Of a stretch of DNA of 48,705 nt, positions 1-48,705 are shown piece after piece. This stretch comes from Dehalococcoidales bacterium (GTDB lineage Bacteria > Chloroflexota > Dehalococcoidia > Dehalococcoidales > RBG-16-60-22), in assembly GCA_016926705.1 (NCBI GenBank), contig JAFGOC010000134.1:1-48705 (forward strand). Direction: 5' to 3'. The notes under the pieces are model-generated. The model was not told the origin of the DNA. It ran no database searches and saw nothing but the letters and a program-made list of their open reading frames with translations. A program made the translations under genes and the position numbers. Numbering within the stretch: position 1 is the first letter of the stretch; every line of letters begins with the position of its first letter.

Positions 1-126
1 CTCGTGGATACGGCCTGGTGGATTTCCACGTTCCCGGGTATTGCCATCGGGTTAGTAGTCCTTTCGGGGAATTTCCTGGGTGATTGGTTGCGTGATAAAT
101 TAGACCCGAGATTGAGGCAGTTATAA
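1..126 (+). CDS. 3' end of ABC peptide/nickel transporter permease (DppC/OppC family), partial
   Basis: My frame-1 translation [41 protein letters not shown] matches the typical DppC C-terminus (WW..FPG...N.LGD.LRD.LDP). Confidence 0.85.
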
Positions 127-141
127 CGAGATGTATTATCC

Positions 142-648
142 TTAGGGCAAAAAATCTCCCGACGGCTTTCTTGACGCGTGCCGCCGATCTCTTATTCCAT
201 CGAAGGTATCTGGAAGACTCGATATTACTTGATTTATCTCGTTACTATCTAATGCTTTTACTACTTTCTTTTCTGCCCTAGGTACTTTTATCTTAACTAA
301 AGGACTGGTTTCTAAAATACCTTCATTAACCGACCAGTTAAACATGGCAGATAATGCCCGGTAATATTTCTGAACGGTGGTAGAGTTTATTGGCTTCATA
401 GCTCGTGGACAGGTGCTATTAAAACGATGCGGTGTCTCTCTAAGATAAACAAGGAATTCACGCAAATGGTTAGCAGTGATAGCTTTAATGTTATCAGGCC
501 ACTTATAGTTCCTGGTATACCAGAGAAAGCCCTTGAGTTTATCAGTATAACATTCTATGGTGCCATAGGATTTACCTTCTACCTTACAGGATAACAGGAA
601 TTCGTCAATTGCTTGTTTTAGTGATGTAACCGTTTTATTATTAGACAT
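142..648 (-). pseudogene. Truncated tyrosine recombinase/integrase (N-terminal SAM-like/core-binding domain only)
   Basis: XerC/D-like N-terminus (FLLSCKVEGKSYGTIECY...STTVQKYYRALSAMFNW...SPLVKIKVP..EKKVVKALD..E). Similarity ends at GIRD, just before the catalytic domain; no R-H-R-Y residues. Confidence 0.8.
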
Positions 649-684
649 TGAACCTTTCCTCCTTCTCGTTCGAGCTAGCGCGAG

Positions 685-713
685 ATGCTAATGTATATTC
701 AGGAAAAGGTCAA
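685..713 (-). promoter_or_regulatory. Putative sigma70 promoter of the integrase
   Basis: Minus strand TTGACC-17 bp-TAGCAT, followed by an AGGAGG-type RBS before the start at 648. Confidence 0.5.
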
Positions 714-816
714 TACTTACGTGATATAAGTTTTTATAGTTAGAAAAATCCTTCTTCAATCTTGATTTCCTGCTAGGGATATGGCATATTTCAACATGCT
801 AGAGAGGTAACTCTTC

Positions 817-1407
817 ATGGGAGAAAAAATATACTTTGATACCAATCAGATATATTTTATTCGAAGAATAGCTGATGAGGCAGAAGGCTTCGAGTATGGT
901 GACTATTCATGGGCAAATAAAGTGTTCCCGCATAGCCCAGAAATGGTTGCAGACATTAAAGCTCTTTGTTATATCATATCTCTCCAATATCAATGGGACT
1001 TAGAATTCTGTGCAAGTAACGCTTCTTATACGGAGTTAATAAATAATACTAGCAATCGCGCACATGAAACTAGGAAGGCATGGGAAGCAGCGGGAGAAAA
1101 TCTTATCAATAAAGCACAAAAGTTACCGTCGATTGAACAAAAACAGTTCGATATAGAATCCATAACAGATAATCTCGAATTTATCAAAGATAAGGCGGAC
1201 AGGGAAATCATTAGAGATTTCATGAGACAGGAAGCGGATGTTCTGTTTACTTCTGACGATGACATTCTAAAGCATAAAAATAAACTTGTTCAGATGGGTA
1301 TAAAAGTGATGAGGCCAAGTGAGTGGATTAATGAATTTTTACAGGAAGTGCGTGGAGAAGAAGACGGCGTACAGTGGGTGGAAAGGATATTATTTACAAC
1401 AGGATAA
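817..1407 (+). CDS. PIN-domain protein (putative RNase)
   Basis: N-terminal YFDTN plus later acidic motifs DKADREII and LFTSDDDIL, typical of the PIN fold. Confidence 0.65.
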   Translation: MGEKIYFDTNQIYFIRRIADEAEGFEYGDYSWANKVFPHSPEMVADIKALCYIISLQYQWDLEFCASNASYTELINNTSNRAHETRKAWEAAGENLINKAQKLPSIEQKQFDIESITDNLEFIKDKADREIIRDFMRQEADVLFTSDDDILKHKNKLVQMGIKVMRPSEWINEFLQEVRGEEDGVQWVERILFTTG

Positions 1408-1414
1408 TTAAAAT

Positions 1415-1454
1415 TGGTAGTAGCAGCAGGATTTTAAATCACTATTAGCTTATG
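1415..1454. repeat. Degenerate copy of the tRNA 3' end (old att site)
   Basis: tggtagtagcagcaggattttaa matches tggtggtagcggcgggatttgaa at 19/23; the downstream gcttatg is also retained. Confidence 0.7.
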
Positions 1455-1462
1455 GAGAATAG

Positions 1463-1978
1463 ATGGCAATACTTGAAAATCCTAATAAACCTCGTCAACC
1501 ACAAAAGGGTGTATACGCTTGGTATGCAAGAAAAGAAGGTAGGAATTTAGTAATATATATTGGCCAAGCTGGATATAAAGATAGGCAAAAAGATACGTAC
1601 TTACAAAAAGGCACCTTATTTAGGGGCGTTAGTGAGTTACAAAGAGCGACATTTTCACAAGACTATACTCTTGACACCGATTTTATCGTGGGTACAGCAA
1701 TAATATTTTTTGAAAAGCATGGGTATAAATGCATATGGAAACATATCAGTAATAATCCTGAAGAAGAGAGAAGATTCATTGCCTCTGAACACCCGCTTCT
1801 GCAAAATAGAAACGGGCGAGTTAAAAACGTATTTAAAGTAAGGAAAGAAACTAAAGACTATTGGAAATTAAAGGGCATGGATGAAAACAGTAAACAACAG
1901 AAGATTAAGGAAGCAGAGTTAGAGATATTCAAGGAATTATCGAACATGCTAAAAAATGGTGGTAGCGGCGGGATTTGA
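1463..1978 (+). CDS. GIY-YIG family nuclease-like protein
   Basis: GVY...YIG motif (KGVYAWY...IYIGQAG) and a later E..FI...P..QN element. The stop codon lies inside the att repeat. Confidence 0.6.
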   Translation: MAILENPNKPRQPQKGVYAWYARKEGRNLVIYIGQAGYKDRQKDTYLQKGTLFRGVSELQRATFSQDYTLDTDFIVGTAIIFFEKHGYKCIWKHISNNPEEERRFIASEHPLLQNRNGRVKNVFKVRKETKDYWKLKGMDENSKQQKIKEAELEIFKELSNMLKNGGSGGI

Positions 1979-2002
1979 ACCTGCGACCAAGGGCTTATGA
2001 GT
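1957..2002. repeat. Perfect 46-bp direct repeat of the tRNA 3' half (attR-like)
   Basis: tggtggtagcggcgggatttgaacctgcgaccaagggcttatgagt is identical to 5841-5886. Confidence 0.95.
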
Positions 2003-2129
2003 GCCAGCTTCGTTTCTTAAAATTCCTGCGTTTTTCACACGAATCCTCCTTTTTTTCTAAGTTGCGCGATTCTAGGCCAAGTTCAGACAAAGGTCAAGAC
2101 ACAATTTCATAGAATGTGACAAAATCCTG

Positions 2130-2158
2130 TTGTGTCTTAAAGTATCAGATGATATAAT
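2130..2158 (+). promoter_or_regulatory. Sigma70 promoter of the islet operon
   Basis: TTGTGT-17 bp-TATAAT with extended -10 TG (tgaTATAAT). Confidence 0.6.
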
Positions 2159-2167
2159 CACAGTAAT

Positions 2168-2181
2168 AGTACATATGTTCT
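2168..2181. promoter_or_regulatory. Putative LexA (SOS) box
   Basis: AGTAC-ATAT-GTTCT, one mismatch from the Gram-positive/Chloroflexi type AGAAC-N4-GTTCT, 10 bp downstream of the -10. Confidence 0.6.
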
Positions 2182-2224
2182 TATCATATACCTAATAATT
2201 AATAATATAGTAAGAAAATTTACA

Positions 2225-3835
2225 ATGACGACAGTACAGGCATCGGCGAAAAGTCTAGTAAGAGTTCATGGGAGAGGGATACTCCTCTCTATCTTGGAGA
2301 AAGAAATTATCCTGAAAAGAATCATGGTACTTGATGATGAACGCTTCATTACAGAAACAAAGGACTGGGATTCGTATTGGCAGCCATTGCATGAACTTAA
2401 CCAGAGAGAGTTAGAAGATAGTCTTAACGTACTTCATATTACTTGGAGTAATTATCTCCGATCTAAGTTCAGTCCCCTTTTGAGGCAAGAATACTGTTTT
2501 CGCTATTTTTCTCTGCTAAATTATCTCATATCTAACTGTAAGGAAGTAAATAGACCTTTTCCATGGATTCATGCGCTCAAGGTAGCTCTCGGATTTGAAT
2601 GTTTCGGGATTACTACCGCGACTTCTGATACGTCAGTGCTTGGAGCCGGTACTTGTACACTTCGAAATCCATGCTACCTTTTAGCGAAACTTAAAATGCC
2701 TAACGTACCTGATGACCCTCAGTTCCTTCCTATGATTACGGTTACAAGCACCGAGAAACCAGAGCTATTTTATCATTACCGACAATATACGCTGTCTTCA
2801 GATTCACCAGTTTCATTAATGCTCTATCCAACGGTTGTTAAGGGAAAACGTTCGGCAAGTTTCCAGTTACTCAATTCTTTTGTGGGTGGGATAAGATATG
2901 CTGCCGACCCTTGGACTAATGAACGCGCACAACGTATTTTTCAAGGTATTATTTACCCCATAATCCAAACACACAAATCAGTCGAGCCTGGTATTTTCCC
3001 AATGGAAATAGTTGATGTCGGCGCTGGTAGCGGAAGTCTTGCTTCAAGAATATGCCATCATATTCAAAAAACAGTGATTTCCGATGGATTTCATCCAAGA
3101 TTACGATTGTGGTCTGTAGATTTGGAAGCTGCCGACCCAGCCCGATTTTTCAGGCATAAAAAATTGAGGGGTATGGTGGACAGTCTTTACTATCTTGGTG
3201 ATGATTACAGAAGTTGGCTGGAAAGACCACAACCATTACCTTCAAAAAATGGCCTTCGTATCGCCTTGGTATCTCGGCTCTTTAACAACCTGAGCTGCTT
3301 TTCCATTAGCTGTTTATCCAGAGAAGACTTGCATCCATTTATTGATAGGATGGAGGAATACTCAAACATAAAGGCACATCACCCCTCGGTATATTTGGCT
3401 CCAGGTGGGGGTGGTGTGAATTCACTCGTAATCTCGAACACTCGAGTAGCTCTTCAAGAGGGGAGAACCTTTGCCCAGGCATCTCTCGCTGATTTCTACT
3501 GGGGGATGTATTTAATTTCAAGGCCAAGGGAGTCCATTGATATACCTCAACAAGGGATTTTCTTACCTGTCAGGTCATTTAATCCCGAGTGCCTGATTAC
3601 ATCGAACGGCAACAGTGTAATTTCTTACTTGGTAGATAATTGTGATTATATTATTATTGAAGATGCCGATCTTACTCCAAAATATTTGATCGCTCATGCA
3701 AAGGCATTTTCGCTTTCCTCTATCACCATTTATGATATGACACAAGCATTAAGATTGAAGGGAAACTATTCCTATGTCATATGGCCAAGAAAGAAAATAA
3801 TGGCTCCGTCTTTTTCAGGTGAGAAAATATGGTAA
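2225..3835 (+). CDS. Hypothetical protein with a class I SAM-dependent methyltransferase-like domain
   Basis: SAM-binding motif I IVDVGAGSG followed by WSVDLE (motif II-like); N-terminal half not recognised. Confidence 0.5.
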   Translation: MTTVQASAKSLVRVHGRGILLSILEKEIILKRIMVLDDERFITETKDWDSYWQPLHELNQRELEDSLNVLHITWSNYLRSKFSPLLRQEYCFRYFSLLNYLISNCKEVNRPFPWIHALKVALGFECFGITTATSDTSVLGAGTCTLRNPCYLLAKLKMPNVPDDPQFLPMITVTSTEKPELFYHYRQYTLSSDSPVSLMLYPTVVKGKRSASFQLLNSFVGGIRYAADPWTNERAQRIFQGIIYPIIQTHKSVEPGIFPMEIVDVGAGSGSLASRICHHIQKTVISDGFHPRLRLWSVDLEAADPARFFRHKKLRGMVDSLYYLGDDYRSWLERPQPLPSKNGLRIALVSRLFNNLSCFSISCLSREDLHPFIDRMEEYSNIKAHHPSVYLAPGGGGVNSLVISNTRVALQEGRTFAQASLADFYWGMYLISRPRESIDIPQQGIFLPVRSFNPECLITSNGNSVISYLVDNCDYIIIEDADLTPKYLIAHAKAFSLSSITIYDMTQALRLKGNYSYVIWPRKKIMAPSFSGEKIW

Positions 3836-4767
3836 ATGTAACACGAATTGACCGTAAGTCAGTTGTTCTCTCTCCATCGAGTCTAGCATGCTTAGCTCAC
3901 ATTCCAGCAGTTAATCTTACCTCCGGGTGTGCTCATGATTGCCTCTATTGTTATGCGCGTGGGTACAGTGTTTTTCCCGGCGAGAATAAGGTTGTTGTCT
4001 ACAAAAACACTCTGGATAAATTAAAAAGGGAACTTGCGCATAAACGAACCAAACCACAGGCAGTGTATTTCAGTCCGTCCAGTGATATTTTTCAGCCTGT
4101 ATCAGAGGTGATAGAGCTTGGTTATTCTGTATTGGAATTCTTACTTGCCAGTGGTATCGGCATCGCCATTCTGACTAAAGGATTTATTCCAAATGAAACG
4201 TTTAAACTCCTATTAACTTATCCGAATAAAGTCAGGGTGCAGATAGGAATTATTACCGCAGATGATACTTTACGGAGTATTTTTGAGCCGAACGCTGCAA
4301 GTATAAGTACGCGCCTTGAACAGATGACGAAACTGGTTCAATGTGGTATCGTTACGGAAGCACGGGTAATTCCCATTCTACCTGGAATCACAGACGAACA
4401 TGGTTCTATCGATCAGTTATTAAGCACCATAGCAAGTACCGGGGTAAAACGTGTTGCAATAAGCACCCTTTTCTTAAGACCTGCTATAACTGCATCTTTA
4501 AAACGGCGCATTACTGATAATAATATTTTTGAGAATCTATTAGGCCAGTTTAAGAGCGAAAAGCGCTTGGCAGTGCATGCCGAAAACTCTTCCATTATCC
4601 CGTTATCACGATTAAAAAGAGAGGAAATATACACCCGTTTCGGGCAAGTGGCGAAAAAATATGCTTTAGATTTATCGATTTGTGGATGTATGAATCCTGA
4701 TATTGGTGGTACATGTAATATAACAGGAGAATGGCCGGCAAATGACACCCAATCAAGTATGTTTTAA
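3829..4767 (+). CDS. Radical SAM protein, SplB/Rv2578c-like (DNA repair photolyase-related)
   Basis: GCAHDCLYCYAR (CxxxCxxC), SSDIFQP, ILTKG, FEPNAAS...RL and PILPGITD are typical of the SPL-like family. Confidence 0.85.
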   Translation: MVNVTRIDRKSVVLSPSSLACLAHIPAVNLTSGCAHDCLYCYARGYSVFPGENKVVVYKNTLDKLKRELAHKRTKPQAVYFSPSSDIFQPVSEVIELGYSVLEFLLASGIGIAILTKGFIPNETFKLLLTYPNKVRVQIGIITADDTLRSIFEPNAASISTRLEQMTKLVQCGIVTEARVIPILPGITDEHGSIDQLLSTIASTGVKRVAISTLFLRPAITASLKRRITDNNIFENLLGQFKSEKRLAVHAENSSIIPLSRLKREEIYTRFGQVAKKYALDLSICGCMNPDIGGTCNITGEWPANDTQSSMF

Positions 4768-4796
4768 TGATATGATTCACGCTAGAAGAGGAATAA

Positions 4797-5435
4797 ATGA
4801 AGCTTCAGAATATTTCGATTGGATTACTTTTAGAGCACCCCGAAAACAGTAACTTCATGAACGCGGAGACAGCCCAAAAACTGCGTAGGCATATTGAACA
4901 AACCGGAAGATATGAACCCTTAACAGTAAGACCGCATCTCAATGAAGATGGTAAATTCCAGGTAATTAATGGTCACAACCGTTTGCGAGTCCTCCGTGCT
5001 CTTGATTACCAGACGGTAAACTGTATTGTCTGGGATCTTGATGATGATCAAACCAGGTTGTATCTAGCCACACTTAACCGTCTCTCAGGTTGTGATGTCC
5101 CCGAACGCAGGGCAGCACTTTTAGAAAACTTGCTAACTAACTTTGATATTGATGAACTGACCAAGCTGCTTCCTGACGACAGAAAGCAGATGGAGGAGCT
5201 CAAGCGACTGTCTCAAATTAAATTGGAAGAAATAATACCTCAGGCTGTGACCGAAGAAGGATTTGAAGTCCCAGTTATCCTTGATTTTTTAATCGAGGAG
5301 TTCGAAGCCAAAGAAATCAATCTCGCCCTTGACCTGATTGTCAATAGAGAGAAGAGGAAAATTACCCGTGGTCAAGCCCTGGTCAGTCTTGCTCGTTTCT
5401 ACCTCAGGCGCTGTCAGGAACCAACCGGAGTCTAG
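4797..5435 (+). CDS. ParB/sulfiredoxin-like N-terminal domain protein
   Basis: HPEN..., LRRHIEQTGRYEPLTVR...FQVINGHNRLRVL (ParBc GxxR motif), ..LATLNRL. Confidence 0.8.
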   Translation: MKLQNISIGLLLEHPENSNFMNAETAQKLRRHIEQTGRYEPLTVRPHLNEDGKFQVINGHNRLRVLRALDYQTVNCIVWDLDDDQTRLYLATLNRLSGCDVPERRAALLENLLTNFDIDELTKLLPDDRKQMEELKRLSQIKLEEIIPQAVTEEGFEVPVILDFLIEEFEAKEINLALDLIVNREKRKITRGQALVSLARFYLRRCQEPTGV

Positions 5436-5436
5436 G

Positions 5437-5838
5437 ATGGACAAAGATATATACGCCGAGAAGCTTGCCTATTTTAAACAGAATGAGAAACCAGAGGTAG
5501 TACTCCTGATAGCAGACAATCCGGAACTTATTAAAATAATCATTGCCTGGACAAATATTGATGTGAAGCGTGTTGATAAATTAACTCCTATATCCAATGA
5601 CTCCGAAAGGGAAATCTGGGAATGGCTCTGGCAGAACACTAAGTTTTCTCTTACTGAATTAAAAGAAAAAGCAGATATACCCTGTGTTGAATCTGTTTTA
5701 GCGCAGAAAATAAAGCCTCTTATCGGTAATCGTATTATATATCCTGACGGCACTGTTAATTCTTATGTACAGCGATATTTTAAAGAACGGGTGGTAAAAC
5801 TCTTCGATGCGAAATCAAAGAGACCTGTTAAAAAATAA
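5437..5838 (+). CDS. Hypothetical protein, possible winged-helix C-terminus
   Basis: ATG 1 bp after the ParB stop; SLTELKEKADI...LIGNRIIY resembles a wHTH; stop lies 2 bp before the tRNA 3' end. Confidence 0.6.
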   Translation: MDKDIYAEKLAYFKQNEKPEVVLLIADNPELIKIIIAWTNIDVKRVDKLTPISNDSEREIWEWLWQNTKFSLTELKEKADIPCVESVLAQKIKPLIGNRIIYPDGTVNSYVQRYFKERVVKLFDAKSKRPVKK

Positions 5839-5840
5839 AA

Positions 5841-5915
5841 TGGTGGTAGCGGCGGGATTTGAACCTGCGACCAAGGGCTTATGAGTCCCCTGCTCTACCA
5901 CTGAGCTACGCTACC
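5841..5915 (-). tRNA. tRNA-Met(CAT), probably elongator (Ile2 not fully excluded)
   Basis: Reverse complement GGTAGCGTAGCTCAGTGGTAGAGCAGGGGACTCATAAGCCCTTGGTCGCAGGTTCAAATCCCGCCGCTACCACCA: cloverleaf, CAT anticodon, encoded CCA, G1-C72 paired (so not initiator). Confidence 0.95.
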
Positions 5916-5951
5916 AACCAGAAAAAATATAGCATTACATGAAGCTAGATG

Positions 5952-7031
5952 TCAATGCCGGGCGATGACATGAATGCTGACGGCTTTAACAGTCCCGAAC
6001 ACCTTAAGACCCTTTTTCAGGTCCATTTCTTCAGCCGACCTCCTGGTAACAAGAGATACTAATGGAAACCCACAGTCTATCTCCAGTCGGCAGAGAGGCC
6101 CGCTGTAGGCCGTCCAGATGATTGTGCCCTCGAGCACATTACGAGCACTGCTGGACAGCCTGGCAAGAGAAACCGTAACATCCTCGGGACGGATGCAGAC
6201 CGACACTTTTTCATCCACGCCATGTTCGGTAATCGCCTCAATCGTCTTACCATAAACACTAATTGCAGCCATATTTCCTTCATTAGATATGACTTCGCCA
6301 TCGATGATATTTTCCATGCCGACGAACTCGGCTACCTCGCGGTTCTTAGGGGAGGTAAAAACCTCGCGGGCGTTGCCGGTCTGTACAATCTCGCCGTCAA
6401 TAAGCACGCTTATCCTGTCGGCCAAGCGCTGGCCCTGTTCCATATCGTGAGTGGACATCAATACAGTGATGGCATTCTGTTTAATAATGCCGGATATCAA
6501 GTCTTCAATTTTCGCAGCGGAAACGGGGTCGAGGTTGGCAGAGGGCTCATCCAGCAGCAATATCTCCGGACCGGTGGCGATAGCCCGGGCGATAGCGACC
6601 CGCTGCATCTCACCGCCGGAAAGTGTCCGGGCGTTTCGTTTACTATATTTCACCAATTCCACGGTCTCTAGAATATCGTTAACTTTTTCACGTATTACAT
6701 GTTTTTTCAGGCCGCGCCATTTCAAGCCGTAAGCCACGTTATCATATACACTCAAATTAAAGACGACCGGTTTTTGCAATACAAAAGCCATCCGACGCCG
6801 AATCTCAAGTCTTGATTTTTCAGAGTGCGAAACGGCAACGCCATTTATGAATATCTTGCCCGTACCTGGCATATCCAGCATATCAATCAATCTTAAAAAG
6901 GTAGTCTTGCCGGCACCAGTGGGGCCGATCAGGGCATGGGTCTCACCCTTTTCGACCGCCAGGTTGACGTTCTTAAGGATATCCCGTCCTTCCCTTTTGT
7001 ATCCCAAATTAACTGTTTGAATAAATGCCAT
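5952..7031 (-). CDS. tupC: Tungstate ABC transporter ATP-binding protein with TOBE domains
   Basis: GPTGAGKT, LSGGE, LLLDEP, C-terminal TOBE (SSARNVL...KAVSIH); in operon with tupAB. Confidence 0.85.
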   Translation of the reverse strand: MAFIQTVNLGYKREGRDILKNVNLAVEKGETHALIGPTGAGKTTFLRLIDMLDMPGTGKIFINGVAVSHSEKSRLEIRRRMAFVLQKPVVFNLSVYDNVAYGLKWRGLKKHVIREKVNDILETVELVKYSKRNARTLSGGEMQRVAIARAIATGPEILLLDEPSANLDPVSAAKIEDLISGIIKQNAITVLMSTHDMEQGQRLADRISVLIDGEIVQTGNAREVFTSPKNREVAEFVGMENIIDGEVISNEGNMAAISVYGKTIEAITEHGVDEKVSVCIRPEDVTVSLARLSSSARNVLEGTIIWTAYSGPLCRLEIDCGFPLVSLVTRRSAEEMDLKKGLKVFGTVKAVSIHVIARH

Positions 7032-7720
7032 TATTGCCTCTGCTGTATCCTATTCATCGCGAAATTCACCACGAGAGCAATAAAGATCAGGATAATACCC
7101 AGAGCGAGAGACAGTTCGATATCACCTTTGGATGTTTCAAGCGATATGGCAGTGGTAAGTACCCGGGTGAAACCCCTGATGTTGCCGCCGACCATTATGG
7201 CGAGTCCAACCTCGGAAATAGCCCTTCCGAAGGCCAATATGACTGCCGCCATAACCGCAAATCTCGCCTCTTTTATAATCGCTACCGCCGTCTGCCAGTT
7301 ACTGGCCCCCATCGAACGCGCTGTATCTATAATCGTCTTGTCAACTCCGCTCAAACCGGTGATGGTTAAACCAGTGAGTATCGGTGATATTAATATTACC
7401 TGGCCAATCACCATAACCATAGGAGTAAACATAATGTCTAATCCGCCCAGCGGCCCTTTATTGGAAAAAAGAATAAATACAAATAATCCTACGGTTACTG
7501 TAGGTACACTGTAAAAAGTCTGAATGATACTGATTAAAATTCGCTTGCCGCGGAAATTATTGAAGTGGATAAGGCTACCTACTGGCACACAGATTAGCGA
7601 AGCGATAAGAGTTGAGGATATGGCAACCCGAATCGAGAGCCAGGCTATCTGCATTACCTCCGGGTCGAAGGTAAATATCAGACGTAAAGCCCTAACCAGA
7701 CCATTCCATATTTCTTCCAA
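7031..7720 (-). CDS. tupB: Tungstate ABC transporter permease
   Basis: FGRAISEVG...GGNIRGFTRVLTTAISLET signature. Confidence 0.9.
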   Translation of the reverse strand: MEEIWNGLVRALRLIFTFDPEVMQIAWLSIRVAISSTLIASLICVPVGSLIHFNNFRGKRILISIIQTFYSVPTVTVGLFVFILFSNKGPLGGLDIMFTPMVMVIGQVILISPILTGLTITGLSGVDKTIIDTARSMGASNWQTAVAIIKEARFAVMAAVILAFGRAISEVGLAIMVGGNIRGFTRVLTTAISLETSKGDIELSLALGIILIFIALVVNFAMNRIQQRQ

Positions 7721-7812
7721 TTAATTAAACTCCCCGGAGCAAATTAAACAGCAGAACTTTAGCGAGGCCGCCGAAGTCTTTTTAGTCGGCCCCGCCATAA
7801 CTCTGTTGCGTA

Positions 7813-8850
7813 TTAAGAAGAGGTATATCGTTCTATTATACTGTTTACAGGGGTATAAGATGGAACCGGTTCGGTGTAAGCCTCAACAGGGGGGAAGCCG
7901 GGCAGATCAGCACTGCCGTCCTCCTGGCCACGCCCGATAGGATTGAATAACGAACGCCCGTATTCAGCCAAACCATAAGTAGCTAGAACATTCTGGACTT
8001 CCTCAGATATCAGCCAGTTTATAAATATATTGGTGATATCAATATTAGTACCCGGGTCGCTTTCCGGATTGATGGCTATAGCCGCGTACACATTGAGGAA
8101 AATCGAATCCTGCTCCACCAGCAGAGTGATATCAAGAGGATTCATTTGTGTGTAAGACAGATATGTCGAGATATCCGCCAGCACGTAAGCATTCATTTCA
8201 TTAGCCATGAGCAGGGTGGGGCCCATGCCCTTGCCGGCCTCAACATACCAGTCGCCAGAGTCCTGGATATCGGTTGCGTAGTCAAACCCAGCATTACTCC
8301 AGATAATTTTTTCCTTGGAGTGGGTACCAGATAAATCGCCGCGTGATACGAATCTTATAGAACCGGGGGCATTCATGCCCGCTTCATAAATTTTCGTAAA
8401 AGCTTCTACCGCGGTACAACCCTTTATACCCGCCGGGTCGTTTTCCGGTCCGGCGATGAGGAAAAAGTTGTAAGCGAAATTCCGTCGATTGATGCCATAA
8501 CCCTCGTCGATGAATTTATCTTCCGCCGCTTTGTCATGCACGATAACAACATCAACATCACCGCGGCGTCCGTATTCCAGAGCAATGCCAGTGCCAGCAT
8601 AAATAATATCCATTTCTACGTTAGCATATTCTTCAAAAAGGGGTTCCAGATAATACCACAGGCCGGAATCATATAGACTGGTAGTCGTGGCTATTTTAAA
8701 TCTTACCAGAGGGTCGTGAATTGAGTAGGACCCGGGTTCTCCGGAAGCTGACTCATCCCTACCACAGCCTGCTACCATTGAGACAAGCCCTGCTACCATT
8801 ACAATAGCCAGTATCACGTTGAAAATTTTACCGGTGGTGACTGCTCTCAT
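7813..8850 (-). CDS. tupA: Tungstate ABC transporter substrate-binding lipoprotein
   Basis: ATTTSLYDSGL, GTGIAL, FVSRGDLSGTHSKE motifs; lipobox VAGC. Confidence 0.9.
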   Translation of the reverse strand: MRAVTTGKIFNVILAIVMVAGLVSMVAGCGRDESASGEPGSYSIHDPLVRFKIATTTSLYDSGLWYYLEPLFEEYANVEMDIIYAGTGIALEYGRRGDVDVVIVHDKAAEDKFIDEGYGINRRNFAYNFFLIAGPENDPAGIKGCTAVEAFTKIYEAGMNAPGSIRFVSRGDLSGTHSKEKIIWSNAGFDYATDIQDSGDWYVEAGKGMGPTLLMANEMNAYVLADISTYLSYTQMNPLDITLLVEQDSIFLNVYAAIAINPESDPGTNIDITNIFINWLISEEVQNVLATYGLAEYGRSLFNPIGRGQEDGSADLPGFPPVEAYTEPVPSYTPVNSIIERYTSS

Positions 8851-8899
8851 TTACCAATCCTCCTTTTGAACATTAATTTTAAAAATTATATCATCATTT

Positions 8900-8922
8900 T
8901 TGTTATAATAGCAATATAACAA
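8900..8922. promoter_or_regulatory. Palindromic operator overlapping the tupA -35 (ModE/TunR-like)
   Basis: TTGTTATA-N7-TATAACAA perfect inverted repeat; tupA extended -10 TGATATAAT on the minus strand at 8885-8893. Confidence 0.5.
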
Positions 8923-9055
8923 GTATATCATATTAGAAAATTGAAAAACCAGCTTTGACGTGGCGTAGGGTATGTGCTAGAATTTTAAGTGAAATTTTCT
9001 CTCGTTCAGCCTAATAATAGGCGATAGTTCTGTTATTGAAGTGAGGGAAGTAAAA

Positions 9056-9814
9056 ATGAATATTAAACAAAAAGTGGCTCTGGTTACCGGGGGTTCGGGC
9101 GGACTGGGCGGTGCGCACTGTCTATCACTGGCCGCCGCTGGTTTTAAGGTTGCCGTAGCTGCCTGCAATCATTTTGATAAAGCCAAGGTGGTGGTGGAAA
9201 AAATCAAGATGATGGGCAATAAGGCGATAGCAGTGAAAATGGACGTGGCGAATATAGATGAGGTAGAGGAAAACATCAGCGAAGTTGAAAAGTCCCTGGG
9301 TCCGGTGGACGTTCTGGTGAATAATGCCGCGACGGGTATCGTGCGGGCAGCAACGATTGTAAAAACCAAAATCCAGGACTGGGCGAACGATATCACCGTC
9401 AACCTGACCGGGCCATTCAACACCATTAAGTGCTGCCTGCCGGGCATGATGGAGCGGGGCTGGGGACGCATTATAAATATTTCTTCAATCGCCGGCAAGA
9501 TGGGCGGGGCAGGGCAGTGCAGTTATGCTACCGCTAAAGCCGGTCTCATCGGTCTGACCAAGACCGTCGCTCTAGAGTCTGCCCGTAAGGGTGTAACCTG
9601 CAATGTTCTGGTGCTCGGCCCCATGGATGCGGGAGCCTTCCATGAAGTAGCCCCCGAATTCCAGGAACGCATCATCAGGACCACGGCGATACGCCGGGCC
9701 GGAACCCCGGAAGAACTTAGCCATATGGTGGTTTTCCTGGCTTCCGAGGAGTCCAGTTATATTACCGGTGAAGCTATAGAAATCAGCGGGGGCGCCGGAC
9801 TTTTCACTTTTTAA
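9056..9814 (+). CDS. SDR oxidoreductase (FabG/acetoacetyl-CoA reductase-like)
   Basis: TGGSGGLG, NNA, YATAK motifs; adjacent to a thiolase. Confidence 0.85.
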   Translation: MNIKQKVALVTGGSGGLGGAHCLSLAAAGFKVAVAACNHFDKAKVVVEKIKMMGNKAIAVKMDVANIDEVEENISEVEKSLGPVDVLVNNAATGIVRAATIVKTKIQDWANDITVNLTGPFNTIKCCLPGMMERGWGRIINISSIAGKMGGAGQCSYATAKAGLIGLTKTVALESARKGVTCNVLVLGPMDAGAFHEVAPEFQERIIRTTAIRRAGTPEELSHMVVFLASEESSYITGEAIEISGGAGLFTF

Positions 9815-9881
9815 ACAATAAACACACGACATTATCAACACCCCCATTATCACCAAAATCCAACATGTAAAGGAGCAATGT

Positions 9882-11153
9882 ATGAACGAGGCTGTAATCG
9901 TTAGCGGTGTCAGGACAGCGATAGGCAATTTCGGAGGGTCGTTACAGGACATTCCGGCAACAAAACTGGGCAGCATCGTAATCCAAGGCACTCTGAAAAA
10001 AGCCGGCCTGAAACCAAAGGGAGATACCAGCTTCGTGCCGGAAGCACTGAAAAACGAAGGCCAAATAGAGCTTGAAAAAAAATATGATACCTGGGACAGC
10101 TCGCTTCAGGGGGTCCTGATAGACGAAGTTATCATGGGCAACGTTATCCAGGCAGGGCAGGGGCAGAACCCCGCCCGCCAGGCAGCTATTTATGCCGGCA
10201 TCCCCAAGGAAGTAAATGCCTATACGGTCAACAAAATATGTGCCTCCGGCATGAAAGCGGTGGCTTTGGCCGCGCAGTCGATCAAAGCCGGTGAGGCTGA
10301 AGTCGTTATCGCGGGGGGCATAGAAAACATGAGCGCTGCCCCGTATTATCTCCCCAAAGCACGCTGGGGGGCCCGGATGTTCAACACCGAGATGGTTGAC
10401 GGCATGGTACAGGACGGACTCTGGGAAATATTTTACAATTATCACATGGGTATGACCTCGGAGAATATAGCGGTTAAATACGGCATTACGCGCGAGGAGC
10501 AGGACGCCTTTGCTCTAGAGAGCAATAACCGTGCCCTGGCGGCCACCAAGAACGGTATTTTCAAGGATGAAATCGTGCCCGTTGAAGTCAGGGTAAAACG
10601 GGAGACGAAGATGTTCGAAGTTGATGAACACCCGCGGGAGACGTCAATGGAGCTGCTGGGCAAGTTGCCCACCGTGTTTAAAGCGGATGGTGCCGTAACC
10701 GCGGGCAATGCCTCGGCGATTACCGATGCCGGCGCCGCTCTGGTAGTAATGTCCGGCCAGAAAGCGAAAGACCTGGGAATTAAGCCAATCGCTTCCATCC
10801 GGGCCTATGCCGCTGGAGCAGTCGACCCGGCTTATATGGGATTGGGCGTTGTACCGGCAACTAAGAAAGTGCTTAAAATGGCCGGTCTAACCCTGAAAGA
10901 TATTGACTACATCGAACTGAATGAAGCCTTTGCTTCCCAATCGATCGGCTGCATCCGCGAACTGGACATCGACATGAGCAAGACAAACCTGCACGGCGGT
11001 GGTATATCACTGGGGCATCCCATAGGTTGCACCGGCGCCAGAATTATCGTCACCTTGATGAACGAAATGAAGCGACGTGACCTGCAGTTAGGCCTGGCGA
11101 CCCTCTGCATCGGCGGCGGGCAGGGCATGGCAATGATTATCGAGAGAAAATAA
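9882..11153 (+). CDS. Acetyl-CoA C-acetyltransferase (thiolase)
   Basis: NKICASG, NEAFA, GHPIGCTG, CIGGGQG. Confidence 0.95.
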   Translation: MNEAVIVSGVRTAIGNFGGSLQDIPATKLGSIVIQGTLKKAGLKPKGDTSFVPEALKNEGQIELEKKYDTWDSSLQGVLIDEVIMGNVIQAGQGQNPARQAAIYAGIPKEVNAYTVNKICASGMKAVALAAQSIKAGEAEVVIAGGIENMSAAPYYLPKARWGARMFNTEMVDGMVQDGLWEIFYNYHMGMTSENIAVKYGITREEQDAFALESNNRALAATKNGIFKDEIVPVEVRVKRETKMFEVDEHPRETSMELLGKLPTVFKADGAVTAGNASAITDAGAALVVMSGQKAKDLGIKPIASIRAYAAGAVDPAYMGLGVVPATKKVLKMAGLTLKDIDYIELNEAFASQSIGCIRELDIDMSKTNLHGGGISLGHPIGCTGARIIVTLMNEMKRRDLQLGLATLCIGGGQGMAMIIERK

Positions 11154-11184
11154 AACCACACCTCAATCTTTAGAATAAAAACAC

Positions 11185-11221
11185 AAACAGGGTGTATCGA
11201 ATATCGATATACCCTGTTTTT
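11185..11221 (+). terminator. Intrinsic terminator after the thiolase
   Basis: Long hairpin aaacagggtgtatcga-ata-tcgatataccctgttt ending in a T run. Confidence 0.7.
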
Positions 11222-11326
11222 ACACACAATATCATTCAAGTATTATACGAATCGGGGATAATATATCCTTTTTAATATTTTTTATGCTAAAATTAGGAAA
11301 CACAGTATTTTCAAGAGGTCGAGTAT

Positions 11327-12325
11327 ATGGCCAAAATCACAGGATGGGGCAAAGGAATCAACAAGAAGAAAGAGATTCCGGAAGAACCTTCCGTTGAGGA
11401 ACCACTAAATATAGAAACGATTACCTGGGGCGACTTAACCTGGGTAAATATAGAAATAGCGACGGAGCGGGAAACCGACTGGCTAGCCGATACTTACCAT
11501 TTCCATCCGCTGGCTCTGGACGACTGTATCAGTCGCAAACAGATTCCCAAAGTAGACGTATTTCCAGGTTATCTTTTCTTCGTTTTCCATTACCCGGTAT
11601 ATGATAAGACTACGCGTATCAGCAGCAAGCGGCAGTGGTCAGCATTCATCGGTGAAAACTACCTGATTACAGTCCACACAGGAGAGTTAAAAACCATCGT
11701 CGCTCTTTTCCGGGACTGCATGGCTAATGAAGAAGCCCGCAAAGAATATATGAGCTCCGGTTCCGGCTTTTTGCTTTACCGCATCCTCGACCGGGCGATA
11801 GACTCTTATTTCCCCGTTCTCAATAAAATACTTAGCCTGATGGAGGATGCTGAAGACGCTGTCTTCGACGAGGATATTGAAGCAGCAAAAGAGTTAAGCA
11901 TACTACGACGGGATATTATTACCCAGCGTTCCGTAATGTTCCCCACGCGCGAAATTTTTAAAGAAATGGAAAACAAACTCAAGCGCTTCAGCAAGACGGA
12001 CGTTACCGCCTACTACAGCGACCTCATGGACCACACCAATAAAATCTGCTCTACCCTGGACGAATGCAAAGAAATAATCGAGGTGTATAAGGACACAGAC
12101 TATACACTGGCAACCAACCGCCTTAACCGGGTAACACGCATTCTCACTATATTTTCCGCTATCATAGTACCTTTCCTGATGGTATCAAGTCTGTACGGGA
12201 TGAATGTTGTTTTACCGGGCGGTCTGGAAGAGGGGAGTTTTCAGACATTCCTGATACTGCTGCTGGTGATGCTTGTTATCGCCGGCAGTATGCTTTTCTA
12301 CTTCCGCCGCCGACACTGGATTTAA
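11327..12325 (+). CDS. corA: Magnesium transporter CorA
   Basis: HPLALDD, YGMN motif, two C-terminal TM helices. Confidence 0.9.
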   Translation: MAKITGWGKGINKKKEIPEEPSVEEPLNIETITWGDLTWVNIEIATERETDWLADTYHFHPLALDDCISRKQIPKVDVFPGYLFFVFHYPVYDKTTRISSKRQWSAFIGENYLITVHTGELKTIVALFRDCMANEEARKEYMSSGSGFLLYRILDRAIDSYFPVLNKILSLMEDAEDAVFDEDIEAAKELSILRRDIITQRSVMFPTREIFKEMENKLKRFSKTDVTAYYSDLMDHTNKICSTLDECKEIIEVYKDTDYTLATNRLNRVTRILTIFSAIIVPFLMVSSLYGMNVVLPGGLEEGSFQTFLILLLVMLVIAGSMLFYFRRRHWI

Positions 12326-12326
12326 A

Positions 12327-13004
12327 ATGAAGATTTCCTACCGTCTGGTGATAATAATTTCTATTTTTATCACCTGCCTCATAACTGCGAATATTATAGC
12401 CGTAAAAGTAATAAGCCTGGGGCCATTCACGCTACCGGCAGCGATTTTTGTTTTTCCCATCAGCTACATTTTCGGCGATATTCTAACGGAGGTTTACGGG
12501 TATCGCGTCGCCAGAAGGGTCATCTGGCTTGGTTTTCTGTGCAACCTGTTATTCGTTTACTTTGCCTGGATAGGGCAGGTATTACCTTCGGCGTCATTCT
12601 GGGGAGGCCAAGGGGCTTACGAAAATATACTAGGCTATACGCCGCGCCTGCTGGCTGCTTCTCTGGGCGGCTATCTGGTCGGAGAATTCGTCAACTCTTT
12701 TATCCTGGCGAAAATGAAAGTCCTGACCGCAGGCCGCTGGCTGTGGAGTCGAACAATCGGTTCGACCATCCTCGGGCAAGGATTTGATACAGCTATTTTC
12801 ATTACCATTGCTTATATCGGCACATCCTCTTCCGTACCGACGATGATTTTACATCACTGGTTTTTCAAGGTCGCTATCGAGGCCATATTCACACCTGTGA
12901 CCTACTTAATCGTCGGCTGGCTGAAACGTAAAGAGGGCATCGATACCTATGACTACCGTACAAAATATAATCCCTTTACACTATATGAAAAGGAGCAGTC
13001 CTAA
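12327..13004 (+). CDS. Queuosine precursor transporter (YhhQ/VUT family)
   Basis: ANIIAVK, FPISYIFGDILTEVYG, W.RTIGST..GQ..DT; ATG at 12327 follows the corA stop. Confidence 0.9.
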   Translation: MKISYRLVIIISIFITCLITANIIAVKVISLGPFTLPAAIFVFPISYIFGDILTEVYGYRVARRVIWLGFLCNLLFVYFAWIGQVLPSASFWGGQGAYENILGYTPRLLAASLGGYLVGEFVNSFILAKMKVLTAGRWLWSRTIGSTILGQGFDTAIFITIAYIGTSSSVPTMILHHWFFKVAIEAIFTPVTYLIVGWLKRKEGIDTYDYRTKYNPFTLYEKEQS

Positions 13005-13774
13005 TGAAAATCCGCATTCTAGGCGGGCATAACATCGAAACAAAGAATACCAGTTGCAACACCATATTAATCGACGATGTCCTGGCAGTGGATGCCGGGG
13101 CCCTTACCGCCAAGCTGTCTTTTAAAGAACAACTGAACCTGAAGGCCATCCTACTTTCTCACCAGCACTACGACCACATCAAGGATATACCGCTACTGGG
13201 AATGAATTTCTACATGCAGGAACAAACACTAGAGATATATACTTTTCGCCACGTTTACGACACCCTGGAAGCACAACTATTTAACAATATTCTATATCCA
13301 GATTTTACCAAGCAGCCGCCCCGAAAACCGTCACTACACGTTAACATAATCGAAATCGGCAAGGCCAACAAGATTGATAAATACAACGTACTTCCCGTCA
13401 AGGTCAATCACTCCGTACCTACGGCAGGCTACCAGATCACATCACAGGATGGCAAAAAGCTTTTCATCACGTCGGACACAGGACCAGGACTTGAAGGGTG
13501 CTGGGAGAAAATATCGCCTAACTTGCTGCTTATCGAAACTACATGTCCGAATAAAGACGAAGACTTCGCCCTGCAGGCGGGGCACCTTACCCCTGCCCTG
13601 CTGCAAAAAGAGCTGGAATCTTTCCTGAAGATTAAGGCTTATCTGCCCCAGATAATCCTCGTGCATGTCAATCCGCTATTTGAAAAAGACATAAAAGACG
13701 AAGTCAGCTTAGTAGAAAGAGCCCTAGGTACTAAAATAAGAATCGGGACCGAGGGGATGCAGCTAAACATATAG
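13004..13774 (+). CDS. MBL-fold metallo-hydrolase (class II cNMP phosphodiesterase-like)
   Basis: SHQHYDHI, VNHSVP, TSDTGP, GHLTP. Confidence 0.8.
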   Translation: MKIRILGGHNIETKNTSCNTILIDDVLAVDAGALTAKLSFKEQLNLKAILLSHQHYDHIKDIPLLGMNFYMQEQTLEIYTFRHVYDTLEAQLFNNILYPDFTKQPPRKPSLHVNIIEIGKANKIDKYNVLPVKVNHSVPTAGYQITSQDGKKLFITSDTGPGLEGCWEKISPNLLLIETTCPNKDEDFALQAGHLTPALLQKELESFLKIKAYLPQIILVHVNPLFEKDIKDEVSLVERALGTKIRIGTEGMQLNI

Positions 13775-13788
13775 TCGGGGGGAAACCG

Positions 13789-14283
13789 ATTAGCGAATTA
13801 CGTTTTATCATCGACCACAATGTAGGCAAGCTGGCCAAGTGGCTGCGGATGATGGGGTACGACAGCCTGTTTTTCACCGGCGAAGACGATTCCCAAATGG
13901 TCAGGCAAGCCCTGGCCGAAAACAGGATATTACTGACCCGCGATACAGGAATCATGAAGAGGAGGGTAGTTGCCAGCGGCCGACTCAAGGCAATCCTGAT
14001 GGAGAGTGAGGAGCCGGAACAGCAGATGCGGCAGCTTGCGGCGGCCATCGACTTAAACAGCGAAGCCCACCCTTTTACCATCTGTCTGGAATGCAACCGG
14101 GAGCTTAAAAACAGGAAGCCGGGGGAAGTCAAGGACAGGGTGCCACCTTACGTTTATAAAACACAGACCCAGTACATGGAGTGCCCGGAATGCCGCCGGA
14201 TTTACTGGCGGGGAACGCACTGGAAGGCGATGCTTAGCAAACTACAACGTATAGTCGGGATTGGAGAAAGCGGGAAGGTCTAG
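13789..14283 (+). CDS. Mut7-C RNase (PIN-like) domain protein with Zn ribbon; probable ATT start
   Basis: The in-frame extension upstream of 13849 reads RFIIDHNVGKLAKWLRMMGYD (Mut7-C N-terminus); also LLTRD, CxxC...CxxC and YWRGTHW. Confidence 0.8.
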   Translation: MSELRFIIDHNVGKLAKWLRMMGYDSLFFTGEDDSQMVRQALAENRILLTRDTGIMKRRVVASGRLKAILMESEEPEQQMRQLAAAIDLNSEAHPFTICLECNRELKNRKPGEVKDRVPPYVYKTQTQYMECPECRRIYWRGTHWKAMLSKLQRIVGIGESGKV

Positions 14284-14294
14284 AAGGGAGCATT

Positions 14295-14888
14295 ATGAAC
14301 GTATATGAAGCGATAAAGAAACGACGCTCCATAAGGCGGTTCAAGGAGAAAGCGGTGCCTGATGAAGCGCTGGAGAAATGCATCGACGCGGCCAGGCTGG
14401 CACCGAGCGGACGCAACCAGCAGGTCTGCGAGTACATCGTAATCAATGACGCGAAAGTGCTGCCAGGAGTATTCGAGAATATAGGCGGGTCGGCGAAGAT
14501 GCCGCCGGACAAGGGCGGGCCGCGACCGGAGCAGGCGCCAAAGGCATACACCATAGTGCTGATTAATAAGAAGCTAGAGGGGGACGCCAACCGGCGCAGG
14601 ATAACGCTTTACGACGTGGGCATGGCGGCGGAGAACATCATACTGACGGCGCTCGAGCAGGGCCTGGGGTGTTGCCCGATACTGATGTTCAACGAGGGCG
14701 ACCTGAAGCTGATACTGGAGATACCGGACGATTACGACATCGCGCTGGTGATAGCGATGGGCTATCCGGACGAGAGCCCCATAGCTGATATATTTAAAGA
14801 TTCAACGAATATCTACGTGGACGAAAAGAACGTGCGGCACGTACCGAAGCGGAAGCTGGCATACATCATCCACAGGAACGGGTTTTAA
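14295..14888 (+). CDS. Nitroreductase family protein
   Basis: RRSIRRF, APSGRNQQ, LGCC, MGYPDE. Confidence 0.9.
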   Translation: MNVYEAIKKRRSIRRFKEKAVPDEALEKCIDAARLAPSGRNQQVCEYIVINDAKVLPGVFENIGGSAKMPPDKGGPRPEQAPKAYTIVLINKKLEGDANRRRITLYDVGMAAENIILTALEQGLGCCPILMFNEGDLKLILEIPDDYDIALVIAMGYPDESPIADIFKDSTNIYVDEKNVRHVPKRKLAYIIHRNGF

Positions 14889-14898
14889 GCACCTTCAT

Positions 14899-14953
14899 CC
14901 CCGTATCAAGTACGGGGCAGGCTCTTGTCTTCCCTCTCACGTCAAGGGAGAGG
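14899..14953. repeat. REP-like palindrome (ccccgtatcaagtacggggcaggctct module plus ..gggagagg)
   Basis: The same 26-bp module recurs at 25259-25284. Confidence 0.7.
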
Positions 14954-15110
14954 TTAAGCAGAAGGGACGGAATTTTATTCGTTTTATTCATTTTGGAGAA
15001 ATTTTTTTTCTTGTTTTAGCTTTGAACCATAGCTGATTTGTTTTTCACATTTCAAGAGTTATGTTTAGTTGTTATGTAAATTTTGGTAAAGGCGAGTGGC
15101 TAGTTGTTAA

Positions 15111-15152
15111 TTAACAGTTCACAGTTAACAGTTCACAGTACATAGTATAGAG
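15111..15152. repeat. 7-nt periodic tandem repeat
   Basis: ttaacag ttcacag ttaacag ttcacag tacatag tatagag. Confidence 0.7.
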
Positions 15153-15218
15153 TAGGCGGGAGAGAAAGTGAAGGGGATTTTGTCGCAATTTGGGGAAGTA
15201 AAAGCGCCCCCCTGCCCT

Positions 15219-15370
15219 GAGATGCTTCGTCCCGATTTCATCGGGACTCCAGCATGACAGGGGAAATAAAATCCCCCTTAATCCCTCCTCCGGCAAGCTT
15301 AAGACAAGTACTATAATAATATGGAGATTGCCATGTCGTCCCGATTTCATCGGGACTCCTTACAATGACA
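15219..15370. repeat. Two REP-like elements GAGAT...cccgatttcatcgggactc...ATGACA
   Basis: Copies at 15219-15259 and 15324-15370; relatives at 21133-21160 and 24462-24500. Confidence 0.75.
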
Positions 15371-15375
15371 GCGTA

Positions 15376-15413
15376 TCTCTTGACCGTAGTTGAGTATATT
15401 GTTACACTCAATG
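15376..15413 (+). promoter_or_regulatory. Sigma70 promoter, copy 1 (upstream of the hydrolase)
   Basis: TTGACC-17 bp-TACACT with extended TG; 34/38 identical to 16984-17021. Confidence 0.7.
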
Positions 15414-15446
15414 GAACGGCGAGGAAGCGAAGGAGGCAACAATAAT

Positions 15447-16877
15447 ATGAGTATTCCTTTCTTCACAAGCAGGGTGAAAAGAATTTTGGTAAATGTCCTC
15501 TGTATAGCCGGGCTGATATTCCTAATTGCCAGTTCCGGCAGCGGCTGCACCGTGGAGTCGACAACCACCACTATCACTACTACTACCACTGCAACTGCTA
15601 CTATCACCAGCACACCTCCTCCCACAGAAAATATTACCTGCCCGGAACTGATATTCAATGACCCGGAGTTTGCTTTCGAGCTGCGGCGTACGCTATCGGG
15701 GGTGTACACCGGCGAAGCTGACCTGGGAGAGTGTCTATACACCGCATCGCGGATTACAGACGGTGATTTGGAAAGCTGGTACCGGGAATGGTACGCAACC
15801 GCCGAACACTTCAAGCAGGCCGGCGATGAGAGCCTGGCAAACGGTCATATCGTAAGCGCCCGCGAAGCATATTACCGGGCGTCAACCTACTACCGCACCG
15901 CCGAATTCTTCCTGCATGGCAATCCCGCCGACCCGCGGATTCTCGAAACCTGGGGTAAAAGCCGGGACACGTTTGTGGCAGCGGCAAGTCGCGACAGGGT
16001 CCCCTTCGAAGTAGTCGAGATACCGTATGAAAATACGACACTGCCAGGATATTTTTACAGCGTCGATGCATCGGTCCAACCACGTCCCCTGCTGATAGTC
16101 CAGACGGGGTTCGACGGCTGCCAGGAGGAGCTGCACCCCTATGCCATGGAAGGCATCAAGCGGGGATATAATGTGCTTACATTCGAAGGTCCCGGGCAGG
16201 GCGCGGTGATACGACTACAGCACCTGCCTTTCCGGCCAGACTGGGAGAACGTGGTAACACCTGTAGTCGATTATGCGATAAATAGACCGGACGTGGACGA
16301 AGACCGCATTGCGTTATGGGGTATCAGCCTCGGCGGCTATCTGGCACCACGGGCGGCCGCTTACGAACACCGGATAGCCGCAATAATCGCAGACGCAGGT
16401 GTATATGATGTAGGCCTCAACCTTTGGCACGGCGCTCAAGAGGTGGGCGGGGAGCTGGCAAAAATGTCACGCCAGGAATTCAAAGAATATCTGCTGACCA
16501 ATCCGCCAGAGTTCAACGATGCAATGGAATCCGTTATGCAGCACAGCACAAGCGAACGGTGGTTCAACGAGCAGGGCATGTATGTCTTCAATACAACATC
16601 AATCGCCCTGTTCTGGGCGAAGTACATGGACTTCACGCTCGAAGGTTCAGTTGAAATGATAAGCTGTCCGGTGCTGGTAGCCTACGCCACAAACGACCAC
16701 TTCGACCCCAAAGGCGAACAGGCAAAGCTGCTCTACGACCATATCAAATCAGAAAAGGAACTCATGGAGTTCACCGAAGAATACGAGACAGATTACCATT
16801 GCCAGATGGGGGCTTTCGCGCAGGCGTTTGCTAAAAAGTTCGACTGGCTGGACGAGACATTAAGCATAAGCTGCTGA
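15447..16877 (+). CDS. Exported alpha/beta hydrolase (FrsA / 2,6-dihydroxypseudooxynicotine hydrolase-like) with Thr-rich linker
   Basis: AGGAGG RBS; hydrophobic N-terminus ending SGC; poly-T linker; TGFDG, EGPGQG, WGISLGG nucleophile elbow, HCQ. Confidence 0.85.
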   Translation: MSIPFFTSRVKRILVNVLCIAGLIFLIASSGSGCTVESTTTTITTTTTATATITSTPPPTENITCPELIFNDPEFAFELRRTLSGVYTGEADLGECLYTASRITDGDLESWYREWYATAEHFKQAGDESLANGHIVSAREAYYRASTYYRTAEFFLHGNPADPRILETWGKSRDTFVAAASRDRVPFEVVEIPYENTTLPGYFYSVDASVQPRPLLIVQTGFDGCQEELHPYAMEGIKRGYNVLTFEGPGQGAVIRLQHLPFRPDWENVVTPVVDYAINRPDVDEDRIALWGISLGGYLAPRAAAYEHRIAAIIADAGVYDVGLNLWHGAQEVGGELAKMSRQEFKEYLLTNPPEFNDAMESVMQHSTSERWFNEQGMYVFNTTSIALFWAKYMDFTLEGSVEMISCPVLVAYATNDHFDPKGEQAKLLYDHIKSEKELMEFTEEYETDYHCQMGAFAQAFAKKFDWLDETLSISC

Positions 16878-16983
16878 CCTCATTAATCCTTCATGAGCAG
16901 TTTGCTCAAAAAGACTCTCTAAATAACTCAAGAGCCTCACTGATTTTCGACTATAGTGCTGTTATTCTCACGATAACGGCAGG

Positions 16984-17021
16984 TCTCTTGACCGTAGTCG
17001 TGAATATTGCTACACTCAATG
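16984..17021 (+). promoter_or_regulatory. Sigma70 promoter, copy 2 (upstream of nnr)
   Basis: TTGACC-17 bp-TACACT; near-identical to 15376-15413. Confidence 0.7.
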
Positions 17022-17043
17022 CATCGGAGCAGTTACAAAAAAG

Positions 17044-18594
17044 ATGAAAATAGTCACCGCAGAGCAGATGAGGAAGATAGACCAGGCGTGCATAAAGACG
17101 GGCACGCCAGCCAGCACACTGATGGAGAACGCCGGCAAGTCCGTAGCCGAGGCGACGAGAGACTATCTGGGCGAGATTAAAAAGCAAAACATAGTATGCC
17201 TGATAGGCGGGGGGAACAACGGGGGCGACGGGCTGGTAGCGGCGCGGTATCTCAAGGGGTGGGGGGCCAAGGTAAGCATGTACCTGTGCAGCGAGAGGGC
17301 AGCCGGTGACACCAACCTGAAATTGGTCAAAGAAAAAGAAATCACGTGCATAGAGGCTAAGTCGGACAAAAGCCTGAAAAAACTCGATAGCCTGATAGAC
17401 AAGGCGACTTGCGTGATAGACGCGCTGCTCGGAACGGGCAAGATACGCCCGCTGGAGGGGGTATTTAAAAAGTCGCTGGAAAAAATAAATAAAGCCAAAG
17501 AGAAGAGGGGCTTAGGCGTTATCGCGGTGGATTTGCCGTCCGGCATGGACGCGGACACAGGAGCCATAGACCCCACCTGCCCTACCGCCGACCTGACGGT
17601 GACGCTGGCCTTCCCCAAGGCGGGGCTGTATAAATTCCCCGGGGCGGAGAGGACGGGCAGGGTGATAATTGCAGATATAGGCATACCGGAAAAGCTAGCG
17701 GATAAAATTAAAATAGAACTGCTGACGCAAGAATGGGCGGCAGCCACCCTACCGAAGCGCCCGCTTAACTCGAACAAAGGCACGTTCGGGCGGGTGCTGA
17801 TAAATGCGGGGTCAATTAACTACGTCGGGGCGGCCTGCCTGGCCTGCGGCGGGGCTTTACGGGTCGGGGCGGGGCTGGTAACGCTGGCAATACCCCGCAG
17901 TTTGCAGTCGGTTATCGCCTGCAGGGTTGCCGAAGGTACATATCTACCGCTGCCGGAATCCAGACCGGGGACGATATCGGTGGAAGCGGCGGACATCGTG
18001 CATAAACAATGTCCTCAATATAATGTATTATTGACCGGCTGCGGTCTGGGGCAGAACCCGGCGACGGTAGAATTCTTGAGCAGCCTGTTTTTAAAGAAGG
18101 GACTTCCTCCGCTGGTGATCGACGCCGACGGACTGAACATACTGGCGAGGATACCGAACTGGAGGCAACAGGTGCCGGATAACACGATACTGACGCCGCA
18201 CCCCGGCGAGATGGCAAGACTCACCGGAATGACCATCGATGAGATACAGAAGGACCGCACAGGCACGGCATTAAAATTCGCCGAAAAGTGGCAGAAAACG
18301 GTCGTTTTGAAGGGGGCTTTCACCGTGATTGCCAGCACGGACGGGAAATGCAGGGTAAGTCCCTTCGCCAACCCGGGACTAGCCTCGGGGGGGACGGGCG
18401 ACGTGCTGGCGGGAGTTATCGCGGGGCTGGCGGGGCAGGGGCTGAAACCTTACGACGCGGCGTCGCTGGGGGTCTATCTGCACGGGGCGGCGGGAGAGAA
18501 AGTAAAAGACGAAATAGGCGATGCCGGCATGATTGCGTCCGACCTGCTGCCGGCGCTGCCGCGGATAATCAAGCAACTGAAAAAACGGGGCTGA
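17044..18594 (+). CDS. nnr: Bifunctional NAD(P)H-hydrate epimerase/dehydratase
   Basis: LMENAG, GGGNNGGDG, DLPSG, NKGTFG, TPHPGEM, GGTGDVLAG. Confidence 0.95.
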   Translation: MKIVTAEQMRKIDQACIKTGTPASTLMENAGKSVAEATRDYLGEIKKQNIVCLIGGGNNGGDGLVAARYLKGWGAKVSMYLCSERAAGDTNLKLVKEKEITCIEAKSDKSLKKLDSLIDKATCVIDALLGTGKIRPLEGVFKKSLEKINKAKEKRGLGVIAVDLPSGMDADTGAIDPTCPTADLTVTLAFPKAGLYKFPGAERTGRVIIADIGIPEKLADKIKIELLTQEWAAATLPKRPLNSNKGTFGRVLINAGSINYVGAACLACGGALRVGAGLVTLAIPRSLQSVIACRVAEGTYLPLPESRPGTISVEAADIVHKQCPQYNVLLTGCGLGQNPATVEFLSSLFLKKGLPPLVIDADGLNILARIPNWRQQVPDNTILTPHPGEMARLTGMTIDEIQKDRTGTALKFAEKWQKTVVLKGAFTVIASTDGKCRVSPFANPGLASGGTGDVLAGVIAGLAGQGLKPYDAASLGVYLHGAAGEKVKDEIGDAGMIASDLLPALPRIIKQLKKRG

Positions 18595-18607
18595 AGAGGA
18601 GGAAGAT

Positions 18608-19372
18608 ATGCTGCTGGTTTTCGATATCGCTAATACGAATATCAAGATAGGCCTGTTCGATGGGAAAAAGCTGAAGGCGACCTGGCGGATTGCCACCGGC
18701 GTGCAGAGGATGGCCGACGAATACGCCGTAATACTGCTTAACTTTTTACACAACGAAGGCATAGACCCTAAAGAGATTAACGAAGGGGCAATGAGCTGTG
18801 TAGTGCCGCCGCTGGTGACGACTTTCAACGAGCTCTTCGAGAAATATTTTAAAATCAAGCCGCTGGTGGTGGGACCGGGGGTCAAGACGGGGGTGCGCAT
18901 ACGCTACCCCAATCCGAGGGAGGTAGGCGCCGACCTGATTGCCAACGCGGCAGCGGCGCTGGCGCTCTACAAACCGCCGATAATCGTGGTGGCGCTGGGA
19001 ACGGCGACCGCCTTCGCGACCGTTTCCAAAGACGGATACCTGGGGGGGGTAATCGCACCGGGGCTGGGCATATCGGCGGAGGCGCTTTATACACGCACGG
19101 CGGCCCTGCCGAGGGTGGAACTAGCCAGACCGAAAAAGACAATAGGCAACAACACCCAGGAAGCCATGCAGTCGGGCTTAATTTTCGGGTGGGCGGGGCT
19201 TATCGAGGGGATAGTGGAGCGGATACAGGCGGAGCTTGGGGAGAAGGCAACGGTGGTGGCGACGGGGGGCTGGGCGAGCATCATCGCAAAAGAAACGAAA
19301 GCCATCAACGAAGTAAATCCTGACTTAACGCTTTTAGGGATAAAAACAATTCATGATATGAACAGGGAGTAA
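18608..19372 (+). CDS. coaX: Type III pantothenate kinase homolog (atypical motifs)
   Basis: Overall CoaX fold (SCVVP, NPREVGAD, GG.IAPG, ATGG, LTLLG) and position before coaBC; key motifs are substituted. Confidence 0.85.
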   Translation: MLLVFDIANTNIKIGLFDGKKLKATWRIATGVQRMADEYAVILLNFLHNEGIDPKEINEGAMSCVVPPLVTTFNELFEKYFKIKPLVVGPGVKTGVRIRYPNPREVGADLIANAAAALALYKPPIIVVALGTATAFATVSKDGYLGGVIAPGLGISAEALYTRTAALPRVELARPKKTIGNNTQEAMQSGLIFGWAGLIEGIVERIQAELGEKATVVATGGWASIIAKETKAINEVNPDLTLLGIKTIHDMNRE

Positions 19373-19417
19373 AAGGGGTAAAATTCCAACAACCAGGATA
19401 CAAGATACAAACAAGTT

Positions 19418-19537
19418 TCAAATATCAAAAATCAAAGACACAGATTAAAAATAAAAAACGGGTAAAAGGGAACAGGGGGTGAGGAGGGGAAAGGGAGCCC
19501 ACTCACCTTAATCCTCTCCCACGGAGGGGAGAGGACA
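19418..19537. repeat. A-rich 41-bp repeat plus CTCACCTTAATCCTCTCCCAC..GGGGAGAGG hairpin (module copy 1)
   Basis: 19418-19458 is 39/41 identical to 20788-20828; the hairpin at 19498-19537 recurs at 20950-20988. Confidence 0.75.
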
Positions 19538-19578
19538 TAGAGGTTTTACGAGTACTATGGGCGGTTGAGGAGGATATT

Positions 19579-20778
19579 ATGCTGAAAAATAAGACAATAG
19601 TGCTGGGGATAACAGGGGGCATCGCGGCTTACAAGGCGGTGGACCTTGCCAGCAAGCTGACGCAGGCGGGAGCCAGGGTGGAGGTGGTGATGACCGAGGC
19701 GGCGACCAAGTTCGTGACGCCGCTGACACTGCGCAATATCACGCACCGTCAGGTGGTGACCGACATGTACGAGACGGCCTCCGAGTGGAGCGAGGAGCAT
19801 ATCGCGCTTGCCGAAGCCGCCGCGGCGGTAGTAATCGCTCCAGCGACAGCCAACACCATCGCCAGGCTGGCCACGGGAATCGCGGACAACATGCTGGGGA
19901 CGGTGGTGCTGGCGACGAAGGCGCCGGTGATTATCGCGCCGGCGATGAACGACGCGATGTACACTAATTCCGTGACGCAAAAGAACATCACCGCACTCAA
20001 GGCGCGGGGGTTTACATTTATCGAGCCGGAGTACGGCCGACTGGCCTCGGGGAAAACGGGGAAGGGCCGACTGCCGGATACAGCGACGATTATCAAGGCA
20101 ATAGAAAAGGCGCTGGGGCAAAAGCAGGACTTAAAGAATAAGCGCATCGTGGTGACGGCGGGGGGCACGCGAGAGCCAATCGACCCAGTGAGACATATAG
20201 GCAACCGGTCGTCGGGAAAGATGGGCTACGCCCTGTCGGAAGCGGCGCGGGACCGGGGGGCCAAGGTAACGCTGGTGGCGGCAAACGTGACGCTGGAAGA
20301 GCCCTCGGGCGTGGACGTTATAAAAGTCAAGACGGCGTCGGAGATGAAGAGGGCGGTAAGCGGGGCGGTCAAGAAAGCGGACGCGCTGATAATGGCGGCG
20401 GCGCCGGCGGACTATCAGCCGGAAATAATCGCTGAAGCCAAGATTAAAAAAGAGGCGGCGCAGACACTGACGTTAAAGCTGGTCAAGACGCCGGATATTT
20501 TGAGAGAGGTACAGGGGGACTTTTTGCGGGTGGGATTCGCGGCGGAGAGCGAGAATATCATCGCCAACGCGAAGAAAAAGCTGATAGAGAAGCGGCTCGA
20601 CCTGATTGTAGCAAATGATATTACGAAGACGGACAGCGGGTTCGACGCGGACACGAACAGAATCATTATTATAGATAAAAAGGGCAAGGCGGAGAAGCTG
20701 CCCTTGATGAGCAAGCGGGAGGCGGCGGAGAGGATACTGGACAGGGTGAGGGGGCTGGCGGGACAAGGGGGCAGGTAA
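19579..20778 (+). CDS. coaBC: Phosphopantothenoylcysteine decarboxylase/synthetase
   Basis: GGIAAYK, APATAN, PAMN, TAGGTREPIDPVR, NRSSGKMG, GFAAE, VAND. Confidence 0.95.
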   Translation: MLKNKTIVLGITGGIAAYKAVDLASKLTQAGARVEVVMTEAATKFVTPLTLRNITHRQVVTDMYETASEWSEEHIALAEAAAAVVIAPATANTIARLATGIADNMLGTVVLATKAPVIIAPAMNDAMYTNSVTQKNITALKARGFTFIEPEYGRLASGKTGKGRLPDTATIIKAIEKALGQKQDLKNKRIVVTAGGTREPIDPVRHIGNRSSGKMGYALSEAARDRGAKVTLVAANVTLEEPSGVDVIKVKTASEMKRAVSGAVKKADALIMAAAPADYQPEIIAEAKIKKEAAQTLTLKLVKTPDILREVQGDFLRVGFAAESENIIANAKKKLIEKRLDLIVANDITKTDSGFDADTNRIIIIDKKGKAEKLPLMSKREAAERILDRVRGLAGQGGR

Positions 20779-20787
20779 AATCAAAAA

Positions 20788-21211
20788 TCAAATCTCAAAA
20801 ATCAAAGACACAGATAAAAAATAAAAAATTAGTGAGAGGGATTTTTAATATCAGGTCAATAGGCAAAAAAGAAAATCCAACCTTATTTACCTGAATATGA
20901 AAGCGCCGTCATCGAGTTGTGGTGTAAGGATTAATATACGTAAAGATTTCCCCCTCACCTTAATCCTCTCCCACAAGGGGAGAGGACAATTATAAAGGGG
21001 CTGGATTCCCGAGCAGGTCGGGAATGACGTTTGAATCTAGGAGGCTGATAGAGGATTGAGAGACTAAAAACTCCCTTAATCCCTCTTTAAAAGAGTGAGG
21101 CGGGGGAAGGGGAATTACCACCACCCCAAACCGAGATCCTTCGCTACACTCAGGATGACAAACAAAACAGGAATGATCCTCCTGCGCTAAAGCTCCGGAG
21201 GGCAAGCAAGC
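20788..21211. repeat. Cluster of REP-like elements between coaBC and valS
   Basis: A-rich repeat (20788-20828), hairpin (20950-20988), ctggattcccgagcaggtcgggaatgac (21001-21028), cccttaatccctcttt (~21070), gagatccttcgctacactcaggatgaca (21133-21160), cctcctgcgctaaagctccggaggg (~21180). Confidence 0.7.
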
Positions 21212-21251
21212 TCACCATGAGCGGCAGATAAATAACTAGAAAGAGATACTC

Positions 21252-23912
21252 ATGACAACTAAACCCGAAAAACAAGCGGAGATGCCCAAGGCTTACGAGC
21301 CGGGGAGGGCGGAGGAGAAGTGGTACAGGTTCTGGATGGAGAAGGGCTATTTCACGCCGAAGATAGATAAGCAGAAAAAACCTTTCGTGATTATAATGCC
21401 GCCGCCGAATGTCACCGGCGAGCTACATTCCGGCCACGCGCTGGAGATGTCTTTACAGGACGCCATGATACGCTGGCACCGCATGAAAGGAGAGCCGACG
21501 CTCTGGCTGCCGGGGCTCGACCACGCGGCGATTGCCGCCCAGGTGGTGGTGGAGAGACAGCTGGCTAAAGAAGGAGTAGACCGGCACAAGCTGGGCCGGG
21601 AAAAGTTCCTGGAAAGAATGTATAAGTGGGTCGCGGCATGCCGCAATACAATCACAAACCAATTCACGAAACTGGGCGTATCCTGCGACTGGACGCGCCT
21701 GCGCTTTACGATGGACGAAATTTCCACAAGGGCGGTGCGCACCACCTTTAAAAACCTTTACGACAAGGGGCTGATATACCGCGGCGAGCGCATCATCAAC
21801 TGGTGCCCGCGCTGCGGCACGGCGCTATCCGACCTCGAGGTAGAGCACATCGACCTGAACGGTCACCTGTGGTACGTGAGATACCCGATTGCGGGGGAGA
21901 AGGACAAATATATCACGGTAGCCACCACGCGCCCGGAGACGATACTGGGCGATACGGCGGTAGCCGTGAATCCTAAAGACAAACGGTTCAAGGGCATGGC
22001 GGGCAAGAAGGTCATCCTGCCGGCCGTCAACCGCGAAATAACAATAGTCGCCGATGAAATCGTGAGTATGGAATTCGGCACCGGCGCCGTTAAGGTAACC
22101 CCCGCCCACGACCCGGTGGACTTCGAGATTGCGCAGAGGCAAAACCTGCCGCTGATAAATATCCTCAACAGCGATGTGACGATGAACGAAAACGCCGGTC
22201 CTTATAAAGGCATGGACAGGTACGAGTGCCGCAAGGCCATCATCGCCGACCTGGAGAAAAACGGACAACTGGTGAAAACCGAGGAGTACTCACATGCGGT
22301 GGGGCACTGCGACCGGTGCGGAACGGTGGTCGAGCCGATTGCCAGCCAGCAATGGTTCGTGAAGGTGGGGCCGCTGGCCAAGCCGGCCATCGAGGTGGTC
22401 AATAACGGACAGATTACGATACTGCCGGAGCGTTTCACCAAGGTATATCTGAACTGGATGGAGAACATCCGCGACTGGTGCATCAGCCGGCAGCTCTGGT
22501 GGGGACACCAGATACCCATCTGGTACTGCAAAGACTGCAACGAAATGACGGTAGCCGTAGAGACACCGACCGCCTGCGCCAAATGCGGGTCGAAGAGAAT
22601 CGAGCAGGACCCGGACACGCTGGACACATGGTTCAGCTCCGGTTTATGGCCGCACTCGACGCTGGGCTGGCCGGACGACACCGAAGACCTGCGCTACTTT
22701 TACCCGACAACGGTAATGAACCCCGGCTATGAAATCCTGTTTTTCTGGGTGGCACGGATGATAATGCTGGGCATAGAGAACACGGGGGAAATCCCCTTCC
22801 ACACCGTCTTTCTCCACGGCCTGATACGTGACGACCGAGGCGTCAAGATGAGCAAGACCAAGGGCAACGTCATCGACCCGCTGGAAATCGTGAACAAATA
22901 CGGCGCCGACGCCACACGAATGGCACTTACGACCGGCACGTCGCCCGGCAACGACTCGCGGCTATCCGTTGAGAAAATGGAGGCCGGCCGCAACTTCGCC
23001 AACAAACTCTGGAATGCGGCGCGGTTCGTCATCAGGAGTCTGGACGCAGGCAGCGACGCCACCACCGAGGTTAAAGCAGACGGACTAAAGACCGAAGATA
23101 AATGGATACTATCGCGCCTGAACAGGACGACGGGCGAGGTAACCAGGCTGATGGACGAGTTCCAGTTCGGGGAGGCGCAGAGGCAGATACACGATTTTAT
23201 CTGGGGAGAATACTGCGACTGGTATATCGAGATGGCGAAGATAAGGCTGCAGGCAAACGACACCTCGCCGCTGCCGGTGCTGGTGCACGTACTGGAAAAG
23301 TCGCTAAGGCTGCTGCACCCCTACATGCCATTCATCACCGAGGAACTATGGCAGCACTTGAGAAAATATATAAAAGAACCCAAGACAGAATCTATAATGG
23401 TTGCCGAATACCCGAAAGCCGATGAAAAACGGCTCGACGGGGAGGCAGAAAAAGAAATAGAGTCCGTGGCCGAGATAATACGGTCGATACGCAACACACG
23501 GGCGCAGTATAAAGTGGACATGACCCGCTGGATAGAGTCGAAAATATACAGTAACCAAGCGGCGATTTCCACTTACGCCGAAGCGATAATAGCGCTGGGG
23601 AGGACCAGGCCGGTAACCTTCCTCAAAGGGGAACCGGGGGAAAGGGCAGGGGACAATACGCTGGTTTTACCGCTGGCGCAGGCGACGGTGGTAATTCCGA
23701 TGGCCAGCATGTTCGACGTGGAGGCGGAGAGAAAAAGGCTGGAGAAGGAGCTGGTAGATACACAGTCGGAAGTGAGCCGACTGGAAGCCCGGCTGAAGGA
23801 CAAGGCGTTCCTGACCAAGGCACCTGCGGCGGTTGTTGAAAAGGAAAAAAATAAACTCTATACTTTGAATGAAAAGCTGGGAAAACTGAAACAACAGCAA
23901 TCAAGGCTTTAG
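21252..23912 (+). CDS. valS: Valine--tRNA ligase
   Basis: PPPNVTG.LH.GHA, DWCISRQLWWGH, LDTWFSS, KMSKT, C-terminal coiled coil. Confidence 0.97.
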   Translation: MTTKPEKQAEMPKAYEPGRAEEKWYRFWMEKGYFTPKIDKQKKPFVIIMPPPNVTGELHSGHALEMSLQDAMIRWHRMKGEPTLWLPGLDHAAIAAQVVVERQLAKEGVDRHKLGREKFLERMYKWVAACRNTITNQFTKLGVSCDWTRLRFTMDEISTRAVRTTFKNLYDKGLIYRGERIINWCPRCGTALSDLEVEHIDLNGHLWYVRYPIAGEKDKYITVATTRPETILGDTAVAVNPKDKRFKGMAGKKVILPAVNREITIVADEIVSMEFGTGAVKVTPAHDPVDFEIAQRQNLPLINILNSDVTMNENAGPYKGMDRYECRKAIIADLEKNGQLVKTEEYSHAVGHCDRCGTVVEPIASQQWFVKVGPLAKPAIEVVNNGQITILPERFTKVYLNWMENIRDWCISRQLWWGHQIPIWYCKDCNEMTVAVETPTACAKCGSKRIEQDPDTLDTWFSSGLWPHSTLGWPDDTEDLRYFYPTTVMNPGYEILFFWVARMIMLGIENTGEIPFHTVFLHGLIRDDRGVKMSKTKGNVIDPLEIVNKYGADATRMALTTGTSPGNDSRLSVEKMEAGRNFANKLWNAARFVIRSLDAGSDATTEVKADGLKTEDKWILSRLNRTTGEVTRLMDEFQFGEAQRQIHDFIWGEYCDWYIEMAKIRLQANDTSPLPVLVHVLEKSLRLLHPYMPFITEELWQHLRKYIKEPKTESIMVAEYPKADEKRLDGEAEKEIESVAEIIRSIRNTRAQYKVDMTRWIESKIYSNQAAISTYAEAIIALGRTRPVTFLKGEPGERAGDNTLVLPLAQATVVIPMASMFDVEAERKRLEKELVDTQSEVSRLEARLKDKAFLTKAPAAVVEKEKNKLYTLNEKLGKLKQQQSRL

Positions 23913-23921
23913 GAGGTGGAT

Positions 23922-24398
23922 ATGTTCTCGAAAATACTGGTCCCGCTGGACGGGTCGAAAGTAGGCGAGGCGGCCCTACCGGCGATCGAACAGATGATAA
24001 GCAAGCTGGCGGCCGGAACAAAAGTGGAAGTTGTACTCATCGGGGTGATAACGCTACTGCGGCACTGGGTGGTGGTGGGAGAGGCAAGCGCTCCGGTTTC
24101 CTATACGGAAGAAGAGCTCAATCTCATCAAAAAGAGAGTGGAGGACTACCTGGGCAAGACCGGGGATTCGCTGAAGAAGAAGGGCGTGACGGTCAGCACG
24201 ATAGTAAGCACGGGCAACGCCGCCGACGAGATAATTAAAGCCGCCGGGCAAACGGGGGCGGACCTGATAGCGATGTCCACGCACGGGCGGTCGGGGTGGA
24301 AGCGGCTGGCTTTCGGGAGCATCACGGACAAGGTGATGCACCACTCCAGCATACCGGTGCTGATGGTGCGCGCGCCCGAGGGCACGGTGAACGAGTAA
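23922..24398 (+). CDS. Universal stress protein
   Basis: KILVPLDGS, DLIAMSTHGRSG...FGS..DKV....PVL. Confidence 0.9.
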   Translation: MFSKILVPLDGSKVGEAALPAIEQMISKLAAGTKVEVVLIGVITLLRHWVVVGEASAPVSYTEEELNLIKKRVEDYLGKTGDSLKKKGVTVSTIVSTGNAADEIIKAAGQTGADLIAMSTHGRSGWKRLAFGSITDKVMHHSSIPVLMVRAPEGTVNE

Positions 24399-24401
24399 GG
24401 G

Positions 24402-24500
24402 AAAACTCCCTTAATCCCTCTTTAAGAAAGAGGGAGACTAGCAGGGGAGATACCCCACCCTGAGATTCTTCCCCCGATTTGCATCGGGGTCAGAATGACA
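24402..24500. repeat. Composite REP-like element between convergent genes
   Basis: aaactcccttaatccctcttt..agag plus gagattctt-cccgatttgcatcggg-tcagaatgaca, in the same order as at 21066-21160. Confidence 0.7.
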
Positions 24501-25227
24501 GAGGGGTATCAAGGTCGGCGGCGAGGGCTTGATAAACGCCCTTTTGTCGCCACTGTTTTTTCAGATAGTCCAGAGCCTTTTTAGTGTCGCTGGCGATGCG
24601 GGCTTTCTCACATCTTTTAAGTCGGAACTTAAACAGCCAGTAGGTAAACTCCTTCATCTCGTCGATGGTGGTGGAGAGGCGGTGGGGATGCCGTTTTTCC
24701 TTGCGGAACTGCTGGAGAAGCTCGTCCCTTTCAACGCCATAGATGCGGTGATAGGCTTCATCAGAGGAATGAGCGCGTCTTAAGCCCTGCACCCAGCGTT
24801 CCTTATCAATGGCCTCCTGGACGGCCAGCAGCAGGGCTTCCTCCACGGTGACGCCGTAGAAATAGTTGAGGTACTGGGCATACTTTTTCTCGCCGATAAG
24901 CTCTTTGACCTCCGAGGCATCCAACTCAAGCGGGGGGACGCCGTGAAAGAGGAGGTCGTCCCTTTCTTTTTGCGGGAGGAAATCCGCGACCGTACCGCAG
25001 AGCCGCTCCGCCAGCAGAAGCCAGTCGAAAGCCTCGCCGTCGATGAGGTAAACACAGGAGCGGTCGTTATACTCCTCCGAGGCGCTGGACCAGAGCCCAA
25101 TAGCCCCGAGGAGGGCGAGATACCAGTGCTTGCCGGAGGCGAGGGACTCCTTGAGATAGCGGATGGCCGCGGCGTCGCCGGGGGAGGCGGACCCGGCGGG
25201 GACGAGAGGATTATCAACGGCGTTCAT
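24490..25227 (-). CDS. Hypothetical protein
   Basis: Long ORF with host-like composition; no recognisable family motif; start codon uncertain. Confidence 0.65.
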   Translation of the reverse strand: MNAVDNPLVPAGSASPGDAAAIRYLKESLASGKHWYLALLGAIGLWSSASEEYNDRSCVYLIDGEAFDWLLLAERLCGTVADFLPQKERDDLLFHGVPPLELDASEVKELIGEKKYAQYLNYFYGVTVEEALLLAVQEAIDKERWVQGLRRAHSSDEAYHRIYGVERDELLQQFRKEKRHPHRLSTTIDEMKEFTYWLFKFRLKRCEKARIASDTKKALDYLKKQWRQKGVYQALAADLDTPLSF

Positions 25228-25240
25228 AGTACAAACCAAA

Positions 25241-25300
25241 ATCCCTCTCTAACTCTCTCCCGTATCAAGTACGGGGCAGGCTCTTTTTCAAAGGGAGAGG
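25241..25300. repeat. REP-like hairpin with nested cccgtatcaagtacggggcaggctct module
   Basis: ccctctctaactctct[module]tttcaaagggagagg. Confidence 0.65.
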
Positions 25301-25321
25301 ATGATAGTGCAAAACGCGCAT

Positions 25322-25594
25322 CTATTTTTGCTCCGAGAACCCTGCCTTGAGTTTTTCATAGAAAGCGAGGCGGCCGGTATCGACGAGCTCGGTGAGTTTT
25401 TTGGCGATGGCTTCTCCAGCGCCGGGGATTTCTTTGAGGCGGTCTTCGGCAACGAGCTTAGACACAGGCTCCTTAAGCTCAAGGATAGAGCGGGCGACCT
25501 TTTCATAAGCGCGGATTTTGAATATATTATCTTTCTTGAGCCGGAGCCTGGCGGCGATATCAGAGAAGATGGCGGAGATTTCAGCGTTGGTCAT
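25322..25594 (-). CDS. Stand-alone PolX N-terminal helix-hairpin-helix (8 kDa lyase-like) domain protein
   Basis: N.EIS.IF..IA..L....DN.FKIRAY..VARSI...IPGAGEAIAKKL.ELVDTG.L. Confidence 0.8.
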   Translation of the reverse strand: MTNAEISAIFSDIAARLRLKKDNIFKIRAYEKVARSILELKEPVSKLVAEDRLKEIPGAGEAIAKKLTELVDTGRLAFYEKLKAGFSEQK

Positions 25595-25605
25595 GATTTA
25601 AAAAA

Positions 25606-27792
25606 TCACTCAACTTCAATATATTCACTGGCAAAAATTACTGGCTGCATTTTTTTAGGAGCTACCATTACTGGCCACCAGAAAGGTGAATCCATCCAAT
25701 CTTGTTCTTTTAACCCTTCTTGTCGTAATAAAATCAACGCAGGTTCATCGATAGCTATCTGATAAGCTACCCCAAGTTCATCTTGAGGTGTGTCTGGTGC
25801 ATCAGAAAAAGTTATTCCGTCCTTTCTAAATCGGGAAATTTTTCTTCCAGTTCGTACTATACACCATACCTTACCTTTAGTTTTGGGATTATTACTATTC
25901 TTTGATAAAAATTCAAGACTTGCCTTAAATGATTCAACATCCCACTCCCAATTAGGCTCATATACAAACATACTATCTATCATATCAATAATTAAATGCG
26001 CAGTATCAAGATCTATAATAAATGGTTTATTTTTATCACGAGCAGGTATTTTACTTAGGATAAAATCATCGAGTTTATCTAAGGTGCTCCTGATTTTTGA
26101 TTTATAGTCTGTTTGAAAACCAATAGGTAACATCCTTTTATTTGGTGTTATGGTTACAGTCGATGAAATTAATATCTTATGTGGACTGCATGGAATTAAT
26201 TTATTAGATGTGTCTTTGTGAATGAATACCACTCCTTTTTGCGCTCCTTTTTCAAAACCTTCTCTTAAAGCATTATCAAATTCATTTATTCTTCCCATTA
26301 TTGAATATATTGCTAAGGCTGTATAAAATCGAGTCACTGTAAGATCTTCTTTAGTGCGATATCCAAACATTCTTGAATGCTGTAATACAGTATCTTGTTG
26401 AAATCTACCAGGCCTTCTACCATAATAAAAACCTATTAAATTTCGTATTGTTACTCCTCTGTCAAGTATTTGCCCACCGATAAAAATATTGAGCGGAGCT
26501 GTCCTCTCTAGTTCTCCATTATCATCAAGTAATTGCTCCACTTCGGTTTCAGAATTAACTTTTCTTATCATTACACAATCATCTTTTAGTGCAGTTACAA
26601 CTTCTTCAAACACTTCCTTAAAAGGTGGCATTTTATCAACAATCCTAATAGATGCAGATAGATCCTCATATGATTTGCGTACAAGTTCAGCTAAAAGAGG
26701 CTTATTATTATGTGCACTATATATAAAAAGGTCCTTTAATTTATCAACTATCTGTATTTGCCATTCATGAGATTGCTTACCACGTTCAGTATGTACAACA
26801 AAACAATATTTTTGAATCCTTTCTTTAGCCTTCCTTTGTTGTAACCATCTAATACAAGCTCCTACGATAAAATTCATGATTCCAATTCTTATTATTTCAA
26901 TTTTATTATGAGATAGAGCTTCTTCTAATTTAAAGATTCTTCTATCTTCTTTTTTCAAAGCTATTAGCTCTTCTTCAAAAATCTCTTCATAAACATAGTA
27001 TGCTATTGTATTTTCTTCTTTACTCTTTTTAAAATAGAAATCTCCTCCGATATATCCTTCATAAATAGGAAGTAAAACTGTAAAAGCTGGCCGAATAGGT
27101 TCAAAAATAAATTGTTGTGTTTTAACACTAATATTAGATTCATCCGGTTGCAAATACAGAGAATAAGGTGTGGCAGTTACCTGCAAGAAGTCAGATTTTT
27201 CTACTTTTTTTCTTAATTCATCTATCTGAGAAGCTATTCTATTTAACTCAATTATTCCCTCTTTCCTATTTCTCGTAAATCCAATACTAGCAAAATCAGC
27301 TTCATCATCAATTATAAGTACTTTCCTATTACTTAAATCTGAATAGGTACTAACAATTGCTCTTATAGTTCGTTCTAAATTATTCGTCTCCTTTTTAACA
27401 ATCATCACTATTTTTCTTTTTAAAACCCATCCAGACAGGCCTTCAGGAATATGTAGAATATCATAAAGTCTTATCATATCGTCATCAATAAATTCACGAT
27501 AATCCTCTTTTAATCTTGCATATGTTTGTCGAGCAAGTGCTTTTGTACCCTTAGTTAATATAATTGCCATATCATATTCATTATCAAAAGCAAGTGCTAT
27601 TATGCCTATAAAAGCCCTTGTTTTTCCTCCCTGTATATTACCTAGAAGCATCCCAGGTTTGTGCATATCAGTTTCACTATCCAGGAGTTTTTGTATGGTT
27701 TCCTCCATACATAATTTAAGGGCATCAGAATCTTGTCTTTTTGAAGTCAGAGTATTGTAGAAATCTCCCTTGATTAAGGTTATTCCTTTCAT
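25606..27792 (-). CDS. Z1-domain SF2 helicase-like protein
   Basis: GNIQGGKT (Walker A), IIDDEAD (Walker B), TATP, GGQILDRGVTI, DTVLQHSRMFGYR; GGAGGTGA RBS before the ATG at 27792; strongly AT-rich. Confidence 0.85.
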   Translation of the reverse strand: MKGITLIKGDFYNTLTSKRQDSDALKLCMEETIQKLLDSETDMHKPGMLLGNIQGGKTRAFIGIIALAFDNEYDMAIILTKGTKALARQTYARLKEDYREFIDDDMIRLYDILHIPEGLSGWVLKRKIVMIVKKETNNLERTIRAIVSTYSDLSNRKVLIIDDEADFASIGFTRNRKEGIIELNRIASQIDELRKKVEKSDFLQVTATPYSLYLQPDESNISVKTQQFIFEPIRPAFTVLLPIYEGYIGGDFYFKKSKEENTIAYYVYEEIFEEELIALKKEDRRIFKLEEALSHNKIEIIRIGIMNFIVGACIRWLQQRKAKERIQKYCFVVHTERGKQSHEWQIQIVDKLKDLFIYSAHNNKPLLAELVRKSYEDLSASIRIVDKMPPFKEVFEEVVTALKDDCVMIRKVNSETEVEQLLDDNGELERTAPLNIFIGGQILDRGVTIRNLIGFYYGRRPGRFQQDTVLQHSRMFGYRTKEDLTVTRFYTALAIYSIMGRINEFDNALREGFEKGAQKGVVFIHKDTSNKLIPCSPHKILISSTVTITPNKRMLPIGFQTDYKSKIRSTLDKLDDFILSKIPARDKNKPFIIDLDTAHLIIDMIDSMFVYEPNWEWDVESFKASLEFLSKNSNNPKTKGKVWCIVRTGRKISRFRKDGITFSDAPDTPQDELGVAYQIAIDEPALILLRQEGLKEQDWMDSPFWWPVMVAPKKMQPVIFASEYIEVE

Positions 27793-27802
27793 AATCACCT
27801 CC

Positions 27803-30604
27803 CTATCTTCCGCAGCAGTGCTTGTATTTTTTACCGGAGCCGCAGGGGCAGGGGTCGTTGCGGCCGATTTTCTTACCATGTGCTTTTGCACGGGTGCGGG
27901 GCTTGGTATCACCTTTCGAACCCAGATTAGCCTCTGCCATGGGGGACTGGGGGGCTTTTTCAGCGCGCTGGGCGAGGCCGACGTGGAAGATGACGCTGGC
28001 GACCTCGTGCTGGATGCTCTCTTTTAGCTCTCCAAACTTCTGGTGGCCGGACATTTTATAGGCGTCGGCGGACTTCACCTGACGGAGGGTCTGCCAGCCC
28101 GCCTGGAGTCGCTCCTGCTCCATGGCGGTAAGGTGCTCCACCCACAACCTATCGATGACCTGGAGCATGACGAGACGCTCCAGAAGTCGGGCTTTTTCCG
28201 GGCCGAGGTCTTTTTCCCGCAGCTCGTAGAGAGAGACGGAAAGCTCGACGAGCTCTTTTTCTATGTCTTTCTCACTCTTGCCCTCAAAAGCCCTGGCGTT
28301 GACATCGCGGGGGAGGGGCATAATGCGGCTGACGTCCTTAAGCATGGCGGTGATATCGGCGCCCTCGCCGAACCGTCCGTTGAGATGGGTGGCGATTACG
28401 GCGTCGATTTCATTCTGCACGTACTCCAGGATATTTGCCTTGAGGTCGGCGCCGGAGAGGATTTTACGCCGTTCCTCATAGATAAGCTCGCGGTGTTTAT
28501 TGACAACATCGTCGTACTCCACCAGGTTTTTACGAATATCGAAGTGATAGCCCTCGACGCGCTTCTGGACATCGGTAATCATGCCGGTAAGCATCTTGTG
28601 CTGGATGGGAGTATCCTCTTCCATGCCGAGAAAGCCCATGACACCTTTAAGACGGTCGCCGCCGAAACGCCGCATGATGTCGTCTTCAAGCGAGATATAA
28701 AAGCGCGAATAACCGGGGTCGCCCTGGCGTCCCGCACGACCACGCAGCTGGTTATCGATACGGCGGGCCTCATGGCGCTCCGTGCCGACAATGTGGAGTC
28801 CGCCAAGCTCGATGATTTTATCGTGCTGCTTCTGCCAGTCGACGAGGTCTTTTTCATACTGCTTGAGGGCGGCGGGGTCGTTAGAATCAGGCTTCTCCGG
28901 TTTACGGCCGCCCAGCACGATATCCACGCCGCGGCCGGCCATGTTGGTAGCGACGGTCACCATGCCCGGACGACCGGCGTTGGCGATAATCTCACCCTCG
29001 CGGGTATGCTCTTTAGCGTTAAGGACCTGGCAGGTAATGCCCTGCCGCTTGAGCAAGCCGCTCAACAGTTCCGACTTTTCAATAGAGACAGTACCGACAA
29101 GCACTGGGGTGCCTCTATCATGGAGCTCCTTGATATCCTGCACCACGGCCTTAAATTTGCCGTCCTCTGTCTTATAAATAAAGTCGGGGTTGTCCTCACG
29201 CACCATGGGTTTATGGGTAGGGATTTCCGTGACTTCCAGCTTATAGATTTTGTAAAATTCTTCCGCCTCGGTGGCAGCGGTGCCGGTCATGCCGGCCAGT
29301 TTTTCATACATGCGGAAGTAGTTCTGGATGGTGATGGTGGCGTAGGTCATGGACTCGCGCTGGACCTTTACGTGCTCCTTGGCCTCGATGGCCTGGTGGA
29401 GGCCCTCCGAGTAGCGCCGGCCGTACATCTTACGCCCGGTAAACTCATCGACGATAACGATTTCGCCATTATTCTCGACGACATACTGGCGGTCGCGGTG
29501 GTACAGGGCTTGGGCGGTCAGCGATTGACGGAAGACAGACTGGATAAGATTTATCTTCCTAGCTTCTTCAATACTCAATTGGGGATTTTCGGCGGTGGCC
29601 TCACCGCCGAAAAGGTCCTCGACTTTCATGCGGAAAGCACGGGCCAGCTTTTCCTGGCCGCGCGCCGTAGGCTCAACGTAATGGTCTTTTTCATAGGCTA
29701 TATAGTCGACCGTGTTTTTCAGGTTCTCCAGCTCTTCTTTTTCCTCGTAATTGTGCGATTTGGGCTCAAAAGGCAATACCTTACCGGACATACGGGCGAC
29801 GACATCGTTAACAGCCTTATAGAGCTGGCCGGTATCCTGGGCGGGACCGCTGATGATAAGCGGCGTGCGAGCCTCGTCAATTAAGAGGTTATCCACCTCG
29901 TCGACGATGGCGTAGTACAAAGGGCGCTGGACGCACCGCGAGAGGTCGACGACCATATTGTCCCTCAAGAAATCGAAGCCAAACTCCGAGGAGGTGCCAT
30001 AAGTAATATCGGCCTGATAAGCCTCCGCGCGGGAAATGGTACGGAAGTGGCGCCAGATATCATTCTCCTTGCCGGAGTCATAAGAGGGGTCGTAGAGGCG
30101 GGCGGGGGTATGGTCAGGGTCATCCTTCTGCATGGGATAGATGCTGGCGACGGAAACACCCAGGGCTTGATAGATAGGCCCCATCCAGTAGGGGTCGCGC
30201 CGCGCCAAGTAATCGTTAACGGTGACGAGATGGGCACCGTAGCCAGCCAGGGAATTAAGGTAAAGGGGCAGGGTGGCTACCAGAGTCTTGCCTTCGCCGG
30301 TCTTCATCTCGGCGATTTTGCCCTGGTGCAGGGTAACGCCGCCCAGAAGCTGGACATCATAGTGGCGCTGGCCGATGGTGCGACGGGCGGCCTCGCGGAC
30401 GGCGGCGAAAGCCTCGGGGAGGAGGTCGTCCAGCGATTCGCCTTCCTCATACCGCTTTTTAAACTCGGCGGTCTTTGCCTTAAGAGCTTCGTCGGTAAGC
30501 GCCTGTAACTCCGGCTCCAGCGCATTTATCTCGTCGACATAGGGGCGGAGCCGCTTAAGCTCCTTCTCATTAGAATCGAACAGGTGGCCGAATAACTTAA
30601 CCAT
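27803..30604 (-). CDS. secA: Preprotein translocase subunit SecA
   Basis: EMKTGEGKT, DEVD, ATNMAGRG, RIDNQLRGRAGRQGDPG, C-terminal GRNDPCPCGSGKKYKHCC. Confidence 0.98.
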   Translation of the reverse strand: MVKLFGHLFDSNEKELKRLRPYVDEINALEPELQALTDEALKAKTAEFKKRYEEGESLDDLLPEAFAAVREAARRTIGQRHYDVQLLGGVTLHQGKIAEMKTGEGKTLVATLPLYLNSLAGYGAHLVTVNDYLARRDPYWMGPIYQALGVSVASIYPMQKDDPDHTPARLYDPSYDSGKENDIWRHFRTISRAEAYQADITYGTSSEFGFDFLRDNMVVDLSRCVQRPLYYAIVDEVDNLLIDEARTPLIISGPAQDTGQLYKAVNDVVARMSGKVLPFEPKSHNYEEKEELENLKNTVDYIAYEKDHYVEPTARGQEKLARAFRMKVEDLFGGEATAENPQLSIEEARKINLIQSVFRQSLTAQALYHRDRQYVVENNGEIVIVDEFTGRKMYGRRYSEGLHQAIEAKEHVKVQRESMTYATITIQNYFRMYEKLAGMTGTAATEAEEFYKIYKLEVTEIPTHKPMVREDNPDFIYKTEDGKFKAVVQDIKELHDRGTPVLVGTVSIEKSELLSGLLKRQGITCQVLNAKEHTREGEIIANAGRPGMVTVATNMAGRGVDIVLGGRKPEKPDSNDPAALKQYEKDLVDWQKQHDKIIELGGLHIVGTERHEARRIDNQLRGRAGRQGDPGYSRFYISLEDDIMRRFGGDRLKGVMGFLGMEEDTPIQHKMLTGMITDVQKRVEGYHFDIRKNLVEYDDVVNKHRELIYEERRKILSGADLKANILEYVQNEIDAVIATHLNGRFGEGADITAMLKDVSRIMPLPRDVNARAFEGKSEKDIEKELVELSVSLYELREKDLGPEKARLLERLVMLQVIDRLWVEHLTAMEQERLQAGWQTLRQVKSADAYKMSGHQKFGELKESIQHEVASVIFHVGLAQRAEKAPQSPMAEANLGSKGDTKPRTRAKAHGKKIGRNDPCPCGSGKKYKHCCGR

Positions 30605-30662
30605 TTTTTATACACTTCATTTTTTCGATATGTATTAAACTATAATTTTCCTATTCCCTTAT

Positions 30663-30745
30663 ACCTCTCCCCCTGTGTCCTCCTCTCCTTTGAAGGAGAG
30701 GAGGAGGATTGCGAAGAGGGGCTGCGCCCCTCTTAGACGCCCCGT
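30663..30745. repeat. REP-like double hairpin
   Basis: tcctcctctcc-tttgaa-ggagaggagga followed by aagaggggctgcgcccctctt; related to 32567-32684. Confidence 0.6.
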
Positions 30746-30753
30746 TTTTATTT

Positions 30754-30975
30754 TCATTCTTTGTTTATCAACTCTTTAGCTTTATCTGCGAGGGATTCAA
30801 GAACCATTATCTTGACCTCGCCCATGCCGTCGACAGTAAACAGATGCACCGAGGGAGCGGCGTTGGACTTTAAAAAGCAGGGGATATCATAGCTTTCCAG
30901 GAGGCTTTTAATGACCTGCGCCTCCATATCATTGCGGGCGTCATAGACTTCTACCATTTTCTCGTTACTTTTCAA
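30754..30975 (-). CDS. DUF2007 / putative signal-transducing small protein
   Basis: EAQVIKSLLESYDIPC...GEVKIMV....ADKAKELI pattern. Confidence 0.75.
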   Translation of the reverse strand: MKSNEKMVEVYDARNDMEAQVIKSLLESYDIPCFLKSNAAPSVHLFTVDGMGEVKIMVLESLADKAKELINKE

Positions 30976-31906
30976 ACATGGCTCCTATGGACTGGCCGGT
31001 GTGTATACGCTTGATAGCCTCACCGAGGAGGGGGGCGATGGACAAGACGGTTACTTTATCCGAGATTTTCCCGTCCTTGATGGGGACGGTGTTGGTGACG
31101 ACGACCTTTTTTACCTGGCTGGCCGCAATTCTGTCCACGGCGGGGCCGGAGAAAATGGGGTGCGTGCAGCAGGCATAGACCTCGCGGGCGCCCCGCTCTA
31201 CCAGCGTGGCAATCACCCCGACGAGCGAGCCGGCGGTATCAATTTCATCGTCCACGATAAGGGCGGTCTTGCCTTTTACGTCACCGATGACATTCAATGT
31301 TTCTGTTTTATCAACGTTACCGATGCGCCTTTTTTCCATGATAGCCAGGGGGGCATTGAGCCTGGAGGCGACATCGCGGGCGCGTTTGGTGGCGCCGATA
31401 TCCGCGGCCACCACCACCAGATCTTTAAACCCGTTTTTCTTAAAATAGTCGCTCAAGAGATAGACAGCGGTCAACTCATCCACGGGTATGTTGAAAAACC
31501 CCTGTATCTGGGCGGCATGCAGGTCGACGGTGAGGACGCGGCTGGCGCCGGCCACAGTAAGCAGGTCGGCGAACAGTCGGGCGGTAATGGGGACGCGGGG
31601 CTGGTCTTTTCTATCACTGCGCCCGTAGCCATAATAAGGTATGACGGCGGTAATACGCTTGGCCGAGGCGCGCTTGAAGGCGTCTATCATAATTAGGAGT
31701 TCCATCAGATTGCAGTTAACCGGAGTCGAGATAGGCTGGACGATAAAGACATCCATTTCCCTGACGTTTTCCAGGATGCGGACGAAGGTGTTCTCATTGC
31801 TGAACTGCATGACCTCGCAGTTGCCGACGGATATGCCTAAATAGTCCGTGATTTCCTTTGCCAACCGGGGGTGAGCATTACCGCTGAAAACCTTAAGCTC
31901 ATCCAT
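30965..31906 (-). CDS. prs: Ribose-phosphate pyrophosphokinase
   Basis: FSGNAHP, PYYGYGRSDRK, DLHAAQIQGFF, VDDEIDTAGS. Confidence 0.97.
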   Translation of the reverse strand: MDELKVFSGNAHPRLAKEITDYLGISVGNCEVMQFSNENTFVRILENVREMDVFIVQPISTPVNCNLMELLIMIDAFKRASAKRITAVIPYYGYGRSDRKDQPRVPITARLFADLLTVAGASRVLTVDLHAAQIQGFFNIPVDELTAVYLLSDYFKKNGFKDLVVVAADIGATKRARDVASRLNAPLAIMEKRRIGNVDKTETLNVIGDVKGKTALIVDDEIDTAGSLVGVIATLVERGAREVYACCTHPIFSGPAVDRIAASQVKKVVVTNTVPIKDGKISDKVTVLSIAPLLGEAIKRIHTGQSIGAMFEK

Positions 31907-32050
31907 TAGCTAAAATCTCCTCTCTTTCTCCCGAGTTTTTCCGCATTTTTATTATAGCACGATTATGCGTCAAGCTCATCCTCTTTTTATAAGAGGAAAA
32001 TCACAAATTCCAAGATACAAGCACCAAAATGAGGAGAAGAAAAACGCGGT

Positions 32051-32560
32051 TTAAATCAAGATATCCCGCAGGGTCTTGAGGTTGACGACGTCTTCCTTGT
32101 TATATTCGCAGAGTTTTTCAAGGGCATCAAGGTCAAAGGAATCAACGTATTTCCACCAGAGCTTGACAGCCTCAAAGCCGTTCATATCAGGCAGGCGACG
32201 GTTGATGCCTACCTGCTTTTCGACGCCTTTGAGTCCGCCGTGGAGATTTTTACTCCAGCAATCATACATGAGGTCGCGATGGGGGAACAGCTGCGCCAGG
32301 TTGATGCCGAATTGGGAATGAATAAAGGGTAGGTCGAAGCGGCTACCGTTATAAGTATAGATGATATCCACCCCTTCAAGAGTTTCCAAGATAGCCTCGG
32401 CGGTAATATCATGCCCTATGAACTGGAAGAATTCGGTCTGCTGGCCGCAGCAAAGATAGATACCGACGACGGTGATTTCACTGGCGCCATACATGAGACC
32501 GGTGGTCTCAATATCAATATAGGCTTCAGTTATGTTTTGTCCTGAAGGCTCGGTAGACAT
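32051..32560 (-). CDS. RNase H-like (YprB-type, DEDD) exonuclease
   Basis: YIDIETTGL, TYNGSRFDLPFI, GGLKGVEK, YNKEDV. Confidence 0.85.
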   Translation of the reverse strand: MSTEPSGQNITEAYIDIETTGLMYGASEITVVGIYLCCGQQTEFFQFIGHDITAEAILETLEGVDIIYTYNGSRFDLPFIHSQFGINLAQLFPHRDLMYDCWSKNLHGGLKGVEKQVGINRRLPDMNGFEAVKLWWKYVDSFDLDALEKLCEYNKEDVVNLKTLRDILI

Positions 32561-32566
32561 TTAAGG

Positions 32567-32684
32567 CTCTCCCCCTTAATCCCCCTCTCAAACAGGATTA
32601 TAACAAATTTTCAGTGATATAACGTTTGAGAGGGGGAGGGTTAAGGAGAGGGGGCTGTGCGCCCCCTCTCGCCACGCACTCCCC
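32567..32684. repeat. REP-like long hairpin plus gagagggggctgtgcgccccctctc hairpin
   Basis: cccccttaatccccctctcaaac...gtttgagagggggagggttaagg inverted repeat. Confidence 0.6.
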
Positions 32685-32755
32685 TTTTTCAATTGAACAA
32701 AAGGTTATTATTCCAGACAGAATTAAGATTCGATACGAAATGTGTGTTCAACCAT

Positions 32756-33679
32756 TTAGGGCGGGCACTTGGCGCAAATGGAGCGGAAGAGGGTGGTGCT
32801 TAAATAGCGGTCGCCGCGGTCGGGGAGGATGACGACGATATTGCCTTTTTTCATCTTTTTAGCAGTTTCCAGAGCGCCGACAACAGCGGCGCCGCTGGAC
32901 ATGCCGGTGAAAAGCCCCTCCCGGACCGCCATCAGCCGGGTGGTCTCGAAAGCAATGCCATCCTCGACAGTAAGTTTTTCATCGCAGATTTCAGGGTTAA
33001 AGATGGCAGGCACAACGCTTTCCTGCATATTTTTAAGTCCCTGGATAGTATGTCCCAGAGTGGGTTCAACAGCGACAATTTTGATGCCGTGGATTTTTTC
33101 GCGAAGGTACCTGCCGGTGCCCATCAGCGTACCCGTCGTGCCGATGGCGCAAACAAAAACGTCGATTTTGCCCTTCATCTGACGGTATATTTCCGGGCCG
33201 GTGGTCTCGTAATGGGCAAGTGTATTATTGGGGTTATCGAACTGGTTGGGCATGAAGTATTTGCCAGGCTCGTTTTGTAAAGCCTCGTGAGCGCGACGGA
33301 TGGAGCCGTCGACGGATTCTTTAGCGGGGGTGAGGACAACCTCGGCACCAAAAGCCTGGAGGATGAGCTGCCTTTCGACGCTGACGCACTCCGGCATAAA
33401 AAGCTTGACCTTATAGCCCTTGGCGGCGCCGATCATGGCGATGGCGATGCCGGTGTTGCCGGATGTAGGCTCGATGATGGTCTTGTCTCTGGTCAGCTTG
33501 CCGGACTTCTCCGCCATGGCAATCATATAAAAGGCAGGGCGGTCTTTAATAGAGCCGCCGGGGTTATTGCCCTCCAGCTTGGCGTAAATTTTTACGCCAG
33601 CCTGGCCGTTAAGGTTGGTAAGCTGCACCAGCGGGGTGTTGCCGATAGCGCCGAGGACGTTAATATTGCCGTTTTTCAT
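32756..33679 (-). CDS. cysM: Cysteine synthase (CysM-like)
   Basis: IGNTPLV, NPGGSIKDR, PTSGNTG, GTTGT, PDRGDRYLST. Confidence 0.85.
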   Translation of the reverse strand: MKNGNINVLGAIGNTPLVQLTNLNGQAGVKIYAKLEGNNPGGSIKDRPAFYMIAMAEKSGKLTRDKTIIEPTSGNTGIAIAMIGAAKGYKVKLFMPECVSVERQLILQAFGAEVVLTPAKESVDGSIRRAHEALQNEPGKYFMPNQFDNPNNTLAHYETTGPEIYRQMKGKIDVFVCAIGTTGTLMGTGRYLREKIHGIKIVAVEPTLGHTIQGLKNMQESVVPAIFNPEICDEKLTVEDGIAFETTRLMAVREGLFTGMSSGAAVVGALETAKKMKKGNIVVILPDRGDRYLSTTLFRSICAKCPP

Positions 33680-33720
33680 ACGAATTCACCCTAAGAAAAT
33701 TATATCACTTCAAAGGCGGG

Positions 33721-34965
33721 TTAATCATCAATGCCGGGAACGGGGAAGCAGCGACAGATTGCCGCCACCTGCTGCCTGACTTCTTCAATAACTTTTTCTT
33801 TATCGATGTTCCTAATGACCTTTACAACAAGCGCCGCGATTTGCCGCATTTCCTCTTTGCCTAAGCCGCGGGCGGTGGCGGCGGGCGTACCCAGCCTGAT
33901 ACCGCTGGTCACGGCCGGGGGACGGGAATCGAAAGGAATTGTGTTTTTGTTGGTGATAATACCGGCGGCGTCAAGGGTTTTTTCCGCCTGCCTGCCGGTA
34001 ACGCCGAAAGCAGAAAGGTCGACGAGGACGAGGTGATTGTCCGTCCCGCCGGATACGAGGCGAAGTCCCTGATTTTGCAGTTCTGCGGCGAGGGCACGGG
34101 CGTTTTCCAGAATTGCCTTCTGATAGTCGATAAAAGAAGGCTGCATGGCCTCGTAGAGGGCAACCGCTTTGCCGGCGACGGCGTGCATAAGGGGCTTGCC
34201 TTGCGTTTCCGGAAAGACCGCGGAATCAATGGCGCGGGCATACTCCTGCTTGCAGAGTATCAAGCCGCCGCTGGTGCCGCGCAGGGTCTTATGCGTGGTG
34301 GTGGTAACGACATCGGCGTAGGGGATGGGAGTGGGGTGCAGACCGGCGGCGACCAGTCCGGCAATGTGCGCCATATCCACCATCAGCTTAGCGCCAACGG
34401 AGTCGGCGATACGTTTAAATCTTTCGAAGTCGATAATGCGGGGATAGGCAGTGAATCCGGCGAGGATTACCCTGGGCTTGTGCTGTTTTGCCAGCTTCTC
34501 CACTTCCGGGAAGTCGATACGCTCGGTCTCACGGTTGACGTGGTAATGGACGAATTTATACGACCGACCGGAAAAGGTAACCGGCGAGCCGTGGGTGAGA
34601 TGGCCGCCGTGGGCAAGGTCCATGGCCATTACGGTATCACCGTAGTCCATCAAAGCGAAATATGCCGCCATGTTAGCCTGCGAGCCGCTATGCGGCTGGA
34701 CATTGGCGTGGTCGGCTTTGAAAAGTTCTTTGGCACGCTTGATAGCCAGCTCCTCTATGGTGTCCACATTTTCACAGCCGCCGTAGTAGCGACGGCCGGG
34801 GTAGCCCTCGGCGTACTTATAGGTGAGGAAGGAGCCCTGGGCTTCCAGGACCGCCTTGCTGGTATAGTTTTCCGAAGCGATCAGGTTTACCGTTTCTTTC
34901 TGGCGCTTCGCCTCACATTCGATAGCTTTGCTTATCTCGGGGTCGGACCGGCTTAAGAAACTCAT
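33721..34965 (-). CDS. glyA: Serine hydroxymethyltransferase
   Basis: [44 protein letters not shown]. Confidence 0.96.
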
Positions 34966-35137
34966 CGAAGTTAACTCCTCAAGATGGGGGTAAACATCTA
35001 CATAAGTCTATAATAGGGGAAAAGGGGTGTCAATTAGAAAAAACTAAAAGTCAAATGGTAAAAGTTAAAAACCATAACTTAAAAGCTAAAAACCACATAG
35101 CGCTGAACTTCCTTAAAAGGCACAGCAGTAAAAAGGC

Positions 35138-35166
35138 TTGACAAACCATCAACCCGTTCTTATAAT
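35138..35166 (+). promoter_or_regulatory. Consensus sigma70 promoter of pyrG-tal-rho
   Basis: TTGACA-17 bp-TATAAT, a perfect consensus. Confidence 0.8.
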
Positions 35167-35320
35167 TAAAAGAAACCCCCACCCGACGTTACAGTGTATC
35201 CCTATTTTTATAGTAGAAAAAACTTTTTCCAGAGGCACTGTGTTACCGACTCCCGAGACAACCCCCAGTAAAAATCCCCGGGATAACACTGGAATAAATC
35301 CAGGTTTATCATAAATTAGT

Positions 35321-36958
35321 ATGCCGAAGTATATCTTTGTAACCGGAGGCGTAGTAAGTTCCGTAGGGAAAGGCATCACCGTCGCCTCCATCGGTAATAT
35401 ACTTAAGAGCCGTGGCATTACCGTAGCCGTTCAAAAGATGGACCCTTACCTGAACGTCGACCCGGGCACCATGTCCCCCTACCAGCACGGCGAGGTCTAT
35501 GTTACCAAGGACGGAGCGGAGACCGACCTCGACCTGGGTAACTACGAGCGGTTTATCGATATCGAGTGCACGGCGGACTCCACCACCACTTCAGGCCAGA
35601 TATACAGCACTCTAATTACCAAGGAGAGGCGGGGGGACTTCCTCGGGGGAACGATACAGATAGTACCGCACCTTACCAACGAAATAAAGGAAGGATTTAA
35701 GAAGCTCGCGGACAAATCGGGGGCGGAGGTGATACTGATAGAGGTAGGGGGCACGGTGGGCGATATCGAGGGACAGCCGTTCCTCGAAGCCATCCGCCAA
35801 TGGAGGAACGACGTAGGGAGGAACAACGTGCTTTATGTTCACGTTACCTTCCTACCCTACCTGGTCTCCACCCAAGAGCTGAAGACCAAACCCACCCAGC
35901 ACAGCGTTAACGAGCTACGGCGCATCGGCATCCAGCCGGACGTGATTATCTGCCGCAGCGACTATGAAATTGCGGAAAATTTAAGGGACAAAATATCGCT
36001 TTTCTGCGACGTGGCGAAGGAGGCGGTAATTCCCCTGCAGACCATGCCGACGATATACGAAATACCGCTAATGTTGGAGGACTGGGGACTGGGACAATTG
36101 ATTGTGGACAAACTGGGGATAAAGGCGCGGGACGGCGACCTGACGGAATGGCGGAAAATGGTTGAGCGTATCAAGGAACCGCATGAGCCGGTAAAAATAG
36201 CGCTGGTGGGTAAATACGTGGAGCTTAACGACGCCTATTACTCCGTAAGGGAGGCTTTATACCACGCGGCCCTCCATAACGACCGTTCGCTGGATCTGTT
36301 CTGGGTGCAATCTGAAGACCTGGATAAGGTCGATGCCGACACTTTACTGCGCACCGCCCAGGGGATTATCGTCCCGGGCGGATTCGGGATAAGGGGCATC
36401 GAGGGGATGGTAAAGGCGGCCAAGTACGCCCGGGAGAATAAAATCCCGTATTTCGGGCTCTGCCTGGGGCTGCAGGTAATGGTAATCGAGTTTGCCCGTT
36501 ATGTGTTTAACAGTGATGAGCCGAACTCGACGGAGTTCAATACGAAAACAAACTACCCGGTTATCGACTACATGACGGAGCAAAAGAAAATAATCACCAA
36601 GGGCGCCACGATGCGTTTAGGTAATTACCCGTGCAAATTAATAGCCGGAACTCTTGCCGCTAAAGCCTACGGACAGGAACTGGTGCAGGAGAGACACCGG
36701 CACCGCCTGGAATTTAACAACGAATATCGCGAGTCGCTAGGTACGGCGGGGATGATTTTCAGCGGGGTTTCGCCGGATGACATGCTGGTAGAAATCTGCG
36801 AACTCAAAGACCACCCCTGGATGCTGGGATGCCAGTTCCACCCGGAATTCCCCTCAAGACCGGGACGGCCGCATCCGCTTTTCCGGGAGTTCATCGGGGC
36901 AGCCAAAGACGTGTTGAGAGAAGGCGCGCAGCCGCCGCTGCCAATGGCAGCCGATTGA
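35321..36958 (+). CDS. pyrG: CTP synthase
   Basis: [45 protein letters not shown]. Confidence 0.98.
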
Positions 36959-36968
36959 GGAGAGAAAA

Positions 36969-37622
36969 ATGCAGATATTCCTGGATACCGCCAATATCGA
37001 CCAGATAAGGGAGGCCGCATCGCTGGGGATTATCAGCGGGGTGACGACCAATCCTTCGCTGGTAGCCAGGGAAACCACCTCCGATTACGAAGCGGTAACA
37101 AAGAAAATCTGCTCCATCATCAGCGGGCCGGTGTCCGTAGAGGTGCTGGCGGAAGACGCCGAGGGCATGATAAAGGAAGCCAGGATAAAGGCAGGCTGGG
37201 CACCCAACGTCAACATCAAGATACCCATGACCGCCGAGGGGCTCAAGGCGACCTCGGTGTTGAGCAAGGAAGATATTAAAATAAATATGACATTATGTTT
37301 CTCAGCGAACCAGGCACTTTTAGGGGCGCTGGCGGGGGCAACGTACGTGAGTATATTCATCGGGAGGCTTGACGACGCCGGGCATGACGGAATGCAGGTG
37401 GTGGAGGAAACGATGGCGATACTGGCTAACTACCCGGAACTGGACGCACAGCTGATAGCGGCGAGCATCCGAAATCCGATGCACGTAACCCGTGCCGCGA
37501 TGGTCGGTGCCGACGTGTCGACCGTGCCTTACGCCGTGCTGATGCAGATGATGCGGCACCCGTTGACCGATATCGGTATAAAACGCTTTTTGGCCGATTG
37601 GAAAAGCGTATCTAAGAAATAA
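36969..37622 (+). CDS. tal: Transaldolase (FSA/TalC family)
   Basis: [18 protein letters not shown] (Glu), IKIP (Schiff-base Lys), F.GRLDD, AASIR. Confidence 0.88.
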
Positions 37623-37676
37623 TAATTAAGTACCCCCTTCCCTCCCGGGGAGATGGGACCAGAGCGAGGTGGAACC

Positions 37677-38966
37677 ATGGAAATGAACGCAAAACCAAAC
37701 ACAAATTTAAGCATTTCTGAACTGGAAACCAAGACCAAAGAAGAGCTGCTGGAGATGGCCAAAGAAAAGGGCATCGCGACGTCCGCAACCCTTAAAAAGC
37801 ATGATATCATCATGCAGCTGCTGGAGACGCACACAGAGGAACAGGGCAACATTTTCTGCAGCGGCATACTGGAAATAATGTCTGACGGCTACGGATTCCT
37901 GCGGCAGGAAACCATGCTGCCCAGCCAGACGGACGTCTATATATCACCGTCCCAGATACGGCGCTTCGGGCTGCGTAACGGCGACATGGTTACCGGACAG
38001 GGCAGGCCGCCGAAGTCAAACGAAAAATACTTCAGTCTTTTACAGGTGGTCGCCATCAATAACCTCAACCCCGACTCCATAAAGGGTCGGCAACCGTTCG
38101 GCTCGTTGACGCCCACTTTCCCGGACAAGCTAATTAACCTGGAATACTCGCCGACCGATCTTTCCACGCGCCTGATTAACCTCATCGCGCCAATCGGACG
38201 GGGGCAGCGGGGCCTGATAGTCTCGCCGCCCAAAGCCGGTAAAACGCTGCTGCTGAAATCAGTAGCCAACTCGATTTCCAGCACCTATGACGATATACAT
38301 ATAATGGTCTGCCTCATCGGCGAGCGCCCGGAGGAGGTCACGGACATGAGGCGGTCGGTCAAGGGCGAAGTCATCGCCGCCACGTTCGACGAAATGGTGG
38401 AAAACCAGACGCGCGTGGCCGAGCTGGCGCTGGAAAGGGCCAAGCGACTCGTCGAAAGCGGCAAGGACGTGTTCATCTTGCTCGACGGCATAACCCGCCT
38501 GACGCGCGCTTATAACCTGGCCATGCCGTCGAGCGGCCGCACGCTTTCCGGCGGCATTGACCCCGCCGCCCTGCACCCCGCCAAGCGTTTCTTCGGGGCG
38601 GCGCGCAACACGGCGGAGGGAGGCAGTCTGACGATTATCGCCACCTGCCTTATCGATACGGGCAGTCGCATGGACGACCTGATTTACGAAGAATTCAAGG
38701 GCACAGGCAACATGGAGCTTCACCTCGACCGCAGACTCTCCGAAAGACGTATTTTCCCAGCGATGGACATACAGCGGAGCGGCACGCGGCGGGAAGAACT
38801 ATTACTTAGCGAGGAACAACTCAAGCAGGTATGGCTGCTGCGGCGCATGGTAGGCATCATCGCCTCCGACTCCAATAACTTCATCGAGGCGACGGAGCGC
38901 GTGCTCGACCGCATGCGCAAGACCAAGAGCAACGCCGAGTTCCTGGTCGGATTGAGGGATATTTAG
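37677..38966 (+). CDS. rho: Transcription termination factor Rho
   Basis: [38 protein letters not shown]. Confidence 0.97.
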
Positions 38967-39105
38967 GTTCTTAAATCTCCATCCTGTCCTTATTTACGAA
39001 AGAGGCGCGCCAATACCCCGAAAAAGCAAGTGAGAGGAGCGGCGTCTCTTCTTGAACAAATTTTCTTAAAGTCATATTATGTAACCGGATGATGGGAGAT
39101 TTATA

Positions 39106-39435
39106 ATGCAAATTAAAAAAACGTATACACAAGTAAGCCCGGAACTGCTTTACGCGGAGATAAAAGACTTTATATTGAAACAAGGGGTGACGCTGGGCGA
39201 GAACAAGATGGAGACTTATACCCTGCCGGACGAATCGGCTTCTTTCGGCACACGGGCGACCCTTGTATTTAATGCCGAGGGGGAAAAAGAGTGCCTACGG
39301 GTACACATTGTGGGGATGGCGCAGGGCGAAACGAAGTTGATGATAGATGTGGACGAGAAGCTCTTCCCGCAGGAGAAACTCAACGCTTTACAGAGCGACC
39401 TGGACTTTATCTTCAGCAGCTACGAAGCGAAGTAA
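39106..39435 (+). CDS. Hypothetical protein
   Basis: GGAG RBS and a 109-aa ORF; no recognisable family. Confidence 0.65.
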   Translation: MQIKKTYTQVSPELLYAEIKDFILKQGVTLGENKMETYTLPDESASFGTRATLVFNAEGEKECLRVHIVGMAQGETKLMIDVDEKLFPQEKLNALQSDLDFIFSSYEAK

Positions 39436-39505
39436 TTTCTAACCCGCACCGAAACTTTCTATGGGGATAGAAACCGGCCGTTTTCTCAAGAACTCATAAT
39501 TGTGT

Positions 39506-40726
39506 CTATTTACCAAAAATCGCGGCCATAAATACCTCTTTTTCTCTGGCAATATCTTCTTGAGACCTCTCATGATATTGTTTCATACGTTGTCTCATTT
39601 CGGTTTCATTTTTACGCTGCCATTCTCTTATACTACTAATGATTTTTTCCAGTCCTTTACGGTTCGGTGAACCCTTGACAGTCTCTAGAATCTTTATTCC
39701 GGCGGTTTCGAGTACCTCTTCGGCGACAAAAATAGGAATGTTGTTAAGTACCGCAAGTGCGATGGCATCACTCGGGCGCGCATCAACTTCGCTTGTCTTT
39801 TTACCGGAACGCATTTTAACGACCGCGTAGAAGGTATCTTTTTTCAATGCCACAATATGTACCTCTTCCAGCCGGGCATCGATACCCTGCAGCAAGCTTG
39901 AGAAAAAATTATAGGTTAATGGTCGGGGCATGGCAAAATCACTTAAGCCCATGGCGATACTTTGTCCTTCGTGGTGACCTATCCATATAGGCAGCAATCG
40001 TTTCCCAGTTTCATCATAAAGTACGATAACGTAAGGTATTGTAGAATAAGGTGTTACAGGCAGTTCCTGCCCTTCTTTTTGTTCTACCTTAATTACGTCG
40101 GCGATAGTAACTTTGACCATTTTCTGCCTCCTTTTTTCTGGTGGTATTATTTCCGGATAATACTCTTGCAGCACCGTCTTAAGTCTTTGGCGGGCGCGGT
40201 GCAGGCGTACTTTTACGGTGCCTGCCGGAACATTTATCATCGCCATGATTTCCTGTAAACTCAATTGAGCGTAATAGAATAACAAAAGGATATCCCTATC
40301 GGCGGGAGAGAGTGAATTCACTGCCTTCAGTACGGTTTGATATTGCTCCTTTTCCTCGGCAATCTTCTCCGGTGTTAAAACCGGTGTGTAAAAAGGGGCA
40401 GGGAAAAAATGCAGACCTTCAATAATCGCTTCTAAAGAGAAAAAGGGTATCTTACGGCTGCGTAAACGACTACGGTAGACATTCAACATAATTCCATAGA
40501 GCCAGCTCTTGAACCTGGCGGGGTTGCGTAAGCGACCAAGGGAGATATATGCCTGGGTCATTGTCTCCTGCACCAGGTCAGGCACGCTTCCCTCCTCTGC
40601 CGCAAGCCGCATGGCAAATCTTTGTATGGGCATCTGATACCGCTGCGCCAGCAGCCCGAAAGCGTCTTTATCGCCTTTACGCACCAGGGCTATCAGTTCA
40701 ATATCGGTTTTTTCTGTCAAAGACAT
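39506..40726 (-). CDS. ECF sigma factor fused to a bifunctional nuclease (DUF151/BFN) domain
   Basis: Sigma2 (D.ELI...GDKDAF, DLVQET, FKSWLYGI), sigma4 (SLQEI...GTVKVRLHRARQRL), then LPIWIG..E, RPLTY, DARPSDAIALA. Confidence 0.9.
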   Translation of the reverse strand: MSLTEKTDIELIALVRKGDKDAFGLLAQRYQMPIQRFAMRLAAEEGSVPDLVQETMTQAYISLGRLRNPARFKSWLYGIMLNVYRSRLRSRKIPFFSLEAIIEGLHFFPAPFYTPVLTPEKIAEEKEQYQTVLKAVNSLSPADRDILLLFYYAQLSLQEIMAMINVPAGTVKVRLHRARQRLKTVLQEYYPEIIPPEKRRQKMVKVTIADVIKVEQKEGQELPVTPYSTIPYVIVLYDETGKRLLPIWIGHHEGQSIAMGLSDFAMPRPLTYNFFSSLLQGIDARLEEVHIVALKKDTFYAVVKMRSGKKTSEVDARPSDAIALAVLNNIPIFVAEEVLETAGIKILETVKGSPNRKGLEKIISSIREWQRKNETEMRQRMKQYHERSQEDIAREKEVFMAAIFGK

Positions 40727-40805
40727 ACTTGCTTTCAAGCCTTATACTATATAGTGGTTAAATATAGCATAAAGGTTACAAACAATAAATCAAAGGGAGG
40801 CAATT

Positions 40806-41051
40806 ATGATCATTGCAGGTCTGGCGCTTACGGTAGCAGGGTGGCTGGCACAGATATACCGGACGGTCATCAAAAAGGAGAATCGTCTTTGCCCGACTTT
40901 CCTGGTTTTATATGCCGTGGGCTGCATCCTATTTACTATCGGCAATTTTACCAATAACGACGTTACCGGCGGCGTGTTGAACCTACTGGATGTGATATTA
41001 CCGCTCGTTTTACTGTGGACTGTCTTATTCGTGCGGAAGGCAACGCAGTAA
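40806..41051 (+). CDS. Small 3-TM membrane protein (PQ-loop/SemiSWEET-like)
   Basis: GGAGG RBS; three hydrophobic segments; W.AQIYRT. Confidence 0.55.
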   Translation: MIIAGLALTVAGWLAQIYRTVIKKENRLCPTFLVLYAVGCILFTIGNFTNNDVTGGVLNLLDVILPLVLLWTVLFVRKATQ

Positions 41052-41064
41052 AACCGATAGGCAA

Positions 41065-42132
41065 TTATCTCGCCCTGGGGTAAGAGCCGAGGATTTTCAC
41101 GAAAACAGCGTGCTCTGCCAGCGCCCTGATAGCGGCGCGGACTTCTTTTTCCTCGTGGTGGCCGGAGATGTCCATGTAAAAGTTGTATTCCCAGGGCTGG
41201 TGGCGGGTGGGGCGGCTCTCCAGCTTGGAGAGGTTGATATTCCTCATGGCGAATTCCCCAAGGCAGTCGTAAAGGGCGCCGGCCCGGTGCTTCAGGGAAA
41301 AGACGATGGACGTTTTATCGTTGCCGGTAGGCGGGGAGTCCTCTTTCGAAAGAACGAAGAACCGGGTGAAGTTATGGGGGTTGTCCTCAATTTCCTTAGC
41401 CAGCACCTTCATGCCGTAAAGCTCGGCGGAACGGGCAGAGGCGACGGCGGCATAGTCGAGCCTTTTTTCCTCTTTTATCATCCGGACGCTGCCGGCGGTA
41501 TCGGAGGCAGGCACAACTTCAGCACTAAGCTGTTTTAAGAAGTTGCGGCACTGGGCCAGGGCCTGCGGGTGAGAATAGACGAACTTAATAGTGTCCAGTC
41601 CGGCGCCTGCCATGGCGATAAGGCAATGGCTGATGCGCATCTCCGTCTCGCCGCAGACCATGAGAGGGGAATCGAGGAGCAGGTCGTAGGCGCGGGTGAT
41701 GCTACCTTCCAGTGAGTTTTCCACCGGCACCAGGGCGAAGGGGACATCGCCCGTTTCCACCGCCTCGAAGACCTCGTCGATAGTATCATAGGGAACACCG
41801 CGGGTAGATTTGCCGAAGAAACGCTGGGCGGCCTCCTCGGTGTAAGCGCCCGGCTCGCCCTGGAAAGCTACGGCGACGCCCTGTATTTTCTTGCTGGCGT
41901 CGATTATTTGCCGATAGATGCTTTCGACATCGCCTGGGCTGATTTTTTTATCGCGAGCAAGGGCGCGTACGCGTTTGAGAACGCGCAGTTCACGTTCCCT
42001 GTCTTCAATAAGACGGCTGGTTTTGTTCTTGCCCTTGCCGATTTCCCTGGAGATATTCTGCCGCTCGGCGATAAGTTCGACGATGCGGGCATCGATCTGG
42101 TCGATTTTCTTTCTCAAGTCGTCAAGGTTCAT
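41065..42132 (-). CDS. pheA: Chorismate mutase / prephenate dehydratase
   Basis: [43 protein letters not shown]; ATG overlaps the aroC stop. Confidence 0.95.
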
Positions 42133-43220
42133 TTCAACACCCTCGGAATCAGACCGGCCCTCATAGCGAAGTCGCAAAGCGTTACAGCCATCATGGATTC
42201 TACAACCGGCACGGCGCGCGGGACGATACAGACATCATGCCGTCCGCTGACCTTAATTTTGGTATCTTTCATCTTCTCAATATCTACAGTAGCCTGCTCC
42301 CGGGCGATGGAGGCAGTAGGCTTGAAGGCTACCCTGACTACCAAAGGCATCCCATTGCTGATGCCGCCGAGAATGCCGCCGGAGTTATTTGATTTAGTAA
42401 TGACTTTGCCTTTTTCGACCGTAAAGGGGTCGTTGTTTTCCGAGCCTTTGAGACGGGCGGCGGCAAAGCCCGCCCCGAACTCCACGCCTTTCACAGCCGG
42501 TATATCCACAAGCGCTTTTGCCAAATTGCCGTCAAGGCTATCGAAAATGGGCTCGCCGAGGCCGACGGGCACATTAAGCGCAACGCCCTCGATTACACCA
42601 CCGAGGCTATCTCCCTCTTTTTTCACCTTTTCTATCAGGGCATTCATTTTAGCCGAGGCGGCAGAGTCAGCGCAGGCTAGGGGGTCTTTTAAGGCTTTTT
42701 TCTTAGCATCTTCATATGGCAACGCCCGGGCCTCGATACCACCGATGGCTACCGTGTGGGCAAAGACCTCAACACCGATGGTTTTAAGGATTTTACGGGC
42801 AACGGCACCGGCCATGACGAAGGCAGCGGTCATGCGGCCGGAGAATATACCCCCGCCCCGCCAATCATTGAAACCGCCGTATTTAGTCCGGGCGGTGAAA
42901 TCAGCCTGACCGGGGCGCAGCCTAGACTTTAGCGCCTCATAAGCGGAGTCATCGACATTCTTATTCATAATAAGCAGGCAAATGGGTGCGCCGGTAGTGA
43001 AACTCTCCAGCACGCCGGAAAAGACCTCCACCCTATCTTTCTCGCGGCGGGTGGTGGAAGCTACACCGGCACCGGCACGCCGTCGGCCCAAGTCCGGCTG
43101 GATATCAGCAACGTCCAGAGGAAGACCAGCGGGGCAACCGTCTATGACAACACCGACACATCTACCGTGACTTTCACCGAAGACGGTGATAGCGAACAAT
43201 TTACCCAGACTACTGCTCAT
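42129..43220 (-). CDS. aroC: Chorismate synthase
   Basis: FGESHG, RPG.AD, GGISNG, FKPTASI, GRHDVC. Confidence 0.96.
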
Positions 43221-44559
43221 CGATTGTTATCTCCCCACCGATTTTTTGAAAATCCTTCCAGAAATTGGGGTATGTTTTGGCGACACATTCGGCGCCGCTG
43301 ATGGCCACATTGCCCAGGGCAGAGCCCAGCACGGCGAAAGCCATAGCAACCCGGTGGTCGTCATGACTCCTAAGATTAATAGATTTCTGGGCGGCGCCGG
43401 CGAAAAATTCCGCCGCCGAAGGCGCATCATCCAGAGTCTCGTCGGCACCTTCGTCCTCGGACTTCCAGAAAATATTCATACCCTTGATAGTCAGGCGGTC
43501 CTCCTGCTCCCCGACTTCGACGCCCAGCCTGGTCAAGCCTTCTCTCATGGCAGTTACGCGGTTCGACTCCTTGAGACGGGCACGACGAATACCGATTAAG
43601 TCGCTGGTGCCTTTAGCCAAAGCCGCCAATGCCGCCATCGTAGGCAGCAGGTCAATACAGTCGGAGAGGTCAGCACTTATCGCCTTTAGACGGCCATGTG
43701 CGATGAGAACGTTGCTGCCGGATACTTTCATCCTAGCACCCATGTTACGCAACATTTCGATGATAACACGGTCGCCCTGGAGGCTGGTGGTACTCAAGTT
43801 CTGGACTACCACCCCCTCCTCGGACATTGCCCCGAGGGCCAGGAAATACGAGGCCGAAGACCAGTCTCCTTCTATCTTGATATCAGCCGGCTGGTACTTC
43901 TGGCGCAGGACGACGAACATATTTGCTTCACGGTGGACGTTAATGCCGAACTGCTTGAGACACCGGAGCGTCATAAGTATATAGGGCTTGGACGTCAGCG
44001 GAGTGGTTAGCTTGACGCTGACCGCCTTGGGGGCAAAGGGGCCTATCAGTAGCAAAGCGGAAATGAACTGCGAACTCACATTGCCGGCGATTTCCGTAAT
44101 GCCACCTTTGAAATCGCCCCCCTCGACGGTGACAGGGGGGCACCCCGTTTTTTCCACCGAGGCTTTGACCCCCAGTTTCGCCAGAGCGTCAACAAGCGTG
44201 CCTATGGGCCGGCGGCTAAGCGAGGGCCCGCCGACCAGCCGGTGACGGCCGGGAATAAGCGAGCACAGGGCGGTCATAAACCTCAAGGTGGTGGCCGACT
44301 CCCCACAGTCGAGGTTGCCGCTATGGACGCGGAACTTGCCCCCGGTGACCTTCCAGACATTATCCGTCTGATGGATAACCGTTCCGAGTTTCGTTAGGAC
44401 ATTTACGGCAGCAAGGGTATCATCGCTGACCAGCGGATTAATAATCTCACTCTCACCCTGGCTCAAGGCTGCGCATACCAGCGCCCTGATGGTGAGGCTT
44501 TTAGATGAAGGCGCCCACACGCCTCCGGTAATGTTACTTCTGCCGATGATTACTCTCAT
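43210..44559 (-). CDS. aroA: 3-phosphoshikimate 1-carboxyvinyltransferase
   Basis: [42 protein letters not shown]. Confidence 0.95.
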
Positions 44560-45070
44560 AATCCTTCAGTATCCCCAGTATTCTAGCTACCACCCCATCG
44601 GCATCAAGACGGGACGTATTCACCGTGATATCCGCGGCACGGGCATAAAAGGGGCGGCGAAAATCAAGCAGCTTTTTAATTTCCTGCGCACGGTCGGCCA
44701 CGTTGAGCAACGGACGTCTGCTTCCATCATGCGCCGTACGCTTCAATATTACCGACGCCGAAGCCGTCAAACATATTATAACGCTTTCCTTTCTCAAGCG
44801 CTCAACGTTTATTGTATTAAGAACAACGCCGCCGCCGCAAGCGATAACGATATTTTTACGAGGCGATACTTCCGCGACAGCCTCGATTTCAAGTTCGCGG
44901 AAGCGAACTTCCCCATCGCGGCGGAATATTTCCTGGATAGACCTGCCAGTTTTCTTTTCAATCAGGTAATCCAGTTCGATGAACTCTTTACCAAGTTTTT
45001 GCGACAGTAGTTTGCCCACGGCCGTCTTACCTGTGCCCATGAAGCCGATAAGAGCGATGCTAGTCTTCAT
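44534..45070 (-). CDS. aroK: Shikimate kinase
   Basis: GFMGTGKT, GE..FRELE, GGG.V, RPLL. Confidence 0.95.
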   Translation of the reverse strand: MKTSIALIGFMGTGKTAVGKLLSQKLGKEFIELDYLIEKKTGRSIQEIFRRDGEVRFRELEIEAVAEVSPRKNIVIACGGGVVLNTINVERLRKESVIICLTASASVILKRTAHDGSRRPLLNVADRAQEIKKLLDFRRPFYARAADITVNTSRLDADGVVARILGILKDYESNHRQK

Positions 45071-45923
45071 GGCGCTCCAGTATTTTTACAGCTTCCCGCC
45101 GCATGAGGTCGACCGGCGCAGCTTTGCCCGTCCATTTCTCAAAAGCCAGTGCGCCCTGCCAGGCAAGCATGTCTATGCCGGTGATAATTTGGGCTCCAGC
45201 GGCCGCGGCTTCCCTTAGGAACCTGGTTTTCAGGGGATTATAGACTATATCAAATACAAGCGGTATTTTTTTCAGTAATGGGGCGGGGACGGGGCTGACA
45301 TTATCCTCCGGCGACATCCCCACGCTGGTGGCATTAACCAGGAGGTCAGCCCCAGGCAGCGCCTCGGCGATATCACCGAGTTCAAAGAACTGCACTTCCT
45401 TCTGGAGGTCATCAAGAATAAATTGAGCGATATTTTCCGCCCAGTCCAGTTCCTGCAGCCGATTCAGAATAGTCAGACGGCAACCCTGTTCCACCAGAAT
45501 GTAAGCGATAGCCCGGGCAGCACCGCCGGCGCCCAGCAAAACGACTTTTTTACCCTGCGGACTGAAGCCATGCTCCAGCAAGACGCGGTAAAAACCCTCA
45601 GCATCGGTATTATAGCCCTTTAACTTACCGTTAATATTGACCACGGTATTGACGGCGCCGATTTTCTCCGCCAGGGGGTCGAGGCTATCCAAAAGGGGTA
45701 TGATAGCTACTTTATGGGGTATAGTGACATTAAAGCCAGCTACATTCAGGGCTTTGAGACCGACCACGGCCCGGGACAGCTGTTCCGGTGCGACGCGGAA
45801 AGTTATATAAAGATAGTCCAGCCCCAATTTTTGAAAGGCGGCATTATGCATTGCGGGGGACACGGTATGCCCTACGGGGTCGCCGATAATGGCGCAGATT
45901 TTAGTTTTGCCGGAAATAATCAT
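45060..45923 (-). CDS. aroE: Shikimate dehydrogenase
   Basis: SPAMHN, NVTIPHK, GAVNT, NTD, GAGGAA, NATSVGM. Confidence 0.95.
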   Translation of the reverse strand: MIISGKTKICAIIGDPVGHTVSPAMHNAAFQKLGLDYLYITFRVAPEQLSRAVVGLKALNVAGFNVTIPHKVAIIPLLDSLDPLAEKIGAVNTVVNINGKLKGYNTDAEGFYRVLLEHGFSPQGKKVVLLGAGGAARAIAYILVEQGCRLTILNRLQELDWAENIAQFILDDLQKEVQFFELGDIAEALPGADLLVNATSVGMSPEDNVSPVPAPLLKKIPLVFDIVYNPLKTRFLREAAAAGAQIITGIDMLAWQGALAFEKWTGKAAPVDLMRREAVKILERHED

Positions 45924-45924
45924 A

Positions 45925-46668
45925 TTAATATTTTTTCTCTATAACGGCGATGTATATAGAACCCGGGGAATCTATGTATTTTTTAACATACCAATCTGTC
46001 GAATCAAGGATATCTTCCATTTCATCCTTCGAGACCATGAGGTAATCAATCCACGGTGTTACGTGTTTTTTACGCCTTACCCTTAGCCTAATCTGTCCAC
46101 TCATCCTGCCCCTCTTTTTGTTCAATTTATGATAATCCAGGTGTTCCGGCATATCAGTTTTATAAACATCATTAGTTTCGGCGATTATCCTGGCTTTCGG
46201 TGATGTTATTTTACTCATCTTTTTCAACAAACGCCTGGCACCTTTTAAACTACCGAACAACCCGAAGTTGTTACCCATCATAATAATCGTATCAAAAACA
46301 CCCAGTTCAGGGCTGATTTGATTGATGGAAATAACCCTGGCATCTTTCAACCCTCTTTGTTTACATACTTTAATAGCCAGAGGCGAGTTATCTATACCAA
46401 CCACATCCAGCTCATTTTTCTGCAGATAAAGGGCATGCCTGCCAGCGCCACAGCCTATATCCAATATTCTGCCCCTAACGTATTTCATAGCCTTTTTTTG
46501 ATACGGATGCCAATCTTTATATTCACTGAAATACGCTTCCGGCCCACCATGAAAATCAATATACCCATCGTCCCTCTCAACGATTTCTAAAATAGGCGAA
46601 CCTTGTTTTCCGCGTTTAAAATAGTCGTAAATCTCATGCCCGAAGGCGTCCTGCTTATCCGTCAACAT
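45925..46668 (-). CDS. Class I SAM-dependent methyltransferase
   Basis: ILDIGCGAGRH, GIDNS, FDTIIMMGNNFG; AT-richer than the flanking aro genes. Confidence 0.85.
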   Translation of the reverse strand: MLTDKQDAFGHEIYDYFKRGKQGSPILEIVERDDGYIDFHGGPEAYFSEYKDWHPYQKKAMKYVRGRILDIGCGAGRHALYLQKNELDVVGIDNSPLAIKVCKQRGLKDARVISINQISPELGVFDTIIMMGNNFGLFGSLKGARRLLKKMSKITSPKARIIAETNDVYKTDMPEHLDYHKLNKKRGRMSGQIRLRVRRKKHVTPWIDYLMVSKDEMEDILDSTDWYVKKYIDSPGSIYIAVIEKKY

Positions 46669-46672
46669 ATAT

Positions 46673-47335
46673 TCACCCGTTCAACATCCGGTAAATTTCT
46701 CTCAATTCCGTAGCGGTGACCTGCCCCGACGCTGATTCTCTACCCTCACCCACCGAGGCATAGGTAAGATAGCCCCCTATGAGCGGACAGAGCACTCTGG
46801 ATAGCTGCCCTACCTCACCCATGGCAAAGGAAATGATATTGGTCTCCGAGAATTCAGCGATTAGCTGAAGCACGGTTAAGTTATCGGAGAATTTACGGGC
46901 AGTGGTAGCGATCTTACAGATACCGGCACCAGCGGCCAGTTCGTTAATGACTATCTGGCGGAGCCTGTCCAGGGGCGGGGTCCCTTTAATATCGTGATAG
47001 GAAACCATGCATTCCGCTATGCCCTTGATTTCATCTACAATTTTGGCAACGTCCGGAGTAGCCAGTTCAATATCGATAATGTCCGCCCCCAGTTCGACGG
47101 CGCGACGGAGTTCTTTTATCCTGGCCGCCTCACCGCCATCCCACTTGCCGCCTTCTTCAGCCCGGCGGTTGCAGGCTATCCAGGGCTTTTTCAGGCGCGC
47201 CGCCACTTCCCGCCAGCGCTTCCCGATAAGGTCGATGCGAACTTCAAAGAGGTCGACCAGCGGCTCGACGCTTTCCAGAGCACCGATATCGGTGTTTACA
47301 ACAGCAGCACAGATTCTAGGCGGATTGCCAGCCAA
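46673..47335 (-). CDS. aroD: 3-dehydroquinate dehydratase type I
   Basis: EVRID, R...EGG, DIEL, SYHD...TP, KIA, AMG..G..SR, A.GQ; TTG start after GGAGGT. Confidence 0.9.
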   Translation of the reverse strand: MAGNPPRICAAVVNTDIGALESVEPLVDLFEVRIDLIGKRWREVAARLKKPWIACNRRAEEGGKWDGGEAARIKELRRAVELGADIIDIELATPDVAKIVDEIKGIAECMVSYHDIKGTPPLDRLRQIVINELAAGAGICKIATTARKFSDNLTVLQLIAEFSETNIISFAMGEVGQLSRVLCPLIGGYLTYASVGEGRESASGQVTATELREIYRMLNG

Positions 47336-48410
47336 ACAACACCTCCCCGATAAGCCCGGCATTTACTTTATCACTGACAACAGCATTGCCGAGCGACTTG
47401 AGTAGCACGAAGAAGATTTTATCATCGCGGACTTTTTTATCATGCCCGATGAGGTCGAGTAATTTTTCTTTCTCATCGCGGTTAAGCTCCGGCAGCTTCA
47501 CGGGCAGTCCGGCCTGACCGATAACCGCTTCCAGCTTCACGGCATCTTCTTCATTAAGCATGTCAAGGCGACGGGAAATTCTAGCCGCCGCAACCATGCC
47601 GATAGCCACGGCCTGACCGTGCTTAATCTGGAAGTCAGTGACGGCCTCCACAGCATGACCGACAGTATGACCGAAATTCAGTATTCGCCTCAAATCCGTA
47701 TCTTTTTCATCGGCTTCAACGATAGATGCTTTAATACGTACGTTTTTCTCAAGGATATCTCCCAGCACCGCCGTATCCAGCTGTGTAGCCCTTTGCATAT
47801 TCTCTTCGAGAAAATCGAATAATTTCCGGTCTTTGATGGCAGCACACTTAATGATTTCCGCCATGCCGCTGCTAAGCTCTTCCCTGGGGAGGGTCTTGAG
47901 GGTATCCAGGTCAGCGACGACCAGACCGGGCTGGTAAAAAGCCCCGACCATATTTTTAAGATTGAGGTGGTCGACGGCTGTCTTGCCACCGATACTGCTA
48001 TCAGCCATGGCCAGAAGCGTGGTCGGCACCTGAACCAGGGGAACTCCGCGCATATAGGTGGCAGCGACAAACCCAGCCAGGTCGCCGATAACACCCCCAC
48101 CCAGCGCCAGCACGGGAGAAGTCCTCTCGGCAAAAGCCTCGGCCATTCTCTGGTAGAGTCGGCCAGCATTGGCCAGGGTCTTCTGCTCCTCGCCCGGGGG
48201 CACTTCAAGGACAGTCACCTTGAAGCCGGCAGCAGCCAGACCACGTTCCAACGCATCAGCATAAAGCTGCCTGACAGTGGTATCCGTAATAATAACGGCT
48301 TTACCGGAGAAATTTCTTTCCTTCAGCCATAGACCGATGCGCGGCAACAGGCCGGAACCGATAATAATTTCATAGCTGTTTTTACCGAGTTCAACTTTGA
48401 CCCTAATCAT
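47316..48410 (-). CDS. aroB: 3-dehydroquinate synthase
   Basis: GE..K, GGGVIGDLAGF, PTTLLA..DSSIGGKT, LNFGHT.GHA.E, HG.AVAIGM, DKK. Confidence 0.97.
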   Translation of the reverse strand: MIRVKVELGKNSYEIIIGSGLLPRIGLWLKERNFSGKAVIITDTTVRQLYADALERGLAAAGFKVTVLEVPPGEEQKTLANAGRLYQRMAEAFAERTSPVLALGGGVIGDLAGFVAATYMRGVPLVQVPTTLLAMADSSIGGKTAVDHLNLKNMVGAFYQPGLVVADLDTLKTLPREELSSGMAEIIKCAAIKDRKLFDFLEENMQRATQLDTAVLGDILEKNVRIKASIVEADEKDTDLRRILNFGHTVGHAVEAVTDFQIKHGQAVAIGMVAAARISRRLDMLNEEDAVKLEAVIGQAGLPVKLPELNRDEKEKLLDLIGHDKKVRDDKIFFVLLKSLGNAVVSDKVNAGLIGEVLFGWQSA

Positions 48411-48543
48411 TTATGTAATTTTACCTTTACTCATGGTGTATTGCAATAATATTTAACGCAGATTTCCTGCTATAATCAGGGTGATTTATCAGTTTATAAG
48501 AGAATTACGAACAAATTATGTGAATAATTACTAGGCAAAGATG

Positions 48544-48573
48544 TTGACAGACAGTATCAAGATATGTTACATT
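48544..48573 (+). promoter_or_regulatory. Putative sigma70 promoter for a gene beyond the window
   Basis: TTGACA-18 bp-TACATT with extended TG; downstream hairpin aatggatgggc/gctcatccatt near 48655-48680. Confidence 0.4.
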
Positions 48574-48705
48574 TAATGTTTGGTACTAAAGAATTCAGTA
48601 AAAGTAGATAGATAGAGCTGAACAACCTCTCTCTATCACATTACAAGAATTCGCAATGGATGGGCTTTGGCTCATCCATTATAGTTGTAAGGGGGGCAGA
48701 AAAAG

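What the first reader, a model, noticed from the sequence alone, without database searches (positions are those of the whole stretch)
142..5915. Integron-like cassette stack built on repeated tRNA-Met 3' ends
Seen: the tRNA 3' half occurs three times in the same orientation: in the intact tRNA (5841), as a perfect 46-bp copy (1957) and as a decayed copy (1415, 19/23 plus gcttatg). The copies separate co-oriented units: PIN gene | GIY-YIG gene | 4-gene operon | tRNA. Each unit's last stop codon sits at the att copy to its right (7 bp before it, inside it, and 2 bp before it). One unit is a single ~0.5-kb ORF with no room for a promoter, and neither att-bounded unit has its own integrase. The only recombinase is at the far end, transcribed divergently. 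The copy farthest from the tRNA is the decayed one. Known: tandem island accretion at tRNA/ssrA occurs, including in Dehalococcoides, but those islands normally carry their own integrases. Inference: one tyrosine recombinase serially captured minimal gene cassettes using the tRNA 3' end as a reusable att site, like an integron without attC hairpins.
Basis: partly seen in the sequence, partly recalled or inferred. Interest (0 to 1): 0.85.

Follow-up and report, generated by a model that had tools for sequence, protein, structure and literature searches.

The report
Decayed mobile-element stack at tRNA-Met
A tRNA gene of an uncultured, probably Dehalococcoidia bacterium is followed by a stack of small foreign gene units separated by copies of the tRNA's end; this is best read as repeated insertions of small mobile elements whose integrase genes later rotted away, a known process, not a new integron-like machine.

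Summary
The repeats are real. The tRNA(CAT) 3' part plus 4 bases (50 nt) recurs perfectly at 1953-2002. A decayed copy at 1411-1437 (23/27) beats chance (1 of 2000 resamplings). The units and stop-codon positions are as described. The model of one recombinase capturing cassettes does not hold. The integrase ORF is only residues 1-158 of a ~319-aa enzyme, with no catalytic domain. The window is a whole contig, and the array probably continues on contig C8. A second integrase remnant (promoter, RBS, 12-codon leader reading into the att copy) lies at 2003-2110. Across 78 related stretches I found 58 att-to-att units: 5 have a full integrase (7-14 kb), 13 have integrase fragments and 40 have none (mostly about 1 kb). 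The fragments abut the att edge in a graded series. Best reading: tandem accretion of small integrase-bearing elements at a tRNA hotspot, followed by erosion of the integrases. The int-less units that remain resemble cis-mobilizable elements (CIMEs), as described for Dehalococcoides ssrA islands in 2011. Trans-mobilised cassettes are not excluded. By-products: a possible bacterial "suicidal" integrase, and a 4-gene DNA-modification-like module that recurs as a stand-alone unit at several RNA-gene att sites.

The parts
1..126 (+). 3' end (41 codons) of an ABC-type permease gene at the contig edge; probably island cargo, not the chromosomal flank
   Evidence: ORF. A 77%-identical second copy lies at G000:C96, and homologs in G001, G009 and G010 lie far from the tRNA locus. 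The window is the whole contig C12.
142..648 (-). Truncated tyrosine integrase gene (A-type, own start codon). Homology covers 648->184, residues 1-158 of a ~319-aa protein; the catalytic domain is missing
   Evidence: Pfam finds only Phage_int_SAM_5/_4. tblastn gives 88% identity to P0001 residues 1-158. Full-length relatives are 295-356 aa and carry PF00589.
649..720 (-). RBS and promoter region of the truncated integrase (TTGACC-17-TAGCAT, 713->685)
   Evidence: Conserved with the upstream regions of the fragments in G054 and G010. Promoter scan; nhmmer match (E 0.016).
817..1407 (+). 196-aa ORF, 'PIN-like' by motif only; its stop lies 3 nt before the decayed att copy
   Evidence: ORF. No Pfam/NCBIfam family. 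Weak PADLOC PDC-M11A hit, E 1.3e-4.
1411..1454 (+). Decayed copy of the tRNA 3' part (attR-type remnant); 23/27 over 1411-1437, then degenerate
   Evidence: 1 of 2000 resamplings reach its score.
1463..1978 (+). 171-aa ORF with a GIY-YIG-like motif only; its last 7 codons and stop are encoded by the att copy
   Evidence: ORF. No family in Pfam, NCBIfam, PHROGs or PADLOC.
1953..2002 (+). Perfect 50-nt copy of AAAA plus the 46-nt 3' part of the tRNA (displaced tRNA end)
2003..2110 (-). Remnant of a second (B-type) integrase gene's 5' end: promoter TTGACC-17-TAGAAT (2097->2069), RBS (2049->2045), GTG (2038->2036) and 12 codons reading into the att copy
   Evidence: Homologous modules lie right of att copies in G022, G012:C5 and metagenome contig L152 (nhmmer E <= 1e-26; sequences). 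Promoter. Same frame and same 12-codon length in 4 of 4.
2225..3835 (+). 536-aa protein, first gene of a conserved 4-gene module; SAM-methyltransferase-like (lead only)
   Evidence: No Pfam/NCBIfam/PHROGs family. Atlas look-alikes are Methyltransf_28 clusters, score 0.91. The 4-gene block is conserved in G023, G169, G309, G199 and G318.
3829..4767 (+). Radical SAM protein of the SPL / Rv2578c-PA0069 kind
   Evidence: Pfam Radical_SAM 2.7e-14; NCBIfam rSAM_Rv2578c 2.6e-28, below the cut-off.
4797..5435 (+). ParB N-terminal-domain protein (212 aa)
   Evidence: Pfam ParB_N 3.1e-7; PHROGs ParB-like hits.
5437..5838 (+). 133-aa protein of unknown family ('c133'), always the last gene of the module; its stop lies 2 nt before the tRNA end
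   Evidence: Homologs in G012:C5 (76%), G309, G023 and G169. No family found.
5841..5915 (-). Intact tRNA with anticodon CAT (called Met; could be Ile2), the integration target; its promoter is at 5955->5926
5952..7031 (-). ABC-transporter ATPase gene, the conserved chromosomal flank on the tRNA's 5' side
   Evidence: Synteny with the tRNA is kept in G003, G016, G006, G001, G013, G005, G017 and G002 at 72-79% DNA identity.

Best explanation
The 3' end of this tRNA(CAT) gene is an integration hotspot.

Proposed course of events:
- Several small integrative elements, each brought in by its own Xer-like tyrosine integrase (at least two subfamilies, A and B), inserted one after another into the tRNA's 46-nt 3' part.
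- Each insertion restored the tRNA and pushed the old 3' end outward as a partial copy. The newest unit is therefore next to the tRNA, and the oldest copy is the most decayed.
- After insertion the integrase genes were lost by deletion. On one side the deletions were bounded by the tRNA or att edge, on the other by a retained cargo gene.
- What remains are short att-bounded units of one to four intact genes that often end flush with the next att copy.

Shown here: the repeats, the integrase remnants, the variability of the locus among relatives, and the size/decay series.
Inferred: the order of events, deletion as the cause of integrase loss, and selection on cargo.
Open: whether the int-less units can still move (CIME-like).
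For: In the window:
- The perfect 50-nt copy and a significant decayed copy lie in the expected order.
- The island has foreign GC.
- The integrase gene is cut to residues 1-158 of ~319.
- A second integrase remnant (promoter, RBS, leader) lies at 2003-2110.
- So 2 of the 3 units in the window carry integrase debris of two different subfamilies.

In relatives:
- 10 of 17 orthologous tRNA loci have extra co-oriented partial copies, with different cargo in each.
- The conserved left flank in the genus (a 161-aa cupin-like gene) lies 0.9-2.6 kb from the tRNA in G001, G005, G009, G017, G013 and G004, with different genes in between.
- Classical islands with a full integrase next to the same tRNA occur in G012, G027, G011, G025 and G030.

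Census: 58 att-to-att units in 78 stretches.
- 5 have a full integrase (7.2-14.3 kb).
- 13 have fragments (1.0-7.4 kb).
- 40 have none (0.36-9.7 kb; 28 are under 1.4 kb).

Signs of one-sided erosion:
- Integrase stumps abut the att/tRNA edge in a graded series: residues 118-353, 257-316, 275-353, 289-353 and 304-353.
- Arrays of 3-7 C-terminal stumps occur in L089, L112, L104 and L100.
- The same cargo appears with a full integrase in L082 and only a stump in L091. A 478-aa cargo sits in a 1.69-kb int-less unit in L079 and in a 2.86-kb unit with an integrase fragment in L109.

Precedent: Dehalococcoides ssrA islands form tandem arrays bounded by direct repeats; of 31 islands, 16 have and 15 lack an integration module (PMC3146451, sections 5 and 10).
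Against: - 40 of 58 units show no integrase trace at all, including the GIY-YIG-like unit here. For these, 'once had an integrase' is inference.
- Int-less small units are strongly co-oriented (23 only plus-strand, 9 only minus-strand, 7 mixed). In 17-18 of 39 the last gene stops within 40 nt of the next att. This regularity also fits purpose-built cassettes.
- The 4-gene module is the sole content of att-bounded 3.3-4.2-kb units at four or five different att types: tRNA(CAT) in G000 and G012:C5, tRNA-Leu in G023, ssrA in G169, and another tRNA-like repeat in G309. None has an integrase. Under pure decay this needs repeated trimming to the same content.
- G000 and G012:C5 share both unit ends (leader module; c133 stop 2 nt from att) but differ inside; the radical SAM proteins are 24% identical.
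- The census detected integrases only by tblastn with six tyrosine-integrase queries at E <= 1e-3, and att copies only at score >= 18. Other recombinase types would be missed.
Confidence: 0.6

Rival explanations
1. Active cassette capture. Int-less units that carry only the 46-nt core are excised and inserted in trans by Xer-like integrases encoded elsewhere. The tRNA end then works as a reusable capture site, like an integron or like cis/trans-mobilizable CIMEs.
For: - The family-1 integrases are ~310-aa CB+CAT proteins; Pfam finds only SAM-like and Phage_integrase domains. It follows from general knowledge of Cre/Xer-type enzymes, not from a test here, that a core site alone might suffice.
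- Int-less units are co-oriented and often flush with att.
- Module-only units occur at several att types.
- Unit ends are shared between G000 and G012:C5 while the interiors differ.
- A 222-aa unit sits next to the tRNA in both G004 and G017, behind different older neighbours, with the same 39-nt att break-point.
Against: - No event of movement was seen. The public runs are held as contigs only and gave no interpretable joint.
- No intact family-1 integrase was found in this genome, which is 78.6% complete.
- The integrase in the window is dead.
- One cargo at four att types would need four attP versions.
- The decay series explains flush ends without mobility.
- Units carry their own promoter-like sequences, unlike most integron cassettes.
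Confidence: 0.25
2. Assembly artefact: the stack is a chimera of strains or repeats in a metagenome-assembled contig.
For: - The genome is a 146-contig MAG.
- Both array pieces sit at contig ends.
- The source-like run holds related variants of the integrase region (table 3 and record 3).
Against: - The same architecture recurs in many independent assemblies, including genomes of 2-9 contigs.
- A 50-nt repeat is short relative to reads.
- The ORFs are intact and the junctions are clean.
Confidence: 0.03
3. The copies are not att scars but functional elements (for example 3' stem-loops or terminators), or arose by local duplication.
For: The copies sit directly after stop codons.
Against: - The copies are always the 3' part of the neighbouring RNA gene and in its orientation. 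They switch to tRNA-Leu or ssrA sequence when the same cargo lies beside those genes.
- They decay with distance from the tRNA.
- Integrase genes and stumps abut them.
- The terminator scan found nothing at them.
Confidence: 0.03

Closest known systems
Tandem ssrA genomic islands of Dehalococcoides (McMurdie et al. 2011, PMC3146451; sections 5 and 10 and 'find' passages read)
   Same: - Islands are stacked in tandem downstream of a small RNA gene and bounded by direct repeats of its 3' end.
- Content varies between strains.
- About half (15 of 31) lack an integration module and were proposed to be cis-mobilizable elements moved by accretion.
- A ParB-domain gene and a DNA-modification gene sit in the island backbone.
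- In G169 the window's 4-gene module sits in exactly such an ssrA island.
   Different: - The target here is a tRNA(CAT) with a 46-nt core, not 20 nt of ssrA.
- The recombinases are Xer-like tyrosine integrases, not serine recombinases DsiA/B.
- Units are much smaller, with a median of about 1 kb and one gene.
CIMEs and site-specific accretion in Streptococcus thermophilus (Pavlovic et al. 2004; seen only as a reference in PMC3146451 and in the listing, otherwise recalled)
   Same: att-flanked elements without recombination genes, formed by deletion and kept in tandem with integrase-bearing elements.
   Different: Mobility in cis was shown experimentally there; none is shown here. No conjugative partner is seen here.
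Integrons (from established knowledge, not tested against a reference here)
   Same: A stack of mostly single-gene, co-oriented units, each followed by a recombination site.
   Different: - There is no IntI-type integrase, no attI and no attC hairpins.
- The newest unit lies farthest from the integrase remnant.
- Units have their own promoter-like sequences.
- Several integrase lineages are involved.
Archaeal SSV-type 'suicidal' integrases (Badel et al. 2020, PMC7253208; abstract and passages read)
   Same: In the B-type integrase the att sequence is read as part of the ORF. The promoter, RBS and first codons lie on the other side of att. Integration would therefore separate int(N) from the int body and leave pseudogene stumps at unit borders.
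   Different: - That paper states the type is 'so far restricted to archaea'.
- Here int(N) is only 12 codons, so the body keeps all domains.
- No intact contiguous gene was found.
- In the window only the int(N)-like part is present.
ICEclc Pcirc
   Same: An outward-facing promoter at the far end of an integrated element that can drive the integrase only across the joined att site.
   Different: In ICEclc the integrase keeps its own start codon. Here the start codon and RBS also lie across att.

Membership tests
Integron | IntI-type tyrosine recombinase gene, intact, next to attI | tested here: not met
   The only integrase ORF has no catalytic domain. No PF00589 match lies on this contig.
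Integron | Cassettes end in attC sites (imperfect inverted repeats folding as hairpins) | tested here: not met
   The repeats are direct copies of the tRNA 3' part. When the same cargo lies beside tRNA-Leu or ssrA, the repeats are those genes' ends.
Integron | Cassette excision and insertion by the integrase | not testable with these tools
   Only contigs of public runs were available.
tRNA-integrated genomic islands in tandem (accretion) | Direct repeat of the tRNA 3' part at the far border of each unit, with an intact tRNA at the near border | tested here: met
tRNA-integrated genomic islands in tandem (accretion) | Site-specific integrase associated with the units | tested here: inconclusive
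   The window holds remnants only, at 184-648 and 2003-2110. Full integrases lie next to the same tRNA in G012, G027, G011, G025, G030 and L082. 40 of 58 units have no trace.
tRNA-integrated genomic islands in tandem (accretion) | Foreign composition and presence/absence variation among relatives | tested here: met
   GC profile. Cargo differs between genomes of the same genus. The 536-aa cargo occurs in 9 of 363 genomes of the order.
Cis-mobilizable element (CIME) | Flanked by att sites, with no recombination or transfer genes | tested here: met
   The units 1455-2002 and 2003-5840 have no recombinase domain.
Cis-mobilizable element (CIME) | Mobilised together with, or by, an integrase-bearing neighbour | not testable with these tools
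   No read-level data.
SSV-type (suicidal) integrase | attP lies inside the integrase ORF | tested here: inconclusive
   - The frame is open from the tRNA 3' part through a 28-aa linker into the integrase in 6 loci; only one has a Met there. Proteins P0103, P0115, P0094, P0119 and P0120 show the same.
- A leader with RBS and promoter lies across att in 4 loci, in the same frame.
- The ORF is continuous only at the G022 junction, and it is truncated there.
- No full-length leader-containing protein was among the 4 hits.
SSV-type (suicidal) integrase | int(N) and int(C) flank the same integrated element | tested here: not met
   In the 3 leader-bearing units whose near end is known (G000, G012:C5, G022), no integrase body lies at the tRNA-side end.

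The most novel reading that the evidence does not exclude
The tRNA(CAT) 3' end of Dehalococcoidia is a working gene-capture platform. Xer-like integrases that need only the 46-nt core would move int-less one-gene units in trans. The B-type enzyme would be a bacterial 'suicidal' integrase, with its promoter, RBS and first 12 codons lying across attP. An incoming unit that carries this leader could then re-arm a promoterless integrase body left beside the tRNA, as the in-frame junction in G022 suggests.
Probability: 0.15. Interest if true: 0.8.

Novelty: new variant of a known kind. Interest (0 to 1): 0.5.

Why it matters
If the main reading holds, the locus is a clear and unusually compact example of how streamlined genomes keep useful cargo from mobile elements and discard the mobility genes. 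It extends the Dehalococcoides ssrA-island picture to a tRNA(CAT) hotspot used across a whole order. Two by-products are worth testing.

- **Split integrase gene.** In one integrase subfamily the gene seems to be split by its own integration. That design is stated in print to be restricted to archaea (PMC7253208).
- **Stand-alone module.** A methyltransferase-like / radical-SAM / ParB / small-protein module travels as a stand-alone att-bounded unit at several RNA-gene sites.

Tried and rejected
- **Excision evidence.** The look-up of sequencing runs gave 3 runs, all held as contigs. Read laying showed patchy cover and one joint, 691->5837, in one contig of the probable source run (side 34). 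This may be a related strain with the integrase next to the tRNA. It shows neither excision nor its absence.
- **Contig joining.** No k-mer overlap (25-55 nt) links the starts of C12 or C8 to any other contig. The C8-C12 link rests only on the conserved cupin-like flank.
- **Intact B-type integrase with leader.**
  - None was found in viral contigs.
  - Only 4 proteins of 350 aa or more were found, none with the leader.
  - The leader-att pattern occurs in 3 of 363 genomes of the order and in 2 metagenome contigs, one of which is the G022 contig again.
- **Structure of the 536-aa protein.** AlphaFold2 on a 4-sequence alignment gave mean pLDDT 43.4. This is too poor, so no fold search was run.
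- **Atlas look-alikes.** The 536-aa protein got a methyltransferase lead. c133 got nothing above 0.85.
- **Is the 4-gene module self-mobile?** Rejected as unsupported. Homology among five copies starts at the operon promoter and ends at the c133 stop, with no shared termini. No recombinase family was found.
- **Family labels.** PADLOC gave only a weak PDC-M11A hit for 817-1407 and MTase_II hits on the ParB domain.
- **tRNA identity.** The genome has three CAT tRNAs. The one on C93 looks initiator-like. I could not decide whether the window's is elongator Met or Ile2. Its likeness to E. coli ileX is recalled, not tested.
- **Supplements.** Paper supplements were not opened. The McMurdie supplementary figures may bear on att embedded in dsiB.

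Full report
**What is there**

The window is a whole contig (C12) of a 146-contig, 78.6%-complete MAG. The closest integrases and att sites lie in records titled Dehalococcoidia, Dehalococcoidales or Chloroflexota MAGs.

- A tRNA with anticodon CAT lies at 5841-5915 on the minus strand.
- Its 46-nt 3' part plus four A's recurs perfectly at 1953-2002.
- A third copy at 1411-1437 is 23/27 identical.
  - Only 1 of 2000 resamplings of the island's own composition reaches its score anywhere on that strand.
  - In the whole genome 5 non-tRNA loci reach it; three are real copies, this one and two on contig C8.
- GC is 0.36-0.44 in the island against about 0.5 beyond the tRNA.

**The integrase**

ORF 142-648 has only the N-terminal SAM-like domain. 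It equals residues 1-158 of 319-aa relatives at 88% identity, so it cannot recombine anything.

It is also not at the end of the array.
- Position 1 is a contig end.
- Bases 1-126 are a second copy of a permease gene. The resident copy is on C96, and its homologs in relatives lie far from this tRNA.
- In six genomes of the genus, the conserved flank on this side of the tRNA is a 161-aa cupin-like gene.
- In this genome that gene lies on contig C8, followed by two more partial tRNA copies. These bracket a single DUF169 gene whose stop is 2-3 nt before the second copy.
- So the array is probably longer than the window shows. No sequence overlap proves the link.

**A second integrase remnant**

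Directly right of the perfect copy, 2003-2110 holds four elements on the minus strand:
- a strong promoter match (TTGACC-17-TAGAAT);
- an RBS;
- a GTG start;
- 12 codons that run into the att copy.

The same module abuts att copies in G022, G012:C5 and metagenome contig L152, with the same 12-codon length and the same frame. Its promoter part is homologous to the upstream region of the truncated integrase. In G022 the leader, the att copy and an integrase body form one continuous ORF.

A 'B' subfamily of these integrases has a frame that stays open from the tRNA 3' part through a 28-aa linker into the core-binding domain. This holds in six loci and five database proteins, with a Met in the linker only once. 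This suggests that attP lies inside the gene, so that integration separates the promoter and start from the body. Badel et al. state that this design is so far restricted to archaea (PMC7253208, Introduction passage).

The evidence is incomplete.
- No intact contiguous gene was found.
- The three leader-bearing units with a known near end lack an integrase body there.

**Relatives**

- Of 17 orthologous tRNA loci fetched, 10 have further co-oriented partial copies within the stretch. The cargo is different in each.
- Others have a classical island with a full integrase beside the tRNA.
- I examined 78 stretches: window 1-8000, the C8 end, 20 stretches from relatives, and 56 of the 59 loci (three overlapping ones dropped). 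They hold 58 att-to-att units.

| Integrase content | Units | Size |
|---|---|---|
| Full integrase | 5 | 7.2-14.3 kb |
| Fragments | 13 | 1.0-7.4 kb |
| None | 40 | 0.36-9.7 kb (28 under 1.4 kb) |

  One of the 58 (in L129) is probably false.
- Integrase stumps abut the att or tRNA edge in a graded series, from residues 118-353 down to 304-353. Some arrays hold 3-7 such stumps.
- The same cargo occurs with a full integrase in L082 and a stump in L091. Another cargo occurs with and without an integrase fragment in L109 and L079.

This is the pattern expected if each unit arrived with its own integrase and that gene was then eroded. The erosion would start from the att side, because the tRNA must stay intact, and stop at the retained cargo gene. 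It also explains flush stop codons without a cassette design.

**What argues the other way**

- Among 39 small int-less units, 23 have only plus-strand ORFs, 9 only minus-strand and 7 mixed. In 17 (18 after correcting a miscall in the window) the last gene stops within 40 nt of the next att.
- The window's 4-gene operon is a conserved module. It comprises a methyltransferase-like 536-aa protein, an SPL-type radical SAM, a ParB-domain protein and a 133-aa protein. It occurs in 9 of 363 genomes of the order.
- This module is the only content of att-bounded units in several places, with no integrase in any. A sixth copy, in G199, showed no flanking repeat.

| Genome | Neighbouring site | Repeat |
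|---|---|---|
| G023 | tRNA-Leu | ~19-nt repeat |
| G169 | ssrA | 17-20-nt repeat 3.96 kb away |
| G309 | another tRNA-like sequence | 43 nt, 98% identical, spacing 4169 |
| G012:C5 (variant form) | tRNA(CAT) copy | - |

- Homology among the copies is limited to the operon and its promoter.

These regularities keep trans-mobilisation alive as a rival. No movement was observed, and this genome shows no intact integrase of the family.

**Comparison with what is known**

McMurdie et al. 2011 (PMC3146451, sections 5 and 10 read) describe tandem islands downstream of Dehalococcoides ssrA, bounded by 20-bp repeats.
- Of 31 islands, 16 have an integration module and 15 do not.
- They propose that the latter are cis-mobilizable elements moved by accretion.

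The present locus is the same kind of thing at a tRNA, with tyrosine instead of serine recombinases and much smaller units. It fails the defining features of an integron: no IntI, no attI, no attC.

A search for Dehalococcoidia + tRNA + genomic island + integrase + tandem found no paper. That search covers only the open-access library.

**Verdict**

The mechanism proposed is only partly right.

| Reading | Confidence |
|---|---|
| Accretion plus integrase decay (best) | 0.6 |
| Active capture in trans | 0.25 |
| Assembly artefact | 0.03 |
| Functional elements or local duplication, not att scars | 0.03 |

Novelty: a new variant of a known kind. Interest is moderate, raised by the possible bacterial split-integrase design and by the recurrent stand-alone module.

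Noticed in passing
window 2003-2110; L034 (G022) 69-740; L027 (G012:C5); L152 1189-1330: A subfamily of Xer-like integrases seems to carry attP inside its ORF. The promoter, RBS and 12 codons lie on one side of the 46-nt core. On the other side lie a 28-aa linker with no start codon and the integrase body. This would be a bacterial analogue of the archaeal SSV-type 'suicidal' integrases.
   Followed up: partly
window 2225-5838; L147 (G023), L148 (G169), L149 (G309), L150 (G199), L027 (G012:C5): A conserved module (methyltransferase-like or ParB-MTase, SPL-type radical SAM, ParB domain, 133-aa protein) recurs as the sole content of 3.3-4.2-kb units. These units are bounded by repeats of tRNA(CAT), tRNA-Leu, ssrA or another tRNA-like sequence. 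Its function is unknown; it looks like a DNA-modification system.
   Followed up: partly
G000 contig C8 1-2200 (locus L003): Two more partial copies of the same tRNA end bracket a single DUF169 gene beside the cupin-like gene that flanks the tRNA locus in relatives. This is probably the distal part of the same array, separated from the window by an assembly gap.
   Followed up: partly
window 5841-5915; G000 C79 1919-1994; C93 7540-7614: The genome has three CAT-anticodon tRNAs. The target may be tRNA-Ile2 (lysidine) and not elongator tRNA-Met. ARAGORN cannot tell, and my impression rests on recall.
   Followed up: no
L032 (G002:C105), att hits at 931-1035 and 1676-1776 in tRNA-minus orientation: A composite repeat in which the 5' and 3' portions of the att copy are separated by about 20-30 nt of other sequence, present twice about 740 nt apart. 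Not explained.
   Followed up: no
G000 contig C124, tRNA-Ser 7118-7207: A partial copy of this tRNA's 3' part lies about 200 nt away, and a tyrosine recombinase gene sits at the contig start (9-881). This may be a second, small integration site.
   Followed up: no
L031 (G017) 1677-1931 and L152 845-1099: An 84-aa Smr-domain gene recurs directly beside the tRNA or an att copy, on the tRNA's strand, in two unrelated assemblies.
   Followed up: no

Follow-up and report, generated by a model that had tools for sequence, protein, structure and literature searches.

A tRNA-associated four-gene cassette with a putative LexA-type operator joins a MidA-like methyltransferase fold to an SplB-like radical SAM enzyme in a Dehalococcoidales bacterium

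The genome of a Dehalococcoidales bacterium holds, between two 53-nt copies of the 3' half of a tRNA-Met gene, an islet whose only cargo is four genes, here called A, B, C, and D. The question raised by this locus is which chemistry these genes carry out, on which substrate, and how they came to lie beside a tRNA. It was addressed in the 48,705-nt stretch of DNA that contains the islet (the window; contig JAFGOC010000134.1) and at loci elsewhere that encode homologs. A first-pass annotation had described four tightly coupled genes as the sole cargo, and the ORFs and their spacing match that description: A and B overlap by 7 bp, and gaps of 29 bp and 1 bp separate B from C and C from D. The GC content of the islet is 0.406, versus 0.511 in the remainder of the window. 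The genes and their predicted products are as follows.

2225-3835, forward strand: A, 536 aa; unassigned N-terminal domain (about 1-200) followed by a MidA-like class I SAM-methyltransferase fold (about 200-536)
3829-4767, forward strand: B, 312 aa; SplB/COG1533-type radical SAM enzyme, translationally coupled to A
4797-5435, forward strand: C, 212 aa; ParB/Srx N-terminal domain and helical C-terminal half
5437-5838, forward strand: D, 133 aa; basic tail, unnamed family; last gene before the att repeat, common to sister cassettes

B directly follows A in 58 of the 63 loci with room for it, C lies directly 3' of B in 34 of 40, and D directly 3' of C in 30 of 32, counts that are drawn from 85 loci, some of which duplicate each other. 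The order A-B-C-D was also found in Chloroflexota, Gemmatimonadota, and Bacillota, and the flanking genes showed no conservation across the loci compared. These counts bear out the expectation that the four genes co-occur elsewhere. The combination had been recognized as no named system, and this holds as well: we found no description of it in the literature and no PADLOC defense model that fits it, C alone being matched, through the ParB part of the MTase_II models (1.7e-7). The best explanation of this arrangement is that A to D form one operon and one mobile unit.

A has no match in Pfam, NCBIfam, PADLOC, or PHROGs. Its family comprises 397 clusters at 50% identity; the source names of its homologs, at least 238 in number, are all "hypothetical protein," and none of the 120 listed carries a Pfam domain. 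The VDVGAGSG motif, from which a SAM-dependent methyltransferase had been proposed, can be read directly in the sequence, and the predicted structure (pLDDT 92.1) agrees with that proposal, with a Rossmann-type class I methyltransferase fold recovered across residues of about 200-524 at Z 12-14.5. Histamine methyltransferase (Z 14.5) and MidA (5ztz, Z 14.2) are among the best fold matches; the longest alignments are to MidA (224 residues) and the COG1565 protein 4g67 (Z 13.0), and small-molecule methyltransferases make up many of the other top matches. D264-x-G-x-G-x-G and D299 are kept in 76 diverse members, and this conservation of motif I and the beta-2 acidic residue, together with the modeled fold, supports SAM binding by A. 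Methyltransf_28 is the best Pfam match in the family (4 of 76 members, best E-value 3.1e-5) and again the top feature match in the ESM Atlas (0.91). The additional N-terminal domain of about 200 residues carries invariant residues of its own. The substrate of MidA, the nearest structural relative, is protein and not DNA, going by the title of 5ztz, and we count this against the explanation preferred below.

In B, the motifs C34-x3-C38-x2-C41 and C285-G-C287...C296 were read directly, as expected of a radical SAM enzyme with extra C-terminal cysteines. C21, C34, C38, C41, C285, C287, and C296 are invariant in 34 sequences; four of these cysteines (C21, C285, C287, and C296) are additional to the radical SAM motif. 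B matches Radical_SAM (2.7e-14) and the Rv2578c and PA0069 models (1e-28). Because its score of 99 bits falls far short of the cut-offs of the latter two (430 and 360), B is best treated as a separate subfamily. Matches to the spore photoproduct lyase (SPL) models (PF20903, E 0.0046; TIGR04070, 6e-4) both fall below the family cut-offs; a precomputed PF20903 match is present on some homologs, which public sources call "DNA repair photolyase" or "SPL family radical SAM protein." The distance of B from the SPL, Rv2578c, and PA0069 cut-offs is likewise counted against the preferred explanation.

The ParB/Srx domain proposed for C is confirmed by a ParB_N match above the cut-off (30.8 versus 26.3 bits). 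The ParB part of C also matches PHROG 498, "DNA methyltransferase" (2.8e-16), and there is a weak SerK-like match. For D, the ATG at 5437 was taken as the start, in agreement with homologs of roughly 134 aa. These number 759, carry no Pfam domain, and share 24 invariant columns; D itself has no match in Pfam, NCBIfam, PADLOC, or PHROGs, and its stop codon overlaps the right att repeat. The earlier wHTH-like label for D is not confirmed: its predicted structure is too poor for use (pLDDT 50.6), and the order of helices and strands, the sole compatible feature, would fit a winged helix.

The module had been suspected to be damage-inducible, and the region upstream of A supports this computationally.

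2116-2124, forward strand: conserved element GTGACAAAA, upstream of the -35 box; conserved columns in 29 aligned upstream regions
2130-2158, forward strand: predicted promoter; -35 TTGTGT (2130-2135), 17-nt spacer, extended -10 TGaTATAAT (2150-2158)
2167-2181, forward strand: putative LexA-type operator TAGTACATATGTTCT, beginning 9 nt past the -10 box

In the alignment of 29 upstream regions TTG...TGnTATAAT is kept across loci, and a second clade of the A family has a GTGACAC version of the upstream element. The operator occurs in 29 of 71 upstream regions, each time just before A and 9 nt past the extended -10, where the background for GAAC-N4-GTTC with at most 1 mismatch is 0.2 per 460 nt. 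The operator pattern is present 11 times in the host genome, compared with 2 for a control pattern, and in 3 of the 11 sites TAGAAC-N4-GTTCT stands directly upstream of the host lexA, uvrA, and IMS Y-family polymerase genes. LexA would thus be expected to bind here, and control of this type suggests a role in DNA metabolism. SplB/COG1533 radical SAM genes are described as recurrent members of SOS regulons in the available portions of PMC7739468, PMC8565304, and PMC3765255, and Mycobacterium tuberculosis LexA binds at Rv2578c/Rv2579, where induction is RecA-dependent (PMC3381160, in part). In most loci the left half of the operator is GTAC or GCAC rather than GAAC, so LexA may bind it only weakly, or another repressor may be the one that recognizes it. 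No operator was found in the second clade (29 loci examined), in L007 of the Gemmatimonadota, or in L014 of the Bacillota; the mostly non-GAAC left half and these absences weigh against the preferred explanation.

The claim that the islet is att-bounded was borne out by a 53-nt direct repeat with one mismatch, whose right copy is the tRNA-Met 3' half.

142-648, reverse strand: tyrosine integrase N-terminal fragment, 168 aa; catalytic domain missing; outside the repeat-bounded islet
817-1407, forward strand: orf196, single gene of the oldest cassette of the array, beside the integrase
1411-1454, unstranded: decayed third tRNA-Met att copy, local alignment score 41
1463-1978, forward strand: orf171, single gene of the middle cassette; its 3' end enters the left att copy
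1953-2005, unstranded: left att repeat, 53 nt, displaced tRNA-Met 3' half; 52/53 identical to 5837-5889
5837-5889, unstranded: right att repeat, 53 nt, inside the tRNA gene
5841-5915, reverse strand: tRNA-Met(CAT), integration target (ARAGORN; Rfam tRNA 66.8 bits)

The window therefore holds an array of three cassettes, three att copies of graded decay (200 shuffles of the third scored 16.6 +/- 3.1, maximum 29), and a truncated integrase. The integrase fragment matches Phage_int_SAM_5 (8e-8) and, over their N-terminal parts only, XerA/XerC/XerD models; relatives of it lie near the module in L006, L043, and L044. Orf196 has weak matches only (PADLOC PDC-M11A, 1.3e-4), and orf171 matched no family in the same family, PADLOC, and PHROG searches as the module genes. 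Repeats flank the module tightly in the window and in L013, L015, L017, L020, L031, L036, L054, L065, and L068/L069, and at least 8 kinds of tRNA or tmRNA gene abut either module end. This, with the sporadic distribution of A (0 of 17 same-genus, 2 of 36 same-family, and 1 of 400 further genomes from the phylum), supports the earlier claim of mobility. Of the 21 genome loci with flanking ORFs (L003 had none to scan), 3 have an integrase no more than 4.5 kb away, and in none of the 21 does one lie inside the repeats. One contig from the source sample, with a 34-nt side at 90% likeness, joins the integrase region straight to the tRNA att (691 to 5837), as expected if the integrase added the cassettes later.

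Evidence on the substrate comes from sister cassettes, which end in a D ortholog and carry a ParB_N-N6_N4 DNA methylase fusion (PF01555, 6.9e-34) as well as an SPL-family radical SAM enzyme (PF20903, 9e-36), most clearly in L136. The same operator was found in four sister loci, and tRNA genes adjoin four. From this pairing, and from the similarity of C to the ParB part of DNA methyltransferases found in phages and plasmids, we infer that the module also acts on DNA.

The best explanation, to which we give an even chance, is that the module is a mobile cassette repressed by LexA, induced in the SOS response, and acting on DNA, most likely by repairing it or marking it chemically through a route so far undescribed. 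In undamaged cells the host LexA would sit on the operator, which overlaps the predicted transcription start; DNA damage would remove LexA and allow all four genes to be transcribed. A and B would be made together; the 5'-deoxyadenosyl radical of B would take hydrogen from a DNA pyrimidine that is damaged or methylated, and A would bind or methylate the site that B attacks. C may bring these enzymes onto double-stranded DNA or activate them there, a role for which the phage ParB that activates a DNA thymine dioxygenase on such DNA is a precedent (PMC13229309, in part). D, which the whole cassette family shares, would serve as an adaptor or regulator that binds DNA. No recombinase is encoded in the cassette, which was probably inserted and moved in trans by the tRNA-targeting tyrosine integrases of neighboring elements, a process that would give rise to tandem arrays. 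As for net function, our tentative first choice is that, in anaerobes, a DNA base lesion is directly repaired or processed without oxygen; the repair reading leaves A unexplained, since an SPL-type repair enzyme needs no methyltransferase. The closest alternative, damage-triggered DNA base modification, is possible though doubtful.

An unlikely alternative is that the module serves anti-phage or anti-plasmid defense, or counter-defense, and is built like a restriction-modification pair, in which A and C would mark the cell's own DNA, B would damage or hypermodify unmarked invading DNA, and the SOS signal of infection or prophage induction would turn the system on. The cassette is mobile, rare, and sporadic, and ParB_N-DNA methylase fusions are typical of phage and plasmid conflict systems. 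Its neighbors at several loci favor such a role as well: in L009 AbiEi/AbiEii share the repeat-bounded stretch with the module, while L004 adjoins DarT/Macro, L007 an OLD-family ATPase and UvrD, and L014 a TOTE primase-helicase. In the D-ended variant L135, one protein resembles a TET-associated glycosyltransferase (6.8e-6, below the family cut-off). However, PADLOC has no model that A, B, or D matches, neither a nuclease nor another effector domain could be recognized, and searches of 50,697 phage records, 72,556 plasmid records, and IMG/VR did not recover A. LexA control and SplB kinship have direct precedent in repair regulons.

Far less probable is that A to D are a new SOS-induced integration, excision, or maintenance machinery serving the islet itself, with one of the four being an unrecognized recombinase and C and D binding DNA in the manner of partition proteins or excisionases. 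Mobile elements commonly have their mobility genes under SOS control. The module is also the sole content between repeats at many tRNA/tmRNA sites, in both orientations; A+B-only pairs are repeat-bounded too (L020 and L065); and one end is always next to D and the opposite end next to the promoter with the operator, even where the genes between are different. Yet searches of A to D turned up no motif or fold of a recombinase, transposase, or HUH protein, and both the window and L013 have related tyrosine integrases immediately beyond the repeats. The 691-to-5837 junction fits later addition by the adjacent integrase, and integrase-less arrays are known from tycheposon islands (10.1101/2020.12.28.424599, in part). 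A substrate other than DNA is equally improbable: the MidA, 4g67, and small-molecule methyltransferase alignments, the Methyltransf_28 matches, and the SerK-like match would suit a protein or small-molecule methyltransferase (A), a radical SAM maturase on protein, RNA, or a metabolite (B), and an NTP-dependent enzyme with the ParB/Srx fold in place of a DNA loader (C), but in the sister cassettes, which have D and the operator too, ParB_N is fused to a genuine DNA methylase, the relatives of B form a DNA-lesion lyase clade, and LexA-type control points to DNA.

Set beside known systems, A shares its longest structural alignments (residues 206-536) with MidA/NDUFAF7 (PF02636, COG1565), but sequence hints are weak, A itself having no Pfam match; the extra N-terminal domain belongs to A, and its genomic context is DNA-related whereas MidA acts on protein arginine. 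B has the CxxxCxxC motif of SPL at distant similarity, yet occurs in lineages of non-sporulating anaerobes. With the SOS-regulated SplB-like genes (COG1533), B has in common the radical SAM core, Rv2578c and PA0069 being the most similar models, and an upstream LexA-type box. It differs in its four extra invariant cysteines and in being always coupled to A, and usually to C and D, in a mobile cassette; such partners are not reported for SplB-like SOS genes in the available portions of PMC3381160, PMC7739468, and PMC8565304.

The D-ended sister cassettes, with fusions of the PHROG 498 type, have the same four parts (ParB_N, a methyltransferase fold, an SPL-clade radical SAM enzyme, and a D ortholog of 50-65% identity), the same operator, and the same tRNA-adjacent position. 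In contrast to the module, ParB_N is fused there rather than a separate protein, the radical SAM enzyme is a paralog of 21-27% identity, and the gene order differs; A shows no homology to PF01555 in an hhalign comparison. Cis-mobilizable elements offer a further tandem tRNA-targeting comparison, as do tycheposon islands. The latter hold integrase-less material between partial tRNAs, in arrays, and resemble the window in their partial-tRNA repeats, successive insertions at one tRNA that displace older ones inward, and decayed integrases (10.1101/2020.12.28.424599, in part). Here, however, an integrase-less 3.8-kb unit recurs intact at many tRNA genes in several phyla, which is unlike the outcome of random decay of larger elements. 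In the 5mYOX176/ParB176 pair, a small ParB homolog without an obvious DNA-binding domain sits beside an enzyme that attacks a pyrimidine C-H bond in DNA, and the enzyme requires it when the DNA is double-stranded. The phage enzyme is an oxygen-dependent Fe/2-oxoglutarate dioxygenase (PMC13229309, in part), whereas the counterpart here is a predicted radical SAM protein, encoded in islets on the chromosomes of mainly anaerobic lineages.

We favor the reading that A-D, the four adjacent, co-directional genes of the islet near the window's left end, form an SOS-induced, DNA-directed enzyme cassette, and we would give it about an even chance. All four lie within the window's left stretch, where the GC content is 0.36-0.44 versus ~0.5 beyond tRNA-Met, and they are bounded by a 53-nt direct repeat (att; 52/53 identical) whose right copy is the 3' half of that tRNA gene. 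Between the two repeats there is only A-D, preceded by 220 nt of non-coding DNA, and the right repeat begins within the stop codon of D. Every sequence detail reported in the first-pass annotation was found again, including the 536-aa size of A, the gene spacings, the motifs, and the bounding att repeats. The features of the islet are as follows.

1953-2005, left copy of the 53-nt repeat
2225-3835, + strand, A, 536 aa
3829-4767, + strand, B, 312 aa, 7-bp overlap with A
4797-5435, + strand, C, 212 aa, 29-bp gap after B
5437-5838, + strand, D, 133 aa, 1-bp gap after C
5837-5889, right copy of the 53-nt repeat
5841-5915, - strand, tRNA-Met(CAT), at which the low-GC stretch ends

The first-pass annotation had treated the four genes as one module, and the order A-B-C-D does recur elsewhere. 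The 85 loci compared, some of them duplicates (e.g., L005/L024/L030 and L068/L069), came from genome and metagenome contigs and from related genomes; among those with enough sequence to judge, B directly follows A in 58/63, C follows B in 34/40, and D follows C in 30/32. The five exceptions to A-B adjacency include L017, with the order A-C-B, L023, with B upstream of A, and distant A homologs; A and B occur alone in a subset with A at ~40% identity. Named hosts are mostly Dehalococcoidia and other Chloroflexota, with Gemmatimonadota, Bacillota, and Planctomycetaceae also represented, and protein matches to A come from Chitinispirillaceae and Binatia as well. A was present in 0/17 same-genus genomes, 2/36 same-family genomes, and 1/400 other genomes of the phylum; collections of plasmids and phages and IMG/VR gave no match.

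The genes flanking the module are not conserved. Defense-type genes occur among the neighbors: AbiEi/AbiEii lie inside the same repeat-bounded stretch as the module in L009 (11875-13394), and near the module are a Macro/DarT pair in L004 (8964-10882), an OLD-family ATPase with a UvrD helicase in L007 (670-4301), and a TOTE-type primase-helicase in L014 (5323-8064). In L067 a further, distant radical SAM-like gene separates C from D (2646-3350), and L033 carries a second, solitary D (7837-8353) directly adjoining tRNA-Ala, ~3 kb past a complete A-B-C-D. In soil metagenome run X2, from another study, low-depth contigs (depth 2-5) of A and B span window 2392-4841, some pieces being 98-99% identical and others 91-94%, and host flank 6943-8000 is almost without cover; this pattern may reflect recent spread of the cassette.

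Protein A had no match in Pfam, NCBIfam, PADLOC, or PHROGs. Its family comprises at least 238 full-length homologs (397 clusters at 50% identity), and none of the 120 homologs listed has a Pfam domain or a source name beyond "hypothetical protein". An AlphaFold2 model built from 76 diverse family members is confident (pLDDT 92.1, pTM 0.91), and in this model residues ~200-524 have a class I SAM-methyltransferase fold. VIA-align matched this region to 50 methyltransferase chains at Z 12-14.5, with histamine methyltransferase at Z 14.5, and Foldseek returned PsiM at 2e-5 and 17 matches at E<=0.001, so the Rossmann methyltransferase fold supposed at first pass is present in the model by both methods. 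The longest structural alignments are with MidA (5ztz; Z 14.2, 224 residues) and the COG1565 protein 4g67 (Z 13.0), a MidA-like placement that agrees with an ESM Atlas lead and with weak matches to Methyltransf_28 (MidA/NDUFAF7, PF02636) in 4/76 family members (best E 3.1e-5; none for the window's A). Across the 76 diverse members D264 of motif I (D264-x-G-x-G-x-G) is invariant, while G266, G268, and G270, together with D299, the acidic residue after beta-2, are at least 90% conserved. A BFVD viral fold search with A gave generic methyltransferases only. The N-terminal ~200 residues have invariant residues of their own; residues 1-205 had no usable ESM Atlas match, and the VIA-align rows barely reach that part. 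Solved-structure sequence searches with A, B, and D produced nothing significant.

Protein B matches Radical_SAM at 2.7e-14, and in 34 sequences the cysteines of its cluster motif CxxxCxxC (C34, C38, and C41) are invariant, as are four further cysteines (C21, C285, C287, and C296). The best-scoring named models, Rv2578c (NF038135) and PA0069 (NF033668), both at ~1e-28, place B below their equivalog cut-offs (99.0 bits vs 430 and 98.3 bits vs 360, respectively). Public sources label B homologs "DNA repair photolyase" and "SPL family radical SAM protein". Spore photoproduct lyase (SPL) has catalytic Cys/Tyr hydrogen-transfer residues and is active on 5-thyminyl-5,6-dihydrothymine. Few SOS genes are as widespread as the SplB-like radical SAM genes, for which we know of no established substrate outside spore photoproduct repair.

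Protein C exceeds the gathering threshold of the ParB/Srx N-terminal domain (PF02195; 30.8 bits vs 26.3, residues 3-86), falls under the partition-ParB cut-off (TIGR00180; 33.9 bits vs 58.45), and is similar to the ParB portion found in DNA methyltransferases of phages and plasmids. GHNRL is conserved among its orthologs, and Pfam gave no HTH family match for residues 100-212. The family of protein D numbers 759 proteins of ~134 aa, none annotated, and the pLDDT of the D model (50.6) was too low for a fold search. The proposal that D is a recombinase was rejected on reading, its invariant residues including neither a conserved His-hydrophobic-His nor a serine-recombinase motif.

A different explanation is that A-D are an SOS-triggered defense system of restriction-modification type, which we judge unlikely. 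In PADLOC 2.0, C matched only the ParB part of MTase_II and A, B, and D had no matches. The first-pass annotation did not recognize the combination as a named system, and none matched in PADLOC or the searched literature.

The region upstream of A bears on the SOS-induced, DNA-directed reading that we favor. In the window the operator TAGTACATATGTTCT lies at 2167-2181, 9 nt past the -10 box, and 29/71 upstream regions with enough sequence, all from one clade, share a promoter architecture of GTGACAAAA, a TTG -35, TGnTATAAT, and, ~10 nt after the latter, the box TAG(T/C)ACA(T/C)(A/T)TGTTCT. In the window's own genome TAGNAC-N4-GTTCT occurs 11 times, compared with 2 for a reversed control, and TAGAAC-N4-GTTCT stands directly upstream of lexA, an IMS Y-family polymerase gene, and uvrA. 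Because the shared box resembles this last motif, it reads as the host's SOS box with one left-half change; the module operator matches the host's LexA boxes and sits in the promoter, and LexA would be predicted from the sequence to bind there. The LexA motif of Dehalococcoides is reportedly the subject of a published paper. In a second clade (L006-L009, L012, L013, and L043-L057; A at ~45-48% identity), the LexA-type box is absent upstream of A, and the shared sequence is GGG-GTGACAC(G/T)AACC-N-CTT with a TAGGCT element. Both clades have GTGACA upstream of A, where a regulator encoded by the cassette may bind.

Published work places SplB/COG1533 radical SAM genes in the SOS regulons of several phyla (PMC7739468, PMC8565304, PMC3765255), and ChIP-seq located M. 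tuberculosis LexA at Rv2578c/Rv2579 (PMC3381160). A box identical to TAGTACATATGTTCT was also found on another contig (G000 C146:2061-2075, L099), beside ORFs that look phage-like on reading, one coding for a small HTH protein and another large and portal-like; the ORF downstream of that box had no Pfam match.

In some loci the A side of the module adjoins tRNA-Asn, tRNA-Pro, or tmRNA genes, and in others the D side adjoins tRNA-Met, -Leu, -Ala, or -Asp genes, the tRNA or tmRNA 3' end being towards the module in every adjoining case. Direct repeats tightly bound the module in at least 10 loci besides the window, including the following.

L013, 842-1181 and 5344-5621, 200 nt, 92% identical
L015, 17 nt of the tmRNA end
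L017, 31 nt
L020, 164 nt, enclosing A and B only
L031, 58 nt
L036, 72 nt
L054, 46 nt
L065, 28 nt, enclosing A and B only
L068/L069, 16 nt

The repeats of L013 and L020 are unusually long (164-200 nt, ~92% identical) and reach past the tRNA-like part, and L020 has three repeat copies (5319-5448, 7680-7843, and 10559-10800), yet no ARAGORN tRNA call there. No integrase lies inside any of these repeat-bounded units, window included; of the 21 genome loci with flanking ORFs (L003 has none), 3 have a Pfam integrase closer than 4.5 kb, always outside the repeats. The explanation that A-D are machinery for the islet's own mobility is in our view very improbable. The enzyme cassette that we favor would be mobilized in trans.

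The window itself has the order truncated integrase (142-648, - strand), orf196, decayed att (1411-1454), orf171, att, A-D, and att within the tRNA, and the att copies after each cassette are ~70%, 98%, and 100% like the tRNA end. The region 142-5915 is an array of three single-purpose cassettes with att copies in graded decay. With its divergent truncated integrase and three co-oriented cassettes (orf196, orf171, and A-D), it looks like an integron-style array. On reading, GVYAWYARKEGRNLVIYIGQAG in the cassette gene orf171 (1463-1978) resembles a GIY-YIG nuclease motif, with no support from family searches. In the probable source run, a single contig passes from 691 straight into 5837, bringing the integrase region beside the tRNA without the cassettes. 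This junction, which has a 34-nt side at 90% likeness and might derive from a relative, agrees with integrase-less cassettes having been captured later at the tRNA-proximal att, in the way that a preprint describes for tandem integrations in tycheposon islands (bioRxiv 10.1101/2020.12.28.424599). Logan contigs of the source run, in the part covered, have almost nothing over 802-5840, a gap that should not be read as absence, and no RNA run was listed as containing the locus. Same-genus genomes are syntenic over the tRNA-Met/ABC-ATPase region, and the window's left flank (only ~126 nt), used as a query for the empty site in relatives, gave no match.

D homologs also end cassettes in which other genes come before D. 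They occur in 12/400 other genomes of the class, and 11 of these loci were inspected, with the following gene content.

L002, L006, L009, L010 (four of the 11): A-B-C-D
L136: ParB_N-N6_N4 DNA methylase fusion, SPL (PF20903) radical SAM gene, D
L127, L129, L130: SPL-type radical SAM gene directly before D (Pfam SPL)
L131: SPL-type radical SAM gene directly before D (tblastn only)
L135 (3531-5997): 237-aa unknown protein, TAGT-like gene, MgsA_C-like gene, then D, without a radical SAM gene
L128: sequence not long enough to reveal what precedes D

The TAGT-like protein of L135 is a weak TET-associated glycosyltransferase match (6.8e-6, below cut-off). In L127, L129, L130, and L135 a LexA-like box lies ahead of the first gene, and tRNA genes adjoin L129, L130, L131, and L135 (tRNA-Arg at L135). 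Their shared layout points to a common frame for D-ended loci, consisting of an SOS-box promoter, variable DNA-enzyme genes, D, and att, within which ParB_N recurs along with a methyltransferase and a radical SAM enzyme of the SPL clade. The best argument for A-D acting on DNA is that the methyltransferase of L136 is a bona fide DNA methylase; A has no homology to it, and the identity between B and the SPL-type enzyme is no more than 21-27%. Against this background a substrate of A-D other than DNA seems hardly probable.

If A-D are an SOS-induced, DNA-directed enzyme cassette, release of LexA would switch the four genes on. B would carry out radical hydrogen abstraction on a damaged or methylated pyrimidine, and A, whose translation is coupled to that of B, would bind that site as well or methylate it with SAM. 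C might load or activate the enzymes on double-stranded DNA, by analogy with ParB176, which acts in this way for a phage thymine dioxygenase (PMC13229309), and D could be a family-wide DNA-binding adaptor or regulator. Within the SOS-induced, DNA-directed reading, repair is a tentative possibility and modification a slightly more doubtful one. The analysis establishes the anatomy, conservation, fold, motifs, and operator match, and from these every catalytic step, the binding of LexA, and movement in trans are inferred.

Taken jointly, the parts could make the cassette an oxygen-independent counterpart of phage ParB-dependent pyrimidine dioxygenase pathways, a reading that we consider quite unlikely with all of its components included. 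In double-stranded DNA, SplB-like B would form a radical either on thymine or on a methylated base, and the coupled MidA-like A would complete, or erase, a new DNA base hypermodification, with C as activator on double-stranded DNA and D as targeting factor. The D-ended cassettes with SOS operators would then represent an unrecognized class of integrase-less, tRNA-captured cassettes with an integron-cassette-like logic.

With this cassette the SplB-like clade has fixed partners, in the form of a methyltransferase-fold family that is new, a ParB-like protein, and a 133-aa family that has no name; there is also a predicted regulator, and the whole is a compact unit of 3.8 kb that lends itself to cloning and testing. 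If it repairs or marks DNA without oxygen, it would constitute a new branch of DNA repair or epigenetics in anaerobes, and its integrase-less recurrence at many tRNA genes bears on the spread of small cargo cassettes between genomes. The component superfamilies and the SOS control of SplB-like genes are already known. New with respect to the searched literature and PADLOC are the fixed four-gene cassette, the A family, the D family, and the integrase-less tRNA-adjacent cassette frame; the literature search found no description of the four-gene cassette. Among known systems, SPL shares the radical SAM CxxxCxxC with B, whereas B is only distantly similar to it and scores under both family cut-offs (PF20903, 16.3 bits vs 27; TIGR04070, 18.8 bits vs 400). 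Autonomous tRNA-targeting integrative elements have tRNA 3'-end repeats in common with the module and, unlike the module, carry an integrase inside the unit.
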